A program made the translations under genes and the position numbers. From Mytilus californianus (Eukaryota), in contig NW_026262701.1 in NCBI RefSeq assembly GCF_021869535.1, positions 98,394,001 to 98,458,000 of the forward strand: 64,000 bases of DNA, read 5' to 3'. Below the pieces are notes generated by a model. It saw only the letters and a program-made list of their open reading frames with translations. It searched no databases and was not told the DNA's origin. This document shows positions 1-64,000 of this stretch, one piece after another; position 1 is the stretch's first letter; every line of letters starts with the position of its first letter.

Positions 1-963
1 AATAAAAATATTCCTCTCTATACTATCTTTTGATTGTAAGTAGCTTCTGTCCAAGTTTGTTAAAAATCCAGGATAGTTTATGAATCTAATAAATGTTTTA
101 AAAACTTAAACTGCAGACTGTATGTAATGTTAACCCGAAGAAAAACTAAGTCCATTTATAAGTAAAATACGGAAAAAATGGAACAAGATACTAGCTTTTA
201 ATCATAAACAAGCTACTGTCCAAGTTTGGTACAAATCCAGGATAGTTTAAGAAAGTTGTTAAAATTTAAAAAAACTTTAACCACAAGGTGAATGTAATGT
301 TTCCTGGTAGAAAAACTAAGTCCATTTATAAGTAAAATACGGAAAAAATGGATTTTTTTTTTTACAAAATTTACTTTTGAATATTATCTTATGATCATAA
401 ACAAGCTTCTTTCCAAGTTTGGTAGAAATCCAGGATAATTTAAGAAAGTTATTAAAATTTCAAAAACTTTAACCACAGAGTGAATGTAATGTTTTCTGGT
501 AGAAAAACTAAGTCCATTTATAAGTAAAATACGGAAAAAATGGATTTTTTTTTTTACAAAATTTACTTTTGAATATTATCTTATGATCATAAACAAGCTT
601 CTGTCCAAGTTTGGTAAAAATCCAGGATAATTTAAGAAAGTTATTTAAATTTCAAAAACTTTAACCACAGAGTGAATGTAATGTTTTCTGGTAGAAAAAC
701 TAAGTCCATTTATAAGTAAAATACGGAAAAAATGGATTTTTTTTTTTACAAAATTTACTTTTGAATATTATCTTATGATCATAAACAAGCTTCTGTCCAA
801 GTTTGGTAAAAATCCAGGATAGTTTAAGAAAGTTATTAAAATTTCAAAAACTTTAACCACAGAGTGAATATTTGTGGACGCCGCCAACGACAACGACGAC
901 GCCGACGGAATGTAGGATCGCTATGTCTCGCTTTTTCGACAAAAGTCGAAGGCTCGACAAAAA
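1..963 (+). mobile_element. Pearl/DINE-1-like (HINE-type) non-autonomous element with 192-bp internal tandem core, 5' end outside window
   Basis: Core aaaaactaagtccatttataag at 141, 311, 503, 695 (period 192 after the first); GAC/GCC-rich microsatellite at ~878-908; 3' hairpin ttcgac-aaaa-gtcgaa then poly-A. Confidence 0.7.
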
Positions 964-1234
964 CCATTGTATATATAGACATAATAATTGACATCATTAT
1001 TTTGTTATTTTAAAAGAGTTTTCATAAGTGAGGTAGCTTAAACTTAAACATGCACAATCTGAATGGAAAAACAATTCTAAATTAACTTGTACTAAAAAAA
1101 TACTGAGCTCATAACCAAGCAATATATTTTGTTTATATGTAAAGCATATTCACACTATAACCTTCTACCATTAAAAACACATTAAATCAGCACTATACCA
1201 TGATGAAAACATTAACATCCAACACTATACCAAC

Positions 1235-4200
1235 CTGGAAGTGTTTCTGATTGGATAGTATCAGACATGCTCGGTAGCATGCTAGAGACTGCATCTGATA
1301 CAGCAGCGTTAACAGTTGGTTGTTCTGCTGAGTCCTCCAAACGTCTGGAAACCTTTTTCTGTTTAAAATATTTCTAATATCAACATCATGCAAAAAATAA
1401 TAACTTCAAAATAAAGATGAAATTCTAGTTTATAATATACATTGACAACTCCTTTTGGTTTATACAGGTTAAATATCAACCTGTAAACATTGGTTCAAAA
1501 TGTAATGGTCATAATCAATGTTTCTGAATTTCAGCTTCTTTTTGAAAAAACACAAAAGTAATAATAAATTAAAACAAAATAAAATAAAATAAACAAAATT
1601 TCAATATTGTTACCTTCTATAAACTCATCCCATTTCATAGCAAAGATAGGCCAATCTTTTCCTTTAATCTGAACAAAGTTGTAACAATTATCAAATATTT
1701 CTAAGAAAATGGCTTTACATTGATTTCTTTACACTGAACATTTTTAAAGAATGAAGCAGTACACAGACAAATCTAAGAATCTGAATGATGTTATCAATAC
1801 ACAAATGTGCTCTCTGTCTTTACCAATCAGCAATCATTGTCAGTAATTAAACAATCTTAATTGAATGCTTATTATATATTGTCAGGGGATTAAAAACTTT
1901 ATGAAATTTATGTATTTAAAAGGAGACATCTCTTTCAGTAGCTGAATTTATGCTACAACTTACCCTGGGTTTAGCTGCTGGAGTAATGGGTGTGGCCATC
2001 ATGTCAGATAGAGCTGCAACACCTTCTTGTTGTTCCTCCTGCCCTGCCATAGGTGTGGAGGTATGAGATGGGGGAGGGAATCTTGCTGCTATCTTACTCC
2101 TTTCCTTAGGAGTAGATGGAGGTCGGAGCGTCTCATCTAATGGCGTGTCAACTACCTTCACCGTAGCAATTGGCTCCTGAAAATACAAAGAAAATATTTT
2201 GAAGTAGAAACAAATAGGAGTACATTAACATCTAAAAAATTTGATGATGATGATGGATTAGTATTAAATGTCCAGTGGCAAATATCACATGCATATCAGA
2301 ACATGTTAAAGAAAGATGAAAATATGAACTGCTTTGTGCATCACCGACTTTGTCTTTGCTCTCTTAAATGCTGCTTTCTTGGAGTAGAAGCAGCAAATAT
2401 GGATATGGATTGACTAGCCTGGGGATCGAAACCCATGACTTCATGCATTTGAAGTGAGCATGCAACCAGGAAACCACTGAGGCGGTTATTTTTTAAAATT
2501 TTTTGTTTGAATAAAGGGCTGTCAGATGCAGAATGTTCTGTGTAGACATCTTTAAAGGGCCCTTCTATCATGTGATACTCACCTCTTTCTGAGGAAGGCC
2601 ACCTTTAGGAGGTAGATAGGTCTCTTGGAATCGGACATCAACCTCCATAGTTCCATTGACAGTACCTCTGGGACCTTTCAGTTCAAACACACCCTGTACT
2701 CCTTTGTTATGACATAGGGGTAACAAAGGTATCTCAGCAAAGCCAAGATATGATGCCTGTTCTGGGTCAGTATCATCAAACACAAATATTGTCAGTTGCT
2801 GAAATGTATAGAGAAGATATCTAAGCAGAGTCAATGTTACCAGTTAAGATTCTTGAGAAACAGTAATATTAAACTAGTTGCTGAAATAAGGCCAAGGCCA
2901 TATGATGACCTATAATTGCTTACATACACGTCATTTAGATTCTGTTGGATAGGTGTATCATTGGCAATCATACCATATCTATTTATTTTTATATGTCAAC
3001 TTCTTTCAATCAAACTATGAAAATTCTAGTGTTTTGTATAATAACATCTATTTTTACATAAGGAAACTCTTGTGACCAGGGGCCTTTTATAGCTGACTAT
3101 GCAGTATGGGTTTTACTCAATGTTGAAGGCCATATAGAGACCTATAGTTGCTAATTTCTGTGTCATTTGGTCTCTTGTGGAGATTTGTCTCATTGACAAT
3201 CATACCACATCTTTTTATTTTTATATTGTGTTGAGGATGTAGTTCATTCTAATTCTTTAGAAATAACTTCTCTATAAGAAAACCTTTTTAAAAATATTGT
3301 CTTCATGTTTTAAAGTTATAAATTAATCAATGTGGAGACAAAATAAACATTTAAAGAAGTAATCCAACTTCATTACAATACATGTACAAAATTCTACAGT
3401 GAAAGGTGTAGAGTCAAAATCATTTTCTCATTCACCAATCAATATTTTATATACATGATTCTTTTCCTTGACATAACATTTACTGAATATTGCCATTCTA
3501 ATTACAAGCAAAAACTGTAGGGCTCAAAGCTCCTGTCACACGAAAAACAACTTATAGACAAATACCTTTGTTTTCATGTACTGATCAAGGTCTGATGTCA
3601 TGGCAACAGGATATGTTTTATGATCATTGAATTCTGGGTTGTTACTGGCATGTATTATAGGTGTATCATGGTCATTGTTGTCATAAAACTGGTATACACA
3701 ATACGGTGACGGCTGAACTCCTGTAAATAACAAAAGCCATAAGTAATCAGGTTTAAACTTCATCAATATGGTTAGCTTAAATAAATGTCACTGATCATAC
3801 AATTAGAACTTTTAGAAAAACAACAATTCTGAACAACATGAAAACATTATCTTTATATTCATAGCAACCAAATACAATGATTAAATTGTACATATTATGA
3901 GTCTTCCAAGACTATCACAAATACTTAGTCAGAAATTTTTGCAAAAACTGCAACAGTATAGGTTTTAAATTAATTAAATCTCACATTTTGATAGCATTAA
4001 TTGTATGCATCATTTTCTAAAATCACAATAATTAATATTGCTTTTTCGTCCATTATTAAGCAATAGCAATAATAAATGCATGCAATATTTTCTGAATTCA
4101 CAGTATTTTGTCATAAATTCTTTTACCTCTCCTCCTGGACTGTAGTCCATTACAGCGTATAATTTTGATATGCATCTGGTTAATGTTATCTATCTGCTGA

Positions 4201-7200
4201 CGTTTCATGGCGACCTCATCAGTAGCTTCAATAGCAATCTCAGCAGCTCTCTTGTTTGTTGTTATGTAACCTAAAGCTTTCGTTCTCTCCTGCAGATAAA
4301 GAACATTATTTCTTATGCAGGAAAAATACTGCAATCTGATTGGTTAATTAACCCGGTGTAAATAACACCCCACCCTTGTTCACCCCGGGATCAATAAAAT
4401 TTTGCCAAAAAATAAAAAAAATTGCCAAAATAAAGAAAAAAAATTAAAATGTCAAAAAATAAAAATAAAACAAAAATAAATAAAATGTCAAAAAAAAAAT
4501 ATATATAAAAAATGAAAAATAAATAAATTTGAGGACAAAAAATTGTAAAAAATTAACAAATTAAAATTAAAAAAAATTTTCCCCCTAAAATTCAAAAGAA
4601 CAAAATTTTTTTTCTGAATCCCCAAAATAAAGATAAAAAGTATTTGACAATGAGCAGCAACATCGACATTGAAAAAATGTAACACTGGAAATTTTTAATT
4701 AGCATTTTTCAATTTTACATCCCGGTTTAAAAATGAGTAAAGGAATTGTTCATAAGAAATAAATTTGTTATCTTGGTGTAATCAGGGGTGTACGGACTTT
4801 TACACCGTTGTTGAAAATTCATACACCCATTCGGCTGCGCTTCAGGGTGTATGAATTTTCAACAACGGTGTGAAATTCTGTACACCCCTGTTTACACCAA
4901 GATAACTAATATTATTATTTGGCTTGGGGCATTAATAATAATATACAATAAATTTGATAGTAACAGGAACTGCTTGGATAATATAAAATAAATCTCTTAT
5001 CGTTCTGTTACCAAATTGACCAATGACAGTAGTCTCCAAAATTAAAAATTATCATTCTTTTGCCTAGTGCATTTTTAATAATTCACAATAAATTCAACAG
5101 TAGCTAGTTTTCCTGTTGACCAGTTGACAATGACTGTTGTCTCCAGAGTTAAAGAACAGTCATTCTGTATAGGTTCCTTTGTGCATTATCTGTGGCAAGT
5201 CTTTTAATAAATGTTTAAAAAATTCATCTCTACATGTTCGTGTTGTGTCCTTGTTTTTATTATGTTAATACATTTATTGAAGTTACTCAAGTCTTGGCAA
5301 ACAAATCATCAACCAGTAAATATCATTGATTTTACATGTAAAAGATGGTTTGATGGAAAACAAGTCTTCATCTAAAACAATTTGTCCATTCATCTACAAT
5401 CAATCTGTGTTCTGTCAATGATACCTGTATATATGCTAAAATCTTCAGTTTCAAAATGGTTCAGCTTTGAAGATCATTCCATGGTATCATTTCAAAGACA
5501 TTTGTTATTCAATTTATCAAAATAAATATTTCAATTTGTGTTTGTTATACATGTAATGGAAAAAAATATGGAAGTTTTACAACTGACAGCAATATGAATG
5601 AAGTTCTTACCTTGTAGAGTCTGAGTTCTTACCTTGTAGTCTCTGAGTTCTTACCTTGTAGAGTCTGAGAGCCTGTTCCATGGGTACACGTAACCTGATC
5701 CAGTATTCTACCATACCCAAACTAATGCCAGATCCTGTAGAATCTACACCTGTTTATAAAACATATCTGTTTGTAAAATAGGATTTAAAAATAATTCTTA
5801 CATATATTTCATACCTTAATTTGAAAGACCTGTCAGAAAACCTTTCATGTTATCAAGTTAAACATTTATAAAACTGTATATATGAAGTCTGAAATTTACT
5901 GATACCTGGAAAACATGCTCTTGAAGGTACATTACATAAATAACTAAATAACTGGGGAGAGATTTCTTAAAATACTGTAATTCATTGCCAGTCACATACA
6001 AATCTAGTCATACAATAAAAAAAATGTGGTCACACAGCACTTACAAGATAATTGCAAGAACCTAAACAATGGTTAATATCTGTTAGTGTTGTTTTTCCTT
6101 AAGCTTTTATATACACAGAAAATTGTATAAGAAAAATTTGTCAGAAATTATAAATAGTCCTCAAAACATATGTGATGCTGCCTTGGATCATTTTTTTTTC
6201 ATTTTACATCTGAAACAAGTGAAGTCAATTACATGTATCGTTTCATATCAATGCATATTTTTTTTACCAATTATCTATTTAACACATATTTTTGTAGAAA
6301 ACCCTACCTATTAGTGTAGCAGTACCATGTATTCTACCATGTGGTTTATCAAATATATCTTTAAATACCATCTGACAAGCTGCCACTGTTTTGTAGTCCT
6401 GTCCAAAGGACTGATGAAGCTCCATGGTACATGATTCCTAGAGAAGTACAATTACGTTGTTATTTTTGTATTGTTTCATTTTTCTCTCATTAACCCTGTA
6501 TCAGATGACACATAATCCCAGAATGTTTTAGCCTCAGTTTTATTCCATACTTAGACACTCTTATTTGATGCATTATTTTTCAATTTCTTTTTTTAATTCT
6601 GCCAAGAATATTCTTTTAAAAGGTAAGAAAAAAAATAAGCTTAGGTAAATTACCAACTGAATACATTAGATATTTGTGCTCAATAAAATACAAATATTCT
6701 GACATTTATTAAAATATATAATTTATATGAATTTTACCTACCTTTTGCAAGTAATGCAAGAAAAAGTCATCCACTTTAACGATGTACTGTGATGTGAAAT
6801 CAAATTCTGGTCTGAAAATGTAATAAATAATATTTCTTATGTCAGCATAAAGCTCTTAGAACCTGTGTTTGTATGTATCATTATAGGTCTTATATATAAT
6901 TTTATCTAATAATATCGAAATAAAAGAAAATGAAAAATATTCTGAATTTTCTGAAGTTATTTAGTTTTGTTACATAAGATTTGTGTTGTTTTCTTTCAAA
7001 ATGCCTCTAAATCAATGTCAAAAATAATTCTCTCGGACGAAAACTGCCGGAACAAATTGCAACGGTACAAAGATATAACAAAGAGACAAAAAATCAAACA
7101 TAATTTTATTAGAATTATAAAAGACAATAACATACAGATACATTGATCTGACCAGAATATTGATCCCAACCCATATATATGGTTTTATTTTAGCCTCACC

Positions 7201-10200
7201 AAGCTAAGCAAAAGTTTTGTCCCTGTGTCTATCAAACTTCCGGTATTCTTTTGAGTCGAACTATGGGTATCTCAAAATATTTCTCTGGTCCGACTGACTT
7301 CGAGACAATGAGAGTCAAATGTATATATATATTTGGCTTAATCATAAAAAAAAATTAAAACCACACTTTAGCGTAGAGTAATTACAGACCTATCTTCATA
7401 AAGAGAGCTTTTAACCTATTAAATTTTAAACCTCTGAATATTTGATGTTGATATCAAAGCATAAATCATTCTTGTGTTGTCCAATTTTTGGCCAAAAACT
7501 TTTGTTATAAACTGTTTCTAAGAATTATAATTATAGTGTCTATTATAACAATCTAAACAAAATGCACAACTTGCTAGAAAATTGGATAAACGATAAATGG
7601 TTTATGTTGTAACATTTACATACCTTGCTCCTCTAAGTACAGGGGTGGACTGAATCTCATATTCAAAGAATTCCCATGTACAAAACAATAATGGTTCATC
7701 ATCTCCCAGAATCTTCAATCCATCATCTGACAGGCTTATCTGAAGAAAATACAATTAAAATTCTAAAGTTGGTAAAAACTCAAATAAATCATATTTTACT
7801 TTCATGATGATGACTCATTTACTCCAGACTTTACATGTACATTTAATAATTTCTACAAAGTAAACTATTTTTCTGACACATGAATCTATTCCAACCTACC
7901 TTGTGTATATGTTATGACACATGAATCTATTCCAACCTACCTTGTGTATATGTTACGACACATGAATCTATTCCAACCTACCTTGTGTATATGTTATAAA
8001 CATCAATGAATCTATTCCAAACTACCTTATGTATATGTTATGACACATGAATCTATTCCAACCTACCTTGTGTATATGTTATGACACATGAATCTATTCC
8101 AACCTACCTTGTGTATATGTTATGACACATGAATCTATTCCAACCTACCTATTGTATATGTTACGACACATGAATCTATACAAACTTACCTTGTGTACAT
8201 GTTACAACTCATGAATCTATACCAACCTACCTTATGTATATGTTACGACACATGAATCTATACCAACCTACCTTGTGTATATGTTATGACACATGAATCT
8301 ATACCAACCTACCTATTGTATATGTTACGACACATGAATCTATACAAACTTACCTTGTGTACATGTTACAACTCATGAATCTATACCAACCTACCTTATG
8401 TATATGTTACGACACATGAATCTATTCCAACCTACCTTGTGTATATGTTATGACACATGAATCTATTCCAACCTACCTATTGTATATGTTACGACACATG
8501 AATCTATACAAACTTACCTTGTGTACATGTTACAACTCATGAATCTATACCAACCTACCTTATGTATATGTTACGACACATGAATCTATACCAACCTACC
8601 TTGTGTATATGTTATGACACATGAATCTATACCAACCTACCTTGTGTATATGTTACAACACATGAATCTATACAAACTTACCTTGTGTACATGTTATGAC
8701 GCATGAATCTATACCAACCTACCTTGTGTATATGAATCTCAAACAGATTCTGTCCTCTTTCCAGGTGGATAGTTTCATCAAAATCTAGAGTTGGCTCTTC
8801 CAACTGAAAAAAGAATAAATATAACTTATCTGTTTGAGGAAATCTTGTAGCATAACTACTTTCAAAGATTTGTTATATATCATGTGTATTTGGAATTCAT
8901 GGGCTATTGTCACCCAATCTGTTTGGTTAATTTGTGTTAAATGCAGAAAATTAAGACACTGGGATAAAATTTGATCACAAAGTTTGTCTCATTTCCATAA
9001 TTGCCTCTATTAAGCCAATTTAGTCATTTAAGCTGTAGCTATGGTAGCATTTAATTTTGACATGATGCCTTCATTAACTCCAACATGATTATATTCTATA
9101 AGGTGCATCAAATACTCTCATGCATAGTAATCAGACTTCTTATTTTCACTGTTTTATACTCACAACGAACCAAAGAATTTCAAATGTTTCAAAGAATAAA
9201 TAAGTCATATCTTTACAGATAGCTTTACAGACGACTTTCACATACATGCAATTTCCCTAACATTTCAAATGTTACAATGCTTATGTTATTACATTACAGT
9301 AAGAGTCGAAATGAACCTGTGTAACCCATTCTTAATAAAAAGAACTTTAAATTGGTCTATTGAGCCTTACCTCATCAGTAGGTGCTGTAATCTTAAACTG
9401 CTTTGTACCATAAGCCACATCTCTCATTTGACTTTCTAATTTCTACAAAATACAACACACTATATTGTTAATTTACCGTTTGGAAAAAAAAAATACATTG
9501 TCTAATAGTATCATTAAGAATCAAGAATAAGGTAACCTTTATAGCAGGTTTGACTGTATGACCAAATCATGAATATTGCTTACCTTAATTCTAGCAGCTC
9601 TGATGTCCAACAGTCTGGCATATTCATCTAACTTAGTCTCATATTCTTTCTTTATTTCATCTATCTTAGTACTACTTATTTCAACCTATAACAAAACAAA
9701 TCAATACTGAAAACAAATACTGGCTATAAACTTTAAACATATAAGTATGGATTAGTTTTATGCAGACTGGACAGGTGTATTCACAGAAAATGTCTTTAAA
9801 AAATAGTTCCAATACCCTTGGTGGCTTAAGAACAAAGAATGACAACTTAAATGTAAATCTTTTTTTACCATTATTCATTTGTTTCAATAAATTGATGGAA
9901 AGAAAAAAAACTGTAATTATAAATTTCCATGAATTAAACCTTTCCTCTAAATAAAGTTAAAAATTACCCTGAATCAATATATTGAGAAAGGCCTTATAAA
10001 AAAGACAGTATACTGTATTGATCTCACTGAACCAAAAATACTAATTCTCCTTGGATTAAATGGATATAATAAAACAACAGATCAACATTAATTTTGAGAT
10101 TCTGAATCTAATGCATTCTGGGTAATATTTTCAAAAGCGTTCACCAAAACATTGTGATTGGTTGAAATTGTCCTAAACAATTGAAATTCAATCAATGACG

Positions 10201-13200
10201 TGACGTTATTATAAATTTAGGGTACAAACAATGAAATTACCCTTAGTCCATAAGATTATGAAACGGCCAAATTTTACAACAGGAGGAGCTGTAAGATCAT
10301 TCATGTTCAATGGTTACTACATATGATACATTCATACCTCATGTTGGTAATCTTTGTTAATCTTATGTTGTATGACCAAAAGATTTCTGGTCTTCTCTAA
10401 TTCATGGACTGTCTCAGCATACTCTGCCTGTATTTCTAACAACTGCTTATGCTCATCTACAAGTAATAAGTTCTTCAAGTTAAATACTACTGTTTGCTTA
10501 GTGTTGAGTAAGGTTACTACTAACAAAACTTCAAACCCACTGATTATATTTTGTAAAGATAAAGTTAATTCAATATCTAATTTAAATATGTCTTTAATAA
10601 AGTTCTGACAAAAAAATTTACAACTCTTGTTGTTTTTTAAACCTAGAGTCAACTTATACCCTTCATTCCCTTGTAAACATTTCATATAATATTGCTTTCA
10701 CACATGGTTTTTTTTTCTCATATGCTTATGTTTCAAGCACACCGAGTTACCTTTTTTCACTTTTCTTAATTTCTTTATAATTTATCGTTACATTGTATAT
10801 CATCTTTGAAAATATATTATACATAAGAATAGACGTCATAGTGAACTTTTTTTTTACAAATCTTCTGAACCATTGATTATATGCAAACCATAATATGTAA
10901 CAAATTTGCCAATAAAATGAATAAAACAGCTTGCTGTACATTAACAACAAACTCTCTTGTATCATTTAAGAAATGATGTGGTGAGGAAGAACATATTACT
11001 CTGATTCAGTAGTAAGGACAAATTTTTAGTTTCTTGTGTATAATTTGGAGTTTAGTATGACGTCCATTATCACTGAACTAGTATACATATTTGTTTAGGG
11101 GCCAGCTGAAGGACGCCTCCAGGTGCGGGAGTTTCTCCCTGCATTGAAGACCCATTGGTGGCCTTGGGCTGTTGTCTACTCTATGGTCGGGTTGTTGTCT
11201 CTTTGACACATTCCCCATTTCCATTCTCAATTTTATTGAATCTGACCTTTGGAGACTTCTACATCCACTTTATGTAGGAAGTCAGGATCTGGAATAGCTT
11301 TCTGTTTCTTCTGTTTAACTAGCACCAAAGCTTCTTCAATTTCACTAAAATCTATGGCACTCTCCTGTAATATTCAGTATTCATATAACAATAGAGGGTG
11401 TGAGAACAGTTTTATTTTAAATGTTTGGACTTGAAACACTCATTTTTATACCCTAATCTATTAAATTAATTCTTAAGAAGAAACTCATAAAGACTTTGAA
11501 TAATACTTTTATGGAACAATTTACGCTTTTTTTTTTAATTGAAATTAAATTTTTTTTCTAACTATAGCGTTTAAATAAAATAAGATTATTGATCAAAACA
11601 CTCATCTCTAATGGTAATTAATCAAATTGTATTGTTGAAGATTTTTTTTCAAATGAGATTTGTGTAGTACCATTTAATTTTATAAAGGCAAAAAAAATTA
11701 ATAAGACTATTGTACAAAACACTCCTCTCTATTTAGTTATGCCAGTTACAGTCAGGCATTTCAAATACTGTAACAAGGGGGAAATCTTCATGAGGGGTTT
11801 ATTTTTGCTAATTTCGTGATTACTTTAAAATAATTCCCTTTCTTAAATCTGATCTTTCAGGCACATCATAATAAAAGACAAGAAAAGACTTAAAAAAATT
11901 GGTAAACAGGTTTGGCCTTTTCAATCGCAAAATATAAACAGTCCTAAAATAGACGACTTTACAGTATTCAAACTCTTTTCACTAAATGTTAAAAATCTGA
12001 CCTTAGTAAAGAATCTCATCTTCTCCTTCAGATCATCGTACTCTTCCTTTAACTGGTAATGTTCTACCTGCATGGATCTGTAATCTTGTTGTAACTTCTC
12101 AAACTGATCTGTAAAAAGAAAAAAAAATGTTTGTGAATTGTTACAGGGCAAAAGGAAACTTAGCAATAACTAGAAAATAACTATTGTTCTTTAGTCTTTG
12201 TAAGATAGATGTCTTATTGACAGTACTACTGTATTTTCTTATTTCATCTGAAACCCTAAAATGCATAGATATACAATTCATTCCTATAAGTCTGTTTGTT
12301 CATTTGATGTTGCATCAATGAAATGCAAGCATACCAGACAAATGATGTTACCACACTGTATGGAAAATTTAATTATAAATACTACGATGATAACAATTTT
12401 TTCCATTAACTTGCCTATCACTACACTGTGTGTCGATAAAAAAATGTTCCCATGCCTTCCATTTTTAGACAGAAAGTATAATTCTGCTAATTTCTATTAC
12501 TCAGATTTTCTTGGCAAATATATTTAAGATGTCATCCTTCTTCTCTCACTGATTCTTTGTCAGTGTGGCTCCTTATATAATCATACCTGATTCTCTGGCA
12601 AGTTTATCTAGGATGCCACCCTTTTCTCCCAGATCAGCCTTTAGTGTGGCCTCTAGTTGAGCTATTTGAACTTTCAATGCATTTTCTCTCTGTCTCCATT
12701 CTCTTTCTCTCTCCAAGTCAAAAGCACTGTAAAATAAATACAATAATAACTTGCACATTACAAATAATTATAACTGACATTTTTTAAATTTTTTATCTAT
12801 AAAATAAACTGTTAACACAGAGATATGTCCCTACTTTTTGTTATTTAGACAATGCAAATGTTGAAATCAAAATAGCAATACTTTTAACATGTAAGTTATG
12901 CATAAATTCAAAGTCAATGAACCATGACTGAGGGTAAAGGGTCATACAATCTGCAGGGAAATGAGATGTGCCAATACTAATACAACTGCATACCAAATAA
13001 CATTGACTTATCATAAATTGTTCCCTATAAACAAACCTAAACACAAACATTAACTTGTAAACTATGTTAAAGTTTCAAAGTCAATGAACCAAGATGAGGG
13101 GGTGGGGCGATATAATCTCCATGGAAATGAGACTTGCAAATGCCTATACGTTTGCATACCAAATATCATTGACTTAACATTAGTGGTTCATCTTAGATTG

Positions 13201-16200
13201 ATCTAATCACAAACTAATACATGTAAACTAAGCAAAAGTTTCAAAGTCAATAGACCATGACTGAGGGGTAAGGACCAAATATTCTCCATGGGAATGAAAT
13301 GTGAAAATGCTTATACAACTGCATACCAATTACCACTGACCTACTACAAATGGTTCCCCTTAAATTGACCTAATCACAAACTAATACATGTAAACTAAGC
13401 AAAAGTTTTGAAGTCAATAGACCATGACTGAGGGGGCAGAGCCAAATTATCTCCATGGGAATGAGATTAGCTAATGATAATACAACTGCATACCAAACAC
13501 CGTTGACCTACCACTAGTGGTTCACCTTAAACTAGACCTTATCACAAACTAATACACTGTTGACGCCGTCGTTACCGACGACATATGGAAACAGCATACC
13601 TATGTCTCACTTTTTGACTCTGTCAAGAGGAGACAACAATATATAAGTAACTAACATTAATGTAATGTTCAATTTACACACATCTTGAATTTTTGATCAG
13701 TTCAGTGTTTCAGAGACTTACAGTGTTTCATGTCAAATCAAAGTTGTTCGATTGAAAAAAGCATACATCTGAAACAACACACTAAATAACTGTTAAAGAG
13801 TTAAATGTTCTTGGACTTTTTTTGCTTAAAACTTTCATAATCATGAATATCAACACTGCTTTGAATAAGACTGAAACACTGAGTCAGATTTAATTTGCCA
13901 GTTCACCCATGTCAACCTACCCCAACACATTATTCTGACTCATTGCTGACCAGTATTTGCTCTTACTCCTAAATGCCCCATCAATTTTTTCACGTTTGAC
14001 CCAGAAGGGCATTGAACCCACACCCTCCAGCCCTCAGGGTTTGCATGCTAACAAAAGATCACCAAGGTGGTTAAGGATGCTATTACAAAAATCAGGAAAA
14101 TTCTGGTAATGTATAAACACTGTCCCCAAGTTGTCTCATATAACTTCCAGCTTTTTTTTTTGAATAAAAAATCAATGAAAAGCTTCCAAAATGTTTTCAT
14201 AATGTGTTCAAGTTTGCAAGTTTTTATTTGTGCATCATACAAGTAAAGTTTTAGTTGCAATACTAAAAGATCAGATAATTTACAATTCGTACCTGTTAAC
14301 AAATTTCTCATTAGCTTCCTTTAATATCTGGTTCTCCTTTTCTAAGCATGAAGTCTGTTCTTGAAGCTACAAGAGTAAAGATGAAAGATTTATCAGTAAT
14401 TGCAAAAAGTAAACAATCCTTTGATTTTTAGCAATTTGGGTTGGGTAACTAGCTAAATTACAATTCTTTTATTCAGATGTTAATATCAACCTCGATTTGA
14501 TTTAGATTATTACCAAAACTCACTTCATGCTGTGAGGTTAGTGGGACCCTGCCACTTATATCAGTTTTCATTTATTACAAATATAAGCTTATTATCAACG
14601 ATCAATACTTCACTTGATTGTCTCCCTTGTAAGCTAATTAACTTTTTCTATAAAAGATGTTTAGCAAGCAATTACAATCAATACTACCAGATTGTGCTGA
14701 AGTTCAGTAGCTCTGTTTTGAAATGCAATTCTAAGAGGAATATTTAGGTATACTTTCTGAAAAGGGATACCCTAGAAATTCCAACTGAAACTCATGTCAA
14801 GTTAGAAACAGCAATGACAGCAACACATCATGCACACTTTTCTAAGAAAGTGATAAAAGAAGGAGAAAGTAATTGAATACCCCATTGTAATACCTGTAAA
14901 AGCAAAATAAATAAAGGATAGTAATCTCAGACGGCAAGACAGTTCTAGGTCTAGATCAATAAATCACCTCATTAAGCTTTTGGTTATAATTTGAATCAAA
15001 CTTTAGTTGCTAATATGCATATCAAGTCAAACTCATCTCCATTAGTTTTTGGTGTTGAACTGTACCAAACTTTATTTCTTTCCATAAGGTAGGTTCTCAT
15101 GTCTATTAGTTTTTGGTGTTGAACTGTACCAAACTTTATTTCTTTCCATAAGGTAGGTTCTCATGTCTATTAGTTTTTGGTGTTGAACTGTACCAAACTT
15201 TATTTCTTTCCGTAAGGTAGGTTCTCACGTCTATTAGTTTTTGGTTATAAGTTGTACCAAATTTCAGTTAATTCTTCCTTTAGGTAAGTACTCACCTCTA
15301 TTAGTTTTCGGTTATTAGCTGTACCAAACTTCAGTTCATTTTGTAAGGTTAATACTCTATTTTGTTCTTCCTTCAGCTGCATGTTTAATCTTTCCATCTC
15401 CATTAACATGCTGTCATGGCCATGTTTTACTGTTGCCATGTTCTGTTAAAACATAATTTAATTCATTGTACTGTGAACAAATATCATTCCAAGGTCATCA
15501 AACTTTAAAAAGTATACATTTTGAAGGCACCTGCTTTAATCATATACAAAAAGTATAAATCAAAATCTTTATGAACCAATATACTTACAGATTCCAGGAG
15601 AGCATATTTTTCATTCAGTTCCATCAACCTAGTAGACTTTTCTTTGACTTCTCTCTGTACCTTTATCATATCTATATTCTCCTGAACTGTGAATCTGAAA
15701 TTCAATTATTTAATATTTGATATACTGTAGAAATAATTGATGTTTTGAGGCTACATATTTTAATGTTGTAAAATGTTTCACTACAAAACAACTAAATGTT
15801 AGTATCTTGTTGAATATCCCATGTAAATTTCAGGCAGATGTAACAAAATATGTGACACATTAATAAGATTTATACATTTTTTTGCATGTACATAAAAAAA
15901 ATATCAATTAAAAAATCTGCATTTTTGTGTTGGTTACTGTTGAACAAACTATTTCATAGTTTATATGTGATGTTACAAGTTTGTTTTTATCGTTTTAATT
16001 AGCTCCTCTTTCAATACATATTTAATAAATTCATAGTGAAATTTATGTTAAAACTTTTTATACTTTTTATATATTACCTATGCTCTGCTGTTATTTGTTG
16101 CTTAATCTTGACAAGATCCTCTTCATAGCCTGCCTCTTGTAACTTCATCTTAAAGAAAAGCAATGCATTATTATAAAGAATCATGCTTTTTTTAATATAT

Positions 16201-19200
16201 GAACCATCATAAGGAGAGCTATTTTCCTTCACTTTACCAACTATAGGAATTGTACCGATTTCTGTAATGATAAATAAGAGTTTTACAATTGAATGCCCAC
16301 ACATTATACACACAATTTGACCTCTGCCCTTCCAAAGCAGTTTGTTCAGTGAATATTCCTATAATTCTATGCTCAGTGGCTGCCTTGCAGATCTGAAAAT
16401 CACTGATACAGTACAACTAATCATAATACAGTTCCAGACCAAATATCAAATAATCTCTCAATACAGAAGCTTAGAATAATGTGACAAAACATTCCAAAAG
16501 TTCAGAAGGTTTCTTATTAAGATGTTGTCTTTTAAAACTAAGATACATTCAATAAAATGTTGGTGTTTCCTTTTCCCATAACACATGAACAGTTTATCCT
16601 AATCCCTGTTTTCCAACATACATTATCAACGCTGTATGCCTGACTATGCCATGTAATTAAGACCTACTCTTTGTTTGAATTCCTCCAGTTCTTGTTCACA
16701 TATTTCATTCTGTTCTTGTAATTGAGCAATGATATCATCCCTAAAATAGAAGAATGAAATATTCAAGTTTTTTATGACTTTGTAATATCTCTCCCTTTTC
16801 TCCAGTTTACATACTTTCACAAATTGAAATATAAGAATAGAAAGACATACACATTGTATGAAGCAATTTACCAAACATTGTTCAATTCCAACATAATCTA
16901 TAAGAGAATTTGAAAGCATAACTTTTGTGACAGACATATAATTTTGTAATTACAAAGGGCAACAAATCAAAAAAGTTTTAATCACCAAACTTGGATATGT
17001 AAAACTACATATGGTATGAAGCTGTTCAAGTTTTGTTCCATTCAAATGTTAATTATAATGACATTAATTAATGTGAACTTATCTTTTATGGATACTTTTT
17101 TTTTGTGTGATTGAGAGAAAATAAAAACTCATTTTATGGGAAATTCAAATTGCAGATTTGAAAATACTACTAAATAATGAGATGAAGAAATTTGTGGGTG
17201 TTCATAAAATGATGATGAAATACATAATATAAGTGGTTCTATAATAAAGTTTTGATACTTTTATGATGTGCTGCAAGTAAGAAGCACTGTTGATATCTTC
17301 ATTTAGGTTAATCTAAATCTTGATATTCTATAGGATATCAAATAATTGCAAAACTATTGAATGAGGATGACAGGTAATAAATGTAATGCAGAGTGTCAGA
17401 GGTTTAATATTGAATCAAAATACATTTTGTATGAGGTTGTTGTCATTGTAATCACATATACTGGAAGTCATAACTGCAATTTCTTTGTAATCTTTGACAA
17501 TTTAATTGAAGATTTTACATTTTTCATTTACAAAATCATCTACAAGAAAATAACTCATGAAGTATTAACCTAATCAAATTTGTGTCCATCATCAAAATTC
17601 AACTACCAACAAATATTGAATATGTTGAAAACATTTGCAAAACTACACATTTTTTTTCAAAATTTAACCTTTAAAAATGAAAATCAACTGGTTTTAGTTT
17701 AGACAACATTTAAATTCTTGGTTTGCTGGACCCCATAAAAACAATGAAAATTAAATGCCTCAAATAAAAAAAAGTTACAGTAATTAATAATAATGTTTAC
17801 AGTTACAATCAATTAACAAGAACATTAAATATGATAGCAATAACGCCATCTTGATAAGTTCTTACTTCTGACGATTATCTAGTCTGAGGTTATCCAACTG
17901 ATTATGTCCATATTTCTGGAATGTAGGACTAGAAACTGTCTTCCTGCAAAATAATAAAGATCAACAGTGATTACTTAATATCATCATTATTACTGTTTAT
18001 CAATAGAAATCTTAACTTTTTAAACGAATGAGCTGTGTCTGATACACCTTATCGCTATTTGTCCGCCTTTACTGGACATCACACAGGTTCCCGTAAAATT
18101 TTGACGTCATAATACAAAATATCTGACGCCACAAAGGAAAAGTGATTGTTGTATGACGTCAATAGTTCAAGCGGGACTGATTCTCGGGTTAGCCGGGAAT
18201 AGCGATAAGGTGTATAGAAATCCACCCTTATGCAAATGAATATCAATACATCTAATAACTTATTTCGGGTTGAAAAATCTATAGGCAAAGTCTGTTACTG
18301 TTTTAAAAATGAGTTGATATAAGAACCCTACAAAAAAGACCAAAATTCATCTTTTATTTCATATTTGAACTTTCCAAAATTAATCAAAGTCTTATACATG
18401 CACATGTATATGGGCATTTGCATATGGTCGATTTCTATCTGATGCAGCTCAAATAACGGAGACTGAAAGATTTTGAGGCAGAAATGAGTCAGCATTGCCT
18501 TTAAAGACAAATGTCCAATTCTTCCTGTTTGGTAAGAAGATTTTGTCAAGCAACATTTTCTATTAGATTATTTGGTGAGTTTTTTTAATAAGAATTTTAA
18601 CTTTCTACAATTTCGGCTGATTAAAAAAATTCTTACCTCTGCAGAATGATAAATTGAATCTTTGACATTATAGACAATGAAATCATGAAGATATAAGATG
18701 CAAAGTCTTGACTTATATCTGATAGGTATTGTTATAATCTATACATATTAATGACATCCTCATGCTATTGATATATAGGGCTATTCTAATCATTAAAACC
18801 AAAACATATTTCTAATATATTTTTTTCTATATATTAACAATTATTCCATCTATTTTTAATTTTCAACAAAGCATGTTTTAATGGGAATAGGAACATAAAT
18901 GCCCTAACTGTAATATTCTACAGGTAACAATCTATATATATTCAAAATTTCAATAAGAAAAACAGCAATATGTAAAACTGTACCCTAAAAATAACTAAAA
19001 TGTGAGTGAACTCAAGAAAGGATACCATGACAAACAATACTATGTTTAATTCAATTATCTCCCCTTTAACAAGTGGATCATATTATTTTATGCTCATCAT
19101 CATGTAGTGTTCTACAGCTGTATAAAGTTGCATCAATATTTTTCAAGCTGTTTAGTTGTGTTACAAGGCACATGGACAGACAGGGTGAATCATATATATT

Positions 19201-22200
19201 CCCAACACTTTGATTGTTGGGGATGTAAAAAACCATATGAAGCACATTATTCTACTTTTGTTTTAACAATAAAACTAGGTGATGCTTTGCTTATTAAATC
19301 TACAATAAAAATAAACAAAAAAGAAGTCTGTAAGATTTGATGTATTTTCCTTTACCTCTGATATTCTCAAGACACCTTTGATCTTATTTCAATTATGTTA
19401 TGGTTCCAACCAACTTTCAAAAATACATACCTGTGAGGGGCAGTTTCATAGGGACCAATAACTCTTCTGTTCTTGGCAATTCTTGTGTCTTCAGGGGGTG
19501 CATACTGTGTCTTAGCTATACCCTTAAATAAGACGAAAAAAAATCATAAAATACAATTTCTTGGTCTACCATTTTATGAATTATTAACCATTTTTCAGAT
19601 CCATGATAAACGTGTAAAAAGTGTGCGCTTAAAGTTTGAGAATATGCTCAATTCAATATTATCATTGATTTTTTAAAATATAAATAATTGCAGGAAATTA
19701 CAATTACATTTAATTAGGCTATGAATCATCACCAGGCGCTGCTAATTATGTGTTTTGGCATTTGTCATAAAAAAAAATATACATAAATTATATGACTTCA
19801 ACTAACGAAAGCTCCACTGGAGCTAATATGCTATTCTGTTGAGAGACCTCATTTTTTTAATTACCACAGGTCTATTTTATGTTAAATATTTACTGTATGG
19901 ATACTGGATTTTTATTTTTTTATCAATCTTGACTTAAAAATGCCTAAAATATTTGCCACTGGCAACAGAGTAACCAAAAGTATAAGTATACAATATGAAC
20001 ACAAGGTGTAGATCTTGTTACAAAAGTGCACAGTGAGTTCTTTGTGATTTACTAGGTGCAGTTTCACATGTGAAAAGTATAGAATTTGAATTATAAGTTT
20101 AAGACTTACTGTATTAATTCTAGATCCAACATGTGTATAATGTGAAGGTCTCTTACTGGCTGCTGATAATTGTTGTTTTGCCAACATCAACTGAAAAGGA
20201 ATAAATGTCATAATCATTTGCTTTTCACCTTTCAGATATAAAAATGACTATGAAAAATCTCATTCATGTCAGAAATTTGAATGCAACCTAAAACATGTAG
20301 ATATACAGAAGTGATTTTTCATTACTATTTCTATTTATTTTTTTATGTTATTATATTTGCCTACAAATGAGGAATATTTATAAGGCCAAACATAGAAAAT
20401 ATATGTGTTTGCTGTTTCCTCTATCCAAGGGTTCAGAGTTTAGGTAGGTAGGCAGGTAATTGAATGTTTTAAAATTTTCCAAGAAAATGATACTTTTGTC
20501 GACATTGCAGAAACAAATATGCAAGTGAAATAGTTTATGACTATCTGCTTTTCCTGCTGTTTCTGATCATTTGTCTTTTTTTGCTGTTGAATGAAGTAAT
20601 ATTTGAGGTTTGTTTGGGTGAACAATCCCCTGAAATTTACCTAGCTGACCCAGATCAAAACCTTTGACACAAAATTATTTTTTTGAAGAGGCAATAAAAT
20701 AACTATAATATCATCTTGAAATTCTGTAGTCAGGGTGAAACTCCTCATATCAAATTTACAAAAGCAAATTGTGAAAAAATATCAGTTTAACAAATTTAAC
20801 ATCTATATAACTTTAATGAGAGTTATTACTTTAGAAACTGATGTAGGTTTTCTATTGTTTAATGTCCTATGTTGTCTCTATAAAACACATTATTTATATC
20901 CTTACAGTTTCAATTGTTAAATTTTGCAAGATCGATAATTCTAGTTGAAGGAAATATAACTGCTACCATAGTCTCATAAGAGTTTATTTTTTATGGTTAT
21001 ATTACTTAATTCTTACTAGTGTTTCCTGCAGCTTTTGAAAAGGGCAGGGTAATTTTTTTCTCAGAGGGCACTCTTAATGCGATTGGTACACTTTAAGGGT
21101 ACCCTTTGCGAGGAGTACTACACTTTTAGGGCACTCTTTACATAGATATAAAGGCACTGTAATGGATAGGGATTTAATCGAATATACCATTGTTTCATAT
21201 TTATTGGTAAGAAATAAAGATGTGAATATTAGGTTGTTAATTTAATTCCGTTTTGTAATAAGATTATCACTTCTAGACTCAGCTAATAGAATTTTGATCA
21301 TGTTCATTGTGCAACTGCCTCATTTCAATCAATAACTCCAGTTATAAACTTTAATACTGGATCACTGAGATCGATTGTCTAAGGAAGTGTTGTGAAAGTG
21401 GACTTTGCATGACCAAGAGCATATGCAATGCATTGCTTTTTAGATGCACAAAAGAAGTGCCAAATACCTTTTTGTTCTCGCATGTTTATACCAATCAAAG
21501 CTACCTTGGCTCACAACTGTACAAATAGTTTAAGGATATTCAAAGATTTGTATAGCAAGACTTACTATACATAATGCAGATTTTCATCTTATTTTCCATC
21601 TGTTTTTTTTTTTTTTATTGAATTTGTACTATTCAAAACTATATCAGCTATATTCTTAACTTTAATTTTATTAAGATAACAACAGTATGAAAGCCGTTGT
21701 AAATTCACCCCAATCCGACGTCTCGATCGACCGAATAGTATAAATAGAAAATATAAACAAACATCGGATAATCAGTGGTATATGTTCATCCCATGCATCG
21801 TAAAATTATAACTCAAACGGTCGCCTGGTTCCCTTTTAAATTGTCTATATTTTAAATTCGTAGAGTTACAAATCTATGTTGTCCCTATTAGATTCAATCA
21901 TGAATCGTATTTGTACTCTGTTGCTTCAAAACTGTTCAAACATTACGAAATTCAATAAAATGTCGGCCATTAAAATTTAGATTTTCGTTCCAAGGGAAAT
22001 AACTCGAAATGGTCTTACTAAAAGATGAATTGCAGAACCGATATAAAATTACAGCGGGGCGTTCTAAAATACGACGGAAAAGGGGCATGGCACCATTTTT
22101 TTTCCTAAAAAGGACAGAGCGTCAAGAAAACACGACAGGGCGCCATAACACGCCAAAACATCCTGCAGGAAACACTACTTACTTTTTCATTCAGTTGATG

Positions 22201-24790
22201 ATTCTGTTTTTCTAATTTCATGATTCTTTCTTTGAATTCTTCCATCTTTTCTGCCACTTCTATATTCATTCCCGATGTTTTCCCTAAAGTTAAAACAATC
22301 AGATGTTTGTAGAATATATTTCATAACCTAATTGACGAAAGATAAATAAAACAGTTCAATATCTTAATAATGTCAATATCATCTGGATTTTTATGCTACA
22401 AAACCCAATATGAAAGTACCATATAGTTGGTGTATATGTTTAAAAGAGTATATTTATTTTTAATATCCTGTGTATGAGGCTTTGTATGGGGTCTTCATTT
22501 TTTCTTTTGCCAATTATCATCTTTTTTATCTCTATCAATTTATTTCTTTTGCCTATTTTTCTTTATTCTTTTTGTGGCTCATTGTTCTCTATTCTGTAAA
22601 CCCCATTCAGACCCTCATGTATACAGAAGGGAGTTGGTGTCAGTAGAAAAGCTACTGTTCCTACTTTGTTTCTTAAAACTTCTATAAGAAATGTGATATT
22701 CTTCTTTTCCCATTCTTTAACCAAAATTATGGAAATAAATCTAGCAAAATAACAACCACTTTTGAAAGTGGAAATCAGCAATTTTTAAAATCTCAAATCT
22801 GTAAATTGCAAATGATAATGTATGTCCAGGACCCGTCAAGTAGCAAGAAACTCCAGGACTTCAGTAAACATGAATGTCTACCTCCAACATGCTCTTTGTC
22901 TATATCCTTCTTCTTGTCATTTACCAATCGTAGCAATTTTGTGGCCATTCTGAAAGAGACAAATGAATTAATTAATAAGTTCATAATTGCATGTAGAGCA
23001 AGGTCATAATGTGAAAGAAAATTAAAAACCCAATTAAAAATACATAGAGGTACTGTGAGTAAAGCTCACAAAATGACCCTTGCAAAGTCCATTATATGCA
23101 AATGGAGACCCAAAAAATAATTTAGTTAAAAAAAACAAAATAGGAGGTGCATGAAAGCATTATATGGTTAAGATTCTGAGAATTTTCAATAAATTCTTAA
23201 AGGGATTTTGGAGAATTTACTGATACAAAATGGAAACCCCCTGATAAAGCTATTAATTGTGATGAGGAGACCAGGAGATGGAGATGACTGTAGTGTGCAG
23301 ATGACAATATTACTGTCATGCCATAAAAGACCCCCGAAATGATTCTGAAAAAGAAATGAAATAGAAGTACATCATGTGAGTCAGATAATATCAGTGTTCT
23401 CCCCAGATGTTACAGATACATATCAGTATATCAGTAACAGTATCATTGACTACAAAGAATTCTAGATAGCATCTTTTCTTAAAATTATAGCATCACATTA
23501 AAAAAGGATGATAAAAGGACCTTGGGAGAACACTGAGATTTTGTATAAGTTGTTTAAAATTATGTCCAGCCGTTCTGGAGCAGTTAGGGATATAAAAGTT
23601 GGATTGAAGGACAAACCAATGAGTGGAATAACTTCCACATCATATTATACTGCGGACATCAGAAAGAGGGTTATAATCATAATAAAATAGAACATAAGTC
23701 ACTATTTGCACTAATTATTTCTTACTTAACTAATTTGTAACTTACTTTTTAATTTTGTCTTCTTGTTTCCGTGCATGTTTCTTCAATATCAAGTTTTCTT
23801 CATAAATACGAAGATATTTGTCTTCCAGGGTATCCCGGTCCCATTTGGCAACCATTCTTCTTTGCTGTTCTGCTCCTTTAATTTATAAAGTATAACTTGT
23901 GATTCTGATATTTACAATATAATTTTACATGGCCTACTCTGAAAATTTTTTCTTTAATTTTCATGGACACCAATATTAACATTTGTAGTTGAAAACCCAA
24001 CAGACTACATTGTAGTATGTATAATAATTTGGAAGTTAAAAATCTTAACAAAAATGAAGGTTCAAACATCATGTGATCAAAAATAATTGTTTGTGGTCCC
24101 AACAAATGTCAAAGGGAAACAATTCTATGCATATTCAGCATAGAAAATTTACTTAACATAAATTTGTAGGATCTGAAATGTGGGTAAACCAGGAGAAGGG
24201 TTAGATAATTCTGTTAACCACTACAAAGCAAGGAGAAATAGGGTAATGTCAGGAAGTATGTACACTCAGAAGAGTAGATGCAGAAATGGAGCTCTAATGA
24301 TCCCTGTGATATATGTTTTGACAGTTTGCAGACCATGAAGAGTTCTTATTCAAAGTGTTATCATGGAAAGAATGTTGCATTCTCCCAACACATGTATTTG
24401 ATATTATAATATTCTCAATCTGACGGTGTGTAATGATATTTACTAAATCTGAATGGCCATATTTTCAAACCAACAAAAGAACATAAACCGAAAACTCTTT
24501 TTATTTGAAGTTATGAAATATATGCAATTTAAACCCGAGTTAATAAACAAAATTGTTGTCCAAATTTCTCAACAACAAAATTTTTCCAAACTGAGGTTAT
24601 ATACATGTACATGTATATATATTTTCTCTCCAAAGTAGACAGTGTTTCATCTATATGAATGTGTGATATGTCCAAATACACACACAAAAATGAGAAAAAG
24701 TAAAATTGTTAACAAATTTCATTGAACATTACCTGCATCATGCCTTCCTCCACCTGGATCTCTCACAGGAATCATATCTACATCTCCCAT
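1235..24790 (-). CDS. RPGRIP1L: RPGRIP1L / protein fantom homolog (coiled-coil + C2 domains), spliced, 3' end outside window
   Basis: 28 coding exons assembled by hand, all GT-AG with matching phases, 3100 nt: 24733-24790, 23746-23875, 22882-22949, 22183-22283, 20110-20190, 19431-19522, 17866-17943, 16668-16740, 16078-16148, 15589-15694, 15296-15442, 14293-14366, 12587-12726, 12002-12108, 11247-11364, 10338-10456, 9584-9685, 9371-9442, 8723-8803, 7624-7739, 6742-6811, 6308-6437, 5655-5749, 4127-4289, 3566-3720, 2583-2798, 1964-2176, 1235-1358. Peptides match human RPGRIP1L as recalled: [148 protein letters not shown]. Confidence 0.95.
2885..3225 (+). repeat. Two adjacent short copies of an abundant interspersed repeat ending cattggcaatcataccacatct
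   Basis: Same tail at ~30090-30135, ~32785-32985 and at the 3' end of the RT insertion (45330-45491). Confidence 0.75.
4767..4906. mobile_element. Fold-back (long hairpin) MITE
   Basis: ~62-bp imperfect inverted arms (gttatcttggtgtaa...catacaccc / gggtgtatg...ttacaccaagataac) around loop attcggctgcgcttca. Confidence 0.8.
5602..5669 (-). repeat. 22-bp x3 tandem repeat containing the RPGRIP1L exon-23 splice donor
   Basis: agttcttaccttgtagagtctg units; ctacaag|gtaaga junctions at 5655, 5633, 5611. Confidence 0.95.
7874..8734 (-). repeat. 41-bp minisatellite (~21 copies) with 4-unit higher-order structure, derived from the exon-19/intron junction
   Basis: Unit gacacatgaatctattccaacctaccttgtgtatatgttat; variant caaacttacc at 8181, 8345, 8509, 8673 (period 164). 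Confidence 0.95.
11022..11236 (+). mobile_element. 3'-terminal ~215-bp fragment of the Penelope-like family seen at 39069-39966
   Basis: Reverse complement of ~39069-39285 (ends gttgtctctttgacacattccccatttccattctcaattttat); another terminal scrap at ~51710-51775. Confidence 0.85.
12814..13638 (+). mobile_element. Pearl/DINE-1-like (HINE-type) element with ~167-bp x4 core repeat
   Basis: aagtcaat core at 12911, 13078, 13244, 13411; gacgccgtcgttaccgacgac microsatellite remnant; 3' end architecture resembles the element at 1-963. Confidence 0.65.
15041..15357 (-). repeat. 64-bp x4 intronic tandem repeat homologous to the 3' end of RPGRIP1L exon 11
   Basis: tgtaccaaa at 15061, 15125, 15189, 15253 and, inside the exon, 15320. 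Confidence 0.9.
18042..18215. mobile_element. MITE with perfect 18-bp inverted repeats
   Basis: atacaccttatcgctatt (18042-18059) and aatagcgataaggtgtat (18198-18215). Confidence 0.7.
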
Positions 24791-24967
24791 GATGCTCTAC
24801 CAGGGACTGAAAATTACATACAAAATATTAAATAATGTATGACACTCAAAGAAATGATAAAATAAGAAAGGATTCCATTTGAGGTGTGAAATGATTTACT
24901 TTGATTTCAAAATTCCCTCTCAAAGTCCAGACCGAAAAAATGGCTTCAGCTCATGATATGCTGGAAT

Positions 24968-27168
24968 TCTAGTCAAATCGGCACCTACTAGCATGACTAG
25001 TCAAATAAGTACCTGGTTAAATCGGCACCAGATGTAGTCATTTCGGCACCCATGTTAAATATGTTGAATATATTTTTTTTCTTCAGTAATTTAAGCAAAA
25101 AGATTAAAATAAAGAAGGTGTTGTCCAGAAATATTGACTTATTGACAAATTTTTTGGGGTTTCTGTATGTATTTTTTTGTTCAACTTAATGTGTTTTTTT
25201 GTTTTTTTTTACTTTTCAAGTCCCTAGCAATATGGCCATAGATTCCATATTTGATTCCACATTTGAATCATTTTGGATCTCTTAGCTGAACCTTGTATCC
25301 TACCAAATCCAGTTGACCTTGCAAGAGGATTTTACAGGGAATTGAAAAGTTGGAGAAAAAAGTTTTTTATCTTGCCATACTGTTGAAATTTTCTATAAAC
25401 TACATATGGTTTAATTTTGAAAGGCATTCCATATATCATAACACCTATGCATTCTCTTGTGTTTTTGCATTGCAAACATACAAAGGGACAGCTGCTTCAG
25501 CACACTCAAGACAGCTGTCCTCTGACATTGTGATAGTGAGGAAAGCTTTATTCTTTTATTGCTTCTAATTTTCTCATGATTAAACAACAGCTTGGGTAAT
25601 GGCTTCATTGTTTTTTATTTAAGTTCATGAAGAAAAAACATCAACATGTTAAGTATCTAATTGATAAAAGTTATTAATCAATTAATTTAAAAGAAAACTT
25701 ATCAAAACAGCAGTCATAGAATGTTGGGAAAACTTCAAACAATTAACTTATACATGTATATTCCAACTGCTTAATTATACAGTGTTCCCGCCTGCCCTAT
25801 ATAGAAGGGCGGCCCGCCCTTGGTGCCCTTACCCCCACCCTTCTGCCCTCAAAAAGTAAAAGAATGCACCCCTCTGCCTTTTCAAAAAAATAAAATTTCA
25901 AAATTTTATGCCTACCGGCCTTTCCAGTAAAATTGTTACCTGATTGTGTAACACTAATTAACTGACAATGGGATTAAGTTAAATACCTAATGCTTTGGCA
26001 GTTTTATCACCTTTGTTAATGATTGTTTACTGCTAATTAGTGGATTTAAGATAATTGAACAAATACTAGATATTTAATACAGAATGAAATGTCCACATGT
26101 TATCCATTTGTAATGTTTATGTACAGCATGTACACCTGAAAAAATTTATTTCAGAAGGCATAACATAAAAAATAAAATCTTAAACAATTTTAAATGCATA
26201 CATAGTTTTGACTGAATTGGTAAAAGATGTTTTGTTTCATAACCATGAGTATGAAATTTAAAGAGGAATCAAAGAAATTTGTACTTTGAACATAACAAGA
26301 TTCACTTCCTGTTTTAAATACTTCTTGTATTTTATAATCCTCCTGACATGGAGCACTCAACAAATTTATTTTAACAATGATGGAGAAAAAAGTAACTGTT
26401 TATACTTTCTGCAATATATTATTGCATCAATATAAATATGATCATCTCCTGTCTCACCTGTTATATTTATAAAACTCCTTACTGAGGAGCACTTTGGTGT
26501 GCACTTAAAAATACTTTTTTGTAACAATTTAAAAGATAATAAATAACTCTCAATAACATATATACTATATGTTTGAACAAGTAATTTAAATGTAGATAAT
26601 TTAATTACATTCAACATTCAATTTTGCATGTATAACTCCATCTTTCAAAACTACTTGTTTATTTTGGTATAAGTTATAAAACATTGAAATTTCTGATGAT
26701 TATTTTCCATACCAAATGTACAAGTTTGTTTAGATTAACATCAGAATGATATGCTTTGCTTCATGGTATGATAATTTGATGAAAAAAATTCTTACTGGAA
26801 CCAACATCAGGAACACATTAATTTCTGAATATGGTTTAAATACAACTAATGTTCTCCAGCTGAGCCTAGCAATATTCAAGGTAATTTATACACTGTCCAA
26901 CATTGCCCTTAAAATCTGGGTTATAACGCTAAAGTGCCCTTTCAGACAACTAGCACCCTTCTGCCCTGAGATTCAAGCTGGAACACTGTTATATGTGATG
27001 ATTTTTAACGAAAAATTTAGAACTATTTACATATTATATCAAATATTTATACATATTTAGAATTATTTATATATATTATATCAAATATTATTGGATGCCG
27101 AATTGACTTTAAATAGGTGCTGATTTAACCAGGTGCTGATTTGACTTTTTCTATGGGTGCCGATTTAT
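24968..27168. mobile_element. ~2.2-kb non-autonomous element with ~85-bp internally repetitive inverted termini, upstream of the first RPGRIP1L coding exon
   Basis: 24969-25052 (gtcaaatcggcacc x3) is the imperfect inverse of 27092-27168 (ggtgccgatt x3). Confidence 0.65.
25780..26988. mobile_element. Nested non-autonomous DNA transposon with CAG...CTG ends (hAT-like by terminal sequence)
   Basis: TIR cagtgttcccgc / gctggaacactg (11/12); subterminal gccct repeats at both ends; no clean 8-bp TSD seen. Confidence 0.55.
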
Positions 27169-27739
27169 ATGCTGTGGGAAGGTGTCACAGAAAAATATTA
27201 AAATAGCCTTCCAAGACGTGTAATTATTTTGACTCAATATATTCTGATTTGTCTGTACAAAGATGTGATATTATATAATAAAATTTCCTAACTTGGCAAA
27301 TGATCAAAAAAATATCAGGAATAAAAGCTTATACTATATAGTACAAACATGTACCAGCCTAGCTTGCCATCAGTTGATTGTCAGTTACATGTTGCAACAT
27401 GTTATCTGCATAGTATTACAGTGAATATTAAATATATAACACACAATTCACTTCATTCAACATCAGAAAGTCTTGTTACATAAAACCTCATTTAAACAGA
27501 GAACTGCTTATGTCATCTATATTTTTATTTTCAATCTGTATAAAACGTGATAAAAGAGAGAAAAAGATGGTGTCCAATGTAAACAACTGGTTTCTAATGT
27601 GAGTGTGGCATATTTAAGACAGGTTTCAATGCTTAAGTTTGACGTACTGTTAGGTTAAATCTTCAAAGATAAATCCTCGGCATTTAAGCACAAAGAATTA
27701 TTTGGAGAATAAAAATAATCAACTTCTAGTGCTTTGCTT

Positions 27740-27800
27740 TTTTTCTCAAAATCCAAACATTCCACGGACATGCGCACTAAACCGGAAGAGCTATGTAGCT
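27740..27800 (-). promoter_or_regulatory. Candidate RPGRIP1L core promoter
   Basis: GC/CpG-bearing patch catgcgcactaaaccggaag (NRF1-like and ETS-like motifs) 3 kb upstream of the ATG exon. That exon has an acceptor at 24807-24808, so a non-coding first exon is expected; possible donor aca|gtacgt at 27648/27647. Confidence 0.35.
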
Positions 27801-28310
27801 ACAGTAAAATGTTAATTCGATATTTATTTCTAATTATATAGTGTTCATTAACTTCAAAAGGACAACCATTTCAAAGAAAAACAAAAAAGGACATAGTATA
27901 CAGCCATCGGTGGTTTAAAATTAGTTAATAAATCTCTGAAAAAGGTGATATGGTTGAGATTAAACCCCACTTACTTTGGACCTAACTGACATGATTTTGA
28001 TATGTTTTGTGTACAAACATCATCACCCACTAATAGTCTTCATATACAGTAAGAACTGGTAAGGATAAATAAATATCAGAAACTGATATTGTTTAAATAT
28101 GTCTTTACAGATGATTATTGTATCCGTAGTAATTCATTCCTAATATGAGGAAGGCGCTACCTTGAATGCCAGCTTACCAAGACTATGTCCTACATATTGA
28201 TTGATTGTTGGTTTGCTTAACGTCCAGTGGCAAATATGTCATGCATGTTCAGGACGAATGTTATAGTTTTTGTCTAAAATAAAATAATAAGTTCAGATGG
28301 AAACTGTTAA

Positions 28311-28581
28311 GGGAACGATCATTGAACTTCAAAAGGCAGAAAGGAGTATGTTTTTTTTTTTCTTCAAAAATATTCTGATTCCCAAATTGATGAAAAAAAA
28401 AATTCTAATCAAGCAGAGGACAAAAAAAATATTCTGAATCCAGATTATCCCCATACCTTCTAGTGTTATTTTTTGACCAAGTAATTTTGATTGATAGCAT
28501 TGAAGCCCTTTGCGTGAAAAAAAATCTTAACTCAAACAAAAAATCATACCCCCGCCCTTTTGAAGCTAAATGGTTGCACCC
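28311..28581. mobile_element. Tourist/PIF-Harbinger-like MITE
   Basis: taa|gggaacgatcatt ... aatggttgcaccc|tta; TWA flanks, imperfect TIR. Confidence 0.55.
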
Positions 28582-31500
28582 TTATTGTCCATATTGTTTT
28601 CTGCTGAAAATAAATTTATTGGTGATTTATCTAAAAAACAATGCTTAAATTCATTATCTTGTGCCATTTTAAATCCATTTTTCTTTCTTCGCAAATTTTA
28701 CAAAATCTAAAACAATAAGACATTTGTTTAATTTCAAAACTATTAATACTGTTATACAATCCATAACTTTATTAAATTAATTTTTTGTTGGTTTTCATGA
28801 AAAGTTGGAGGATTTGGAATATCTTTTTCATCAATATCTAAAAGTTGTAGCTGTTTTTTTTTTTATTTAGTATTGCAAACAACACTTTCTCTTTGTTGAA
28901 TTATTTTTACTTTCTAAATTAGCTGGATGTTTATATTGTATTCCCAGTTTCCTGCATCTCATATATATGTGATCAGCAAGAGGATCATTTTGATTGTTAA
29001 AAGAAGAGTTTGAATTTACAGTGAGCCTGTTTAGAATAATGATTTGATCAGGGTTTTCATTTTGATCTAAGCATAAGGAACCATAAATAGGATTGTTAAG
29101 TTGATAATCTAAAGATTTTGCTATTTTCTAGGATGCTATTTAAAATTTGAGGGGAGAACACTGCTCAGCAGTATAAATGTATTCCTGATCATCTTCTGTT
29201 TGTGGGTTTCTACATCAATTTCATGTACTAATTCAGAGTCAGTTTTATGTCATTTTTGCATTTTGTTTTATTAGCTTACTTTTCAAGTTTTTATACTACA
29301 GCAAAATAAAATTCAGAATGGAAATGGGGAATAAGTAAAAAATTTGCTTTCCAGTAATGCAATCATGTCGCTGTTGTTGTCCGAAGACACATTTGGTTTC
29401 CGGACAATAACTTTAGTTTAAGTATCTCTATGACAATGGATGAAATTGTACCAGAAGGTTCAACTTCAATACACAAAAGGAAGGTTAGAATTGATTTTGG
29501 GGGTTATCATATGGTACCAACAGTTTAGGAGTCAGTGGTCAAAAACAACATTTTTGGGTTCTTTTTCCATAATTTTGGGTTTTTTTCTCCAAAAATTTAC
29601 CATTTTTACATTGATTATTTCTCATTTATATATAAATGCAACAAATACTGATATGACAGGAGATACACACGAAACAGGGTGTGTAAAATATTTTATCGGT
29701 AATTTGTGCATTTTTCATTTGATGTGTACTTCTTGATAATGTTGACGTCAGTATCAGTGAACTGGTCATGATAAAGAAAATATATTGGGTCAGTTCGAAA
29801 TTGACATGTGCGAGTGCACGGCAAAAGGATCTTCTTTCCCTTTAATTCACAAAATTGTACATGATTTTTTTCGCAGAAACGCACAAGTTATTTCATGAAT
29901 GAAACACTTGTCATTGTTTGAAACTTTCAGTAATAAAAAGTTAGTTTAGCTTTTTTGAACGATTCACTGATTGTGTGAAAATTTAAACAGAAAATGTACG
30001 ATAAACCTGATAAAATTGCGTTATCTGCAGAATTATCGATAGCTTTCCTTACTATTCACAAGGACATATAACTAACATGTTACTTGGATGGAGAGTTGTC
30101 TCATTGGCACTCAGACCACATCTTCCTATATCTATAGTCTGGCATGGCTGGTGCTGTTCCAAGTTGTCTTCTTTCTCTGCATATTTCTTGAGAAGTATTT
30201 GTTTGACCTGGTCAGTCACTATAAAGTGTTACAATTTATATTTAGACGCAACACGTAAATAGTGACCAAAAAGGTACCGCTTTCACATGTATGACATGAG
30301 AGAATCTAGAAAAAAAATTAAATGTACACATAATTTTTCAACATTTTTGTGGGACTATCACATAAAATTAAGGAGATATGTAGTTGGAGACTGCTGCTGA
30401 ATAGAAATGTTCGGGCTCACCTGATACCTGTTTTCAAATTAGTCCATATTAAAGTTTGAAGAGTCCAAAATTAAAATATGTTTGATTTCAACTGACAAAA
30501 AATTTGGTGTTTTTTATATGCTAAATCTACATCTGCGGTTGTATTATGCTGTGCTTGGCGAAGCATTTTATTGCTTTTTTGTTTGTACTTTATTTTATTT
30601 TGTTCATGAAAATTAACTTGTAGTTGTGAAGTTGCTTACATTTTAAAAGATGATAATTAGATAACTTCGCATGGTGACAACACTGACGTTTTCGTAGATT
30701 TACTTTTTTCCGGGAATGCTTCATCTGTTGATATATTCTCATTGTGAACGATTTGTGTATATTTAAATATATTAACCAAAGTTAAAAGACATGTATAATG
30801 TCAAATCATAACAATACAAATTGTTTAGTCTCAAAGAAAACTTGTAAGATTTCCGCAGTTATTTTTGTTGAATAGGTGCAAATTGGGAACTGTGACGTTA
30901 TAGCCATAAGTATTTATTGCTTGAATAGTTTGAAATGTGCACCTGATAAAAGTATTCAGTAGAGGGAAAATGTTTTGATCAGGTTTAAACTGACGCATGA
31001 AATATACAGGCGACTGCGGGAGGCAATTATTTATAAGGCATCCAAATAATGTGTCGGCAGCTTGATTTCAAAGGATGTAGCCCACATACTTCCAAGTAAC
31101 ATGCTCTATACCTATTAAAAGTCATGGTATTATCATGGGTTATCATAACTCCATCTTCCCATAAAATCCTATTTTGGACAATATGGGTGCATACAATATA
31201 TATGTACCTTTAAACATGATAAATGTATCACTCAGACTCAAGTCTCCTTTTACAGCTGTTTTATGATTAAACTTAGAGAGTGAAAAAAAAACAGTCTCCA
31301 TCTCCTGGGACTGTTTAAGGTAGATATGTGTCATAATTAATGACAAGATTTGTTGAGAGTTTGTCAAAGGAAGTACAGTCTACAGATAGTGAATTTGAAT
31401 ATATATTTTTTGTTGAAAACTTTTGTTAAATTAAGTTTTGAATTTCACCTGCATTTGTCTGTGAGCTACAGGAATAACCGTGATCACATTCAACAGTATA

Positions 31501-32399
31501 ACCAACTTCATTATCACTGTAACTTGATATGGGAAATTCTGTAGCAGATGAATAATAGTAGTGACTAGTCATTGTCAACCAGAGGTAGAGCACCAGATTT
31601 TACTACCTCCGGCTAAGTTTCTCCCGAAATTTATTGCTTGCAGAGGGTTTTTCTATGTTCCCATGGCTGGACGGAACTTTTACACAACAAATGTTATCAT
31701 AAATTATGATATTGTAACTTTTAAATGGAGTACCTGTGGTTATTTAGGAAATTTGTCACTGATAATGGAAAGATGAAGCAGACGATAAAACATGGCGTAA
31801 GTTGTTGTTGTCCAAACTTCGGTTATTTCCGTGGTACAATAAAATTAAAATAAACTACACAAGTTACTAAAATTTCTAAATCTTGTTTTTGTAAACAAAT
31901 AAAAATTCATGTCGTATTTAAAATCGAGTTATTCCGTTTTGTCCCGTTTTTTCAAGATCGCGATTAAACGAGAATCTGGCAGCCATTAAAAATATAAGGG
32001 TAAACTACAAACTCCGAAACAGTGGTGACATCTGGCTACGCTTCTTTAATTTCGTTTTCATTATTTGAAGAATTGACTTTATATTTGGAGCCAAGCAAGA
32101 ATACAATATTAATTTAAAAAATATAAGGAAAAAAAAGAAAAAAAATATTTTTAAGAGTTACTTAGACAACTTGACTTAATCAGAGACGTATAATACGTTG
32201 TATTATATGTCTCTGACTTAATCAACTTCGAAATTTAAAAAAAAAATCGTACGAGATTTAACGAGAGTGACGAAACTTTTTAGATTGGTCATGTAGAGAG
32301 AGTTATCGTTCTTTATTCCAATTCGATGCTTCTACCATAAGTGCCAGCTAAAGCTGGCATATCAAATATAATGAACTTCAGAATTGAAGACCTTTCAGG

Positions 32400-33335
32400 A
32401 TTCTTATACCTCAGATCACTGTCAAATGACCGTACACATTTTTTGTAGTAACTTTAGTAAATTGGGTCCTTTCTAACAGGATATATGCAATCTTCGAAAA
32501 TTGCCATCAGCATTAAGATGGTCTTTAATACGAGAACAAAAATTTATTGAATTCTTAAATCATGATAGTTTTGAATAATGTTTACACAAAAACCGAAAAC
32601 GGCTATAGTAGCGATTGAGAATACTGATGATAGGACAGCAGAAGTGGATGACGTGGTATCTGATTTAATAGTTTATAAGAGAGCAGCAACCTTAGATAGC
32701 AAATTTGAATCAAAATTTTATAATGAACAAAAACGGAGGAACAGTTCGATAAAAACATGGGATGACCAAGACCGTACGTGATGCTAAATATAGCCGTTAG
32801 TTTTCTCGTTTGAATTGTTTTACATTTGTCATTTCGGGGCCTTTTATAGCTGACTATGCGGTATGGGTTTTGCTCATTGTTAAAGGCCGGACGGTGACAT
32901 ATAGTTGTTAATTTCTGTGTCATTTGGCCCATTGTGGAGAGTTGTCTCATTGGCAATCATACCACATCTTCTTTTTTATATATCAGTATAAGCTTTCGGT
33001 AGAACTTAGGTAAAAATCCTTTGGAATCTAGGTTGAGAGTAAAAAAAAAACAAAGATAAAAAACTTCAACAAGTTTGTACGCAAAAAAATCGGATTTTAA
33101 AAACGAAATGCAAAAGAAATACACTTGACCTATCTGAGAAAAATCCTTTGGAGTTTTGGAAATCTGTAAACTAATTGAAAGACAACGCGAAGGAAGACCC
33201 TAGCTCCAACATTTCACATGATGAACATTTAAATGAACTTGTTGATAAGTTTGACTACAAATGTGATCCTGCATGGCTAGATGATAAACAAATGTCTTGT
33301 CTTTTTTATGCAGACGATTTAGTGGTTTTATTTAG
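32400..33335 (+). mobile_element. Decayed CR1/L2-type LINE fragment, internally deleted and interrupted by a short repeat (~32785-32985)
   Basis: NPLEFWKSV and CDPAWLDDKQMSCLFYADDLVVL (RT YADD motif) with stops and frameshifts. Confidence 0.6.
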
Positions 33336-34194
33336 TGTTGAAAGGAGAAGGTACGTTTTTTCCAATGATTTGCTTGTTATGAGGTTGATTCCAGTGTTGT
33401 ATAGCCTGGAAGCTTACTATCAGCTTTGTTGTCAATTCATTTTTCTGATTTTGGTAGCTGCTGTTTTTGTGTTGCATGCTTGGTTTAGCGCAGTAGAGCT
33501 ATGACTTTTGCCTTTTTGCAACGGTGAATTGGGTATACTAGAGTTTCCACTATTGCTACCCTACAATCTTCAAATTGTTTTATCAATTATATGCATTTAC
33601 GACAGATTAAAAGCCTTTACTTCGTTTTTCATTAACAAGCAAAAACGGAACAATTAGTGTATCATAAAAATTAAAATAGCAAAAATACCGAATTCCAAGG
33701 AAAATCAAAACGGAAAGTCCCTTATCAAATGGCAAAATCAAAAGCTCGAACACATAAAACGAGTGGAAAACAACTATCATATTCCTGGCTTGGTACAGGA
33801 ATTTTCTTATGTAGAAAATGATGGAGTAAACCTTGTTTTATAGCTAGCTAAACCTCTCACTTGTATGACAGTCGAATAGAATTCCATTAAATTGACAACA
33901 ATGTGTGAGTAAAAAAAATAGACATAATGAGTAAAATTGTCAAGCATTTGAGTACAGCAGTCAACATTGTGTTATAATCTTAATCACTATAAAAAACAAA
34001 GAACTACTTCATGTTTCCAACGGTTAAGTAGCAATTTGTTTTGGTTATTTTTGCAGGATTTTCCAAAAACATATAATTTTGAACTTCAAAAATGATGGCG
34101 GCCGTTTACAACGACAGTTGGGATCTCCATTCATAATTCATAAAGAAAGCCATACATGTAGCATTGTTGTATTAGCTTTTACTTTCTAGATTTC

Positions 34195-34600
34195 AATGAT
34201 AGGGATTGTTGCTCACAGGGAAGGTTTGGAACCAAAAGTTCTTAATGGTAAATTTGAAGTCATCCTATCGAATGTTTTATGAACGGCATACTGAGTTGCT
34301 CAGTGGATCGTTATGAAATTTCTGTGTAACAGATGTCCATATATATGTTCCAATTCTTGTTGACACAATCACCTCATTTTGGAAATCACCGAATTTGTGA
34401 ACTCTGACGGGCGCCACTTTACGAATAGGATCTACGTACCCTTCCGGAGCACCCACGATCACCCTCGGTTTTAAATGGGGTCTCTGGTTTTGGCGTTGTG
34501 ATTTGTAGACGGTTGTTTGTCTTTTAGTCTTTTTTTCTTGGTGTTGTCGGTTTCTCCGGCTTTTATTGATGAATTTTGATTGTCCTTTGATATCTTTTGC
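34195..34600 (+). mobile_element. 3' fragment of a Penelope-like RT element (last codons + 3' UTR)
   Basis: DRGLLLTGKVWNQKFLMVNLKSSYRMFYERH-like translation followed by ccttccggagcacc; related UTR pieces at ~37190-37320 (minus) and ~38035-38140. Confidence 0.55.
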
Positions 34601-35872
34601 CTCTCTTATAATAGAAATAAGAAGATGCCCTTTATAGATTAAGAAAAACATACTTTTTATTTCTTTATTTTTAACCCTCTGTTTTAAGTACCAGTGATAC
34701 ATTTCTGATGGAGATTGTACTTCACCAAATTCATTAGTCTTTCATTTAAATATCCGAAGCTATTTACCCATTACGTAATTTCTCCAGGACGTTGAACACG
34801 ATTTACGTTGATTTTTTTTACTATTCTCACACTAACCCGATTAAACAAGTGAGATACTACGAAACTAAATGATCGCAACTTTCAAGGTACTTCTTTGTCT
34901 CTCCACTTTGAAACCATTCGATGTTTACAACTAGGAACAATCCACGGATATTTTTTTATGCACAACATTTGGTTAAGATTAGGAAGATTCCCAAGCATAT
35001 GTCTGTGGAAAAGATTTATTTATACACAATTCTTCATCTTTCCAAAATATTGAACTAATTGACATATTGTAGAGGCACCTGTCAATTGATTCCATATTTG
35101 TATTGTTGGGTTGTTGTCATCAGAAATCCATTTATCTCGAAAATCAAAAAGATCCATTTTATATCAATTGAATAAGAAATTTTAGAAGAAATATAAAAGG
35201 ATAATTACGAACGTTCCAAGTCAAGATGAATAAAGGAAACCACTCTTTTGGGACCCTTTGAAATGCTCGGAAATGAAAATAACACTTTATAAGTTCGTGC
35301 GTCCGAAGCGCTTTTCTGAATTTACTCACAAGCCAAACCATTTGAAAGCCAAAGATGAGTTCTTCTTCGAACATGTTGGCCTAAATTTTCATAAACAATC
35401 ACAATCTTCCTTTAACCTTTGCGTAAAAATCAGAACAACATATGAGGGTCTTGATTTGGTTTACAGAATAGAGAATAATCGAGTGCTAAAATATAAAGAA
35501 CAGAGAATAATCGGTAAAAAATAAAGATAGAGAAAAATGTCCTAAAATATGAAAGATGACAGAAATAAACACCCTTCTATTCCGACAGCGACACAATCAA
35601 AATATTTGTATACGACTGCAAATGTGGATGTTCATCGGTCGTCAAACTGTCTATATCACTCTGCTCAGCTCTTAATTGAATTGCATATCACAGCTTAGTG
35701 ACGTCAAATACGTTGACCCGGCCTTAAAAAATTTGACCCGGACATATCAGAGACGTCATAATGTTTGAACCGACGGATAAGTTTGACCCGAACTTATCAA
35801 GTCATCTTCCGGTTTGCTGCATGGTGAAACAAAGAAAACACTTCCAAAGGACGCAAATACAGCCCGATAAAT

Positions 35873-36035
35873 CGATTATCAGGTAATCTGCATATTGATA
35901 TTGTAAAATATCAACTGCTCGACACAATATGAAGGCTTTTTGATCTCGTTCGCTGCGCTCACTCAACAATAAGCTTCATATTGTGACTCGAAGCTGATAT
36001 TTTACAATATCAATATGCAGACAACCTGATAATCG
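35873..36035. mobile_element. Fold-back (long hairpin) MITE
   Basis: cgattatcagg...tgcatattgatattgtaaaatatca / tgatattttacaatatcaatatgca...cctgataatcg arms; loop contains ttcgctgcgctc. Confidence 0.8.
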
Positions 36036-36234
36036 GTACATAAAAGGTAACGATTTTCATTTATTTGTCGTATTTTCCTTTAATCACAATCATGTTTATA
36101 TATATAATCTTGAATCTTTAACACGAATTAAAAAAACACAGATTCACTCAAAAAGTAAATTAGCAGTAAATATCAAAACGCTATTCATATTATTGGGAAC
36201 TGTGTTAATAAAATACATGAATCCCTGAAATTCT

Positions 36235-36565
36235 TCCGTACGACAGAAGGGGATATACACATCAACGTCTGGTCGGAATTGGGACTTGAAATCCGAGGCA
36301 CCATGATGGACTAGTACCACGCTCTCTGAACGTTAAAGAAATCTTGCAATAACTCTCATAGGGGTCCGTAGTTGGCCTCTAAAGGCAAAAGGTCTTTCCC
36401 TATCAAACATACCACAATTTTCTGGTAGCAAGGTATAAATTTCCCGACCTTCATGCGGGTCGACCTTCCTGGCAGACTCTACCTATTGTATAAATTGTTA
36501 ATTTGTTCTCGTCCAGAATATCAATGTAACATTTGCCACTGGATGTCAAGCATGCGACAATCACA
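36235..36565 (+). mobile_element. SINE body, 5'-truncated (Meta/Deu-domain-like by recollection)
   Basis: Homologous to ~60150-60550; the shared tail ttctcgtcc..aatat..atg.aatatttgccactggacgttaagca also occurs inverted at ~2250-2310 and ~28195-28260. Confidence 0.55.
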
Positions 36566-36689
36566 CAATACACCAATACATCATTAGATCTTAACGATTG
36601 AATCTATACAAAAACAACTATTAAAAAACAAACAACAACAAAAAAAACCCGATAAAATACTAACTATAAGAATAAATCTAAGTGTACTA

Positions 36690-36990
36690 TACACAGGGAC
36701 AGGACAGGAGTTTTGTGTAAAAAAAAAAAAGGCAGGATGAACAACTTTGCAAAAAAAAAGGCAGGACAGGAGTTTTGAGTAAAAAAAAGGCAGGATGAGC
36801 AACTTTGCCAAAAAAAAAAGGCAGGATGACAATTTATGTAAAAAAAAGTCGGGATAAACTAATAAAAAAGAAATGCAGGACGGAAAAGAGTGAAAAATAA
36901 AAAGGCAGGACATAGATTACAACTAAAAAAAAATGCAGGACAAAATTTTTCATCATAGCCCCCCATAAAAATCAAATGGAAGCTCCCTAA
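36690..36990. repeat. A-rich ~30-bp degenerate tandem repeat (aaggcagga) ending in a Tourist-like terminus
   Basis: aaggcagga/atgcagga repeated about 8 times; end ccccccataaaaatcaaatggaagctccctaa resembles the terminus at 28560-28584. Confidence 0.6.
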
Positions 36991-37579
36991 ATATGAAACA
37001 CTTTCATAATCATGTGCAAACGACACGCATAACAAATTAATTTTAGATATATATATAAAGCCATCCTATAAGGTTTCGGATATATCAATTAAAAGAGAAG
37101 CAGAAGATACAAAGGGGATAATCAGAACTCATAAATTGAAGGGAAACAGACAAACACAAGACAAACAAGTACACAAAACACCACATACAAAACTATAAAG
37201 AGTCAGACTGAACAACACGAACTCCACCAAAAACTGGGAGAGACCTCCGTTTTTCCGGAAGGCTAAGCAGATTCTGCTCCAATTGTGGCACCCGTCATGT
37301 TGCTCAGGTACAAATTCGAGGATGTCTCATTCGGTAATTAACTTTGATATATATATTTGTTTTCCTGTGAATATTGCATGTAGTGGAAATCGACTAGCCA
37401 AAATTGCGACGGATAAACTAAACTATTGACAAAATATGTAAAACTCACAATTTTGTATGAAACACATTGGTCCTACCTCTTTCTCGTTAAACTACAAGTA
37501 TAAACGACAAATTCAATATAACAGATCATTGACAGACTCCAATATGTCAAAACTGGCGGACTGTTTTTTTTTTAAACGT

Positions 37580-38025
37580 TACGGTACTGGGTCGTGAGTT
37601 AACAAGTGCATAAGTATCGGATGAGAAGTGAGTAGGTGCCTAAAGTACTGAGTCATGAAAAAATTAGGTACACGGAGTACTGGGTCGTGAGTAGGTGCAT
37701 GGAGTATTTGGTCGGAAATGAGTAGGTGCCTTGTGTACTGGTTCGTGAATGCGTAGGTGCTTAAAGTACTGGACTAGGTTTCACAAAGAAACGGCTTACG
37801 ACTAAGATTGATCGTAAGTATACCGAATTGTTCATAACTTACGATCAATCTAAGTTGTAAGTTTTTTTGTTAAAAGGAATCCTGGTTCTTGAGTGATAAG
37901 GTGCTGGGTCGAAAGTGGTAGGTGCCTGGAGTACTAGGTGGTGAGTGAGTAGGTACTTGGAGTGCAGGGCCGCGAGTAAGAAGGTGTCTGAAGTACTTGG
38001 TTGGAAGTGAGTAGATGACTGGAGT
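37580..38025. repeat. Degenerate ~34-bp tandem array with a nested palindromic MITE (~37773-37885)
   Basis: gtgagtaggtgc...agtactgg units; insert arms cttacgactaagattgatcgtaagt / acttacgatcaatctaagttgtaag. Confidence 0.65.
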
Positions 38026-38356
38026 ACTGATTAATGGAGATCACCCACAGTTTTTAGTGGGATTCTTGTTGCTCAGTCTTTAGTTTCCTATGTTGTGTTA
38101 TGTAGACTGTTGTCTGTCTTCGTCGTTTTTCGTTTTTGCCATGGTAATGCCCTTTTTTTTTAAATCAATTAAGCATGTCTCAGCACATCAATTGAATTAA
38201 TCGGTTTTGGATCTTTATATTTTTTTGTCATCTTAACATGCATTGAATATGTGTCCGGTTGTTTACAAGAATCAACGTAAAACCCTTTAAAACGACCATA
38301 ATTTGATTCCTTTAACAGTGACGTATACTACACAAAATTTTCGGTTTTATATCAAG

Positions 38357-38684
38357 TTATTGTAATGAATTAAATAGAATAGCTTTAAAGAACAGTATGT
38401 ATAGAATAATGGTACAATGATTATTTTTAGTAGCCACAGAAGAGATATCATCATTGGATATACAAACAGGAAGTTGTGTAGTAGATGGACGTGACGTAGT
38501 AGTTGTCGACGCATGCGCAGTAGTTTGTCCGACGTCGATCAATGGATACACTTCAGACCATAGTTTTACTGTGTCTGGCTTCAAGAAAACTTTCATCATT
38601 ATTTCAGCATTTAAATCTAGATATTCTCTTTCTTTTATATCGAATGGAATCCATACTACAGAATCCGTGTATCCGTTTGGTGAC
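38357..38684 (-). CDS. Carboxylesterase terminal exon: C-terminus of domain 3, Thr/Ser stalk, hydrophobic tail
   Basis: Acceptor ttttcttgtag|G; SPNGYTDSVVWIPFD...YLDLN...KLWSEVYP is homologous to the 5' part of exons 2/3; then QTTAHASTTTTSRPSTT and IILYILFFKAILF before the stop. Confidence 0.88.
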
Positions 38685-41600
38685 CTACAAGAAAAAAATG
38701 TAATTCTTTTAAAAAACTTTTTACCTTTATGAAAAATAATACACATGCTGCAAGATAAGCATGTGAATTAACAGTCAGTCTTCAAATCATCTGGATTGCC
38801 TCGGTGGTTTAATAGAAGCGTGTTCGCCTCGATTGCGGGAGGTCGTAGGTTTGAACCCCGGCCAGGTCAAACCAAATACTTTAACATAGGTATTTGTTGC
38901 TTTTCCGCTTAAAACGCAGCAATAAGTAATAAGATCAAAGACTGTTGGGCTCGGACTCATAATAATGTGTTTGGGTAGATTTGTCTTCTGTGGACTGACT
39001 ACCAAGTGTGAACTAGCACGTTAAAAGACCGACTCAGCGTGTCGTGCTAGTCCACAGCAATGTTAATATTCATAAAATTGAGAATGGAAATGGAGAATGT
39101 GTCAAAGAGACAACAACCCGACCATAGAGCAGACAACAGCCGAAGGCCACCAACGGGTCTTCAATGCAGAGAGAAACTCTCGCACCCGGAGGCGTCCTTC
39201 AGCTGGCCCCTAAACAAATATGTATACTAGTTCAGTGATAATGGACGTCATACTAAACTCCAAATTATACACAAGAAACTAAAATTAAAAATGATACAAG
39301 ACTAACAAAGGCCAGAGGCTCCTGACTTGGGACAGGCGCAAAAATGCGGCGGGGTTAAACATGTTTTTTGAGATCTCAACCCTCCCCCTATACCTCTAGC
39401 CAATGTAGAAAAATAAAACGTACAACAGTACGCACAGTAAAACTCAGTTTAAGAGAAGTCCGAGTCCGATGTCAGAATAGGAAACAAAAGAAAATAAACA
39501 AAATGACAATAATACATAAATAACAACAGACTACTAGCAGTTACTGACATGCCAGCTCCAGACCTCAATTAAACTGATTGAAAGATTATGTCTTCATCAT
39601 ATGAATATCAGGCACAATCCCTCCTGTTAGGGGTTTAGTATTATACCATCATAAAATTTATGAGAAGAACTTAACCCGTGTCCTGCCAACAACTGGTTTT
39701 AGAATAAATATGTTTAATTCCGATGCAAAGACCCTATAAGTGAATCAATATTAAAGCCAAAATATGCAATCTTTAATGACCTGACAACATTATCGTAATT
39801 ATATCCCTTCTTAATAACTAAAGTCTGTTTAAAGGTTTTGTTAGCTTTTGAGGTGAATACTGACATTTTTGTGCTTTGTAAAGAATATTACCACAAAAAA
39901 TTGGATGTGAAATACCCGAACGTATAAGATGTCTGCATGTTGAGTTATATTTACGAATGATGTCCTTATAGTTCAGTTTCATGTTCTCGTCTTGAATATA
40001 CTCTTAACTTGCCGCTGGGCGTCAAACAGCCATCAATCCATCCATCATATCATCTGGAGGCTTCAGTATCGGGGTTTCTCGGAGGTCTGACTTTGGCGAC
40101 AAATGATACACAGAATAATATTTAATACATATAGAAATCGATTATAATTACATATTTTCAATGCAAAAACACTTCATCAAAGATACCAGGCATTAATTGT
40201 GTACGTCAGAAACGCGTTTCGCCTGCTAAAGACTCATCATGTATGCTCGAATAAAAAAGTTAAAAGACCAAATCAAAAACAAAGTTGATGAGCACTGACG
40301 ACCCAAAATTCCGAAAGGTTTTGCTAAATACAAATAAGTCAATTTATTCCTGGGTCTGAGTCTTTAATCTGTCTCCATACTATCCTATATGTTATACCAG
40401 GGTAATTCATGACACATCATGCAACATAAACAAATGAAACTAGACACACACATATTTAATCGGCTTGAAAAATAGATATAACATGGAGGACAGTGTTTCA
40501 GACACAAATTTAACAACTCTAAAAGTCAGCTGTCGATCTTTTCTGGATTTTGCAGAAGAAATTCTAACCTTTTTGACGAAACTTTAAAAGAAAAAAAAGA
40601 ACTTATTCTAATGTATTTTACGTACCCTGTTCTTGCAAATGTTGTCCAATACTGGATGAGATTTCTAGACAGTTTCATACCGTCAGTGGATACAACTTCA
40701 GGTCTGAACATGTAAATAAGTTCGTCTGCATGACCACTACCATTGAACCAAGATGGGAAAGGTCCACCCCACGGCTCTGGACTTGGCATGGAAAATTGAT
40801 AATGATATGTCGTCGCTCCATACATAGAATGCAATTCCAACATCCTTATTGTTGGATAAACAAACATGATATCTGCTAATAGATGTGTAGCAAGATTGCT
40901 CTGTTCATTTGGAGAGTTTGCTACAAAGTAAAAATCACACAATTGACGTTTTACTTCCTCATTTTGTTTCAGATATGTTTTGACATATTCGGCTATAACT
41001 TCTTCACAAGCCACTCTGTGTGGTATACCTTCATTCAGTGAAAAATTAAATCGCTCCTGAATTTGTGGAAATAAAGTGACGACTAATATTGAGCCTTCGT
41101 TAGAAGTTGTTCCAGCAATCATGTCCAGAGAACGAAAGAATGTAGCTACGGCAGAAGTAGGGTCCTCCAGAGAAAGTATTGGATTTTCTGGAAACAATTC
41201 ACCGTCCACTACTGGGTAATTGTCCGACATGTAGTGTACTTTATCGAGTTGAGCAGTGGCATAAAAATCTGTATAACTTAATAGATCTTGGACTGATAAA
41301 TTCCTCAGACAATCAACAAACGCATATTCATCATCAATTGAACAGCCAGTTCTATTTGCTAGGCCTGTAGCATATTCCCTGATAGCCTCCGATTTACGCA
41401 TTAGAATTTTGCTATGAACACCACTCTGACATATAACTCTCTGAAACAAACCTTTGTTCGCAGGAATCAAGGATTGCAGCGATGTACTCATTGCACCTGC
41501 TGATTCTCCGAAAATCGTTACGGAATCTGGATTGCCACCGAAAGCTTTAATATTATCATGCACCCATTGTATTGCTAGTTTTTGATCCCATAAACCAAAA

Positions 41601-44600
41601 TTTCCTCTAGCGGCCGGATGGTCCATAGCAAAAAATCCAAACACACCAAATCTATAATTAAGAGTAACGACGATAACATTTCCTGTCATGGCAAATTCTG
41701 TAACATCGTCCTGATGTCCATAGCCAAGTTCAAATCCACCGCCATGAATCCATATCATAACGGAATATAGTTTCGTTTTACTGATCACTTTTGGTATGTG
41801 GATGTTAAGGAATAGACAGTCCTCTGAAATACCAGATGTAAACGATGTCTTCTCGAATTCTGGTACGTTTTGAGAGCACGCGGCACCGAATAACGTAGCA
41901 TTTAGCGTATGTATCCAGTTTCCTATAGGTTGTGGTTTCTGGAATCTCCGTTGTCCTACTGGGGGCTTAGCATATGGTATGCCAAGGAATTCGAATACAC
42001 TTTCTCCACGTTTTGGATCGGTTCTTTTCAAACCTCTTATAGGTCCTGATGGTGTAGTAATGGTTATCTGATTAGGAATACCTTCTGCAACTTCTATTAA
42101 GGGATATATTTCAGACCAAAGCTTGATTGTCTCGGGCTTCATTGACCTTTTTAATGTTATTTGTGTGTTAAGGTCCAGATACATGTTTGTCTCATCAAAT
42201 TGTTCCCAGTAAACACTTTCTCCAAACTGATTAGGAGAGCTGAAACAAACAGGAAAAGCAAATGAAGAAATCTTAAATAAACTGGACATACTGTTTCAAT
42301 GGTTACAAATAAAAAACACACAGTCTCTACATCTGCGTAATCATCGAATAAAAGAGAACAAAAATGTTCAAAAACATTCAAATGAAGAACCATAAAATAA
42401 AGAACTGGGAGGGTAAAGAAAAATATCTTAGAATTTAAATGGTTAGATGTATATCAACTTATGCAATAAAGTTTTTTTTTAAAAGACAGTTAACTTTTTA
42501 AATGAATTAGTGGATGTGACACTGCATATAAATGAAACTTAGGATGTGCAATTATTTTTCAAGGTTCTTTGTTATCAATTGATTGTTAAATGTGTTACTT
42601 TACGTCCAGTTGAAAGTGTTTATTTTACATTTAAGTCGAAAACAATTAAACAATTACTCTTTCTAGAAGGTTCTGCTAAGTTATTCTACCGGGTTAAATG
42701 ATTGGAAAAACTAGTTATCAGCAGAAAAAAGGTAACCTTTGGTAGAAACTGACATTTTCCTTGCATCAGCTAGCTATATATCGAATTCCTCAAAGACTTT
42801 TATTTGATAATTATTTAGCAAGTTGAAAGAGCGTCACTTCCCTAATACGGGCACCATATTTAACAACCTAATTATGACCACTTTTGACTTGAATGTTTTA
42901 CATAAGAAAATGCCTGTACCAATTCAGGAATATGACAGTTGTTATCCATTCGTTTGATTTGTTTGAACTTTTGATTTTGCCATTTGATTGGGGACTTTCC
43001 TTTTTGAATTTTCCTCGGAGTTCAGTATTTTTGTGATTTTACTTTTTATATAGTGTACAGTCACAGTCAAATCACTGGTTGTTTGGGGAGGCCCAGTCGA
43101 CCAAATTTCTATATCGCAGTCATTCCGTTGGTTATATTCAAGGGGTAACGTCTTCGAGATCGGGGCCTCGATGGCCGAGTGGTCGAAGTAGTTCAACTAC
43201 TCTAATCAATAGCCAGTCAACACTGAGGTTGTGAGTTCGAACCCCGCTCATGCAAAGGCACTCGAATCTAATCTTAATTCTTTTGAGGTTTTAGATAAAA
43301 TACATGATTTTGATGGTCCTTTTAATTCTGTTGTAAGATATGATTTTTCTACTCTCTATACTACACTTCCGCACAATCTTATCAAGAAAAAGTTTTCATA
43401 TTTAATTAAATGGTCTTTTGAAAAATCTCATTACAAATTTATTTGCTGTAACTCGTTTAAAGCCTTTTTTGTAACGAAAAAGGAAAGTAAGCTAGATACA
43501 CTTACTGGAAATGTGAAGATATGATTGAATCTTTAAATTTTCTCCTGGACAACATATATGTACGTTTTGGCGATAAAGTGTGTCGACAAGTAGTAGGTAT
43601 TCCTATGGGCACTAACTGCGCCCCTTTAATAGCAGATTTATTCCTGTATTGCTATGAATCTCAGTTTATGACCAAACTCAGTAAATACACGTCATTTTTA
43701 CATTTGGTTGATACATTCAACAATACCTTCCGTTATCTAGATGATATTTTTTCGTTAAATAATCCAGAGTTCTCTAAATATACTACCAAAAAATTACCCA
43801 ATAGAACTTACTTTAACTAAATCTAACATAAACAGCAGTAGTTGTCCTTTTATGGATTTGGACATTTCAATCTCTAAAGGAAAACTCCATACGAAAATTT
43901 ACGACAAAAGAGACGATTTTTCATTCCCTATTGTTAATTTTCCTTTTTTAGACGGCGATGTTCCTTTGGCTCCATCATACGGTGTTTATATATCCCAACT
44001 CGTTCGTTATGCCCGTGTGTGTAGTGATGTCATAGATTTTAACGAACGTAATCAATGCATCACTGGTAAATTATTAAGTCAGGGATTTCGTTACCATAAA
44101 TTACGTAAAACTTTTGCTAAGTTTTTTCATAGATACAAAGATTTGATTAGTAAATTTGGCTGTACCTGTAGAAAACTGATTAAAAACGGTATTTCACATC
44201 CTAAATTTTACGGTAATATTGTACTTAAAGCGCAGAAATCACTATGTAATCCGTGTAAACTCATCGAACCCTTAAACAAACTTATTAGTAAAGGTTATCT
44301 TACCAATGTTGTAATTAGATCTTTGAATATAGTTTACATTGGCACTAATATCGATTTTGTCATCAGCAAATTAAAACATAACTAAATTTGCATTTTTTTC
44401 AAACGGGATGTATAAAGACACACCCACGTTCATTTTGATCTATAAAGCGGTTAAACTCCTAACTGTCCAACTGTCTGTCGATACATTTATTTTTGGCATT
44501 GCACAAGTCATGTCTTCTTTGACTGTCCATGACGTAAAAAAACTAAATCCCTGGGATGTGTTTTAGTTGATTTTAGTCTCTGATGCATGATTTTTTTTAT

Positions 44601-47600
44601 TATTAATTGTTTTGGCTTTTAACTAGCTGTCAGTAACTGCGAGTACTCTCAAATCGTACTTTCTTGTTTATTTTACCTGTTGATACTAATTGTAATGCTT
44701 TTTTGTTATTTAATGTTTTTCAGGGTTATATCTGGTCAATATACCAGCTTTAATAAGTGTTTGGTATTACTATAAATTTTCACTTCGTACTATGAACATC
44801 AAAATTTTTTATTTTGTAAAAATATTTCCTTTCTCTATTGGAACTGTACACGTATACCTAACAACAAAATTATTTTCATTTACCTGTGTTTAAAGTAACT
44901 GCAAATGGCTGATATTTTTGTTCGAGCATATTGTTTTTCTTAAATTGTTTAACATTTCATACCGATATAACATGTTACTTTTATTATTCTTCCCTTAGTT
45001 TATTTATTTTGTATTTCATTGTATCATAGGTCAAATGTATTTGTTCAGTGTATGTTCACTGGTGTTAAGATGTCCTTTAATTGAGTTAAGCTATTTCAGT
45101 TGATATTTTATAGTGTGTCTTTCTATGTTGTGATGTTACACTATTGTTTCAGAAAAAAGGTGAAGGTTTGGTACCATTGAAACGTTTAAACCCGTTGCAT
45201 TTGTTTGCACCTGTCCTAAGTCAGGAATCTGATGTTCAGTAGTTGTCGTTTGTTGATGTGGTTCATAAGTGTTTCTCGTTTCTCGTTTTTTATATAGATA
45301 AGACCGTTGGTTTTCCCGTTTGAATGGTTTTACACTAGTAATTTTTAAGGCCTTTTATAGCTTACTGTTCGGTGTGAGCCAAGGCTCCGTGTTGAAGACC
45401 GTACTTTGACCTATAATGGTTTACTTTTATAAATTTTGACTTAGATGGAGAGTTTTCTCATTGGCACTCATACCACATCTTCTTATATCTATTGAATTGT
45501 CAGTTTTCCTACCGAAGGTCCGTTGTTTTTTTATCCGGGAACTTCGGCTTCCTCCAACAATAAAAACTAACCGCCATGAAATAGCACAATAGTGTTGAAA
45601 GCGGTGTTAAACACCAATCAATCAATCAATCAATCAATCTTCGAAATCAGACGCATAAATATGCTTTAGTTGAATTATGAGTCCAAAGTCAATGACAGAA
45701 CTTGATAGAATAACGCATATCGACCTCAATAGTCAAACGTCAAGGGAAATAAGTACCACTTTTTCGACAAATCATGGAAATCTGCTAAACATCTGGTATA
45801 CATATAAAAATCGCTTTAAGGATAACTAGTGTGTGTCGCTTTCTCTTAATTTATGACATAAATATATCATGAACTAAATTCCCAACTATCAAAAAATTTG
45901 AATTTAAACTGTCACGTTTAACATGAATATTTACAAGTATTTATATCATTAGCCTTTAAAATTTAAAATATCAATCTACATGCATATTTAATTTGCCAAC
46001 ACTGTCCATGATATTTATATTTTGATATAATTCGCTATTCAAAGCTGCAATAATTTTCCATTATCAATGCTCATTCTGCATAATGAATGGAAGTAATTTG
46101 CATACCGCTGATGTCATTCTTGAGGAAATGCCCCTTGTTTTTTTGTGCGAAACTGTCAACAATCTAGCTTTCCATAATCTTTGTTAGAACTAATTTCAGC
46201 AAAATTACATTTACGCAAATTTAGCAACAAGTTTGCAAATTTTCAATATATTTACAACGACCATACATACAGTGTTTTTATGCTATGGTTCTTATTTTCC
46301 AGAATAACTACGTTAGATGCAAATAAACTGATGTAAAGAACCTTAATGTAAGTAGAAATTCTATTATATTCAATATTATAACAAATAACAAGCTGTGTTA
46401 CATACCCTGTTTTTGCAAATGATGTCCAATACTGGATGAGATTTCTAGACAGTTTCATACCGTCGGTGGATACCGCTTCAGGTCTGAACATGTAAATAAG
46501 TTCGTCTGCATGACCACTACCATTGAACCAAGACGGGAAAGGTCCACCCCACGGCTCTGGACTTGGCATGGAAAATTGATAATAATATGTCGTCGCTCCA
46601 TACATAGAATGTAATTCCAACATCTTTATTGTTGGGTAAACAAACATGATATCTGCATAAAAATGTGTAGCAAGAAGGCTCTGTTCATTTGGAGAGTTTG
46701 CTACAAAGTAAAAATCACACAATTGACGTTTTACTTCCTCATTTTGTTTCAGATATGTTTTGACATATTCGGCTATAACTTCTTCACAAGCCACTCTGTG
46801 TGGTATACCTTCATTCAGTGAAAAATTAAATCGCTCCTGAATTTGTGGAAATAAATAGATGACTAATATCGAGCCTTCGTTAGAAGTTGTTCCAGCAATC
46901 ATGTCCAGAGAACGAAAGAATGTAGCTACGGCAGAAGAAGGGTCCTCCAGAGAAAGTATTGGATTTTCTGGAAACAGTTCACCGTCTACTACTGGGTAAT
47001 TGTCCGACGCGTAGTATACTTTATCGAGTTGAGCAGTGGCATAAAAATCTGTATAACTTAATAGATCTTGGACTGATAAATTCCTCAGACAATCAACAAA
47101 CGCATATTCATCATCAATTGAACAGCCAGTTCTATTTGCTAGACCTGTAGCATATTCCCTGATAGCCTCCGGTTTACGCATTAGAATTTTGCTATGAACA
47201 CCACTCTGACATATAACTCTCTGAAACAAGCCTTTGTTCGAAGAAATCAGGGACTGCAGTGATGTACTCATTGCACCTGCTGATTCTCCGAATATCGTTA
47301 CGGAATCTGGATTGCCACCGAACGCTTCAATATTATCGTGCACCCATTGTATTGCTAGTTTTTGATCCCATAAACCAAAATTTCCTCTAGCGGCCGGATG
47401 GTCCATAGCTAAAAATCCAAACACACCCAATCTATAATTAAGAGTAACGACAATAACATTTCCTGTCATGGCAAATTCTGTAACATCGTCCTGATGTCCA
47501 TAGCCAAGTTCAAATCCACCGCCATGAATCCATACCATAACGGAATATAGTTTCGTTTTACTGATCACTTTTGGTATGTGGATGTTAAGAAATAGACAGT

Positions 47601-49037
47601 CCTCTGAAATACCAGATTTATACGATGTCATCTCGGATTCTGGTACGTTTTGAGAGCACGCGGCACCGAATGACATAGCATTTAGCGTGTGTATCCAGTT
47701 ACCCATAGGTTGTGGTTTCTGGAATCTCCGTTGGCCTACTGGGGGCTTAGCATATGGTATGCCAAGGAATTCGAATACACTTTCTCCACGTTTTGGATCG
47801 GTTCTTTTCAAACCTCTTATAGGTCCTGATGGTGTAGTAATGGTTATGTGATTAGGAATACCTTCTGCAACTTCGATTAAGGGATATATTTCAGACCAAA
47901 GCTTGATTGTCTCGGGCTTCATTGACCTTTTTAATGTTATTTGTGTGTTAAGGTCCAGATACATGTTTGTCTCGTCAAATTGTTCCCAGTAAACACTTTC
48001 TCCAAACTGATTAGGAGAGCTGAAACAAACAGGAAAAGCAAATGAAGAAATCTTAAATAAACTGGACATACTGTTTCTATGGTTACAAATAAAAAACACA
48101 CAGTCTCTACATCTGCGTTATCATCGAATAGAAGAGAACAAAAATGTTCAAAAACATTCAAATGAAGAACCATAAAATAAAGAACTGGGAGGGTGAAGAA
48201 AAATATCTTAGAATTTAAATGGTTAGATGTATATCAACTTATGCAATAAAGTTTTGTTTTAAAAAGATAGTTAACTTTTTAAATGAATTAGTGGATGTGA
48301 CACTGCATATAAATAAAACTTAGGATGTGCAATTATTTCTTAGGTTCTTTGTTATCAATTGATTGTTAAATGTGTTACTTTACGTCCAGTTGAAAGTGTT
48401 TATTTTACATTTAAGTCGAAAACAATTAAACAATTACTCTTTCTAGAAGGTTCTGCTAAGTTATTCTACCGGGTTAAATGATTGGAAAAACTAGCTATCA
48501 GCAGAAAAAAAGGTAACCTTTGGTAGAAACTGACATTTTCCTTGCATCAGCTAGCTATATATCGAATTCCTCAAAGACTTTTATTTGATAATTATTTAGC
48601 AAGTTGAAAGAGCGTCACTTCCCTAATACGGGCACCGTATTTAACAACCTAATTATGACCACTTTTGACTTGAATGTTTTATATAGTGTACAGTCACAGT
48701 CAAATCACTGGTTGTTTGGGGAGGCCCAGTCGACCAAATTTCTATATCGCAGTCATTCCGTTGGTTATATTCAAGGGGTAACGTCTTCAAGATCGGGGCC
48801 TCGATGGCCGAGTGGTCGAAGTAGTTCAACTACTCTAATCAATAGCCAGTCAACACTGAGGTTGTGAGTTCGAACCCCGCTCATGCAAAGGCACTCGAAT
48901 CTAACCTTAATTGGCTTGAATTGTCAGTTTTCCTACCGAAGGTCCGTTGTTTTTTTTATCCGGGGAATTCGGCTTCCTCCAACAATAAAAACTAACCGCC
49001 ATGAAATAGCACAATAGTGTTGAAAGCGATGTTAAAC

Positions 49038-49068
<31 letters not shown>

Positions 49069-51351
49069 TTCGAAATCAGACGCATAAATATGCTTTAGTT
49101 GAATTATGAGTCCAAAGTCAATGACAGAACTTGATAGAATAACGCATATCGACCTCAATAGTCAAACGTCAAGGGAAATAAGTACCACTTTTTCGACAAA
49201 TCATGGAAATCTGCTAAACATCTGGTATACATATAAAAATCGCTTTAAGGATAACTAGTGTGTGTCGCTTTCTCTTAATTTATGACATAAATATATCATG
49301 AACTAAATTCCAAACTATCAAAAAATTTGAATTTAAACTGTCACGTTTAACATGAATATTTACAAGTATTTATATCATTAGCCTTTAAAATTTAAAATAT
49401 CAATCTACATGCATATTTAATTTGCCAACAATGTCCATGATATTTATATTTTGATATAATTCGCTATTCAAAGCTGCAATAATTTTCCATTATCAATTCT
49501 CATTCTGCATAATGAATGGAAGTAATTTGCATACCGCTGATGTCATTCTTGAGGAAATGCCCCTTGTTTTTTTGTGCGAAACTGTCAACAATCTAGCTTT
49601 CCATAATCTTTGTTAGAACTAATTTCAGCAAAATTACATTTACGCAAATTTAGCAACAAGTTTGCAAATTTTAAATATATTTACAACGACCATACATAGA
49701 GTGTTTTTATGCTATGGTTCTTATTTTCCAGAATGACTACGTTAGATGCAAATAAACTGATGTAAAGAACCTTAATGTAAGTAGAAATTCTATTATATTC
49801 AATATTATAACAAATAACAAGCTGTGTTACATACCCTGTTTTTGCAAATGATGTCCAATACTGGATGAGATTTCTAGACAGTTTCATACCGTCGGTGGAT
49901 ACCGCTTCAGGTCTGAACATGTAAATAAGTTCGTCTGCATGACCACTACCATTGAACCAAGACGGGAAAGGTCCACCCCACGGCTCTGGACTTGGCATGG
50001 AAAATTGATAATAATATGTCGTCGCTCCATACATAGAATGTAATTCCAACATCTTTATTGTTGGGTAAACAAACATGATATCTGCATAAAAATGTGTAGC
50101 AAGAAGGCTCTGTTCATTTGGAGAGTTTGCAACAAAGTAAAAATCACACAATTGACGTTTTACTTCCTCATTTTGTTTCAGATATGTTTTGACATATTCG
50201 GCTATAACTTCTTCACAAGCCACTCTGTGTGGTATACCTTCATTCAGTGAAAAATTAAATCGCTCCTGAATTTGTGGAAATAAATAGATGACTAATATCG
50301 AGCCTTCGTTAGAAGTTGTTCCAGCAATCATGTCCAGAGAACGAAAGAATGTAGCTACGGCAGAAGAAGGGTCCTCCAGAGAAAGTATTGGATTTTCTGG
50401 AAACAGTTCACCGTCTACTACTGGGTAATTGTCCGACGCGTAGTATACTTTATCGAGTTGAGCAGTGGCATAAAAATCTGTATAACTTAATAGATCTTGG
50501 ACTGATAAATTCCTCAGACAATCAACAAACGCATATTCATCATCAATTGAACAGCCAGTTCTATTTGCTAGACCTGTAGCATATTCCCTGATAGCCTCCG
50601 GTTTACGCATTAGAATTTTGCTATGAACACCACTCTGACATATAACTCTCTGAAACAAGCCTTTGTTCGAAGAAATCAGGGACTGCAGTGATGTACTCAT
50701 TGCACCTGCTGATTCTCCGAATATCGTTACGGAATCTGGATTGCCACCGAAAGCTTCAATATTATCGTGCACCCATTGTATTGCTAGTTTTTGATCCCAT
50801 AAACCAAAATTTCCTCTAGCGGCCGGATGGTCCATAGCTAAAAATCCAAACACACCCAATCTATAATTAAGAGTAACGACAATAACATTTCCTGTCATGG
50901 CAAATTCTGTAACATCGTCCTGATGTCCATAGCCAAGTTCAAATCCACCGCCATGAATCCATACCATAACGGAATATAGTTTCGTTTTACTGATCACTTT
51001 TGGTATGTGGATGTTAAGAAATAGACAGTCCTCTGAAATACCAGATGTATACGATGTCATTTCGGATTCTGGTACGTTTTGAGAGCACGCGGCACCGAAT
51101 GACGTAGCATTTAGCGTGTGTATCCAGTTACCCATAGGTTGTGGTTTCTGGAATCTCCGTTGGCCTACTGGGGGTTTAGCATATGGTATGCCAAGGAATT
51201 CGAATATAGTATCACCAGTCGTATTAAATGTTCTTTGTATACCTCGAACTTGTCCTGACGGTGTTGGTATAGATACATAATCTACTTTGTCAAGGCAGTT
51301 GGATAACGATAGCACAGGAAGCAAAATCAGTATATAGCATAACATTTGCAT
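38357..51351 (-). CDS. Secreted, probably GPI-anchored triple-domain type-B carboxylesterase (4 coding exons, predicted 1690 aa)
   Basis: Exons 49835-51351 (1517 nt), 46406-48019 (1614), 40626-42239 (1614), 38357-38684 (328 incl. stop) total 5073 nt in one frame. All three introns are phase 2 in the same Gly codon (ACA GG|gtatgt/gtacgt ... ag|). Three sets of FLGIPYAKPP, SEDCLFL, HGGGF, GESAG, NEG, GHADE motifs. Confidence 0.85.
38795..39060 (+). mobile_element. tRNA-derived SINE (CORE-domain-like) in esterase intron 3
   Basis: A-box-like ggtggtttaatag, B-box-like ggtttgaacccc, followed by ggtcaaaccaaa...ggtatttgttgcttttccgct. Confidence 0.65.
39069..39966 (-). mobile_element. 5'-truncated Penelope-like retroelement (RT C-terminus, 3' UTR with SECIS-like hairpin), sense to the esterase
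   Basis: Minus-strand translation KDIIRKYNSTCRHLIRSGISHPIFCGNILYKAQK...RSLKIAYFGFNIDSLIGSLHRN* (stop 39714-39716, one 4-bp indel) aligns with the C-terminus of ORF 43852-44385. Confidence 0.8.
39590..39672 (-). promoter_or_regulatory. SECIS-like (type II) hairpin
   Basis: ATGA-N12-AA-N25-GA; UGAU/UGAU quartet; helix II 9 of 10 pairs (ggtataatac / gggattgtgcc); apical mini-stem cct-aac-agg; helix I cata/tatg. Confidence 0.65.
40201..40250 (-). ncRNA. Degenerate minimal type I hammerhead ribozyme within a retrozyme-like fragment (~40160-40365)
   Basis: Minus strand: AUGAUGA-GUC-uuuagca-GGC-GAAA-CGCG-UUUC; the CUGAUGA core and the GUC cleavage triplet are mutated. Confidence 0.55.
40626..42239 (-). 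CDS. Carboxylesterase exon 3: C-terminus of domain 2 + body of domain 3
   Basis: Same acceptor and same 1614-nt length as exon 2; donor GG|gtacgt. Confidence 0.9.
42901..43048 (+). mobile_element. 148-bp short interspersed repeat insertion
   Basis: Absent at the paralogous site (48671-48690); flanked by tttta; inverse copy of the same family at ~33670-33800. Confidence 0.85.
43280..45491 (+). mobile_element. 5'-truncated Penelope-like RT retroelement (RT remnant 43280-44385, long 3' UTR) inserted into a SINE
   Basis: YDFSTLYTTLPH, GIPMGTNCAP, FRYLDDIF, IYDKRDDF motifs over three ORF pieces (two frameshifts, one TAA); no C-terminal GIY-YIG domain; empty site at 48906-48925. Confidence 0.85.
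44521..44578 (+). promoter_or_regulatory. SECIS-like hairpin in the retroelement 3' UTR
   Basis: ATGA(44529)-N12-AA-N22-GA(44569); UGAC/UGAU quartet; helix II 8 of 10 pairs incl. wobble; apical tcc/gga mini-stem; helix I gact/agtc. Confidence 0.55.
46406..48019 (-). CDS. Carboxylesterase exon 2: C-terminus of domain 1 + body of domain 2
   Basis: Acceptor tttgtttcag|C at 48020/48019; begins SPNQFGESVYWEQFD...KLWSEIYP (COesterase C-terminal segment), runs into ITITTPSG of a new domain; donor GG|gtatgt. Confidence 0.88.
48795..49068 (+). mobile_element. Intact tRNA-derived SINE with (TCAA)n tail (V-domain-like); its paralog is split into 43162-43279 and 45492-45638
   Basis: A box tggccgagtggtc, B box gttcgaaccc, body ttcggcttcctccaacaataaaa, microsatellite tail. 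Confidence 0.8.
49835..51351 (-). CDS. Carboxylesterase exon 1: signal peptide + N-terminal ~485 aa of domain 1
   Basis: MQMLCYILILLPVLSLSNC hydrophobic leader (ATG 51349-51351, alternative ATG 51343-51345), then DYVSIPTPSG...GESAG...GHADEL...WTSFAKTG; donor GG|gtatgt. Confidence 0.9.
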
Positions 51352-52589
51352 AGTGTTAAAACAAACCAACGAAAATCCGAATTTATGTTCTTGCTTGATA
51401 CAGGTTAGTTGTTTGAAACATGAACTGGATGTCCTTTTAATAACAGAACTGCACAGTTGAAGTTGTGTTTTGATCCTCAATTATCACTTTTTAACGGTTT
51501 AATTATTATCACTAAATTTAAATAATTTAAAAGCAATCAGTTTGAGAACAGATATTTTGGGATTTAATTCGTTCTTAAGTGGCGTGTTCAATATCTGTGT
51601 CAGCCACTCACCAAACTGTTCAATTTCTCACTTCGTTCTAGAGTATAACCATCACTCTGAAAAGAATTGAATGTTTGTCCAGTTTACTAAAATAAAGGCG
51701 ATAAAATATGACAGAATTGAGATTGGAAACGGGGGAATATGTCAAAAAGACAACAACCCGACCAAAGAGCAGAAAATGTCTTATTTAAAACAACATATTG
51801 ATCTACTATCGTCTGTGTCAAAGATCCTTAAGAAAATCATCTTTTTAAAGGCTATACAATTTGTGTGCGTTTTGTTAAATGCATGATGCACGTATCACTG
51901 CAAATTTTGGCTTTAAGAAAAACGATTCAACAGGATGAACTTATTTATATTACTGACGATACAAGTCATTTTAACAGTAAAGATAGATAAACAATCTTTT
52001 TTATATGTGTTTAAGTCCTTTATGGTTTTATTAAAGTTTGGCACAAAGGCCTTGTTTCACACATAATAAAATTGGCAGATGTGGTTCTCTATTGTCTCTT
52101 TCAGAAAGTAACCGTGTGGTTCGTAGTCAAAGAGTGGCCAGACATCATCGAGTTAACTCACTCCTACTGGTTTACCCCATAATTCTATATTCGGTCCACT
52201 TTTTTTTCCTTATTTATGTTAATGATATTAAAGAAGGCATAATCAGCAATACACAATTGTTTGTTGATAATACTTCCCTCGTCAAAAAAAAATGAAGACA
52301 ATCTCGGAGGGAACGGGGTTTATTGATCTTCTTAATTAAATAAAATCTTTTAATAGATTATGTCTGTAATTTCCGTCCATTATTCCATCATACCACTGAA
52401 AACTCCAACTTAAGATGTCATGCCTAGTTGATACCCATCAGATCGAAAACAAAAGTATGATACAATTTTTTTTTCTTCTAGCTACGATAAGAAACTGGAA
52501 TAGCTTGTCAGCTGAACAGAAGTAATTTTGGTATGTTTTAAAAGGTTATTAAAGAAGAATCTGAATTTGTGTAGTAAAAAATATATTCA

Positions 52590-55500
52590 CGTGGGCATGG
52601 TTATATGAGATGTTATCAGATTATTACATGTGATTTTTCATATCAGATGTATTATCAGCCCAAGGTTAAATATAAGCCATATATAAAATCTTTCTATCAA
52701 ATGCCTAAACAGAGGAGAAAAACAACAGTATAATGTATCTTTATATTGACGGTAAAAAAAAATCAACAAAACATAATGAACACTGTTTGGAAAAGTTAAC
52801 ATTTGTAAAGTAACTTGCTATATTATGCTGGAAACTTTGAAAAATGCATTTATTGTATCATTTGTTTTGCAATTTGCATAATATATATTTTCCTGTTTCC
52901 TTATATTTGTTTTGTACCCTATTTTGTTATGTTTTTCACTGAAAACGCACCATTGAGGTGTATTTTCCGGAATTTCCCGAGTAACGTTGGATGGGTAAAT
53001 TCAGTAAAATATCTCCCATTGACTTTAATGCAAATCTATGTTTTGAATGAAATTTAAACCAGATTTACCTTTACAAATCAGAAGCTTTCATATTTCATTC
53101 ATTAAAGTACAAATGTAGCCCCATCTTTTGCAACAATAAAAACATATAGGGTCATGCGGCATTTTTGGGCATTCACATGGCCTTGTTTACAAACACTGTA
53201 GATTCGCATTTAATTCCTATACTGACCCCCATTACTTTTCAACCCTGTAGTAAAAAAAAAATAAGTGCATTCAACATTCATTGTTTTATTTTTTTAACTT
53301 TAGTTTTGATCCATCTATCAAAAAATAATTATTACAATACATTATCTACCAATCAGAAGAGTGTAGGACTTCAGTGTTTTACAGAAAGCTCTCCCCCAAA
53401 TTGGCGGTCCCTGATGACGTATATTTATTTACTGAATTTACCCCTGGAATGCCATGCGATAACGTTACGGAAAGGCATGCGATAATAACCGGAAGCAGTT
53501 GATAAATTTTTCATATCAGACCGCTAAGCACCATTTTGGAAAATATGGAATTCACGTAAATTTAATGCTATTATCATACTGTAAAGATTATAAGTTATTT
53601 ACTCTAAGTACATGATGATATCAGATTATTAAATGGTATTTTTCATATCAGATGTATTCAGCCCAAGAGACGAAGGCTCGAGGGTTGATATTAACCGAGG
53701 GCTGATAATACATCTGATTTAAAAAAAATGACATATTATATATGATCTTTTTATCATATGCTTCAACAATTGAGAAAAATAGCAGTTCAAAGATATCGAT
53801 CCTTTACGTGGTTCTCAAGTAGAAGTTCAAAAAATTAAAAGTTTATGGACGACGGACGCCAAATGTAATACACCCGATATGAAATATTTCTATCATATGC
53901 CTCAACAGAGGAGAAAAACAACAGTATAATATTTTTTTATATTGACGATAAAAAAAACCATCAAAACAAAATGAAAAATGACATGTAATGATCTTTTAAT
54001 CATATACTTCAGCAGAAGAAATACAGACAAGAACTATTTTTAAAACTTTGAAAAATGCATTTATTGTATCATTTGTTTTGCATTTTACATTTTATATTTT
54101 CCTGTTTCCTTATATTTGTTTTGAACCCTACTTTATTGTTATGTTTTTCACTGAAAACGTACATTTAAAGTGTATTTTCCGGAATTTGCCGAGTGACGCC
54201 GGAATGCCATGCGATAATAACCGGAAGCAGTTGATAATGTTTTCATATCAGCCCGCTAAGCACCATTTCGGAAAATATGGAATTCACGTAAATTTAATGC
54301 TATTATCATACTGTAAAATTAAAAGTTACTAGAACACACCCGCGAAAGCGCAGTCTTTTAGAGCATGGTTGAAAGTATGTAAACTGTTGTAGGATGAATT
54401 TTTGTAAAAGATTTTATGACTGGAGAATTTCAGGAAATGTATCAAAAGTCATTAAGGTACTTTGGGACACTATAGTATTTTTTTTCGCCCTCCCCTTTTT
54501 TCCAAAGTCCGTTATTTTTTGTTTTCTGTTAATTTCAATTATGTTTGCGTTTTTCTGTATACTATGAACATACACATACTATAAATAAAGTGCATTTGCT
54601 ATTTACTATCAATTCCAAGTTTACTATCCACGGTCGGGTGGTCACTGATATATTATATATAGACTCTCTATAGACTACCTATAGGACACAGAGGCGTGAT
54701 GATTAATTTATTGTGAAAGGAAGAGAAGCGACACACAAAATGAGGTCTTCTCATTTAATAGTATAGATTTACTCTAAGAACATGATGATATATAGATTAT
54801 AACATGGCATTTTTCATATCAGACCCCTTATCAGCCCGAGAGCCGACAGGCTCGAGGGATGATTTTGACCATGGGCTGATAAGGGGTCTGATATGAAAAA
54901 TGACATGTTATGTTCTTTTTATCATATACTTCAGCAGAAGACATACAGACAAAAACTATTTTTAAAACTTTGTTGTAATATTTGTTTTGCATTTTTTAAT
55001 AATATATTTTCTTGATTCCTAATATTTTTTTCATCCAACTATGTTTATTTTACACAAAATATGTACCATTGAGGTGTATTTTCCGGAATTTGCCGAATGA
55101 CGTCGAATTGTCATGCGATAACGTTACAGAAAATCATGCTCTTATAACCGGAAGCAGTTAATATAAAACGGAAGCAGTTGATATAAACCGGAAGCAGTTG
55201 ATAACAAAAGTCATATCACACGGCTAAAGCAATTCTTCAAATTTAATGAATAAATATATGTACAAATTAGTTTTATCATGGGGTACAATTATACCATTAT
55301 TTTCTATAAGTATATAATAAATCAGATTATCATATACTTGTATAAAACATTACTTAAATTTTACATTTCAATTACATTTAAAAATATTAAAAGGCTATGA
55401 AGAGATTACTATGTTTATTAACCAGATTGCTAAGAATTTCCTCGGCGGGCTGATAAACTAACCTTTATTGACTGCTTCCGGAATATTATCACATGCCTTT

Positions 55501-56070
55501 CCGGTAACGTCCGTGACGTTTATCACACGCAACTTCGTGCATTTCCGGAAATTTGTTTGAAAAACGACAACACAGTGCGGAAATCCGCAAGTGATTTAAG
55601 ACTTTTCACAAAATGGTTGAGGAGCAACAATGAATAAAGATTAAACATGTTTTAAAAGACATATCAAACTTTGAGTCCAACTCTAGACAGGTTCCAGCCC
55701 CAACAACTTCAGGCATAAATGAGATGCCAGAAATCGTCCATGACAATTATAAAGGAAAAACTATGCACATATTTTCGGGGGCAACCATCACAGGAAAGGT
55801 GACAATAAATGTTTCAAACTAAGAACATGATAATTGTTGTGACAAGATAAATAAAATGCTTGTAATATCAATAAAAGCAATTAAGGTTAAGAAATTTGTA
55901 TTTGGTTGTCTGTAAATTATTATCTAAAAGTTCAAAGAAAGACAAAATTTTAATAATTCTTGTCTGTATTTCTTCTGCTGAAGTATATGATAAAAAGATC
56001 ACTACATGTCATTTTTCATATCAGACCCTTCATCGGCCCTCGCTCATGATATCAGCCCTCGAGCCTGGGT
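52590..56070. repeat. Cluster of about three degenerate direct copies plus inverted pieces of a hairpin-bearing repeat, upstream of the esterase
   Basis: ttttcatatcaga...cagccc, aatgcatttattgtatcatttgttttgca and taaccggaagcagttgata blocks recur at ~52.6-53.0, 53.4-54.3 and 54.8-55.2 kb; inverted at ~55450-55540 and ~55990-56070; hairpins at 53633-53733 and 54801-54908. Confidence 0.7.
54329..54767 (+). mobile_element. Helitron/Helentron-type non-autonomous insertion
   Basis: Starts ctagaacacacccg, ends tttaatagtataga; removal restores aagttatttactctaag seen uninterrupted at ~53592-53608; no TSD. Confidence 0.65.
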
Positions 56071-58370
56071 TACCTTCAGGATTTACTTTTGTCTTGTTTT
56101 AAAAGCTTTAAAAGAACTGCTTAATTATTCATCCGAAGCACCTGGGTTACCTTACAATTTGCGTCCTGTCGTTCATAGAAATATTTTGTTTATTGTATTT
56201 TTTTGTGTTTTGTATGGTATTTCATTGAGTTCTTTTTTATAGTTGCATTTCGTGTGCCAGAAATTATGAAAGCTCGACGTCTGTGACGTCATTCGATAAA
56301 TGACGTCACGCCCTAATGACCGTTTCATTTAGGACGCATTGAGGATAATTATTCCGTGAGGTATAAATCGATAAATCCAATAATATCTCTTCCTTGTGGA
56401 ACACCGACAGGAGGCAAGGGTATTGCAGAAAGGATATAAAACCCAGAAGGAAAGCCGAGAAAAATTAGTATTTGATGAGAGAAACAAATTTCCCACCAAC
56501 CCTTAAAAATTAAAGCAATATGTACTTGCTATTTTAAATTTTTGCGTTTTCGAAATCAATAGCGACGGACCATTTAAATTAAATGGATGTTTACCCGAGG
56601 TCAGAACTTTTGGACGGTTTGCACACAATGTCAAACCGACTTATTATATAGTATGATGAAATCCAGCTGGTAGGCGGGTGGGCTAGCGGGACAGAGGGTA
56701 CCCGTTTTAAGTAATAAACTCCTCACCTAGGCGTCTTTAAACTTTGTACAATGTATGTATAATGTAATGTGAAACTCTTTTTATGGATTCATTTTTGATA
56801 TAGTTTGCCTTGGTTTTTTTTCGGAGGTTGAAACTTCGTGAATTTTTGGCATTTGTACAAATGGCCAACATGACACCTTTATGGCCTCGCTAGCCCTCAT
56901 TAGACCTTGGGAACGATTTTATATATAATAAATTGTTAATACCTACTCAGGAAAAGCTTAATATCCCTTATATTATTTTCATGTAAAACGTGACTGGTTC
57001 GACCCAAAGAAATGAGGATCATTTGAAAAGACATCCCTTACACATTCATGCAAAGTTTAAAACATTTCACATTGTAATTTCTGAGGTTTGAAATTCTCTT
57101 ACCCGTTAGACACGCCTTTCAAACAGCCCGAAAAGTACTCCCTGTCATATACCCTTTAATGCACGTATTTTCTTTGTTTAACTCTAATTTTAACTAAGTT
57201 TTAAAAAGAGGGTTCTATGTAAAATGTGACTCGTTTTTCGCAGGTTTGACACCCTAAATACATATTCCTGCATATTTCTCGTTGAGGTTTCTGTTCATGC
57301 TGCGAGAACACAAATACACGCGTAGATACCGATTCTTTATGAAATCTATGCACTAAATACTTCTTAGTCGAAATTAAAAAATAGGCGACAAGTACGTGGC
57401 GGCAGGTATAAAATGCCCACAGCAATTTACAGGAATTTTCATGCCATTTACAGACCACACACTGATCATCGGGACAATTTTACTCCAGATACCGGCATTG
57501 CATACCTATGCAGAATTTTGTCGACAATAGGAATCATATAATATTCACACACAGTAGTTTTCTAGGACAACAGGATGTTGCTCAACAGTTTAATTTGCTG
57601 CCTTCAATTGGCCAGGTATGGAATTAGATTTCCCCCAGGATTTTAATTGTCATTTTAGGTAAAGAAATATACCACATGTGTTCTTCGCTCGTTATTCTCT
57701 ACGGGCCTTATAAACCTAGAGCTACACGTAGACCAAGAGCAGAAATAATACAATGTAAAAATTGAAATTATCGTTCGGGTGTCGGATATATGTGGAACAC
57801 GCTATCAGGCGCTCAAAAACTTTCAAAGTCCGTGGAAGCATTTGAAACATAAAAAAAAATTAACTAGACTGTAGAGTTTTGTGCGTGTTTAGTAGGGATT
57901 GATTGGTTGTTTTTCTTTATCGTCCAGTGACAAATAGTTCATGCATCATCAAGACAAATTAATATGTTCGAAAAACAGTAATTAATTAAAAAAAAAATCA
58001 AACTGGCTGATTATGTGATTTTTTTTTCAAATCTTGAAGTGCATACTTGAAAAACCATCAACCCCCTTTCCCCGCACACACGGACACCTTTCCCGTCCTA
58101 TAGTCACAAGTAATGATATCAGAAAGTGATTATTCTTAACTAATATAATTTTAAATAAACCAAGAAATGTGTAGGATACATTTGAAGGCTGATTAACATC
58201 ACACAAATTGAATTTTACCGGTTTTAATCAATAATCAATGTTTTGACACAGTCCCCACATTTAAAGTCTAATTTGTCAACCTCCGCGTCGAGTATATACC
58301 TTTTCGTAACACGTCTTATAAAAATATTAATATTCAAAATGATGATAATAACAACAACAACAACAACAAT

Positions 58371-58786
58371 AAACAGCTGCGACACGAGCGCATGATACGC
58401 CCGTCGTCTTTTGTGTGAAGTTTTATGCAATAATCATAAATAGTTTCTGAGATACGGCGCGACATGTGAAAACCCCCCTTTTATTACAAAAAAACTCAAT
58501 AACTCTAAAATAAAATTTTGAATCATCACCAAAAAGTATACAGATCTTTAGATTAATATAAAGTCCCGTAACTCAAAAAGTTTTAATCTTATTTTCACCA
58601 AAAAGTATACAGATCGTTTGACCATCATAAGAAACAACTATGTTAAGTTTCATGAAATTTGGATAAGTTGTTCTCAAGTTACGGTGCGACATGTGGACGC
58701 CGGACAGACGGACAGACAGACGGACGGACGCCGGACATTTGTATACCATAATACGTCCCGTCAAAATTTTGACGGGCGTATAAAAA
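58371..58786 (+). mobile_element. Pearl/MgE/DINE-1-like (HINE) element
   Basis: Subterminal inverted repeat atacgcccgtc / gacgggcgtat, duplicated core, (gacg/gaca)n microsatellite, 3' hairpin cccgtcaaaattttgacggg, A tail. Confidence 0.8.
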
Positions 58787-60149
58787 CATCAACAAAAGTA
58801 AGAAGTATGAAAACATCAATAATATGTAATGATACATAAATGTTGTTTATCGAACTACTCGTGATTTTCCTTATTTGGAAAATGAGGTCGGAATCCCTCA
58901 AAATTTCTAAAATTTCCGGCGTCCCTCACTGCAACAACCCAACGACACAAAAACCAAAAGACGTCTAAAGATAAACATACAAAAGACAAGTGTATGTACA
59001 AAATGTCAAGCCCTTAATCCATCTAAGTTTAAAAAAAAAAGAAAAAAAGGGAGAAAAGAATCAATTTGATAGAGACTATACAAAGTTGTATCGTCTCAGA
59101 CGTATGTAATGCATAAACAACTGATAATAAAATATAGACAATATAGTATACTATACAAAGACTTATTTTGAAGACAAATTTCTACATTCAGGTTACTTCT
59201 TCTATACTACTTATATGGCTTTGAACGATTTTTGCACTTTTTCTGTCATTTTCTCTTGGTATTTTTGACCATATACAGAATGGTGTGTTATTAACTTGCT
59301 TCAAGAGTAGCCAATGATTGTACGTCCAGAAACACGTCTTACGCAATGGAATTGGTGTCATAAAAATAAAACGAGATGAGGGATATACAACAACAACAAA
59401 AAATAAAGAAACAATAGTAAAACACACACAAAAGAAAGACAAAAATAAGAAAAATGAAATTAAAAAGAGAGAAAATTTTCTTTTTTGAACATTAGATACA
59501 CAAACGATCACAAACTCAAGTCTTACCTGGTGACAGTTTTTAACAAATAACAAATAAGAATTAAGTCATGTACTGATATTTAAACTAAATTGTAAATTTG
59601 TATAAATGTCACATGATATCTGAAGGACTTCATGATCAATGGAACAAACCTTAAATAAAAGAAATGATTTATTGAACAGTATAAAGTATTTACAACTTTC
59701 TTTGACCACTATTAACATTAGAGGAGATGTTTAAATATAATAATGACCATTACCGTTGTGGCTTGTTAGTGCTCGATTCGTACATAGTTTAATTAAAAAC
59801 GCAAGGGCCGTGTGCAGAATTTCTGCGCCAGCATAACACCGGAATGACATATCAAGGTCATCCGCTGCATAAATTCACAACGTATCATTCCTTCACGTTT
59901 GTGTAAAAGTGAAATCTTAACTTTTTAGTAATTTATATGCAATATTTCAAATTTATCGATTTTCATAGATTTTCAAGAATAAAACATAAATATCTATATT
60001 CTATTTATTTATTTATATATCTATACACTTAAACCTTATTTTGTCCATATATATGTTAGACTTTAGTTAGTCATAGCTTCGAGCTTAATAGTAAATAAAT
60101 AAAGGAACCTGTATAAAGCGGACCCTCTGGTAAAAAGTACAGAATAATG

Positions 60150-60550
60150 ATCACCCTTGACTTCTCTCATTCATCAGTAGAATCCATGCCCCAGAATGAC
60201 GTCCGTTTTTTGTTGTGCGGGACATATACATGCACCGCCACGTCAGATTGGAACAGGGACGATTAATGTTATATGCATCTTTTATGGAGAGTACCACACT
60301 CCTTCCCTTCTAAAACACTTGCAAAAACCTTTTGATGGGTTCGTAGATGGCCTGTTGTGAAAGATACAATGTCTGCCCCTATATCCAACATACCCTCACT
60401 ATCCGCTCTAAATCGCGGTCGACCAACTCGCAGAGCCTAATACCTACTGGAATAATTGTTTCAATTTGTCAATTTCTTCTTGTCATGAATATGCATAAAC
60501 TATTTGCCAATGGACGTTTATCAAACCGTGGCAATAATCAGTCAGTCAAA
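60150..60550 (+). mobile_element. SINE copy homologous to 36235-36565
   Basis: Shared agagtaccacac/tagtaccacgc, cgtag.tggcct, cggtcgacc and tail motifs. Confidence 0.55.
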
Positions 60551-61094
60551 AGCACATAGTCTTACGCTTAATGTGTCGTCTCTTATTCACGTGCTCCTAT
60601 TGGACCCGTTTCCTCTGTAGCGGTTCTCCTGTCAACGTATATTGTTTCCACCTTACAGAAGTTCCCCTGGAACATTTGTTATTTACAATGCCATAATATC
60701 TGTTCCAGTTGGAACAATATTCTACATCCTTTATTCCGTTAGGAACAAATACTTTAATACCTGAGTGTCTCATGGGCAAAAAAGGGGGGATCCCGCTTGT
60801 TTTTTTGTCATATCACAGTATCCCGCTTAGCGTTGTAATAATAACGCTTGTAATTTCACGTGTCCCGGCTGACCTCGTTTCCCGTTTTCACGCACAATAA
60901 TTTGACTTTCACTTTGACAAAAAATCGGCCAATCCCGCATCACGCTTAGACCACAATAAGACCCACATATTTGTTCCAGTGGAAATAATATTACAGAATA
61001 TTTCTTTCATTTGGAACTTATATAATGAAGGGACTTCTATTTCATGACATTCTCATGTACTTAGTCGATATAAAACCGCCCTCTATTAGTGGAG

Positions 61095-61165
61095 TTCTTC
61101 TTTAGCTTAGTTGGTAGAGCGATGGCTAACTGTAACAGATGTCACAGTTTGAATCCCGTCGCACA
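61095..61165 (+). pseudogene. tRNA-like remnant (pseudogene or SINE head)
   Basis: tagcttagttggtagagcg (D-arm/A box) and gtttgaatccc (T-arm/B box); acceptor and anticodon stems do not pair. Confidence 0.4.
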
Positions 61166-61634
61166 GTAATTACTTCTGGAAGACAAATCATGATCTCTGG
61201 TTACACGTCTAATTCCTCCCTCAGTGAAGACTTGCGACACTGATTTCTGATTAGCATTTATATTAATTGGTTTTAGTGTGATGTTATCAAGTATACATTT
61301 ATAAGCTTCTTTTATTTCAATTGTTGTTTGATGACACAGCATCATCGTGATGGTATTTTTCCATTACTGATTAACGTAAGAAGAAGAAGATCAAGTTATG
61401 TTATTTTGTAACTCTAATAATTTCACAGTTATCGTTCTTGAAAACTGTTAACAAGGTAGATCAATGTATTAATAAGTGGGGTCATTTTCGAGGACTTTAC
61501 ATTTAAGCTTTCGTTTATTTAAGAACACTTCGTCAGTTTACAATAAATCCATTCACAAGAACTTTATTTACCAAATCGATTATTTTTTTTTTAAATCGAC
61601 AGGCCAACACCAATTAATAATAGTAAACATCGGG

Positions 61635-61726
61635 TATATAAAAGTACCTGTATGTGTATGTAGAGATTACTACACTGTAGTGTATTTAGTGGAAACACCG
61701 AGTGCTGAACCATTATAAAGGTAAGA
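61635..61726 (+). promoter_or_regulatory. Candidate TATA box and short first exon of an unidentified plus-strand transcript
   Basis: tatataaaag at 61635-61644 and a strong donor aag|gtaaga at 61720/61721; no downstream exon identified in the window. Confidence 0.3.
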
Positions 61727-62469
61727 TTTTGTTTTTGTTTTATAATATGCTTTCTAGTTTTACTGTATCAGCGTTAATACGCAGCTATTCCCACGATTTC
61801 ATATCGAACCGATGACCACATTAGTGGTCTCATACTAGTAATGTCTGTTGCGAGTGCTGTGTGGCTTTGGTTCGTCTTTGGAAAATATGGGGGCGACAAG
61901 TAGCTCTACCCATAGAGTAGGGTCTGGGATGGGGGGAGGAGGGTCTTTCATTTTTGTATTCTTTATTTTTTTAGGTATTTTTTCTCTATTCTTTATATTA
62001 TTTGCTCATTATTCTCATTCTTTATATTTTTGCCTATTTTTCTCTATTCTTACTTTCTGGGTCCGTTTTTCTGTAGATTTGTCCCATTGTTATCTATTCT
62101 GTAAACGCCATCGAGAGCATTATAGAGCAGCCCAGTGCCGCATCACCAGGTGACGATGGAATGTTCTGGTCCCGAGGTTATTACTATAGAAAACCTTGTC
62201 GTGGACCATAATCTTGAATGCGTGACGTTTGTGGTCAATGCCATGCTTCATGTACGTTTAAAATTTCTTTTGTATATTTCGTATAAAAGAAGACGCCTGT
62301 CGCTACAAAAGGCGGATATAATACCCGTTCCAATCCAACTCCAACCCATTTTAGTTACTTTTGTAACGTGTACACAGGGTAAGCGTGTCTACCGTCATTA
62401 TACTGGATACCAAAACTTCACAAAACTCCGTATAAAGAACGATACATAGCTGGATCATCAAGATGTACA

Positions 62470-64000
62470 GTAAAAGATGGCCTTCAAAAATATTGTAATG
62501 AGATATATTCAAGTGGTTTCAATCAGATGTGGATTCTCAAAAAATGTATAGATCTACTGCTAAATCTTTGATCATAATCTCTGCAATTTTGCAGCAACAT
62601 TAAGACCTTTGATTTTTCTACGCTTCTACTATTCCCCATGATCAATTGAAAGATCGACATCACCATCTCATTCAACAGAGCTTTTTCTATAAAAATGTGA
62701 ATCTTAGATATATATTTCTTGTTTTGGGTTATAATAATTCTTATTTTGTGAAGAACCACACTGATTCTATCCGAAAATACACTGAAGATAATATTATCAA
62801 AATGCTGGACTTTTTAATCGACAATATATTTGTTGAGTTTGGAGGATTGATATATCAACAGACAGTCGATATTCCAATGGGTACTAATTGTGCACCCCTT
62901 CTGGGCGATTTGTTTTTGTACTCGTATGAAGCAGAATTCATTCAGAACCTTCTAAAAGACAAAAAGAATCAAAGTAATGAAGTACTGAACATCGGATGAC
63001 CGCAAGTTCTGGTGGATGGTCACAAGCACTTGTCTCAGAATAAAATCACATCTCTATACCTGAAAGTTAGGTTAAGGTAGATAGATATATTTTTTCTGAG
63101 ACAAGTTCGTGTGTGAATGATGAATAAATGACAGGAATTCAACCTCACCGTAATAACTATTATATTGTAGTGATATAATTATTTGTTATCAGTATACTCT
63201 GGTTTGTTGTTATATATTATATTTATATTTGTATAATAGTTATATAAAATTTTCGTCCATTTGTATATCATTCTTTTCTACTCTTCGAATGATAGTGCAG
63301 TGCAAGTGCATGGTGGACACTCTTCGCAATAATTCGTTTTTTCTAATAAATTGGATTTGAGTAAGCATTCATATTTGCCCGCGTTTGTTACAAAACATTC
63401 TTGAGATATTCATCCACATGCGTTAACACAAATTTTCGGTATTTTTGATTTGTTATTGATATATATATTTCTCACGACAAAACATTTTCATATCATTTAT
63501 CTATGTTCTTAAAAATTATTTTCATGAATATTTATTGATAAAATTAATATATAACAAGCGATAAGGAATTTTATTTTGCACACGATAATGATCCGCGTAA
63601 TTATACGGTTATCAATCAAAAACGAATGTCACGTGGGTAGAAATGTCTGTGGCAACAAAACACCGGAATGCCCTCACGGCCATCCGATGTAAAAAGCACC
63701 TTGCGAAATTCTTTAATTTTACTTTCAGATATATTGATGATGTCCTATCACAGAATAACCCATATTCCAGTCAGTACTTGCATCTTATATATCCCAGTGA
63801 ACTTGAAATTAAGGATACTACTGATACTAGAAGGACTGCTTCATACCTTGATCTTTTCCTCAATATTGACACAGATGGACGACTTCACACTAAAATCTAT
63901 GACAAACGGGATGATCTCAACTTCCCAATTATCAATTTCCCATTTCTCAGCAGTAACATTCCCTCTGCCCCGTCGTATGGTGTTTACATATCTCAATTGA
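62470..64000 (+). mobile_element. Decayed Penelope-like RT, interrupted at ~62969-63690, runs off the right edge
   Basis: KTFDFST, IPMGTNCAPLLGDLFLYSYE, then after the insert FTFRYIDDVLS, ASYLDL, KIYDKRDDLNFPIINFPFL. Confidence 0.85.
62989..63690. mobile_element. ~700-bp non-autonomous TIR element inserted in the RT
   Basis: acatcggatgaccg (62989-63002) vs cggccatccgatgt (63677-63690), 13/14 inverted; internal hairpin cttgtctcagaa / ttctgagacaag. Confidence 0.65.

What the first reader, a model, noticed from the sequence alone, without database searches (positions are those of the whole stretch)
38357..51351. One gene encoding three complete carboxylesterase catalytic domains in tandem (1690 aa, signal peptide to GPI-type tail)
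Seen: only the first ORF has a signal peptide. The second and third ORFs start, right after a good acceptor, with the C-terminal ~55 aa of a COesterase domain and run in frame into a new domain. All introns are phase 2 in the same Gly codon and the four exons sum to 5073 nt with no stop. Each domain keeps HGGGF, GESAG, NEG and GHADE plus the two usual Cys pairs. The inter-domain linker is only about 10 residues (LIEVAEGIPNQ) with no RxxR furin site. Established: type-B carboxylesterases and cholinesterases normally have one catalytic domain per chain and oligomerise non-covalently. Inference: a covalently linked trimeric ecto-esterase, possibly for digestion or xenobiotic/toxin hydrolysis or sequestration at an epithelial surface. 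I cannot say whether such multi-domain forms are already described in bivalves.
Basis: partly seen in the sequence, partly recalled or inferred. Interest (0 to 1): 0.9.

Follow-up and report, generated by a model that had tools for sequence, protein, structure and literature searches.

The report
Three-domain carboxylesterase gene in mussel
A California mussel gene really does string three complete esterase enzyme domains into one open reading frame; the layout is rare but not unique, because other bivalves evolved similar chained esterases independently, and the full-length message remains to be shown.

Summary
On the minus strand, four exons (51351-49835, 48019-46406, 42239-40626, 38684-38357) have canonical GT..AG, phase-2 introns. 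They give a 5073-nt ORF of 1690 aa with three full PF00135 domains, each keeping the Ser-Glu-His triad.

The window is Mytilus californianus. RefSeq annotates only the last 628 aa, with no signal peptide.

History, from sequence comparison:
- M. trossulus has a two-domain version of the gene, so that form is older. The trossulus copy is broken.
- The third unit comes from a very recent unequal crossover between exon 3 and exon 1. Units A and B are 99.1% identical, and the switch lies at 47734-47746.

Copies differ with dN/dS about 0.3, so the domain exons are under coding constraint.

RNA evidence is partial. Two probable RNA runs cover a fused exon up to its acceptor, and one contig leaves exactly there. 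One true RNA-seq run shows nothing.

The same fused-exon layout occurs in predicted proteins of oyster, pearl oyster and a clam. A domain tree shows these arose independently. I found no paper describing such forms.

Verdict: a real gene and a new architectural variant of a known enzyme family. It is not unique to this genome. The three-domain protein is likely but unproven. Interest is moderate.

The parts
49835..51351 (-). Exon 1 (A). It encodes the start codon, a signal-peptide-like N-terminus (aa 1-19, 51295-51351) and domain 1 up to FAKTG. Catalytic Ser214 is at 50710-50712, Glu349 at 50305-50307 and His471 at 49939-49941.
48020..49834 (-). Intron 1, GT..AG, phase 2. A copy of the same ancestral intron as intron 2.
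46406..48019 (-). Exon 2 (B), a fused cassette exon. It encodes the C-terminal ~55 aa of domain 1, linker 1 (47848-47874) and domain 2 up to FAKTG. Ser752 is at 47281-47283. The exon is a chimera: like exon 3 on its 5' side and like exon 1 on its 3' side, with the switch at 47734-47746.
42240..46405 (-). Intron 2. It matches intron 1 apart from an inserted repeat or transposon block of about 2.25 kb (about 43240-45496), set inside a wider high-copy region (42747-45532).
40626..42239 (-). Exon 3 (C), the second fused cassette exon. It encodes the C-terminal part of domain 2, linker 2 (42068-42094) and domain 3 up to FARTG. Ser1290 is at 41501-41503. The RefSeq protein starts at the internal Met of this exon.
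38685..40625 (-). Intron 3, GT..AG, phase 2.
38357..38684 (-). Exon 4 (D). It encodes the C-terminal part of domain 3, a Ser/Thr-rich stalk (38474-38527), a hydrophobic C-terminal segment (38372-38416) and the stop codon.

Best explanation
This is one intact four-exon gene of Mytilus californianus. It encodes a secreted type-B carboxylesterase with three complete, catalytically competent domains in a single chain.

Structure: each 1.6-kb internal exon encodes the last ~55 residues (C-terminal helices) of one domain, a 9-residue linker, and the first ~480 residues of the next domain. Phase-2 introns in the Gly codon of FAKTG join the exons.

Origin, in two steps:
1. An older in-frame fusion of two neighbouring paralogues removed the tail, stop codon, intergenic DNA and signal peptide between them. 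The resulting two-domain gene is shared with M. trossulus.
2. A very recent unequal crossover between exon 3 and exon 1 added a third unit.

Function (inferred): the product is a glycoprotein of roughly 190 kDa with three independent Ser-Glu-His sites. It hydrolyses carboxylic esters (lipid, dietary or xenobiotic) and is not a dedicated cholinesterase. A Ser/Thr-rich stalk and a GPI-type hydrophobic tail hold it at the cell surface. The ER retention signal (HDEL/RDEL) that most of its single-domain paralogues carry is absent.

What is shown and what is inferred:
- Shown: the ORF and splice sites, the domain content, coding constraint, the duplication history, recurrence of the architecture in other bivalves, and transcription and 5' splicing of a fused exon.
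- Inferred: the full three-domain mRNA and protein, the membrane anchoring, and the substrates.
For: Gene model and domains:
- Canonical splice sites and an unbroken 5073-nt frame.
- Three PF00135 matches, with the triad and oxyanion motifs aligned to BChE.

Coding constraint:
- dN/dS is 0.36 for B vs C and 0.35 for A vs C. Synonymous changes are in excess (binomial p = 3.5e-4 and 2e-4).
- dN/dS is about 0.30 against M. trossulus (p = 3e-8). The 56-codon 5' piece gives 0.285, on 7 synonymous and 9 non-synonymous changes.

Duplication history:
- Units A and B are 99.1% identical over 2.29 kb, intron included. B and C are 96.9% identical.
- Exon B carries the exon-C letter at exon nt 274 and the exon-A letter at nt 286.
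- The M. trossulus locus has only two units.

RNA:
- Runs X1 and X2 have depth on exon B only. They have none in the unique intron flanks on either side.
- One X1 contig (319 nt) matches 47748-48019 and then leaves at the acceptor for 47 nt.
- 47 nt equals the 30-nt unitig overlap with the contig that ends at exon nt 1597, plus the 17 nt from there to the donor. That is what a junction from a domain exon into a fused exon predicts.
- Depth is 15.7 on the shared domain part and 8.9 on the junction part.

Annotation:
- RefSeq protein P0151 equals model residues 1063-1690 exactly. It starts inside the fused 5' piece and has no signal peptide, so it is a truncated model.

Comparative:
- The same fused-exon layout is present in the DNA of Saccostrea echinata (three domains), Pinctada imbricata and Mactra antiquata genes.
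- None of 29 other paralogue exons in this genome has it. All 29 have signal peptides.
Against: - No read or contig was displayed that spans an A-to-B or B-to-C junction letter by letter. The junction inference rests on contig arithmetic.
- The only certain RNA-seq run (X21, about 6% of it sampled) has zero depth on exon B.
- RefSeq did not join the exons.
- The M. trossulus orthologue carries a stop codon in the fused 5' piece and several frameshifts, so the gene is dispensable in a close relative.
- Units A and B are so young that their intactness says little.
- All introns share one phase, so exons 2 and 3 can be skipped in frame.
- The X1 and X2 sequences are a mosaic of B-type and C-type letters. 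They come from another individual or species, whose unit number is unknown.
Confidence: 0.6

Rival explanations
1. The locus is a real gene, but exons 2 and 3 behave as cassette exons. Most mRNAs would then skip one or both, giving mainly one- or two-domain esterases, with the three-domain form a minor or absent isoform.
For: All three introns are phase 2 at the homologous codon, so any skip stays in frame. Internal exons of 1.6 kb are unusually long. The ancestral state is two domains. The depth ratio in X1 (15.7 vs 8.9) fits two domains per transcript somewhat better than three.
Against: Exons 2 and 3 have the same strong acceptor and donor sequences. A fused exon is included and spliced in X1 and X2. 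Oyster and pearl oyster gene models keep every fused exon.
Confidence: 0.2
2. The locus is decaying or only partly expressed. Exons 1 and 2 would be silent, and only an exon 3-4 transcript would be made, as in the RefSeq model. That transcript would give a product without a signal peptide, or none at all, so the gene would be on its way to the state seen in M. trossulus.
For: RefSeq annotates only residues 1063-1690. The M. trossulus orthologue is disrupted. X21 has no reads here. I saw no canonical AATAAA within 1.35 kb downstream of the stop codon.
Against: All 5073 nt are open, whereas trossulus has accumulated about nine disruptions. dN/dS is about 0.3 between the copies and includes changes that arose within M. 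californianus. An X1 contig continues past the fused-exon acceptor into non-intron sequence, so an upstream exon is joined there. A disulfide-bonded ER-type fold without a signal peptide is implausible. Near-identical exons make short reads map to several places, which by itself can explain the truncated automatic model (inference).
Confidence: 0.13
3. The third unit is an assembly artefact. The real gene would have two domains, as in M. trossulus.
For: A and B are 99.1% identical, a level that could be confused with allelic difference in a highly heterozygous bivalve. Depth in DNA run X18 could not be interpreted cleanly, because the tool dropped records.
Against: The window has no gaps. Exon B is a specific C/A chimera with three private substitutions, which is not the pattern of an allele of A or C. 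Intron 2 carries a 2.25-kb insert that intron 1 lacks. Even if this rival were true, a two-domain fused gene would remain.
Confidence: 0.05

Closest known systems
Single-domain type-B carboxylesterases of Mytilus (CES-like; RefSeq names such as 'fatty acyl-CoA hydrolase precursor, medium chain-like' and 'carboxylesterase 5A-like')
   Same: Same family, with domains up to 57% identical (64% to an unnamed Logan-derived protein, P0172). The large first exon likewise holds the signal peptide and most of the domain. The phase-2 intron after FAK(T/S)G is at the same place. The catalytic motifs are the same.
   Different: These proteins have one domain per chain. Most end in HDEL or RDEL, an ER retention signal. 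The window gene has three domains, no HDEL, and a Ser/Thr-rich tail with a hydrophobic end.
Predicted tandem COesterase proteins of other bivalves: Saccostrea echinata XP_061179317.1 (3 domains), Pinctada imbricata KAK3097719.1 (2), Mactra antiquata KAL4226755.1 (2)
   Same: The exon logic is identical. Internal exons of 522-541 aa encode the C-terminal piece, a linker of about 0-8 aa and the next domain, with no signal peptide. Each ends in a hydrophobic C-terminal tail.
   Different: They are not orthologues. In the domain tree the domains of each protein group with each other, and the window's domains nest among Mytilus single-domain genes, so the fusions are independent. All of these are uncharacterised predictions.
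Vertebrate cholinesterases (BChE and AChE; e.g. PDB 6EMI, 1P0I)
   Same: Best-matching solved structures (E about 1e-70). The triad and the first two disulfide loops align. The C-terminal helix region aligns to the 5' piece of the fused exons.
   Different: These have one catalytic domain per chain, and their oligomers form through C-terminal peptides or a four-helix bundle. In the window protein the choline-binding Trp of the omega loop falls in a deletion, and the third disulfide Cys is Tyr. It is therefore not a cholinesterase in the strict sense.

Membership tests
Type-B carboxylesterase/lipase family (Pfam PF00135) | Profile match above the curated cut-off | tested here: met
   Three matches of 422-426 bits against a cut-off of 27. 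Each covers profile positions 4-471 of 515 within one exon.
Type-B carboxylesterase/lipase family (Pfam PF00135) | Ser-Glu-His triad, the HGGG oxyanion motif and the two N-terminal disulfide loops | tested here: met
   GESAG, SNEGS, GHADE and HGGGF occur once per domain. They align to BChE Ser198, Glu325 and His438, and the Cys pairs align too.
Cholinesterases (AChE/BChE) | Choline-binding Trp (W82/W84) on the omega loop; third disulfide (C400-C519 in BChE) | tested here: not met
   In the alignment to 6EMI the Trp lies in a segment absent from the query, and the Cys400 position is Tyr.
ER-resident CES-type carboxylesterases | C-terminal H/K/R-x-EL retention signal | tested here: not met
   The protein ends ...AILFNSLQ. 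Paralogues P0174, P0012, P0181, P0194 and P0195 end in HDEL or RDEL.
GPI-anchored ecto-esterases | N-terminal signal peptide plus a C-terminal signal made of small omega-site residues, a short polar spacer and a terminal hydrophobic stretch | tested here: inconclusive
   The N-terminus is hydrophobic. The tail has the small and polar residues SSVATKNNH followed by a 15-residue segment with mean hydropathy 2.4 that reaches to 4 residues from the end. No GPI predictor was available, and a C-terminal membrane anchor fits equally well.
GPI-anchored ecto-esterases | Release from membranes by PI-PLC | not testable with these tools
   Needs a bench experiment.
Tandem multi-COesterase proteins (a group seen only in databases) | One exon runs from the C-terminal piece of one domain, through a short non-hydrophobic linker, into the next domain | tested here: met
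   Seen in the window's exons 2 and 3, and likewise in loci L014, L015 and L016.
Tandem multi-COesterase proteins (a group seen only in databases) | Common descent with the oyster, pearl oyster or clam tandem genes | tested here: not met
   In the domain tree the domains of each tandem protein cluster by protein. The window's clade sits among Mytilus single-domain genes.

The most novel reading that the evidence does not exclude
Bivalves repeatedly and independently build covalently chained esterases with several active sites. They do so by fusing neighbouring paralogues in frame and then amplifying the resulting same-phase cassette exon. Domain number would still be changing in living Mytilus: two units, now dead, in M. 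trossulus and three in M. californianus, where the count may be polymorphic. That would point to selection for many esterase sites on one surface anchor, for example for scavenging or hydrolysing dietary, algal or xenobiotic esters at an epithelium.
Probability: 0.3. Interest if true: 0.6.

Novelty: new variant of a known kind. Interest (0 to 1): 0.42.

Why it matters
- Enzymology: carboxylesterases and cholinesterases are textbook one-domain-per-chain enzymes that form oligomers non-covalently. A natural chain of three intact domains with 9-residue linkers would be a ready-made test of what covalent multivalency adds, such as local catalytic density, stability, or one anchor serving three sites.
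- Ecotoxicology: mussel carboxylesterase activity is widely used as a pollution biomarker, so an unannotated enzyme of about 190 kDa with three active sites would matter for how those assays are interpreted.
- Evolution: the locus is a clean, datable example of new domain architecture arising by intergenic deletion followed by unequal crossover at same-phase introns. It shows partial concerted evolution between the domain exons, and the same outcome was reached independently in oysters, pearl oysters and clams.
- Annotation: near-identical cassette exons defeated the automatic annotation, since RefSeq holds only the last 628 aa. Several multi-domain database entries are instead merged neighbouring genes.

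Tried and rejected
- Read laying (one call allowed). The true RNA-seq run X21 gave no reads on exon B. This is no evidence against expression, because the tissue is unknown and only about 6% of the run was sampled. The junction and loose-end tables were filled with transposon signal from intron 2, so the 47 letters beyond the acceptor were not displayed.
- Copy number from DNA run X18. I first read the doubled depth as proof that A and B are separate copies. I dropped this because X18 carries its own mosaic of letters and the tool reported that records had been left out.
- Search for short RNA-derived protein fragments across the junction: blank.
- Exact look-up of the RefSeq protein's locus: blank, because the window's own genome is withheld there. 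How RefSeq treats exons 1 and 2 is therefore unknown. No near-identical model of 278-940 aa contains exon 1.
- Common origin of bivalve tandem esterases: rejected by the domain tree.
- Cholinesterase identity: rejected.
- A link between tandem architecture and a GPI-like tail: rejected. The Pecten and fish tandem forms end in KTEL, HAEL or HSEL, and one single-domain Mytilus paralogue has a hydrophobic tail.
- Literature: six full-text searches found nothing on tandem COesterase or cholinesterase domains. A seventh failed on a syntax error.
- Structure and complex prediction: not run.
Full report
**1. The observation**

They are bounded by canonical GT..AG sites, with strong acceptors (polypyrimidine tract then CAG or TAG). 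They sum to 5073 nt and translate to 1690 aa with a single terminal stop. Each intron interrupts the Gly codon of the FAKTG/FARTG motif after its second base.

The three large ORFs are the only ORFs of 200 aa or more in the 64-kb window. The DNA is about 33% GC, so chance is excluded.

Each large exon matches Pfam COesterase (PF00135) at E about 1e-126, over profile positions 4-471 of 515. The missing C-terminal part of the fold is encoded at the start of the following exon. In a search of solved structures, the first 47 residues of exon 3 align to butyrylcholinesterase residues 488-531. The body of the exon aligns to residues 5-479, with GESAG, SNEGS and GHADE on Ser198, Glu325 and His438.

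Each domain has one copy of HGGGF, GESAG, SNEGS and GHADE. Between domain envelopes there are 9 residues, EVAEGIPNH and EVAEGIPNQ, which are neither hydrophobic nor dibasic.

**2. Where the window comes from and what is annotated**

The window's genome has 1.65 Gb in 175 contigs. A RefSeq protein, 'carboxylesterase 5A-like [Mytilus californianus]' (P0151, 628 aa), is identical to residues 1063-1690 of the model. That is exon 3 from an internal Met (24 codons after the acceptor) plus exon 4. The protein lies on a contig of 122,239,455 bases, the length of contig C121, which holds the window.

This model has no signal peptide. It begins with 31 residues that belong to the preceding domain, so it is a truncated model. 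No other near-identical protein of 278-940 aa exists in the collection. No long representative has more than 61% identity to exon 2. Exons 1 and 2 therefore appear to be unannotated as protein.

A likely reason, by inference, is that short reads across the A-to-B and B-to-C junctions map to several places. The last 296 nt of exons 1 and 2 are identical, and the first 90 nt of exons 2 and 3 differ at one base.

**3. History of the locus**

Self-comparison shows three tandem units:
- Exon 1 from nt 146 onward plus the 5' part of intron 1 is 99.1% identical, over 2.29 kb, to exon 2 from nt 243 onward plus the 5' part of intron 2.
- The 3' part of intron 1 plus exon 2 is 96.9% identical to the 3' part of intron 2 plus exon 3.

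Exon 2 is a chimera. It carries the exon-3 letter at exon nt 274 and the exon-1 letter at nt 286, which places the switch at window 47734-47746. After that point it differs from exon 1 at only five sites. This is the expected product of an unequal crossover between exon 3 and exon 1 of a two-domain ancestor.

Intron 2 later gained, or intron 1 later lost, a repeat block of about 2.25 kb.

The M. trossulus orthologous locus (L013) has exactly two units: an exon-1-like exon, one fused exon and a tail exon. It is about 93.5% identical in the two large exons and 90.4% in the tail exon. The two-domain gene therefore predates the split of the two species.

The trossulus copy is broken. It has a stop codon in the fused 5' piece and frame-shifting indels in all three exons.

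Among sites that are informative across the four domain exons of the two species, 9 group by position and 20 group by species. The two domains were therefore already distinct before the split and have since been partly homogenised by gene conversion.

The internal C-terminal piece ends ...LWSEIYPLIEV. This resembles the end of single-domain paralogues just before their HDEL signal, for example ...LWSDIYTLIEIYNNREEHDEL in P0174. The first fusion thus looks like an in-frame deletion running from the tail of an upstream paralogue to just past the signal peptide of a downstream one (inference).

The gene sits next to a cluster of single-domain paralogues just beyond the window's end.

**4. Is it under selection and expressed?**

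dN/dS is 0.36 for exon 2 vs exon 3, 0.35 for exon 1 vs exon 3, and about 0.30 against M. trossulus. The 56-codon 5' piece gives 0.285, on small counts. Synonymous changes are significantly in excess (binomial p = 3.5e-4, 2e-4 and 3e-8). The domain exons, and as far as the small counts allow the fused 5' piece, have therefore evolved as coding sequence.

Reads were laid on 42150-48100:
- The one certain RNA-seq run, X21, had no reads on exon 2. It matched only the transposon block of intron 2.
- Two runs labelled 'RNA?' (X1 and X2) have depth from 46423 to 48019 and none in the unique intron flanks on either side. A DNA run would not give this pattern.
- X1's contigs tile exon 2 with 30-nt overlaps. 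One contig of 319 nt matches 47748-48019, which covers the linker and the whole 5' piece, and then continues 47 nt beyond the acceptor in sequence that is not intron.
- Those 47 nt equal the 30-nt overlap with the contig that ends at exon nt 1597 plus the 17 nt from there to the donor. A unitig running from the 3' end of a domain exon across the splice into a fused exon would look exactly like this.
- Depth on the domain part is 15.7 and on the junction contig 8.9. This fits two or more domain copies per transcript.
- The letters themselves were not displayed, so this is supportive rather than proof.
- The X1 and X2 sequences are a mosaic of exon-2 and exon-3 letters. They come from a different individual or species, whose unit number is unknown.

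**5. Comparison with what exists elsewhere**

A full HMMER scan of 1.84 billion representative proteins with exon 2 returned 48 proteins of 900 aa or more among the best 150, all but one with two or more matched stretches. Sorting them by the sequence between domains gave two main classes:
- Likely merged gene models, with a hydrophobic tail plus a signal peptide between domains. Examples are Lineus P0002 and Ostrea P0007; Ylistrum P0009 also looks like one by eye.
- Direct fusions with short, non-hydrophobic linkers.

A further set has linkers of about 30 aa without a hydrophobic stretch.

For three direct fusions I checked the DNA:
- Saccostrea echinata XP_061179317.1 has internal exons spanning aa 417-951 and about 951-1491.
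- Pinctada imbricata KAK3097719.1 has one internal fused exon.
- Mactra antiquata KAL4226755.1 has one internal fused exon.

Each internal exon encodes the C-terminal piece, a linker and the next domain, as in the window. The intron lies at the same FAK.G position in the Saccostrea gene.

Further short-linker forms occur in Solemya, Pecten, Lepidoptera and teleosts. Forms with linkers of about 30 aa occur in a hemichordate and a sea star.

A maximum-likelihood tree of 78 single domains puts the domains of each tandem protein together. It puts the window's three domains inside a Mytilus clade of single-domain genes. The architecture has therefore arisen repeatedly and independently, or has been strongly homogenised within genes.

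In the M. californianus genome itself, 29 other paralogue exons all begin with a signal peptide. This gene is the only fused one I found.

Six full-text literature searches found no description of tandem carboxylesterase or cholinesterase domains.

**6. How it most likely works**

Each domain has everything a type-B carboxylesterase needs, so three independent active sites are expected. The omega-loop Trp that binds choline is absent, and so is the third cholinesterase disulfide. The protein is therefore a carboxylesterase, not a cholinesterase.

Most close paralogues end in HDEL or RDEL and should stay in the ER, like mammalian CES enzymes. This gene instead ends in a Ser/Thr-rich stretch followed by a 15-residue hydrophobic terminus. 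That is the pattern of a GPI-attachment signal or a C-terminal membrane anchor. A surface location is thus plausible but untested.

Because all introns share one phase, isoforms with one, two or three domains are all possible in frame. I could not test this.

**7. Verdict**

The gene structure is real and well supported. A multi-domain transcript is supported indirectly, and the three-domain protein is likely (about 0.6) but unproven.

The architecture is a genuine departure from characterised enzymes of this family. It is not unique, because uncharacterised predicted proteins of the same design are already in public databases for other bivalves. I rate it a new variant of a known kind, of moderate interest (0.42).

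Noticed in passing
window 42747-45532 (intron 2): A high-copy repeat or transposon nest with a block of about 2.25 kb bounded near 43240 and 45496. It has very high depth in every run and is transcribed on both strands in RNA run X21. Reads joining 43238 to 45496 exist, so copies without the insert occur elsewhere. The 177-aa ORF at 43852-44385 (+) has no Pfam match.
   Followed up: partly
L013 7041-12890 (Mytilus trossulus, GCA_036588685.2): The orthologue has two units only and is disrupted. It has a stop codon in the fused 5' piece (W to stop) and indels of +2, -1, +1 and -1 in exon 1, -1 in the fused exon, and -20, -5, -1 and +4 in the tail exon. RefSeq models it as a 339-aa 'cholinesterase-like' protein.
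   Followed up: yes
window exons 1 and 3 vs L013: Partial concerted evolution between the domain exons of one gene: 20 sites group by species and 9 by position. Homology between exon 1 and exons 2/3 starts abruptly at FEFLGIPY, and the first ~30 mature residues stay diverged.
   Followed up: yes
G000:C121:98461778-98508105 (just beyond the window's end): A cluster of at least five single-domain paralogue exons lies within about 75 kb on both strands. Most Mytilus proteins of this clade end in HDEL or RDEL. One (P0203) has a hydrophobic tail like this gene's.
   Followed up: partly
window 37000-38356 (minus strand, downstream of the stop): There is no canonical AATAAA or ATTAAA within 1.35 kb after the stop codon, only variants such as TATAAA 10 nt downstream. 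The composition is also odd there (AT skew 0.18 at 36-38 kb).
   Followed up: no
P0002, P0007, P0009, P0020, P0038, P0079, P0095, P0110, P0136: Many public 'multi-domain' COesterase proteins have a hydrophobic tail plus a signal peptide between domains. They are probably neighbouring genes merged by gene prediction, so counts of PF00135 per protein overstate true tandem forms.
   Followed up: partly
window 47800-47830 and 42020-42050 (start of domains 2 and 3): Domains 2 and 3 carry two dibasic KR pairs (GLKRTDPKRGES) about 12-20 residues after the linker. Domain 1 has GIQRTFNTTGDT, with an N-glycosylation sequon, at the same place. These are not furin sites. Whether they are ever cleaved is unknown.
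   Followed up: no
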